From Candidatus Jordarchaeales archaeon (lineage in GTDB: Archaea; Asgardarchaeota; Jordiarchaeia; Jordiarchaeales; Freyrarchaeaceae), in the NCBI GenBank assembly GCA_038858525.1, contig JAWCFL010000022.1, forward strand, positions 16,585-31,073: a DNA stretch of 14,489 nucleotides, given 5' to 3'. The notes under the pieces are model-generated. The model was not told the DNA's origin and made no database searches. It saw nothing but the letters and a program-made list of their open reading frames with translations. Made by a program: the position numbers and the translations under genes. Shown here one piece after another: positions 1 to 14,489 of this stretch. Numbering within the stretch: position 1 is the stretch's first letter; each line of letters opens with the position of its first letter.

Positions 1-178
1 AGAGCAGTGCCTCTCAATATTCAGAAACTACTGCATAGTTACCGAGTCCGTTATAAGAGGAATACCGGTAAACCTAGAAATAAAAACACATCAAAAGTAA
101 ACATTTCCTCCTCTTTTTATGAGACAATTTAATCTCCTTGCTCCTCCTGCTTAAAGCCCGTTAACACCACTCAATACC

Positions 179-679
179 TTAAGCTTGTGCTTTAAGCTTC
201 TTTTTCAGGGCTTCGATTGCTCCTCCACTCCTTACAAACTCCATAAGGAAGTCTGGTAAGACAGTACACTTGAGCTCCACGCTCCTCGTAATGTTTCTCA
301 GCACACCTTCCTCGAGGTTAACCTCAACCTCGTCGCCGTCATTCACCGCTTCCGAGACACCTCTGCACTCGACCACAGGCAACCCTAAGTTCACCGCGTT
401 CCTAAAGAATATTCTGGCGAAGGACTCAGCGACGACGGCGCCCACGCCCAGATGCTTAAGAACAAACGCCGCCTCCTCTCTGCTAGAACCGCACCCAAAG
501 TTCCTCCCAGCAACAACCAAATCACCCCGCTTCACATTCTTAGCAAACTCAGGTCTAACAACCTCCATCGCGTGAGACGCCATCTCGTCGGGATTTCTAA
601 GAGTTAAGTATCTACCCGGGATCACGACGTCGGTGTCAACGTTATCGCCAAACTTCCAAGCCTTACCACGAACCTTCAT
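179..679 (-). CDS. leuD: 3-isopropylmalate dehydratase / homoaconitase small subunit (LeuD/HacB family)
   Basis: Motifs KFGDNVDTDVVIPGRYL, VAGRNFGCGSSRE and SFARIFFRNAVNLGLP. Start set at ATG 679 (MKVRGKAW), which follows a GGTGG RBS; ATG 703 is an alternative. LeuD versus HacB cannot be resolved from motifs alone. Confidence 0.9.
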   Translation of the reverse strand: MKVRGKAWKFGDNVDTDVVIPGRYLTLRNPDEMASHAMEVVRPEFAKNVKRGDLVVAGRNFGCGSSREEAAFVLKHLGVGAVVAESFARIFFRNAVNLGLPVVECRGVSEAVNDGDEVEVNLEEGVLRNITRSVELKCTVLPDFLMEFVRSGGAIEALKKKLKAQA

Positions 680-722
680 CGCCGCCACCCGCCTAACAGA
701 CATAACAAACCCATAAATCACT

Positions 723-730
723 TATATAAA
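723..730 (-). promoter_or_regulatory. Putative TATA box for leuD
   Basis: TTTATATA on the minus strand, about 20 nt above ATG 703 and 44 nt above ATG 679. Confidence 0.55.
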
Positions 731-825
731 AACTTAAGGCTCCACAGCTTGCAAACGATTTCCATTAAACCACTCGGAATACAGTTTTGTTAACTCGGCA
801 AGAACTTCACCAGTTGTTTTAAGGA

Positions 826-846
826 CAAAAATAGGAGGAAAAAGAG
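826..846 (-). terminator. Putative oligo-T terminator after the epimerase/membrane-protein unit
   Basis: Minus strand reads CTCTTTTTCCTCCTATTTTTG, starting about 35 nt past the stop at 882. Confidence 0.35.
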
Positions 847-881
847 ATATCAGTTAGGTCTCTCGTTTAATTCCTTTTCCT

Positions 882-1346
882 TTAGAAGGCCCCCAGCATT
901 CCTTTTTCCTCCGGTCTGGAGCCGAAGAGGAACCTGCCGAAGAGTATGCCGAGGTAAAGCCAAACAGGGTACAGAGCGAAAAGGATCATGGCTAACCCTA
1001 AGCTTACAGGGTCTGTTATGAACACTCCGAGAAGACTTGCAGGTAAGTCGATAGGGTTGGGTGCTGTTATCTGGAATACTCCGCTGTTAATCATGAAGTC
1101 ACGTCCCATGAAAGAGAAGACCGGCAGGGGTAGCGACCAGACGAACTTCATCATCATCCAGTACGGTGGGAAATATATGTTGTTCACGTAGAGCGGTATG
1201 GCTATGGAGTAGAAGATCGCTATAGTTATTATCGAGAATAGGAGCGTGAGAGTATTCCTCAGGTGGTTAAGCTTTCTCCGCTTCACCAGCCACGAAATAA
1301 CCATACCTATTCCCAGAAGCAGGAAGACGTCAAGTATGAAGCTCAT
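882..1346 (-). CDS. Hypothetical integral membrane protein (154 aa, about 3 TM segments)
   Basis: Strong RBS AAGGAGGTGG overlapping the upstream stop. Hydrophobic segments near the N-terminus, around residues 33-53 and around residues 105-140. Starts 12 nt after the epimerase stop. Confidence 0.85.
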   Translation of the reverse strand: MSFILDVFLLLGIGMVISWLVKRRKLNHLRNTLTLLFSIITIAIFYSIAIPLYVNNIYFPPYWMMMKFVWSLPLPVFSFMGRDFMINSGVFQITAPNPIDLPASLLGVFITDPVSLGLAMILFALYPVWLYLGILFGRFLFGSRPEEKGMLGAF

Positions 1347-1358
1347 GCTCCCACCTCC

Positions 1359-2393
1359 TTAAAGTAGTCCTTTCTCCATGTACCATGAAATGGTCTCAGC
1401 CAGCCCCACTCTTCTGTCAGGATACTTAAACTTGTATCCCGCCTTTTTGAGTTTCTCGTTTGAGAAGTAGAAGTTTCCGAGGAGATAGTTTAGCATGTCT
1501 GGCTCAATTCTCTGCCTTTCCCCTCTCCGCTTAGCCATAAACGCGGAGACTTTGGATAACTGCCTAAGTAGTTTGGCGAAGAGTTTTAAGGGAGCAATGG
1601 GGAGCTCCACTGGCCGGGCTCCGGTCAGGGCGGCTACGAGCTCTAGGCTTTCCTTTGCGTTAAGCGTGTTGTCGTCAACCACGTTGTAAATTTCGCCCAC
1701 AGCTTCCTTCCTGCCTGCTAGGAAGTGTGCCGCCCCGCACACGTCATCCACGTGAACTAAGGGTAGCGAAATTTTGGCGGCGTTCTCGGAAAGGAAGGGC
1801 AAAACCCCCTTAGCAACGAACCAAATCAAGTTATAAACTCCGTACATGTTCCCCGGACCGTATATGGGTGCAGGCCTTATCACGGTGACAGGCAACTCGT
1901 GCTCCCTGAAATACCTCAAAGCCACCTCTTCCTGCTCCCGCTTAGACCTGTCATACGCCCCCGGGCATTCGGGAGTTAAAGGCTGATCCTCGGTCACGGG
2001 AAGCCTATAGTTTCTTTCGTTAACTATCCCATAAACGGCGACGGAACTCCAAACAATAACTCTCGATACACCTCCTTCCTTGACAACGGCGTCAAGCAAG
2101 TTCTTCGTTCCCTCAACGTTAACCAGTCTAAGCTTTTCGAGAGGAGCCAAATAGTCAAATAAGGCTGCGATGTGGAACACGACGTCCACGTCCTTGACCA
2201 ACCTTTCCAGTCCATCCCTCCTTACTAAGTCCGCCCTCACAAACTCTGAAGCGCCAGAAGCCCTAATCTCGTCCGCAACGTCACCCCTCACGTCAGTAGC
2301 CCTAACCAAGTATCCTTTCTCAGACAAGAACCTAACCATGCGTCTTCCATTGAAACCGCCAGCCCCCGTAACCAAAACAGTCTCCCCACTCAT
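1359..2393 (-). CDS. NAD-dependent epimerase/dehydratase (extended SDR, 3-beta-HSD-like)
   Basis: Rossmann motif TGAGGFNG, HIAA, NVEGT, catalytic Ser region WSS, catalytic YxxxK (YDRSK), RPAPIYGP, VHVDDV and GEIYNV. RBS GAGGTGG. Confidence 0.93.
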   Translation of the reverse strand: MSGETVLVTGAGGFNGRRMVRFLSEKGYLVRATDVRGDVADEIRASGASEFVRADLVRRDGLERLVKDVDVVFHIAALFDYLAPLEKLRLVNVEGTKNLLDAVVKEGGVSRVIVWSSVAVYGIVNERNYRLPVTEDQPLTPECPGAYDRSKREQEEVALRYFREHELPVTVIRPAPIYGPGNMYGVYNLIWFVAKGVLPFLSENAAKISLPLVHVDDVCGAAHFLAGRKEAVGEIYNVVDDNTLNAKESLELVAALTGARPVELPIAPLKLFAKLLRQLSKVSAFMAKRRGERQRIEPDMLNYLLGNFYFSNEKLKKAGYKFKYPDRRVGLAETISWYMEKGLL

Positions 2394-2434
2394 CCAACCA
2401 CCTCTTCAAACAGGAAAACAAACAACACCCTTCT

Positions 2435-2442
2435 TTTTATAA
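2435..2442 (-). promoter_or_regulatory. Putative TATA box for the epimerase operon
   Basis: TTATAAAA on the minus strand, 42 nt above ATG 2393. Confidence 0.45.
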
Positions 2443-2579
2443 GTAATTAATTTTTACGCTGTCTAGGGCAGTTAAGTTGCAGTGTTTCACTGGCGCTCGA
2501 CGCTAAATTCCATGAGTTTTAGGAAAGTTTTTTAGCACAGCGTGGTCATTTTAGGTTTAAATCTCTGGTGGTGGTTTGA

Positions 2580-3308
2580 ATGAGTAGGCGCCGTTACCGT
2601 CGCCAAGGTGGCGGCTCAGCGGCTATAGCATGCGCGTCCATACTGTTCTTCATCATATCCGCATTTGTGTTTCAATCAATGATCGCCAATTTAAGTGATT
2701 ACTCACTGCTCGCATATCAAAGGGTTTATACTGTATACTGCTCACTTTCTAACGCGACACGCGACCCCACAGAGAGCTTATCTGATTTTTCCGCCTTCTT
2801 CAATGGGGTTAGAGCGCTGGCGAGCTACGTTAACGGAGCTCAGCTCTCCGCACCATACTTAATACTGGACTTCTTTGGAAGCACGCTTTTCCCTAGGCTC
2901 ATGGCGTGCCTTCTCCTCCTCTCAGCAGCCATAGTGCTCATGACATTAGCTTTAAGAAACCCATACATGGCGCTGGCAGCAGTAACAGTCGCTCTCGTAG
3001 CAATATACTTCGCCTACTCGATCTGGAATATCGCATCAATACTTTCGCTGGAAACCCGAATAGTGCAACTCATATGTTTTAACGTTGACTCCCAACTCAC
3101 AAAGCTCTACGGGCCTGACTGGAGCTTCTTCCTCAGAAATATTCACGGGATATCTTTGTCCCCAAGGGATCTCTTTAATCCCAGCGTGTTCAGCATGTTT
3201 TATTTAAGCTTCGCTGAGTCGTACCGTGCATGGATACTGGAGATTGGCGCAGCGTGCATGGCAGCATCAGCCCTAATAGCTCTAGCAGCGGCAAAAGCAG
3301 CAAGGTAA
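2580..3308 (+). CDS. Hypothetical multi-pass membrane protein (242 aa)
   Basis: RBS GGTGGTGG. Arg-rich N-terminus followed by about 4 hydrophobic helices. No family recognised. Confidence 0.8.
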   Translation: MSRRRYRRQGGGSAAIACASILFFIISAFVFQSMIANLSDYSLLAYQRVYTVYCSLSNATRDPTESLSDFSAFFNGVRALASYVNGAQLSAPYLILDFFGSTLFPRLMACLLLLSAAIVLMTLALRNPYMALAAVTVALVAIYFAYSIWNIASILSLETRIVQLICFNVDSQLTKLYGPDWSFFLRNIHGISLSPRDLFNPSVFSMFYLSFAESYRAWILEIGAACMAASALIALAAAKAAR

Positions 3309-4139
3309 CCCGCTACCTTTCATTTATTAAGTGATTTGCACTTTCACACTTTCCCGATTCTTCAGAATCCCTTTATGTTGCTTTCATCTTCATAGTGAAG
3401 ATAGATGTTTGATTTCTGGCTTTCAAGTCGATAATGTCGAAGAACAATTTAAAAGAGCACCGGAACAGTTGTCGGAGAATTGCAAGTAGCCTAAACGCTT
3501 GCACTTATACGAGAACGTTCGGGGAAGACATCCTAAGCTTTTTTCATCAGACAATAGAGGCTCTTCTCGAAAGCTTATAAATGACTCCTATGAACCCCCA
3601 AGAACACATTAAGCCTGTTGGTGTTCCACAACACTCCGGGACGACAAGTGCTCCGATAATTGTTTGCTTCACAAGCAACAACTTAGAAGTCTCTCGAGGC
3701 GAGAAACCTCCTCACAGCAATCAAAAAGAGGGGCTTGTGGAGAACGCGACGTAAAGTGTCTTCTTCGCCGGAATAGACATTCATGAGAAAAGAGGATCAG
3801 CATCCGTGACCCCCGCTGGCCAAGCAACTGACCAACAAGCAGCGGGTCCTAATTAGTTTCCTAAGCTGACCAGAACATTTAGAACACTAATAGTGAAGAT
3901 TATATACGAGAAAATGTTTGAACCCGAGGGTGGTTGGCTTAAAAAGAGGAAAAGAGTATACTTGCTCAGCAAGCCCCTCATCGGGAAGAGGCGGGAGCAG
4001 ACAGGGAGCCTCATTGGTTCGGATGAGAACAACCTGAAGTTCCGGCTGACTTAGCTGAAAGCGTAAGAAGTGCCTTCTTTTTCACGTTAGCGTAGGGTTG
4101 GAGAGGGAAAAAGAAAAGTATACCTAAAATAAGGGAAGC

Positions 4140-4154
4140 GAAAAAGGTTATAGA
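4140..4154 (+). promoter_or_regulatory. Putative BRE + TATA for the SIS-HAD operon
   Basis: GAAAAAGG followed by TTATAGA, about 75 nt above TTG 4230. Confidence 0.35.
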
Positions 4155-4229
4155 GCTTAAAGACGTAGTATAATGGGGCCTTGAGGTCCTCCATAGATAC
4201 TTCTACTTCACCGTGATGGAGCTGTCAGC

Positions 4230-5276
4230 TTGCCCGGTCGCCAAGCATACCTGATACTGAAGGAGATACTGGAGGAAGAGGAGGCTGTTAAATTAACGTT
4301 GGAGGTTGCCTCCAGGTGCCTGGAGGAGGTGGCGCCTTGTCTGCATTCTGCCAACTTCACGTATTTTACTGGGAGCGGAACAAGTTACCATGCGTCCATT
4401 GTTGGTCAGTATGCCTTGAGCCGGCTTGCTTCCTCTTTCTCATCCTCTGTGCCTGCATCCGAGTTCAGCCAGTGGGCATCCGTTAAGGGCCCTGAAACTC
4501 TTGTCGTAGCTATCTCCCGGTCAGGTGAAACATCGGATACGCTGGAGGCAGCGGAATACGCGAGGAGTCATGGTGCTAAGGTGTTGGCGCTCACAAACAC
4601 TCCTGGAAGCAGTCTTGCAAGTGTCTCGCACTTTATCCTTTTAACGGGGGCTGGAGAGGAGAGGTCTGGCGTGGCAACGAAAACATACGTCTCCCAGCTT
4701 GTGGCATTGTGCCTTTTTTCGGCTTTCATAGGCGAAATTAAAGGACGTGGCGAGGCTGTGAGACTTAAATCCATCCTCAACGAGCTACCTGGGAAGGTGG
4801 GGGAAACGGTTAGGTTGTCGGGGGAGCAGGCTAGGCGGCTTGCCGAGGAACACTCTGAAGCCGAGTTCTTCTTCGTTCTCGGTTCAGGGCCAAACTACGC
4901 CACGGCGCTTGAAGCAGCCCTCAAGCTTAAAGAAGTTGCAGGGGTATTCGCGGAGGGCTTCTCCACCAGGGAATTCCTCCATGGGCCAATGCATCTGGTC
5001 GACGAGAAAACCACAGTAATAATACTTCTTCCTCCTCAAGAGCAAGCTGACACATGTGTAGACTTGGCTAGCCGTCTCGAAAAGCTCGGCTCTCGCGTGA
5101 TCACGGTAGCTGACAGGGAGGTTGGCTCCGAAAACCAGCTACTTGCCCCTATTAACAACCCAATTCTCTCTCCCATCTTCTTCATAATACCCTTACAGCT
5201 CCTCTCGTGTTACCTCTCATTGGCGAGAGAGGGAAAGGGAGAGTTGCGGAGCGAGGTGGAGACGAGTGGTTATTAA
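4230..5276 (+). CDS. Double-SIS-domain sugar-phosphate protein, GlmS isomerase-domain-like, with no glutaminase domain and no GlmS C-tail
   Basis: Motifs GSGTSYHA, ISRSGETSDT, ALTNTPGSSLA, ATKTY, GSGPNYATALEAALKLKE and EFLHGP. TTG start preceded by GGAG. Confidence 0.9.
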   Translation: MPGRQAYLILKEILEEEEAVKLTLEVASRCLEEVAPCLHSANFTYFTGSGTSYHASIVGQYALSRLASSFSSSVPASEFSQWASVKGPETLVVAISRSGETSDTLEAAEYARSHGAKVLALTNTPGSSLASVSHFILLTGAGEERSGVATKTYVSQLVALCLFSAFIGEIKGRGEAVRLKSILNELPGKVGETVRLSGEQARRLAEEHSEAEFFFVLGSGPNYATALEAALKLKEVAGVFAEGFSTREFLHGPMHLVDEKTTVIILLPPQEQADTCVDLASRLEKLGSRVITVADREVGSENQLLAPINNPILSPIFFIIPLQLLSCYLSLAREGKGELRSEVETSGY

Positions 5277-5958
5277 GTGTATTTTGTTCGGCATAGATGA
5301 CACCCTCTACGACGCATCCCTCCAGAAATATCTTGCAAGAATGAACGCTGTAAGGGCGATGATAGAAGCTGGACTGCCAGTAGACCCCGAAACCGCGTTT
5401 AACACGTTGAAAGCGATCGTGGCGGAGTACGGGGAAGATTACGACAGGCATTTCGACAGGATGCTTGAACGCCTCGGACTAAGGGTTAGCCCGAGGATCA
5501 TAGCTGCGGCAGTTGCAGCGTATCACGACACAAAGTTCGCATACCTGCGGCCGCATCCGGAAACAGTTCCAACACTGCTAAAACTTAGAGATCATGGCTA
5601 CAAGATAGGCGTTGCCTCAGCAGGAAACCCCGTCAAGCAATGGGAAAAGCTCATACGCCTAGGGTTACAACACTTGTTCCACCACGTGGTCATAGCTAAG
5701 GAAGTCGGGTACGAAACGCTCGAATGGCATGTATTCGAGAAAGCCCTTAAAGCGCTAAATTCGACACCAAAGGAATCCTTATTCGTAGGATGCTCACTTT
5801 CAGAGGAGCTGGTGCACGCGAAGGCGGCAGGACTATTAACTGTCAGAGTGAAACGTGGATCACACCGGTCAGAAACACCAAAAACTCCAGGGGAAACTCC
5901 AGACTACGAGATCTCAAACTTAACAGAAATATTCAAGATAATAGAAGAAATGAAATAG
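5266..5958 (+). CDS. HAD-superfamily hydrolase homolog (TIGR02253 / MJ1437-like), predicted catalytically inactive
   Basis: Family-typical segments DDTLY, ARMNAVRAMIEAGLP, AYHDTKFAYLRP and KQWEKLIRLGL are present. Motif I reads FGIDDT and motif IV reads VGCSLSEE. GTG start with RBS GAGGTGG (5253-5259) and an 11-nt overlap with the SIS gene. Confidence 0.9.
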   Translation: MVIKCILFGIDDTLYDASLQKYLARMNAVRAMIEAGLPVDPETAFNTLKAIVAEYGEDYDRHFDRMLERLGLRVSPRIIAAAVAAYHDTKFAYLRPHPETVPTLLKLRDHGYKIGVASAGNPVKQWEKLIRLGLQHLFHHVVIAKEVGYETLEWHVFEKALKALNSTPKESLFVGCSLSEELVHAKAAGLLTVRVKRGSHRSETPKTPGETPDYEISNLTEIFKIIEEMK

Positions 5959-6137
5959 AAAAGTGAAGTGGAGAAAGAGGGTGGCAGATTAAGTAGGCTG
6001 CTTCTTTTCTAACTTTGACGGCGTTTTCCAGTTCACTGCTCTGTCATCTATTCAATGTTGGGCTGCTCTCTCTTTCTGTCGGCAAAATTTTATATTCTCT
6101 CCCCGCGCCATCCACATTAACTTTCCTCGGGGTAGGT

Positions 6138-7106
6138 ATGTTCATGCGTACGAGTGGTGTTCTTCTGGTGACGATGTGTGCCGCGCTCTATGCCCTCACA
6201 ACAGCCATGTCGAAGCTGTTCTTTAGCGTTTACGAGTTCAGCATCTTAACTTACTCTTTCATAGCGGCCGCGCCCGGGGTGACTATTCTACCCTTTAAAG
6301 TAGCTGATGGAAGCATAAAGCGAATCAAGCCTTTCATTAAGTGGGCGCTGGCTCCCGCGTTCCTTTTCGGCTCAGCTCGCATCCTCTTCTACTACGCCGT
6401 CAATTACGGCTCCCCATCTCTTCCCGCCGTCGTGAACTCGTTCTCTCCTATAATGGTGGCTGTTCTCAGCTTTTTCGTGTTCGCCGAAAGACTGAATAGG
6501 CACCAGATAGCAGGCATGGTCGTCGCTATACTTGGAATGCTTATCTTCCATGCCTCAAACTTCCAGACGAACACGGGAAACCTGCTGGCTGAAGCCGCCG
6601 CCGTCCTTTCCATGCTTGGCTTTTCAGTCAATAACGTGGCCACAAAGAAGGCGCTGGAAAACGTTGACGAAGCAACACTCACAACTCTGATATTCACTAT
6701 CAGTAGCGCAGTCCTGGCTCCCGTGGCGATATCCGAGCTTGCAGCAAAAATTTCCTTCCCCTTCATGGGGAGAGCCCCCCTCACCCCGATAATCCTAGCC
6801 GGAATATTCCTCTTCGCCTTCCTAACCGTTATTCTCCCAACGTATCTCCTCATAGATGGCCTTAACTACGTCTCCCCAACGACAGCCGGCCTCCTCCTTC
6901 TAAGTCAGCCAATCTTCACAATGATCTTTGCATCAGCCCTAAGAGTAGAGTACGTGGCTCCACTACAAGTCATAGGAGCCATCATAACGATACTCGGAAT
7001 AGCCATCTTCCGAATAAAAGCTCCGGAAAAGGAGGAACCCTCCCTAAAGGAGCTACGAAAGGAAAAGGAAAAACCTTCACCAAAGAACTCCAGCAAACAA
7101 CAATAA
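6138..7106 (+). CDS. EamA/DMT family transporter (about 10 TM segments)
   Basis: Duplicated EamA halves with signatures SPIMVAVLSFFVFAERL...QIAG and VSPTTAGLLLLSQPIFTMIFA...QVIGAIITILG. Start moved from TTG 6015 to ATG 6138 (after GGGGTAGGT); ATG 6144 is also possible. Confidence 0.9.
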   Translation: MFMRTSGVLLVTMCAALYALTTAMSKLFFSVYEFSILTYSFIAAAPGVTILPFKVADGSIKRIKPFIKWALAPAFLFGSARILFYYAVNYGSPSLPAVVNSFSPIMVAVLSFFVFAERLNRHQIAGMVVAILGMLIFHASNFQTNTGNLLAEAAAVLSMLGFSVNNVATKKALENVDEATLTTLIFTISSAVLAPVAISELAAKISFPFMGRAPLTPIILAGIFLFAFLTVILPTYLLIDGLNYVSPTTAGLLLLSQPIFTMIFASALRVEYVAPLQVIGAIITILGIAIFRIKAPEKEEPSLKELRKEKEKPSPKNSSKQQ

Positions 7107-7196
7107 CAGAAGTTCTTCACCCAAACGAGGATAAGCATCCTCAAGCTCCACGTTCGCCAAGCAGCTCTCTCCTAATTCCTTAACTCTTCGAAACCA

Positions 7197-7209
7197 TTAT
7201 TTTTTCTTT
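7197..7209 (+). terminator. Putative oligo-T terminator after the DMT gene
   Basis: TTATTTTTTCTTT, about 90 nt past the stop. Confidence 0.35.
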
Positions 7210-7701
7210 GCTCTCAGAACCAAGCTTGAGACCCAAAAAAGTGCCGCGTCAAGAACTTTTAGGTTCCTCATGGACATCTTAAAACCTCTTCATGCCTCTT
7301 GTCCTTGGAATTAAAGAGCGAAAAAATTTCGCGTCAGTTAACAGGCACCTCACCTCTTTTCTATTTTAACTATTTCTCTTCAATCTTTGACCCCTTTACT
7401 TGTTCTCTCCCATACCGGTAACTTTTGCAAGAACGATGAAAACTTTTTCAAGCATTGTCCGTCTTGGACAAAACTAAGAAGGCTTCCCAAACTGGCTTCC
7501 TTTCTGATACAAAATGTGTATAGCTATGAAGTCCCCCCAAACCTTACGTTTTTCACTCATTAATCTAGTTTTTAACCAGAAAGTAAATGTCTCTGAAAAA
7601 TATGATCGCTCTTCTCTCCGAAACCACAGAAAAGTAAAATTTAGGAAGAAAGGGGCGTTCTTCTCTTCATTGTTCTCCTGAGTATAGCTGGGGGTTAAAG
7701 G

Positions 7702-8454
7702 CTAAATGTGTCCACTGACGCCCCCCTCCCCCTCCTTTCGCTCGATGATTATGTTTCCCTCCTCGTCCACGTAGCCTACCTGTCTTGCAGGTATTCCCAT
7801 CCAAACGGTTCTCGGCGGTATCTTTGTTTTCTTAGGGATCAGCGACATTGCAGCAATCACCGCTCCATCTCCTATTTCAACTCCGGGCAGAACTATCGTG
7901 TTCCCGCCTATGAGCACGTTCCTTCCTATCTTCACTCTTCCAACGTAGATCTTCTTGCCGTCAAGGGCGTGCCCCGAAATTATAGAGCCTCCACCTGCAA
8001 CGGAGCCATCACCCATCTCTACGAGCGGCGGGTCTATGATGGACGAAGCTATGGCGTTGCGCCCCATTCTGGCTCCAATTATCCTGAGCACATGGCTTGC
8101 GAGCCCAGGCTGGCCGAGAGGCAGAAAGCCCACAAGGTAGCGCCCCATCGACGTCAGCGACGCGTTAAGCATCCAGTTTCCGACGTTAGGGTTTGACGGG
8201 TCCATGTCATAGTATCCTTCATTAACCGGCCTGAGGGACGCCCTGATCAGCCCTAGAGCGGCGAAGTTGAACGTCCACTTAGCGATCAAGTATATCAGCG
8301 GAGTCAAAGCCGCCCACACGTAGAAGGGCAAACCCGGCACAGCTAAATGGACAACGTAGCAAAAAGCAAGAACAATGGGGAAAGCGATCAGCCCGGATCC
8401 AATCAGAACACCATAAAGCCAAGCAGTAACGTTTGGAGCCTTTCCACCCTTCAT
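7702..8454 (-). CDS. Membrane-anchored hexapeptide-repeat (left-handed beta-helix) acyltransferase-like protein
   Basis: Two N-terminal TM helices, then repeats VKIGRNVLIGGNTIVLPGVEIGDGAVIAAMS and a terminal GIPAR. RBS GAGGTGA. Confidence 0.88.
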   Translation of the reverse strand: MKGGKAPNVTAWLYGVLIGSGLIAFPIVLAFCYVVHLAVPGLPFYVWAALTPLIYLIAKWTFNFAALGLIRASLRPVNEGYYDMDPSNPNVGNWMLNASLTSMGRYLVGFLPLGQPGLASHVLRIIGARMGRNAIASSIIDPPLVEMGDGSVAGGGSIISGHALDGKKIYVGRVKIGRNVLIGGNTIVLPGVEIGDGAVIAAMSLIPKKTKIPPRTVWMGIPARQVGYVDEEGNIIIERKEGEGGVSGHI

Positions 8455-8607
8455 TCAATCACCTCTGAGAAACGCTAAACGGTTAAATGAAAACTAGCTA
8501 CTAATAAGGAATACTGTCGCCACAAAATTTTTTATTTAAGCGGTCATGTGCGCTTTACCGAGTAGTTGAATATGCATCCTTTTCGCTTAGTGAGCACTAC
8601 GGGAGCA

Positions 8608-9138
8608 CTACGGAATTCTGAATATTATTTCCTCGTATCCTCCTATTATGTCCCTTTCCCTCGCCCATAACGAAAGTATGTTAGCGTGCACCTCGTACTC
8701 CATTAGTGTCCTAACATCAACTATCTCGGCCCCCTCCGGGAAAACCCATATCGCTTCACAGTCGTAATCGAGCTCTTCCTCTTCGCTCCAAGTAACATAG
8801 GTGTTAAGCCCGGAGACCAGGTTTCCCCTAAAGGTAATGACCCAAGTTACGAATGGCAGTTCTTCCCTCCCCCTGAACCCCAAGTCTATGAAGACCACTT
8901 CCGGGTGGACAGGCTCCCCGTTAACCTCATTTTTCTCCTCATCCAAGAACCCCTGCATATTGTCCCAAAGTCTGTTCATCTCCCTAGCATACTCGTCGGG
9001 GTCAGCCTCCAGGGAGGCATAGTACCCTTCAGGGTCATAGTAGTCGTAAATCAAGTACTGGCAGAACTCACCGGACTCCGACACGTTAAAATAAGTATGG
9101 GCGTGAAGAGGAACAACTTCTTCATCAGGCGCACTCAA
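8608..9138 (-). CDS. Acidic hypothetical protein (176 aa)
   Basis: Open frame with protein-like composition. Start reassigned from GTG 9204 to TTG 9138, which lies 8 nt after GGAGG. Confidence 0.8.
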   Translation of the reverse strand: MSAPDEEVVPLHAHTYFNVSESGEFCQYLIYDYYDPEGYYASLEADPDEYAREMNRLWDNMQGFLDEEKNEVNGEPVHPEVVFIDLGFRGREELPFVTWVITFRGNLVSGLNTYVTWSEEEELDYDCEAIWVFPEGAEIVDVRTLMEYEVHANILSLWARERDIIGGYEEIIFRIP

Positions 9139-9480
9139 TTCATATTCCTCCAACAAAGAGAAGCCCCAAGCCGCCTCTATAAACTTTATTAGCCTACCAT
9201 GCACCTCAACGGCTATACCTCTTTTTTCGAGCCTTTTTGCCCACTTAAACCCGGTCAGTTTTTCAGGCTTTAACTAAGAGTCTGTCACCAAAAAGCAGTT
9301 TATCGGTCACCCTCATATTTGCAGTGCGGCTTTGTAAGACATAAATGTTTTTCAGTGTTTCGTTTAATGAAGGGGAAAAGTTAAAGTTAAAATTGGAGGA
9401 AGATAAAGGATGTTAGGCATTATTAAGGACGCTTCCGCGTGTTTTTGAAGGGTCTTGTCTCGCGGAGAGGGGGAAAATGT

Positions 9481-10512
9481 ATGTCTGTTTTGAGGTTGCT
9501 GTTTACCGTTCTGAGGAACCTTCGCCAAATACTGCTTGTTTCATCCATAACTCGGACTCTTGATGTTCTTGCTGTTTTGAAGCTGATAATCTACCTCGAT
9601 AAGCTGGGCGTCTTGGAATTTATGAGTGAACCACGTGGCATTGACGAGATTTCAGGATTCCTTGGAGGAGTTAAAAAGCTTGACTTGCTTAAGGATATCC
9701 TTTCGACTTTAAGGGATGCGGGTGTTCTTGCGAGTGAAGACGACAAGTTTCGTGTCGACTGGAGGATGGTGGAGCAGTTTCGTGCTATGAGAGAGAAACA
9801 TCCAGCCATACGCGTCTTTGAGGTTTTACTGAGGGGAATCGAAAACATGCTTTACAGCGTCGCCCTCAACGTTCTCAGGGGAGCCGCCGTCAGCTTCGTC
9901 TCGCCAGAAGTGGCGACGGTGCTATACTTCCAAAGGCAGCACCCTCTTTTCGACACAGCACGCCGCCTCGCCCTAGAGCTCGGAGGCGGGAAACGCCTTA
10001 AGGGGAAAGTTATACTCGACGTTGGCTGCGGCTTCGGAGCTGGGACGGCATCCATACTTGATTACCTGGACTTTGACTGCCACGTTATATGTGCAGACTT
10101 CTACCCCAACGTTCTTGACGAATGCGCGCACATGATAGTGAAGCCTCCAGGATCCTCGGAGAAGCGGCTGGGAGAGCTAAGCAACGTTAACTTCGTCCTC
10201 CTCGACTCCTCGATGAAATCCAAGTGGCCGATCCCTGACGAAAGCGTCGACGTCGTCTTCAGCTTCGACCAGTTCCAGTGGAGCCACAAGCCGCAAGAAA
10301 TGATGAACGAGTTTGCAAGAATCCTCAAGAGAAACGGAATACTCATACTCACCACGTCGATAAGAAGAAAAGAAAGCCCCATAGACGTAACCACACGCCT
10401 GTTCGGCGCCAATAAAGCATACTCTAAACAGGAAATAATCACGCTACTAAAAAACGCCGGCTTCAAACACTGGAAAATCTACTTTTCAGCATTCGTAATA
10501 GCCAAAAAGTAA
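9481..10512 (+). CDS. Class I SAM-dependent methyltransferase with an N-terminal helical/wHTH-like domain
   Basis: SAM motif ILDVGCGFGAGT, ICADF, ESVDVVFS and RILKRNGIL. Start set at ATG 9481 after the purine-rich GGAGAGGGGG. Confidence 0.9.
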   Translation: MSVLRLLFTVLRNLRQILLVSSITRTLDVLAVLKLIIYLDKLGVLEFMSEPRGIDEISGFLGGVKKLDLLKDILSTLRDAGVLASEDDKFRVDWRMVEQFRAMREKHPAIRVFEVLLRGIENMLYSVALNVLRGAAVSFVSPEVATVLYFQRQHPLFDTARRLALELGGGKRLKGKVILDVGCGFGAGTASILDYLDFDCHVICADFYPNVLDECAHMIVKPPGSSEKRLGELSNVNFVLLDSSMKSKWPIPDESVDVVFSFDQFQWSHKPQEMMNEFARILKRNGILILTTSIRRKESPIDVTTRLFGANKAYSKQEIITLLKNAGFKHWKIYFSAFVIAKK

Positions 10513-10950
10513 GCCTCTGGGGAGAACTCCTCCATCCACTTGCACGTGCACACCTCAACATGGCATTTAATGAAAAACAGCTCCCACAAAGGCTAGTGTG
10601 CTCGAAAGCACAGAACCAACCAATACTTTCACATTAAACAAGAAGCCCGTATCACGAACTCCTCGGTGCGAAAGTTACTCTGGAACATTGCTTTCTCATA
10701 GTTATTATCTTAGTGAGTTTGACGTTTCCGGCTTCCACGCATAGATTTGAGGCTGCCTTGAATCATGATGGCTACGCCTCTGTGAAGTAGGAATTCCAGT
10801 CGGCGCCCCCCTACTTTTCAGCTTCATCCTGCAACCCCCTCACCAGCTCCACTTAAAATGGCATCCGGCGAGTCTTTTTGTCAAGCCTCCATGAGCGACC
10901 AGAAACGTCGAGCATTCAACGTCTCAAAGTTAATTTAACGCCTCGCAGAT

Positions 10951-10972
10951 ATAACAATAAAATAACAATAAA
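10951..10972 (+). repeat. Perfect tandem direct repeat 2 x ATAACAATAAA
   Basis: ATAACAATAAA at 10951-10961 and again at 10962-10972. Confidence 0.85.
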
Positions 10973-11005
10973 AATGGACAGCGGTTCTAACGGTTTTTCC
11001 AAGCA

Positions 11006-11014
11006 TTTTTTAAA
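11006..11014 (+). promoter_or_regulatory. Putative TATA box for the acyl-CoA synthetase gene
   Basis: TTTTTTAAA, 33-41 nt above ATG 11047. Confidence 0.5.
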
Positions 11015-11046
11015 TTCGCTTATGGATGCCTCTTGAGGGTGAAAGA

Positions 11047-12465
11047 ATGCCGCTTTCAAGTGGCAAATCATCTATAGACTTGTTTTTTAATCCTAAGAGC
11101 GTGGTAGTCGTAGGCTCTATGGGATCACCTTTCTTTGGGGCGCGTGTCGTAGCCTTCAACATGAGGAAGTTTGGTTTCAAGGGGCAGATATACCTGGTTA
11201 ACCCGAAGTATAAGTCTGTGGACGGATTTGATGTTTACCCCAACGTTAGAAGCGTCCCCGGTGAAGTTGACCTAGCTGTGATCATCACTTCTGCTGAAGC
11301 AGTATCAGGGGTGATCGACGACTGCGGAGAGAAGGGTGTTGAAGCCGCCGTGGTTGTGGCTGACGGCTTCGCCGAGAGAGGAGCTAAGGGAGCGGCACTA
11401 CAGAAGAGAATGGTCGAAACGGCAAGGAGGTGGGGGATCCGCGTCCTTGGACCTAACACTATAGGCGTTCTGGATGCTTGGAGCGGCGTCGTCACCAACC
11501 CTTACTACATTGACTATGATTCTTTGAGACGTGGCCCAGTGGCTCTTGTGGCTCAGACGGGCATAATTGGGCCTCAGGCGATGAGCTTCTGCGACATGCG
11601 TCTCCCCCTAAGCAAGGTGTGCGACCTCGGCAACAAGTGCGACGTAGATGAGTCGGACATATTGGAGTACCTCGGAGATGATCCGGGCACGAAGGTGATC
11701 GCCATGCACCTTGAAGACGTCAAGGATGGACGCCGCTTCATGCGGGTGGCGAGGAAAGTGACTGCAGAGAAACCGGTCATAGTCCTTAAGCCCGGGAAGA
11801 CCGAGGAAAGCGCTAGAGCCGTGCAGTCTCATACTGGCGCAATGGCGGGTAACTATGCTGTTTACGAATCTGCCATGAAGCAGGCGGGCATATTACTTGT
11901 TGACACTTTTCAAGAGCTGCTGAGTATCCCAAAGATTTTCGCCTACCAACCTCTCCCGCGCGGAAACCGCCTTGGGATAGTGACTATAACGGGAGGAGGC
12001 GGCGTTATGGCGATAGATGCAGCCTCCCGTATGGGCCTCAGACTGGCCAAGCTTTCACGTGAATCCATAGAGAAACTGGCATCGATACATCCGTCGATGG
12101 CATCTCACCCTGTTGATGTGGGGCCAGCCTTCCCTGTCTCCGACGACCCTCGAAAACTCTACAAGGGATCGTGGAGCATAGTGCTTAACGACGAGAACGT
12201 TGACGCTGCCTTCATAACTCTCTACGCAACCCGATGGTTTCCTCATAAAGAGATAGCGGAAGAGCTCTCACGCCTCCGGGAAACGGGAAAGCCTGTGGCG
12301 GTCTGGGCTTACGGCCCAAGGATCGAGGACATAGTAAGCCTCTACCAAGCTCTGGAAGAAGCAGAAGTCCCCTTCTTCTTCACAATAGAAGAGGCGATTA
12401 AAGCGCTCGCCTTAACCCATCACTACGCCCAGATTAAAGAAAAACTGAGAAAATATGTTACCTAA
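11047..12465 (+). CDS. acdA: NDP-forming acyl-CoA synthetase alpha-like subunit (CoA-binding and ligase domains)
   Basis: FFNPKSVVVVG, IYLVNPK, VPGEVDLAVI, GFAE, RVLGPNTIG, DLGNKCDV, phospho-His motif SHTGAMAG and GNRLGIVTITGGGGV. Start set at ATG 11047 after GGGTGA. Confidence 0.92.
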   Translation: MPLSSGKSSIDLFFNPKSVVVVGSMGSPFFGARVVAFNMRKFGFKGQIYLVNPKYKSVDGFDVYPNVRSVPGEVDLAVIITSAEAVSGVIDDCGEKGVEAAVVVADGFAERGAKGAALQKRMVETARRWGIRVLGPNTIGVLDAWSGVVTNPYYIDYDSLRRGPVALVAQTGIIGPQAMSFCDMRLPLSKVCDLGNKCDVDESDILEYLGDDPGTKVIAMHLEDVKDGRRFMRVARKVTAEKPVIVLKPGKTEESARAVQSHTGAMAGNYAVYESAMKQAGILLVDTFQELLSIPKIFAYQPLPRGNRLGIVTITGGGGVMAIDAASRMGLRLAKLSRESIEKLASIHPSMASHPVDVGPAFPVSDDPRKLYKGSWSIVLNDENVDAAFITLYATRWFPHKEIAEELSRLRETGKPVAVWAYGPRIEDIVSLYQALEEAEVPFFFTIEEAIKALALTHHYAQIKEKLRKYVT

Positions 12466-12494
12466 GCAGCCAAGGCTCCTCTTCCGCGTACAAC

Positions 12495-12507
12495 TCTTTA
12501 TTTTTCT
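12495..12507 (+). terminator. Putative oligo-T terminator after acdA
   Basis: TCTTTATTTTTCT, 30 nt past the stop. Confidence 0.35.
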
Positions 12508-12597
12508 CAGTTCCAGGTTTGTTATGAGTGGTGCTATGCCAAAATTTATTTTCATTGTTCTCTCTCTCTTTCTTGGAGAGGGACTGGAGGGTCATCC

Positions 12598-14489
12598 TTG
12601 AATCTCTCGTTCTGGGTTTTGGATGTTGGTCAGAAGACCGGTAAGAATCCGCGTGTTCTACTTTGGGGGATTAACGATAAGGGAGAAAGAGTATTAGTAT
12701 TCGACACGTTTACCCCCCACCTCTACATAACCCCCAAGCCAGGCGTATCGGTCGAGTCTCTTCTTGAGGCCGTTAAATCATCCTCGATCGAGGCTTCCCC
12801 CATAACAGCGGTCAACGTTGTAGAGCGGCGCCTACTTGGAAAGCCGGTAAAGTGCCTCATGGCGTCATTCGAAGACCCGGACTACTCTCCTCACTACGCT
12901 AGGAAGCTTGAAAGGCTTCCTGGTGTTGAAGGCTGCTTCGAGGCTGACATAAGGTTCTACACGAAATACCTTAACTACATAGGCGTCACACCGTGCTGCT
13001 GGCACACGTTGAAAGTTTCTCCCGAAGGAGGAGACCGCTACAAGATTTACGTGGCGGAGACGCACCCTAAGCCTTCAGGCGAAGAGCGCCCACCACACCT
13101 TAAGCTGCTCGGCTTCAAGATTGACGTTTATAGCCCTACAGGCTCCATGAACCCCGAAATAGACCCTGTGATCCTCATATCAACGGTGACCGGGGACGGA
13201 CTTGTGCGACAGTTCGAGGCTGAAGGGCACGACGATAGAGGCGCCATAAAGTCGTTTGTCTCGTTTGTCTCAGATTATGACCCGGACGTTATAGTTGGCT
13301 TCTATTCTAACTTCTTCGACCTCCAATACCTCATCAATAGGGCAAAGCACCTCGGCGTCAAGTTTACTATAAACAGGGATGGGTCAGAGCCCCACGTTAG
13401 CGTCTATGGACACGTCTCCGTCGTAGGGAGAGCTCACATCGATCTTTACGACGCCGCCAGCATACTCCCTGAAGTAAAGCTAAAGACGCTGAGGAACATC
13501 GCGGACTACCTTAAGGTTGAAGCCGAAGCCCCGAGGGTGAACGTCGACTTCACTCAGGTTCCACGCTACTGGGATACTCCCTCCCTTAAAAGCAGAATTC
13601 TGGAGGCGTCACGTCACGACGTGGAACTCATACTCGGGATTGCCGAGAAGCTCCTGCCGACAGTTGTATCCATGTCTCAAGTTTCAGGAATGCCCCTAGA
13701 CCAAGTGATGAGGGCTGGCGTAGGCTTCAGAGTTGAGAACATGCTGATGAGAGAAGCTCATGCTTCAGGGGAGCTTGTCCCAGCTAGGGTTGAGCGCGCT
13801 AGGCAGCCCTACGTCGGAGGATATGTTCTCGAGCCGAAGCCCGGGATCTACAGGAACGTCGCCGTCCTCGACTTTGCCTCCATGTACCCTAACATAATGA
13901 TAAAGTTCAACGTTTCACCTGACACCTATGTTTCACCCGACGAAAAAGTAACGGACGATGAGGTTCACGTGGCTCCCGAGGTTAACCACAGATTCAGGAA
14001 GGAGCCCCCAGGATTCTATAAAAGAGTTCTAGAGAAGCTTATCAAAGTTAGGCGAGAAATAAGGGAACGGATGAAGAAGATTTCTCCCGGAAGTCCAGAC
14101 TACCATCTCCTCGACGAGAGGCAGAGAGCTGTTAAAACGATGACTAATGCGGTATACGGGTATTGTGGCTGGACGGGCGCCAAGTGGTACCTGCGACAGG
14201 TGGCTGAGGCAACTGCAGCGTGGGGCAGAGAAACCATAAAGAAAACCATAGAAATAGCTGAAAAGCACGGGTTAAAAGTGCTCTACGCCGACACCGACAG
14301 CGTATTCATAAACAACGTCCCTGAGAAGGTTGAGGCGTTCAGCCGCGAAGTCGAGTCAACTCTAAGCTTAGAGATGAAACCAGACAAGACCTATGTGAAG
14401 GTCTTCTTTTCTGGCGCAAAGAAGCGCTACGCAGGCCTCCTCGACGACGGCACGCTAGACGTGGTGGGTTTCGAGGTGGTGAGAGGAGA
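12598..14489 (+). CDS. polB: Family B DNA polymerase, archaeal PolB3-type (3' truncated by the window edge)
   Basis: Hand-translated from TTG 12598 (after GGAGG) with no stop to the window end. N-terminus MNLSFWVLDV...LWGINDKGERV; EADIRF; motif A DFASMYPNIM (13870); motif B KTMTNAVYGY; motif C YADTDS (14284); KKRYAG. No intein in the visible part. Confidence 0.97.
   Translation, partial: MNLSFWVLDVGQKTGKNPRVLLWGINDKGERVLVFDTFTPHLYITPKPGVSVESLLEAVKSSSIEASPITAVNVVERRLLGKPVKCLMASFEDPDYSPHYARKLERLPGVEGCFEADIRFYTKYLNYIGVTPCCWHTLKVSPEGGDRYKIYVAETHPKPSGEERPPHLKLLGFKIDVYSPTGSMNPEIDPVILISTVTGDGLVRQFEAEGHDDRGAIKSFVSFVSDYDPDVIVGFYSNFFDLQYLINRAKHLGVKFTINRDGSEPHVSVYGHVSVVGRAHIDLYDAASILPEVKLKTLRNIADYLKVEAEAPRVNVDFTQVPRYWDTPSLKSRILEASRHDVELILGIAEKLLPTVVSMSQVSGMPLDQVMRAGVGFRVENMLMREAHASGELVPARVERARQPYVGGYVLEPKPGIYRNVAVLDFASMYPNIMIKFNVSPDTYVSPDEKVTDDEVHVAPEVNHRFRKEPPGFYKRVLEKLIKVRREIRERMKKISPGSPDYHLLDERQRAVKTMTNAVYGYCGWTGAKWYLRQVAEATAAWGRETIKKTIEIAEKHGLKVLYADTDSVFINNVPEKVEAFSREVESTLSLEMKPDKTYVKVFFSGAKKRYAGLLDDGTLDVVGFEVVRG

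Follow-up and report, generated by a model that had tools for sequence, protein, structure and literature searches.

Eukaryotic signalling offers many documented pseudoenzymes, whereas those of archaea are poorly charted. In established HAD enzymology the Asp nucleophile, the Lys of motif III and the two Mg ligands count among the essential residues of a phosphatase, and within TIGR02253 (CTE7), PH1655 of Pyrococcus horikoshii (PDB 2hoq) and MJ1437 reportedly showed glyceraldehyde-3-phosphate phosphatase activity in vitro in a substrate screen. Our literature searches on TIGR02253, PH1655, MJ1437 and HAD pseudoenzymes found nothing relevant, and those on pseudophosphatases found only papers on eukaryotic protein phosphatases. 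Inactive HAD-like domains are described from sugar-phosphate metabolism, where the TPP-like domains of Tps3 and Tsl1, the regulatory subunits of yeast trehalose synthase, and of plant class I TPS have lost active-site motif residues and yet are retained, in a regulatory or non-catalytic capacity, within a complex that metabolises sugar phosphates (PMC1769515). The SPP-like C-terminal domain of sucrose-phosphate synthase, likewise a HAD-like part of a sugar-phosphate enzyme, is proposed to serve in channelling and in contacts between proteins instead of in catalysis (PMC4493782). The Tps3/Tsl1 and class I TPS domains are built into large TPP-family proteins of eukaryotes and have a glycosyltransferase as partner, whereas the protein described here is a stand-alone archaeal protein of HAD-IA type with an SIS enzyme as its partner. 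The SPP-like domain, which comes from plants or cyanobacteria, differs from it in being fused and in the chemistry of its partner, and co-exists with an active SPP that it is proposed to recruit. On the side of the partner, the closest known systems are the isomerase domain of GlmS and the stand-alone double-SIS enzymes NagB-II, GlmD and FrlB. No HAD-like partner for GlmS, NagB-II, GlmD or FrlB, and no pairing of SIS with a degenerate HAD protein, was found described in the literature.

The window, a stretch of 14,489 nucleotides from a Candidatus Jordarchaeales archaeon (contig JAWCFL010000022.1), carries at positions 5266–5958 a GTG-started ORF of 230 aa that encodes a HAD-fold protein of the TIGR02253 type with degenerate catalytic motifs, a candidate pseudo-phosphatase; this and all features given below lie on the forward strand. 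The HMM comparison gave 183.8 bits to TIGR02253, above the curated cut-off of 169.75 bits and spanning profile positions 2–220 of 221, and the residue-by-residue alignment to PH1655 had an E value of 1.8e-55. The AF2 model (pLDDT 96, pTM 0.89) shows the predicted HAD-IA architecture, in which a helical cap is inserted into a Rossmann-like core, and superimposes on 2hoq in the Foldseek structural alignment with a TM score of 0.91 and an rmsd of 2.0 at 43% identity. A purine-rich, Shine-Dalgarno-like GAGGTGGAG lies at 5253–5261, 4 nt before the GTG and within the 3' end of the upstream gene, and is conserved in the loci L004 and L010; the HAD orthologs have ATG at the same start position.

The catalytic motifs were assigned by translation and alignment to PH1655. 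Motif I reads F8-G9-I-D11-D12-T13, with codon 9 (GGC, 5290–5292) placing Gly at the position of the Asp nucleophile, and with D11, the D+2 acid, and T13 retained. The motif II hydroxyl is kept as S118 (5617–5619), which stands opposite the motif II Thr of PH1655 and is nearly invariant in the clade of degenerate proteins described below. In motif III, codons 151–152 (5716–5721) encode Thr-Leu in G-Y-E-T151-L152-E, so that E-T-L stands opposite K-K-P of PH1655; K occupies the first of these positions in 96% of the canonical rows of the alignment and P the second in 88%, whereas the degenerate clade has E, T or another residue, and L. The Mg-binding D-x-x-x-x-D of motif IV is C-S-L-S-E-E (codons 176–181, 5791–5808) in the context V-G-C176-S-L-S-E-E181. 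Here C176 is opposite the Asp of the GD pair of PH1655 and E181 opposite the second Asp, positions held by D in 96% and 100% of canonical rows, respectively. In the cap, R25, Y86, H87, T89, K90, E127 and R131 of the canonical enzymes are kept in the subclade to which the window protein belongs. It thus has the same core, helical cap and cap residues as PH1655, but of the residues of an active HAD phosphatase it is without the nucleophile, the Lys of motif III and the two Asp of motif IV. These results bear out the preliminary description, which had read the same substitutions, the retained S118 and second motif I Asp, a family-typical cap domain, an intact frame and a ribosome-binding site from the letters alone and had named TIGR02253 members for comparison. 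Clear family homology is here combined with the absence of essential catalytic residues, as expected of a pseudoenzyme, and on its residues the protein is probably devoid of phosphatase activity.

The losses are not private to the window gene but define a clade that spans two archaeal phyla, occurring in Jordarchaeia, Njord/Atabeyarchaeia and many Bathyarchaeia. In a tree of 84 homologs, a single branch with an SH-aLRT of 98 sets the degenerate proteins, 60 rows, apart from the canonical group, whose 24 rows include 22 that are fully canonical; the degenerate clade descends from canonical TIGR02253 phosphatases. All 60 members are without the Lys of motif III and the first Asp of motif IV, both of which were lost at the base of the clade. 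The nucleophile was lost later and repeatedly: the minimum count is five losses, of which well-supported branches require at least three, and the gene persisted thereafter. About half of the clade still has the Asp nucleophile, and many members have Ser118, so some of them might have residual or altered chemistry. All relatives of the window protein in Jordarchaeia have VGC, and their nucleophile position is occupied by G or S. This makes a clean and phylogenetically deep archaeal case of stepwise loss, with Lys and Mg ligand first, and the automatic label 'TIGR02253 family HAD-type hydrolase' is corrected for these proteins.

Purifying selection has continued after the catalytic loss. In comparisons of three orthologs, each with Gly in place of the nucleophile, dN/dS of the HAD gene is 0.065–0.098, far from the pseudogene-like value of about 1, and one Njord-type pair gave 0.063; neighbouring genes gave 0.054–0.20, so that the HAD gene is as low as or below most of them, and the clade has been kept across two phyla. 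Contigs from three further studies (X6, X11, X13), none of them flagged as a possible origin of the window, cover the ORF with codons 9, 151, 176 and 181 unchanged, and the presence of the same key codons in these DNA contigs excludes an assembly or sequencing error. The proposal made at the outset, that several separate losses on an intact scaffold reflect a selected non-catalytic role better than decay or error, is thus supported by dN/dS, by the orthologs and by the predicted fold.

Directly upstream of the HAD-like gene, at 4230–5276, lies a gene for a double-SIS protein of 348 aa similar to the isomerase domain of GlmS; the two genes share 11 nt at the HAD start. A double-SIS gene of GlmS type immediately upstream and in the same orientation was found at 59 of the 60 degenerate loci, the exception being a locus that starts at a contig edge, and at none of the 22 loci of canonical TIGR02253 homologs, most of which adjoin a gene for a PLP-dependent enzyme. 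The distance from SIS stop to HAD start is between -11 and +8 nt in 56 of the 59 loci, most commonly 1–2 nt. A separate set of 201 Asgard genomes follows the same rule, including one more member (L112, 42% identical). Pairwise distances of the HAD-like and SIS proteins correlate with r = 0.94. The mean p-distance is 0.43 for the HAD-like proteins and 0.50 for the SIS proteins, so that in these Asgard archaea and Bathyarchaeia the gene with the degenerate catalytic site is more conserved than that of its companion enzyme. Since motif loss and SIS linkage fall on a single branch, their correlation is one evolutionary event and not 59 independent ones. The two genes define a module of SIS and pseudo-HAD, whose linkage suggests functional coupling of the HAD-like protein to the SIS enzyme and points to where its non-catalytic role lies.

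The SIS protein of the window aligns to GlmS residues 251–590 (231 bits) and to 1moq (E 4.6e-40), retains the equivalents of K485, E488 and H504, and reaches no equivalog cut-off in the HMM comparison; unlike GlmS it is without a glutaminase domain. The C-terminal tail with the catalytic Lys is missing from the SIS protein in the window's genus, so the activity of the partner itself is uncertain there. A pseudoenzyme nature of the SIS partner throughout the family was considered and rejected, as 54 of 57 partners keep the GlmS-type tail, which is lost only in the window's genus.

The wider neighbourhood differs between subclades. Among the recurrent neighbours of the pair are genes related to sugars and amino sugars, namely a PfkB kinase, a BadF/BcrA-type kinase, a DegT aminotransferase, a PIG-L deacetylase and an ABC sugar transporter, and also a canonical HAD paralog, as with the phosphatase that shares the operon in L008 and L027. 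The BadF/BcrA Pfam family also holds N-acetylglucosamine kinases. One large subclade of Bathyarchaeia has housekeeping neighbours (TBP, tRNA methyltransferase), which give no hint of a pathway. The EamA/DMT transporter gene downstream in the window (6015–7106) is a conserved neighbour only within Jordarchaeia and is therefore regarded as context outside the core pair. From its partner and these neighbours, the SIS-HAD pair would belong to an (amino)sugar-phosphate pathway.

We regard the ORF at 5266–5958 as probably encoding a folded and selected protein of TIGR02253 type that is non-catalytic and serves as a subunit or accessory of the upstream SIS enzyme. Mg-dependent phosphoryl transfer would have been lost with the nucleophile, the motif III Lys and the acidic Mg ligands of motif IV, and the clade has since been passed on together with the GlmS-isomerase-type gene as a closely coupled gene pair. 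Encoded directly after that gene, the HAD-like protein would act in sugar-phosphate metabolism as the non-catalytic partner of an isomerase/deaminase-type enzyme for (amino)sugar phosphates, with the preserved cleft between cap and core binding a ligand, or its surface binding the SIS protein, and no hydrolysis taking place. The module may reveal that uncultured archaea regulate or assemble amino-sugar-phosphate enzymes in a way so far unrecognised. A bolder form of this proposal, which we put forward as speculative and rather improbable, is an obligate heteromeric enzyme of SIS and dead HAD in Bathyarchaeia and several Asgard lineages, in which the HAD-like protein replaces the glutaminase domain of GlmS and closes the active site or delivers or senses the ligand. 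If true, this would be an undescribed two-subunit (amino)sugar-phosphate enzyme or a regulatory switch, and in the window's genus, where both partners are without catalytic elements, the pair may have turned into a purely regulatory or sensing module. The prediction of a 1:1 complex of the two proteins, with alignments of 21 rows each, gave a score of 0.00 against a mark of 0.32, which speaks neither for nor against binding.

The same operon linkage and conserved cap residues fit equally well a stand-alone protein that binds or carries a ligand of the same pathway, for instance as metabolite buffer or sensor, and that is co-transcribed with the SIS protein and not bound to it. Consistent with such a protein, no SIS-HAD fusion was found among the longer homologs of the homolog search, nor in the best 150 of a profile search of 1.84 billion representatives, in which the only long proteins were HAD-CofD fusions with canonical-type motifs. 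However, a spacing of 1–2 nt, or an overlap of the genes, is kept across two phyla while all other neighbours change, a pattern seen more typically where two proteins are produced in a constant ratio, and the loss of the phosphate-binding Lys and the Mg ligands would weaken the former mode of binding a phospho-ligand. We therefore consider a free binding protein unlikely.

A slightly less likely reading is a neofunctionalised enzyme that would carry out Mg-independent chemistry through D11/D12, D16, R25, K124 or the motif IV Cys, at a step next to the SIS reaction. The HAD fold supports further chemistries, for example those of dehalogenases, and engineered PH0459 variants are among the Foldseek matches. 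A conservation above that of the SIS enzyme would fit such a function, as would D12, D16, Q20, R25, K124 and W126, which are invariant in the clade, and a motif IV Cys in two separate subclades that both are without the nucleophile. Most of the invariant residues are, however, common to canonical relatives and do not form a new catalytic constellation. Moreover, no position of the former active site is conserved throughout the clade: the nucleophile position is D, G, S, A or N, motif III has many residues, and motif IV has S, N, C, A, V or H, a pattern that fits relaxed constraint at the old site better than the rise of a new one there.

That the protein is still a phosphatase, with a non-canonical set of residues such as D11 as nucleophile, we hold to be very improbable: D11, D12, T13 and S118 are retained, but the nucleophile, the Lys and two Mg ligands, four essential residues, are missing together, and the position of D11 is E, N or G in other members of the clade. 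A decaying pseudogene or an artefact of sequencing or assembly, which the loss of several catalytic residues might suggest, is ruled out with near certainty by the open frame, the low dN/dS, the same substitutions in orthologs of several genera, the identical codons in contigs of the three further studies and the confident structure model.

In the window, the Rfam search found no RNA families, and a scan for bacterial-type promoters and terminators did no better than on shuffled sequences. In one metatranscriptome library (X14), contigs 95–99% alike cover 4181–4678 and 5648–6071; they come from a related strain at low depth and perhaps from DNA in the library, and give a weak hint of transcription only. 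Elsewhere in the genome we identified a separate full-length GlmS (715 bits). As to an intact paralog, which had been named as a point to check, no canonical TIGR02253 paralog was found in this genome, but at least six other HAD proteins are encoded, five of them with intact motifs.

The ORF at 5266-5958 (forward strand; 230 aa by translation) encodes a member of the HAD superfamily (Pfam PF00702 and PF13419) that matches TIGR02253, the CTE7 HAD-type hydrolases of NCBIfam, with 183.8 bits against a curated cut-off of 169.75 bits. The gene starts at a GTG, a position at which orthologs have ATG, and GAGGTGGAG precedes it at 5253-5261. Among solved structures, PH1655 from Pyrococcus horikoshii is nearest in sequence (PDB 2hoq; E 1.8e-55), and residue-by-residue alignment to this protein recovered every substitution listed in the preliminary description: G9 occupies the position of the Asp nucleophile, E-T151-L152 that of the motif III K-K-P, and C176 and E181 replace both motif IV Asp residues. 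An AlphaFold2 model based on an 18-sequence alignment (mean pLDDT 96, pTM 0.89) superposed on 2hoq with a TM score of 0.91 and an rmsd of 2.0 Å; the next structural matches were NANP/HDHD4 and other HAD-IA proteins.

Codons 9, 151, 176, and 181 are unchanged in DNA contigs of three further studies, none of them flagged as a potential origin of the window, in which the whole ORF is spanned, and the observation is therefore real and no assembly artefact. The nearest database and genome matches place the organism among the Jordarchaeia (also labelled Freyarchaeota), as an Asgard archaeon of hot springs. The HAD-like protein shares 85-86% amino-acid identity with its closest orthologs, found at loci L004 and L010 (dS 0.74-1.14), and Gly stands at the nucleophile position in all three. 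The dN/dS values (Nei-Gojobori) against L004 and L010 were 0.098 and 0.065, and a Njordarchaeia-type pair of HAD-like genes gave 0.063. Since neighbouring genes compared between the window and L004 gave 0.15 (SIS), 0.20 (EamA), 0.054 (epimerase), 0.099 (hexapeptide transferase), and 0.108 (methyltransferase), purifying selection on the HAD-like gene is as strong as on the ordinary genes surrounding it. Thus, neither the assembly error, the intact orthologous motifs nor the dN/dS near 1 envisaged in the preliminary description was found, and decay or artefact is excluded by the unchanged codons and the purifying selection. In two DNA runs of other studies (X6 and X11), a high-depth contig matches only a 43-nt stretch of the window (5344-5386, 4 mismatches) at a depth of 40-56x, compared with about 5x for the window's organism; an almost identical version of this conserved cap-helix stretch seems to be present in a homolog from a more abundant organism of the same springs.

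When homologs from 80 genome loci and from metagenome loci were scored at four motifs, two classes emerged. Canonical homologs, with DxDDT, S/T, E-K-P, and GDxxxxD, occur in Altiarchaeota, Methanopyri, Methanobacteriota, and as some Bathyarchaeia paralogs, while degenerate homologs, without the motif III Lys-Pro and the first motif IV Asp, occur in Jordarchaeia, Njord/Atabeyarchaeia, many Bathyarchaeia, and one Korarchaeia-like MAG. In a maximum-likelihood tree of 84 rows, a single branch (SH-aLRT 98) divides 60 degenerate rows from 24 rows of the canonical group, 22 of which are fully canonical (L084 and L088 each deviate in a single scored motif position). The degenerate and canonical classes differ little in mean column entropy (1.33 and 1.21, respectively). 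The Asp nucleophile is kept in about 60% of the degenerate rows, often as F-D-I-E-D-T-L, and gave way to G, S, A, or N at least five times within the clade, at least three of these being forced by well-supported branches. The clade-wide and the scattered losses together give an order in which Lys and the Mg ligand were lost at the base of the clade and the nucleophile later, repeatedly, which is the pattern expected once catalysis no longer matters but the protein is still needed. At the position of the first motif IV Asp, Cys is present in two distinct subclades, Jordarchaeia (window codon 176, 5791-5793) and one Bathyarchaeia group (L037, L038, L039, and L051), both of which also lack the Asp nucleophile; this may reflect convergence. 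In the homologs at L113-L115 (Asgard family f27; about 40% identical), the Asp nucleophile and K-P are kept, motif IV reads GN rather than GD, and the SIS gene is missing upstream. By sequence they are intermediate in motif state and fall outside the SIS-linked clade; the L114 homolog contains one in-frame TAG.

Directly upstream of the HAD-like ORF, and overlapping its start by 11 nt, lies a double-SIS gene (4230-5276, forward strand; 348 aa). Its product aligns to GlmS residues 251-590 (231 bits), matches the isomerase domain of E. coli GlmS (1moq; E 4.6e-40), retains equivalents of K485, E488, and H504, lacks the glutaminase domain, and reaches no equivalog cut-off. Of the 60 degenerate loci, 59 have a SIS homolog as their immediate upstream neighbour in the same orientation, and the remaining one starts 97 nt from a contig end; all 22 canonical loci lack such a neighbour. 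The distance from SIS stop to HAD start is -11 to +8 nt in 56 of the 59 loci, most commonly 1 or 2 nt. A second, separate set of 201 Asgard genomes follows the same rule: the SIS gene is missing upstream of canonical homologs (family f9, about 35% identical) and present upstream of degenerate ones (families f1 and f13 and, in f15, a new 42%-identical member). Because linkage and motif loss fall on the same single branch, they count as one evolutionary event and not as many independent correlations; the weight of the linkage lies in the pair being still adjacent across two phyla while the remaining neighbourhood changed.

A GlmS-type tail, G-L-N-P-D-K-P-x-K-L-x-K-V-V, with a counterpart of the catalytic GlmS residue Lys603, ends 54 of 57 SIS partners, and the SIS partner is thus probably an active enzyme in most lineages. 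The tail is missing only from the proteins of the window, L010, and L004, making the SIS chemistry in the window's genus uncertain. In all three genes, the SIS 3' end (5215-5276 in the window) has turned into a purine-rich leader for the HAD gene, and the L004 frame ends 14 codons earlier. Purifying selection on the SIS gene persists within the genus (dN/dS 0.135-0.15).

The best-supported reading is that of a pseudo-phosphatase whose retained role is non-catalytic and linked to the SIS enzyme, and the motif losses, intact predicted fold, and low dN/dS support the proposal first made in the preliminary description. What began as a single unusual gene thereby extends to a conserved module of two genes, SIS and pseudo-HAD. 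Pairwise distances of the two proteins correlate with r = 0.94 (exceeded in 0 of 999 permutations), the HAD-like protein being the more conserved partner (mean p-distance 0.43 vs 0.50), and it rather likely works with the SIS enzyme. Physical binding to the SIS protein is proposed more tentatively, as a candidate interaction, and a ligand binder co-transcribed with the SIS gene but unbound to its product is the closest rival. Another, less likely rival is new Mg-independent chemistry on the old HAD scaffold. In the cap domain, H87, K90, E127, and R131 of canonical enzymes, as well as the shared R25, Y86, and T89, are kept in the window's Asgard subclade, and four of the canonical cap-domain residues are changed in the Bathyarchaeia subclade. 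A residual non-canonical phosphatase could point to S118, aligned with the motif II Thr of PH1655, and to the retained D+2 residue D11, but judging from its motifs the protein very probably lacks HAD-type phosphatase activity. The closest analogies include the yeast trehalose synthase regulatory subunits Tps3 and Tsl1, whose inactive TPP-like HAD domains are non-catalytic parts of a sugar-phosphate enzyme system (PMC1769515), and sucrose-phosphate synthase, whose SPP-like HAD module survives in such a role (PMC4493782). The window protein differs from these in being a stand-alone archaeal HAD-IA protein with a SIS enzyme as partner; our literature search found no prior description of such a pair.

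Beyond the pair, neighbours vary by subclade. An EamA transporter lies downstream in Jordarchaeia and a PfkB sugar kinase in Njord/Atabeyarchaeia, with a PIG-L deacetylase and GalT nearby. Upstream, one Bathyarchaeia group has a BadF/BcrA-type kinase, a Pfam family that also includes N-acetylglucosamine kinases, and another a DegT-type aminotransferase; the largest group has housekeeping neighbours (tRNA methyltransferase and TBP). Two unrelated kinase families beside the pair fit a SIS enzyme that would act on a phosphorylated sugar or amino sugar, by analogy with GlcN6P deaminase or ketosamine-6-phosphate deglycase systems. Two Bathyarchaeia loci (L008:2782-6711 and L027:3-3690) hold active and dead copies of the family in one cluster, in the order canonical TIGR02253 HAD, DegT-type aminotransferase, double-SIS, and degenerate HAD, with an ABC sugar transporter ahead of the L008 operon. 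Such co-occurrence with a canonical paralog suggests a duplicated pathway phosphatase as the origin of the dead copy. As for the intact paralog considered in the preliminary description, no canonical TIGR02253 paralog was found in the window's genome; other HAD proteins number at least six, five with intact motifs. The genome also encodes a separate full-length GlmS (715 bits).

Directly upstream and on the opposite strand of 17 of the 22 canonical TIGR02253 loci (listed for this pair: L053, L055, L061-L067, L071, L075, and L079-L088) lies a gene for a PF00291 PLP-dependent enzyme of about 424 aa, and this conserved divergent pair may be a clue to what the canonical phosphatases act on. Three proteins from a profile search of representatives (P0226, P0262, and P0268; 559-576 aa) carry a TIGR02253-like HAD, with Asp nucleophile and GD motif intact, fused N-terminally to CofD (2-phospho-L-lactate transferase), which suggests that some TIGR02253 relatives act in F420 biosynthesis. 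In the window, the roughly 920 bp upstream of the SIS gene (3309-4229) contain no ORF of at least 60 aa and no Rfam match; the equivalent place in L004 (2686-4307) holds a serine resolvase and a TnpB-like (Cas12f1-like_TNB) gene, and the window segment may be an empty site or a remnant of such a mobile element.

Follow-up and report, generated by a model that had tools for sequence, protein, structure and literature searches.

A conserved two-gene cassette of archaea pairs a GlmS-derived SIS protein with an apparent HAD-fold pseudo-phosphatase

We have analysed a pair of adjoining genes in a stretch of 14,489 nucleotides (the window, to which all positions refer) from a Candidatus Jordarchaeales archaeon. 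A gene for a protein with two SIS domains is followed on the same strand by a gene for a HAD-fold protein, and they are flanked by the remains of an adenylate-forming enzyme gene and by a transporter gene (Table 1). Two features reported in the initial annotation, an 11-nt overlap of the genes (5266-5276) and a ribosome-binding site for HAD inside the 3' end of SIS, were recovered exactly. The GGAG-N8-TTG layout of the SIS start was also seen in G001, G002, G003 and G004, which together with the genome of the window (G000) represent its family here, and both open reading frames are intact in all five. The proposed translational coupling also extends far beyond the window, as the distance from SIS stop to HAD start lies between -11 and +7 nt at every one of 35 linked loci. 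At most of these related loci the K-V-V codons of the SIS tail (AAGGTGGTGA or a close variant) stand directly 5' of the HAD start, and can be read as doubling as the HAD ribosome-binding site. Thus, with HAD translated from a site made of the last SIS codons, the two proteins would be made together.

Table 1. Positions of the SIS-HAD pair and its neighbouring features in the window
Feature	Position	Strand	Details and basis
Decayed PaaK-like adenylate-forming enzyme pseudogene	3416..4161	+	tblastn with intact G002 and G004 orthologues
GGAG, Shine-Dalgarno-like	4218..4221	+	8 nt 5' of the SIS TTG; read from sequence
SIS gene	4230-5276	+	TTG start, 348 aa; ORF call
SIS protein: stand-alone GlmS isomerase-domain paralogue, two SIS domains, C-terminal tail lost	4230..5276	+	Pfam SIS, glmS model
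Out-of-frame replacement tail of SIS, LAREGKGELRSEVETSGY	5220..5276	+	16-nt deletion; junction nucleotide alignment G000-G004
GAGGTGG, Shine-Dalgarno-like ribosome-binding site of HAD, within the SIS coding end	5253-5259	+	6 nt 5' of the HAD GTG
HAD gene	5266-5958	+	GTG start, 230 aa; ORF call
HAD protein: apparent HAD-fold pseudo-phosphatase, TIGR02253/PH1655 type	5266..5958	+	TIGR02253, 2HOQ, AlphaFold2, motif loss
EamA/DMT transporter, a neighbour and not part of the conserved module	6138..7106	+	Pfam EamA, 5.8e-29

The 920-nt gap described ahead of the pair does lack any open reading frame longer than 65 aa, and positions 3309-4229 hold no tRNA and no Rfam match, but the gap is not empty. 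Intact PaaK-like orthologues lie directly upstream of SIS in G002 and G004, and the G004 copy matches AMP-binding PF00501 and scores 250 bits, under the cut-off, against PaaK. Against these, tblastn aligned window positions 3416-4024 with orthologue residues 53-276 (E 3e-15), with in-frame stops and gaps, and 3982-4161 with residues 404-466 in a different frame (E 2e-5), about 127 codons having been deleted. Of the four species examined in the genus of the window, three, that of the window among them, no longer have a working copy; besides the decay in G000, the gene carries a frameshift in G001 and is interrupted by a TnpB-like insertion in G003. Its position beside the pair is confined to the window's family. 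Other explanations of the gap were discarded: a regulatory spacer, because the dead gene fills the interval; an RNA gene, because Rfam and tRNA matches are absent and a 27-nt block 96% identical to G001 is a coding remnant of the PaaK-like C-terminus; and a decayed GlmS glutaminase, because the glmS match of SIS covers model positions 251-590 only and the gap is the PaaK-like pseudogene.

Downstream, orthologue alignments of the transporter begin at residue 36-44 of an open reading frame starting at 6015, which suggests that it probably starts at ATG 6138, about 180 nt after HAD. Three genomes, G000, G003 and G004, have the transporter beside the pair. In G001 it is broken, and neither G002 nor any other lineage with the pair was found to have it at this place. 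The suggested link between the pair and this transporter is thus local to the window's family.

The SIS protein matches Pfam SIS at 1.5e-37 and NCBIfam glmS with 224 bits, under the cut-off of 418, and shares about 40% identity with the isomerase half of the full-length GlmS encoded in the same genome. It is without the N-terminal class II glutaminase domain (Cys1). Retained motifs include GTS (residue 50), SRSGET (96), LKLKE at residue 231, equivalent to Lys485 and Glu488 of GlmS, and LHGP at residue 250, equivalent to His504. The catalytic residues named for GlmS are Glu488, His504 and Lys603 (PMC9272926); the window protein is altered at one of the three, Lys603. Equivalents of the phosphate-binding Ser, enolising Glu and ring-opening His are also present, the residues named as catalytic in the SIS-fold deaminase NagB-II (PMC10201695). 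Thus, the claim that SIS is altered at its catalytic parts stands for the lost Lys603 tail, but not for the intact Glu488 and His504 equivalents.

The tail itself was lost by frameshifting deletion. The window protein ends in GKGELRSEVETSGY, in place of a GLNPDxPxKLxKVV tail with the Lys603 equivalent. In the nucleotide alignment of G000-G004, G004 retains GLNPDNPKKLAKVVR followed by a stop, and the junction has lost 16 nt in G000 and G001, 18 nt with an early stop in G003, and 26 nt in G002. SIS proteins of the genus also carry a Gln348 to Arg change, and that of G002 has Lys487 to Glu and Gly505 to Glu as well. Outside the genus, linked SIS proteins keep all GlmS isomerase catalytic residues, tail Lys included (a frameshifted copy, L104, was set aside).

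The HAD protein scores 183.9 bits against the TIGR02253 (CTE7) model, above its cut-off of 169.75, and matches PH1655 (2HOQ) in sequence comparison with E 1.7e-55; judged by sequence, it is a member of TIGR02253 but no functional equivalent. Its AlphaFold2 model (pLDDT 94.7) has 2HOQ as best Foldseek match (TM 0.92, E 2.6e-22, 43% identity in the structural alignment), and the fold, a Rossmann-like core with a C1 cap, is predicted to be intact. The initial annotation had also held this protein to be altered at its catalytic parts, and here we agree, as three of the four motifs are destroyed. In motif I, DLDDT of PH1655 is GIDDT in the window, placing Gly9 at the nucleophile Asp position; in motif III, GVKKPHP is GYETLEW and the Lys is gone; in motif IV, GDRLYSD is GCSLSEE and both Mg-binding Asp are gone. 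Motif II remains, with Ser118 present (VASAG), as it is in 87% of the linked clade.

These losses are a property of the linked clade as a whole. All 40 tabulated linked HADs have lost both the Lys of motif III and the first Asp of motif IV, and one further linked HAD from a phylum survey, beyond those 40, is likewise dead; in about half of the clade the nucleophile position is occupied by Gly, Ser, Ala or Asn. Unlinked archaeal relatives retain DxD, Lys and GDxxxxD (GN in a few), and catalytic loss therefore tracks linkage to SIS. Because the Lys, the metal-binding Asp and often the nucleophile Asp are gone, the linked HAD cannot carry out HAD phosphoryl transfer, and the motif record and the dN/dS values support its being a true pseudo-phosphatase under purifying selection. 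Asp12 and Ser118, at the old active site, are still conserved in the linked clade, and the protein may still bind a ligand or have taken up a new chemistry. Sugar-phosphate sensing by HAD is possible too, and is weakened because the linked clade has also lost Asn58 and Lys90, two cap residues that do not vary among the canonical relatives compared. Literature searches by the names 'TIGR02253' or 'PH1655' returned no papers, and searches on HAD pseudophosphatases or pseudoenzymes in archaea returned nothing relevant.

A synteny survey showed the pair to be deeply conserved. SIS and HAD adjoin each other in G000-G004, G021, G031 and G036, and at 35 of 80 loci from public genomes, which span Bathyarchaeia, Jordarchaeia, Atabeyarchaeia and Marsarchaeota. 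Three Asgard families are represented among all the linked loci examined. The cassette comprises more than 100 sequence clusters at 90% identity. All linked HADs (38 of 38 rows) form one clade with SH-aLRT 100, and the HAD-linked SIS proteins form one group with SH-aLRT 94, separate both from GlmS and from 10 further paralogues with SIS domains only, whose neighbouring genes include no HAD on the same strand. Thus, the cassette has a single origin, with each partner one clade. The suggested descent from an isomerase and phosphatase arrangement is supported. The inactivations, however, do not go together. Every linked HAD recorded is dead, and SIS catalytic residues have been lost only in the window's genus (L104 again set aside), so the proposed 'pair of pseudoenzymes', which had been tied to correlated inactivation, fails as a general description.

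Both genes are evolving under constraint. Within the window's genus dN/dS is 0.14-0.15 for SIS and 0.06-0.10 for HAD, and in Bathyarchaeia pairs it is 0.05-0.14 for SIS and 0.03-0.08 for HAD; the constraint on HAD is no weaker than that on SIS. The G000-G001 and G000-G003 comparisons (dS about 0.8) postdate the deletion of the SIS tail. Relaxed selection on SIS after tail loss was considered and rejected, as the genus values lie merely at the upper edge of the tail-bearing range.

Neighbouring genes give clues to function in some lineages. The SIS protein of Marsarchaeota L117 carries a fused NagA domain (258 bits, above the cut-off of 226), and the dead HAD comes next; the pair of Atabeyarchaeia L051 is flanked by genes for a PIG-L deacetylase and for a PfkB kinase; and in G036 PTS sugar-transport components adjoin the pair. 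The Bathyarchaeia flanks are housekeeping genes (TBP, TrmI, beta-CASP RNase). We suggest that the NagA fusion and the PIG-L and PfkB neighbours point to a glucosamine-6-phosphate deaminase. Neither NagA nor a PIG-L deacetylase was found in the window's own genome, and with the Lys603 tail also absent the activity of SIS in this organism is uncertain. No natural SIS-HAD fusion was found among proteins of 404-2000 aa, which is a weak negative.

We consider it probable, if well short of certain, that the pair is an ancient two-gene cassette in which a GlmS-derived SIS enzyme is accompanied by a dead HAD as non-catalytic subunit. The proposal builds on the observed anatomy, residue losses, conservation, single origin, coupling and selection. 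SIS descends from the isomerase half of GlmS, without the glutaminase domain, and in most lineages retains all residues for ring opening and enolisation of a sugar phosphate. Context in three lineages suggests that it is most likely a glucosamine-6-phosphate deaminase or ketol-isomerase, comparable in function to GlmD and NagB-II. HAD descends from a TIGR02253/PH1655-type phosphatase that lost its Lys and metal-binding Asp at the origin of the cassette and, in many lines, the Asp nucleophile as well. As its catalytic residues have been lost yet selection on it is strong, HAD is probably a non-catalytic partner of the SIS enzyme, most likely a structural or regulatory subunit bound to it; translational coupling at 35 of 35 loci and co-inheritance lend indirect support to a putative heteromeric complex. 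In the window's genus the cassette has eroded at its edges, at the PaaK-like gene and the SIS tail, with both remaining genes still under purifying selection.

A bolder version, which we regard as doubtful, makes HAD the obligate non-catalytic subunit of an unrecognised two-component archaeal amino-sugar deaminase, common to Bathyarchaeia and several Asgard lineages, where it would stand in for the allosteric site of bacterial NagB. In the Freyarchaeia/Jordarchaeia genus the lid-less complex would then be a binding or sensing device and no enzyme.

It is unlikely, in our judgement, that HAD is not inert and performs a new, non-phosphotransfer catalysis before or after SIS in one pathway. The very strong constraint on HAD (dN/dS 0.03-0.10), the retained motif II Ser118 and a set of clade-specific polar residues (Asp12, Gln20, Glu34, Asp40, Glu42, His139, Arg194, Glu215) would suit such a role, and tight operon coupling is also typical for consecutive enzymes. 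However, subclades differ without restraint at the nucleophile position (Gly, Ser, Ala, Asn or Asp), the +2 position is Asp, Asn, Gly or Glu, and motif IV has Ser, Ala, Cys, Asn, Lys or Val. Free variation at former catalytic positions looks like an abandoned active site, and no HAD-fold chemistry is known to proceed without an Asp nucleophile. The joint role proposed in the initial annotation, with both proteins as pseudoenzymes that sense or regulate through sugar phosphates and possibly control the DMT transporter, seems to us quite improbable. It is in keeping with the missing Lys603 tail and Gln348 to Arg change of the genus, the further Lys487 and Gly505 changes to Glu in G002, the dead HAD, purifying selection on both genes, and the transporter following the pair in three genomes. 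Against this, SIS catalytic residues are intact outside the genus where HAD is already dead, the window SIS still has the Glu488 and His504 equivalents named for a SIS-fold deaminase, neither protein has a DNA-binding or signalling domain in Pfam or NCBIfam, and the transporter is broken in G001 and was not found beside the pair in G002 or in other lineages.

Two further readings concern the window's organism more closely. The window's genome (92.7% complete) has no match to a classical or cupin phosphoglucose isomerase and none above the cut-off for archaeal PGI/PMI, and SIS, instead of being an amino-sugar deaminase, might be this missing isomerase and convert F6P to G6P. The weak PGI-like side activity of the GlmS isomerase domain and the housekeeping neighbours in Bathyarchaeia would agree with this. 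We nonetheless judge it very unlikely, as a second, more divergent SIS paralogue (G000:C2, L005) does better against PGI/PMI models (42 bits) and qualifies just as well, and as the NagA fusion and PIG-L/PfkB context favour amino sugars. Hardly credible, finally, is a decaying operon in the genus with both reading frames becoming functionless pseudogenes. Damage to the PaaK-like gene in G000, G001 and G003, the frameshifted SIS tail, the broken transporter of G001 and the long branch to the genus in the tree of SIS proteins all have the look of decay, but both reading frames are intact in five of five family genomes, and dN/dS after the deletion is within the range of tail-bearing lineages for SIS and HAD alike.

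An active SIS enzyme with a non-catalytic HAD partner, the account that we prefer, has consequences for annotation. Public databases name the HAD proteins 'TIGR02253 family HAD-type hydrolase', and the SIS partner scores as a truncated GlmS. Thus, the metabolism reconstructed for Bathyarchaeia and Asgard archaea may include an unworkable phosphatase and lack a probable amino-sugar deaminase. The cassette is also a clear natural case of a pseudoenzyme in prokaryotes, with a single origin and with constraint stronger than that on the active neighbour, and its tail-less genus offers a natural comparison for the contribution of the GlmS-type C-terminal tail.

Comparison with known systems places each partner near a familiar enzyme and apart from it. 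SIS shares with the GlmS isomerase domain two SIS domains, the phosphate loop and the Lys485/Glu488/His504 equivalents, and relatives of the window protein keep the C-tail Lys as well; it differs in its separate clade, in having no glutaminase, in always being followed by a dead HAD and, in the window, in its missing tail. Like NagB-II of Shewanella and GlmD (TK1755) of Thermococcus kodakarensis it is a stand-alone GlmS-like double-SIS protein, with the NagB-II Ser, Glu and His present, but it lies far under both equivalog cut-offs (125.5 bits against 430 for the NagB-II model NagB_SO3506, and 88.4 against 580 for GlmD). The PIG-L deacetylase near the pair in L051 resembles TK1764 of the T. 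kodakarensis chitin pathway. NagB-II has a built-in allosteric site within its SIS protein (PMC10201695), and no HAD-fold partner of NagB-II or GlmD is reported in the literature examined. For HAD, PH1655 (PDB 2HOQ) and TIGR02253 have the cap-domain motifs AR.NA, HFD, AYH.TK and K.WEKL.RL in common with the window protein; canonical members, however, keep DxDxT, Lys-Pro and GDxxxxD and do not adjoin a SIS gene, whereas the linked clade has lost those motifs.

Pairs of the two folds occur elsewhere. In KdsD/KdsC and GmhA/GmhB, of sugar-nucleotide pathways, a SIS-fold sugar-phosphate isomerase is encoded with a HAD-fold protein; in those systems the HAD partner is a working phosphatase and the SIS partner comes from a different subfamily, whereas the window HAD is dead. 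Former sugar-phosphate enzymes also serve as regulators or scaffolds, as in the non-catalytic HAD-type domains of Tsl1/Tps3 and plant class II TPS (trehalose-6-phosphate synthase complexes) and in the SIS-based glucokinase regulatory protein. These are eukaryotic, from other lineages and subfamilies, and their homology to the archaeal proteins ends at the superfamily fold, but they may be the nearest analogy for how the pair works.

The window carries a locally eroded copy of a real and ancient cassette, in which the gene for a GlmS-derived sugar-phosphate enzyme (SIS) is paired with that for a conserved pseudo-phosphatase (HAD); no prior description of it was found in the literature searched. 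Every element of the pair described in the initial annotation, the two ORFs, their 11-nt overlap and a HAD ribosome-binding site inside SIS (GAGGTGG), was found in the sequence (see table). Additionally, GGAG lies 8 nt 5' of the SIS TTG start, an arrangement common to four relatives. Among public proteins and contigs, the closest carry the label Candidatus Freyarchaeota or Jordarchaeia (Asgard archaea). Three further ORFs lack a Pfam match, and those at 882-1346 and 2580-3308 look by eye like putative membrane proteins.

Coordinates of the SIS-HAD pair and other features in the window
Feature	Position	Strand	Details
ORF without Pfam match	882-1346	-	154-242 aa (range for the three such ORFs)
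ORF without Pfam match	2580-3308	+	154-242 aa (range for the three such ORFs)
Gap upstream of SIS	3309-4229		920 nt
PaaK-like remnant	3416-4024		tblastn with G002/G004 proteins
PaaK-like remnant	3982-4161		tblastn with G002/G004 proteins
SIS ORF	4230-5276	+	TTG start, 348 aa
GAGGTGG	5253-5259		within SIS coding end, 6 nt 5' of HAD GTG
HAD ORF	5266-5958	+	GTG start, 230 aa
ORF without Pfam match	8608-9204	-	154-242 aa (range for the three such ORFs)

Conservation of the pair, on which the initial reading depended, is borne out by synteny. SIS is followed by HAD in all five genomes of the window's family (G000, the window's own, to G004), three Atabeyarchaeia and one further Asgard family. Scanning 185,579 species genomes yielded 80 loci, 35 of which have a GlmS-like SIS ORF abutting a HAD gene, mostly in Bathyarchaeia but also in Jordarchaeia, Atabeyarchaeia and Marsarchaeota. 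The distance from SIS stop to HAD start is -11 to +7 nt at all 35 (+1 in 11, an ATGA overlap in nine). At most of these loci the HAD start is closely preceded by the K-V-V codons of the SIS tail (AAGGTGGTGA or near variants of it), which read as a Shine-Dalgarno, so one conserved stretch appears to double as coding sequence and HAD ribosome-binding site.

In a quick IQ-TREE analysis the linked HADs fall into a single clade (SH-aLRT 100, 38/38 rows). The SIS proteins linked to HAD likewise make up a single group (SH-aLRT 94), set apart from the isomerase domains of GlmS and from ten further stand-alone SIS paralogues. Of these ten, none is accompanied by a HAD on its own strand, and one (L133) adjoins a canonical HAD encoded on the other strand. 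The two trees are largely congruent in their sub-groupings, as would be expected if the pair were inherited as a unit. Within the window's genus (dS ~0.8), SIS has a dN/dS of 0.14-0.15 and HAD one of 0.06-0.10; for Bathyarchaeia pairs the values are 0.05-0.14 and 0.03-0.08. On these ratios both genes are functional. The dead HAD is usually more constrained than SIS, and selection on SIS is not visibly relaxed by the loss of its tail.

The window HAD exceeds the TIGR02253 cut-off (183.9 versus 169.75 bits) and matches PH1655 (PDB 2HOQ) at E 1.7e-55. Relative to PH1655, motif I has changed from DLDDT to GIDDT, motif III from GVKKPHP to GYETLEW and motif IV from GDRLYSD to GCSLSEE, leaving the motif II Ser as the only motif retained. 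An AlphaFold2 model (43 homologues) has a pLDDT of 94.7, and its top structural match is 2HOQ (TM 0.92). Thus, the HAD fold is predicted to be intact, and its phosphoryl-transfer machinery has been lost. The motif III Lys and first motif IV Asp are absent from 40/40 linked HADs tabulated; in many, the nucleophile is also replaced (by Gly, Ser, Ala or Asn) or the +2 position is occupied by Glu, Asn or Gly. Cap residues Asn58 and Lys90, invariant in the canonical relatives compared, are missing too. Replacements at the former catalytic positions vary between subclades, as one would expect if the active site had been abandoned, and Asp12, Gln20, Glu34, Asp40, Glu42, Glu68, His139, Arg194 and Glu215 are conserved specifically in the linked clade. 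Unlinked archaeal relatives (Altiarchaeota, Hydrothermarchaeota, Methanopyri and two other Asgard families) retain DxD, Lys and GDxxxxD (GN in a few). A separate exception to the linkage pattern is formed by six distant planctomycete HAD-CofD fusions (L122-L127, Brocadiales / Planctomycetota), in which a HAD domain ~30% identical to the window HAD, with DxD retained and the motif III Lys absent, is fused N-terminally to CofD (2-phospho-L-lactate transferase). This fusion hints at a link of the HAD subfamily to F420 biosynthesis in anammox bacteria.

SIS covers only positions 251-590 of the glmS model (224 bits, under cut-off) and shares ~40% identity with the isomerase half of the genome's own full-length GlmS (C2:73045-74853, 715 bits). 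In the isomerase site of GlmS, Glu488, His504 and Lys603 have been named as catalytic (PMC9272926), as have Ser, Glu and His in the SIS-fold deaminase NagB-II (PMC10201695). The window SIS retains the phosphate loop and equivalents of Lys485, Glu488 and His504, and lacks the Lys603 tail. The cause emerges when the SIS-HAD junctions of the five family genomes are aligned at the nucleotide level: G004 reads GLNPDNPKKLAKVVR and then stop, 16 nt are deleted in G000 and G001, 18 nt in G003 (with an early stop) and 26 nt in G002, and the former tail codons are now out of frame, extending 11 nt into HAD. Outside the window's genus, linked SIS proteins keep the full set of GlmS isomerase catalytic residues, with GSGTSYHA, SQSGES, ATK, LKLKE, LHGP and the GLNPDxPxKLxKVV(R/K) tail all present, except in one frameshifted copy (L104). 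As a general description, a pair of pseudoenzymes therefore fails: the inactivations do not co-occur. HAD death is ancestral to the cassette, and SIS tail loss is recent and confined to one genus. At L104:4895-6697 (Bathyarchaeota MAG CAVZKL010000018) the SIS tail and HAD gene are both frameshifted, reflecting either a cassette copy in decay or an assembly error.

Upstream, G002 and G004 carry an intact same-strand ORF of 445-488 aa directly 5' of SIS, encoding a PaaK-like adenylate-forming enzyme (AMP-binding match; PaaK 250 bits, under cut-off). Its window remnants contain stops, a change of frame and a deletion of ~127 codons, and therefore the 920-nt gap is what remains of the inactivated leading gene in a three-gene operon specific to the family. 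The gene is frameshifted in G001 and cut beside a TnpB-like (Cas12f1-like TNB) ORF in G003. The suggested dependence on the downstream DMT transporter found no support beyond the window's family.

We infer a SIS-HAD complex, and a role for HAD within it; no natural SIS-HAD fusion was found among proteins of 404-2000 aa. As for SIS itself, a PGI role is possible because the window genome (2.09 Mb, 92.7% complete) has no recognised PGI: classical (PF00342) and cupin (PF06560) PGI gave no match, and archaeal PGI/PMI models gave sub-threshold matches only. A divergent SIS paralogue in that genome (L005, C2:95201-96250) is weakly PGI/PMI-like and may be its missing isomerase. We favour SIS as a glucosamine-6-phosphate deaminase, as gene contexts in three lineages suggest, although neither NagA nor PIG-L has a match in the window genome and housekeeping genes flank the pair in Bathyarchaeia, both of which count against this reading. 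PTS sugar-transport components, unusual in archaea, adjoin the pair in G036 (L015:7-916, PTS EIIC (GAT type) and PTS IIB ORFs). In Marsarchaeota G2 (L117:3670-5994, NEXG01000018), one 775-aa ORF fuses a NagA deacetylase domain (258 bits, cut-off 226) to a SIS of the HAD-linked type, with a dead HAD next. In Atabeyarchaeia (L051), a PIG-L family deacetylase and a PfkB sugar kinase flank the pair, and deacetylase plus SIS follow the same logic as the chitin pathway of Thermococcus kodakarensis, which pairs the PIG-L deacetylase TK1764 with the GlmS-like deaminase TK1755 (PMC6579819).
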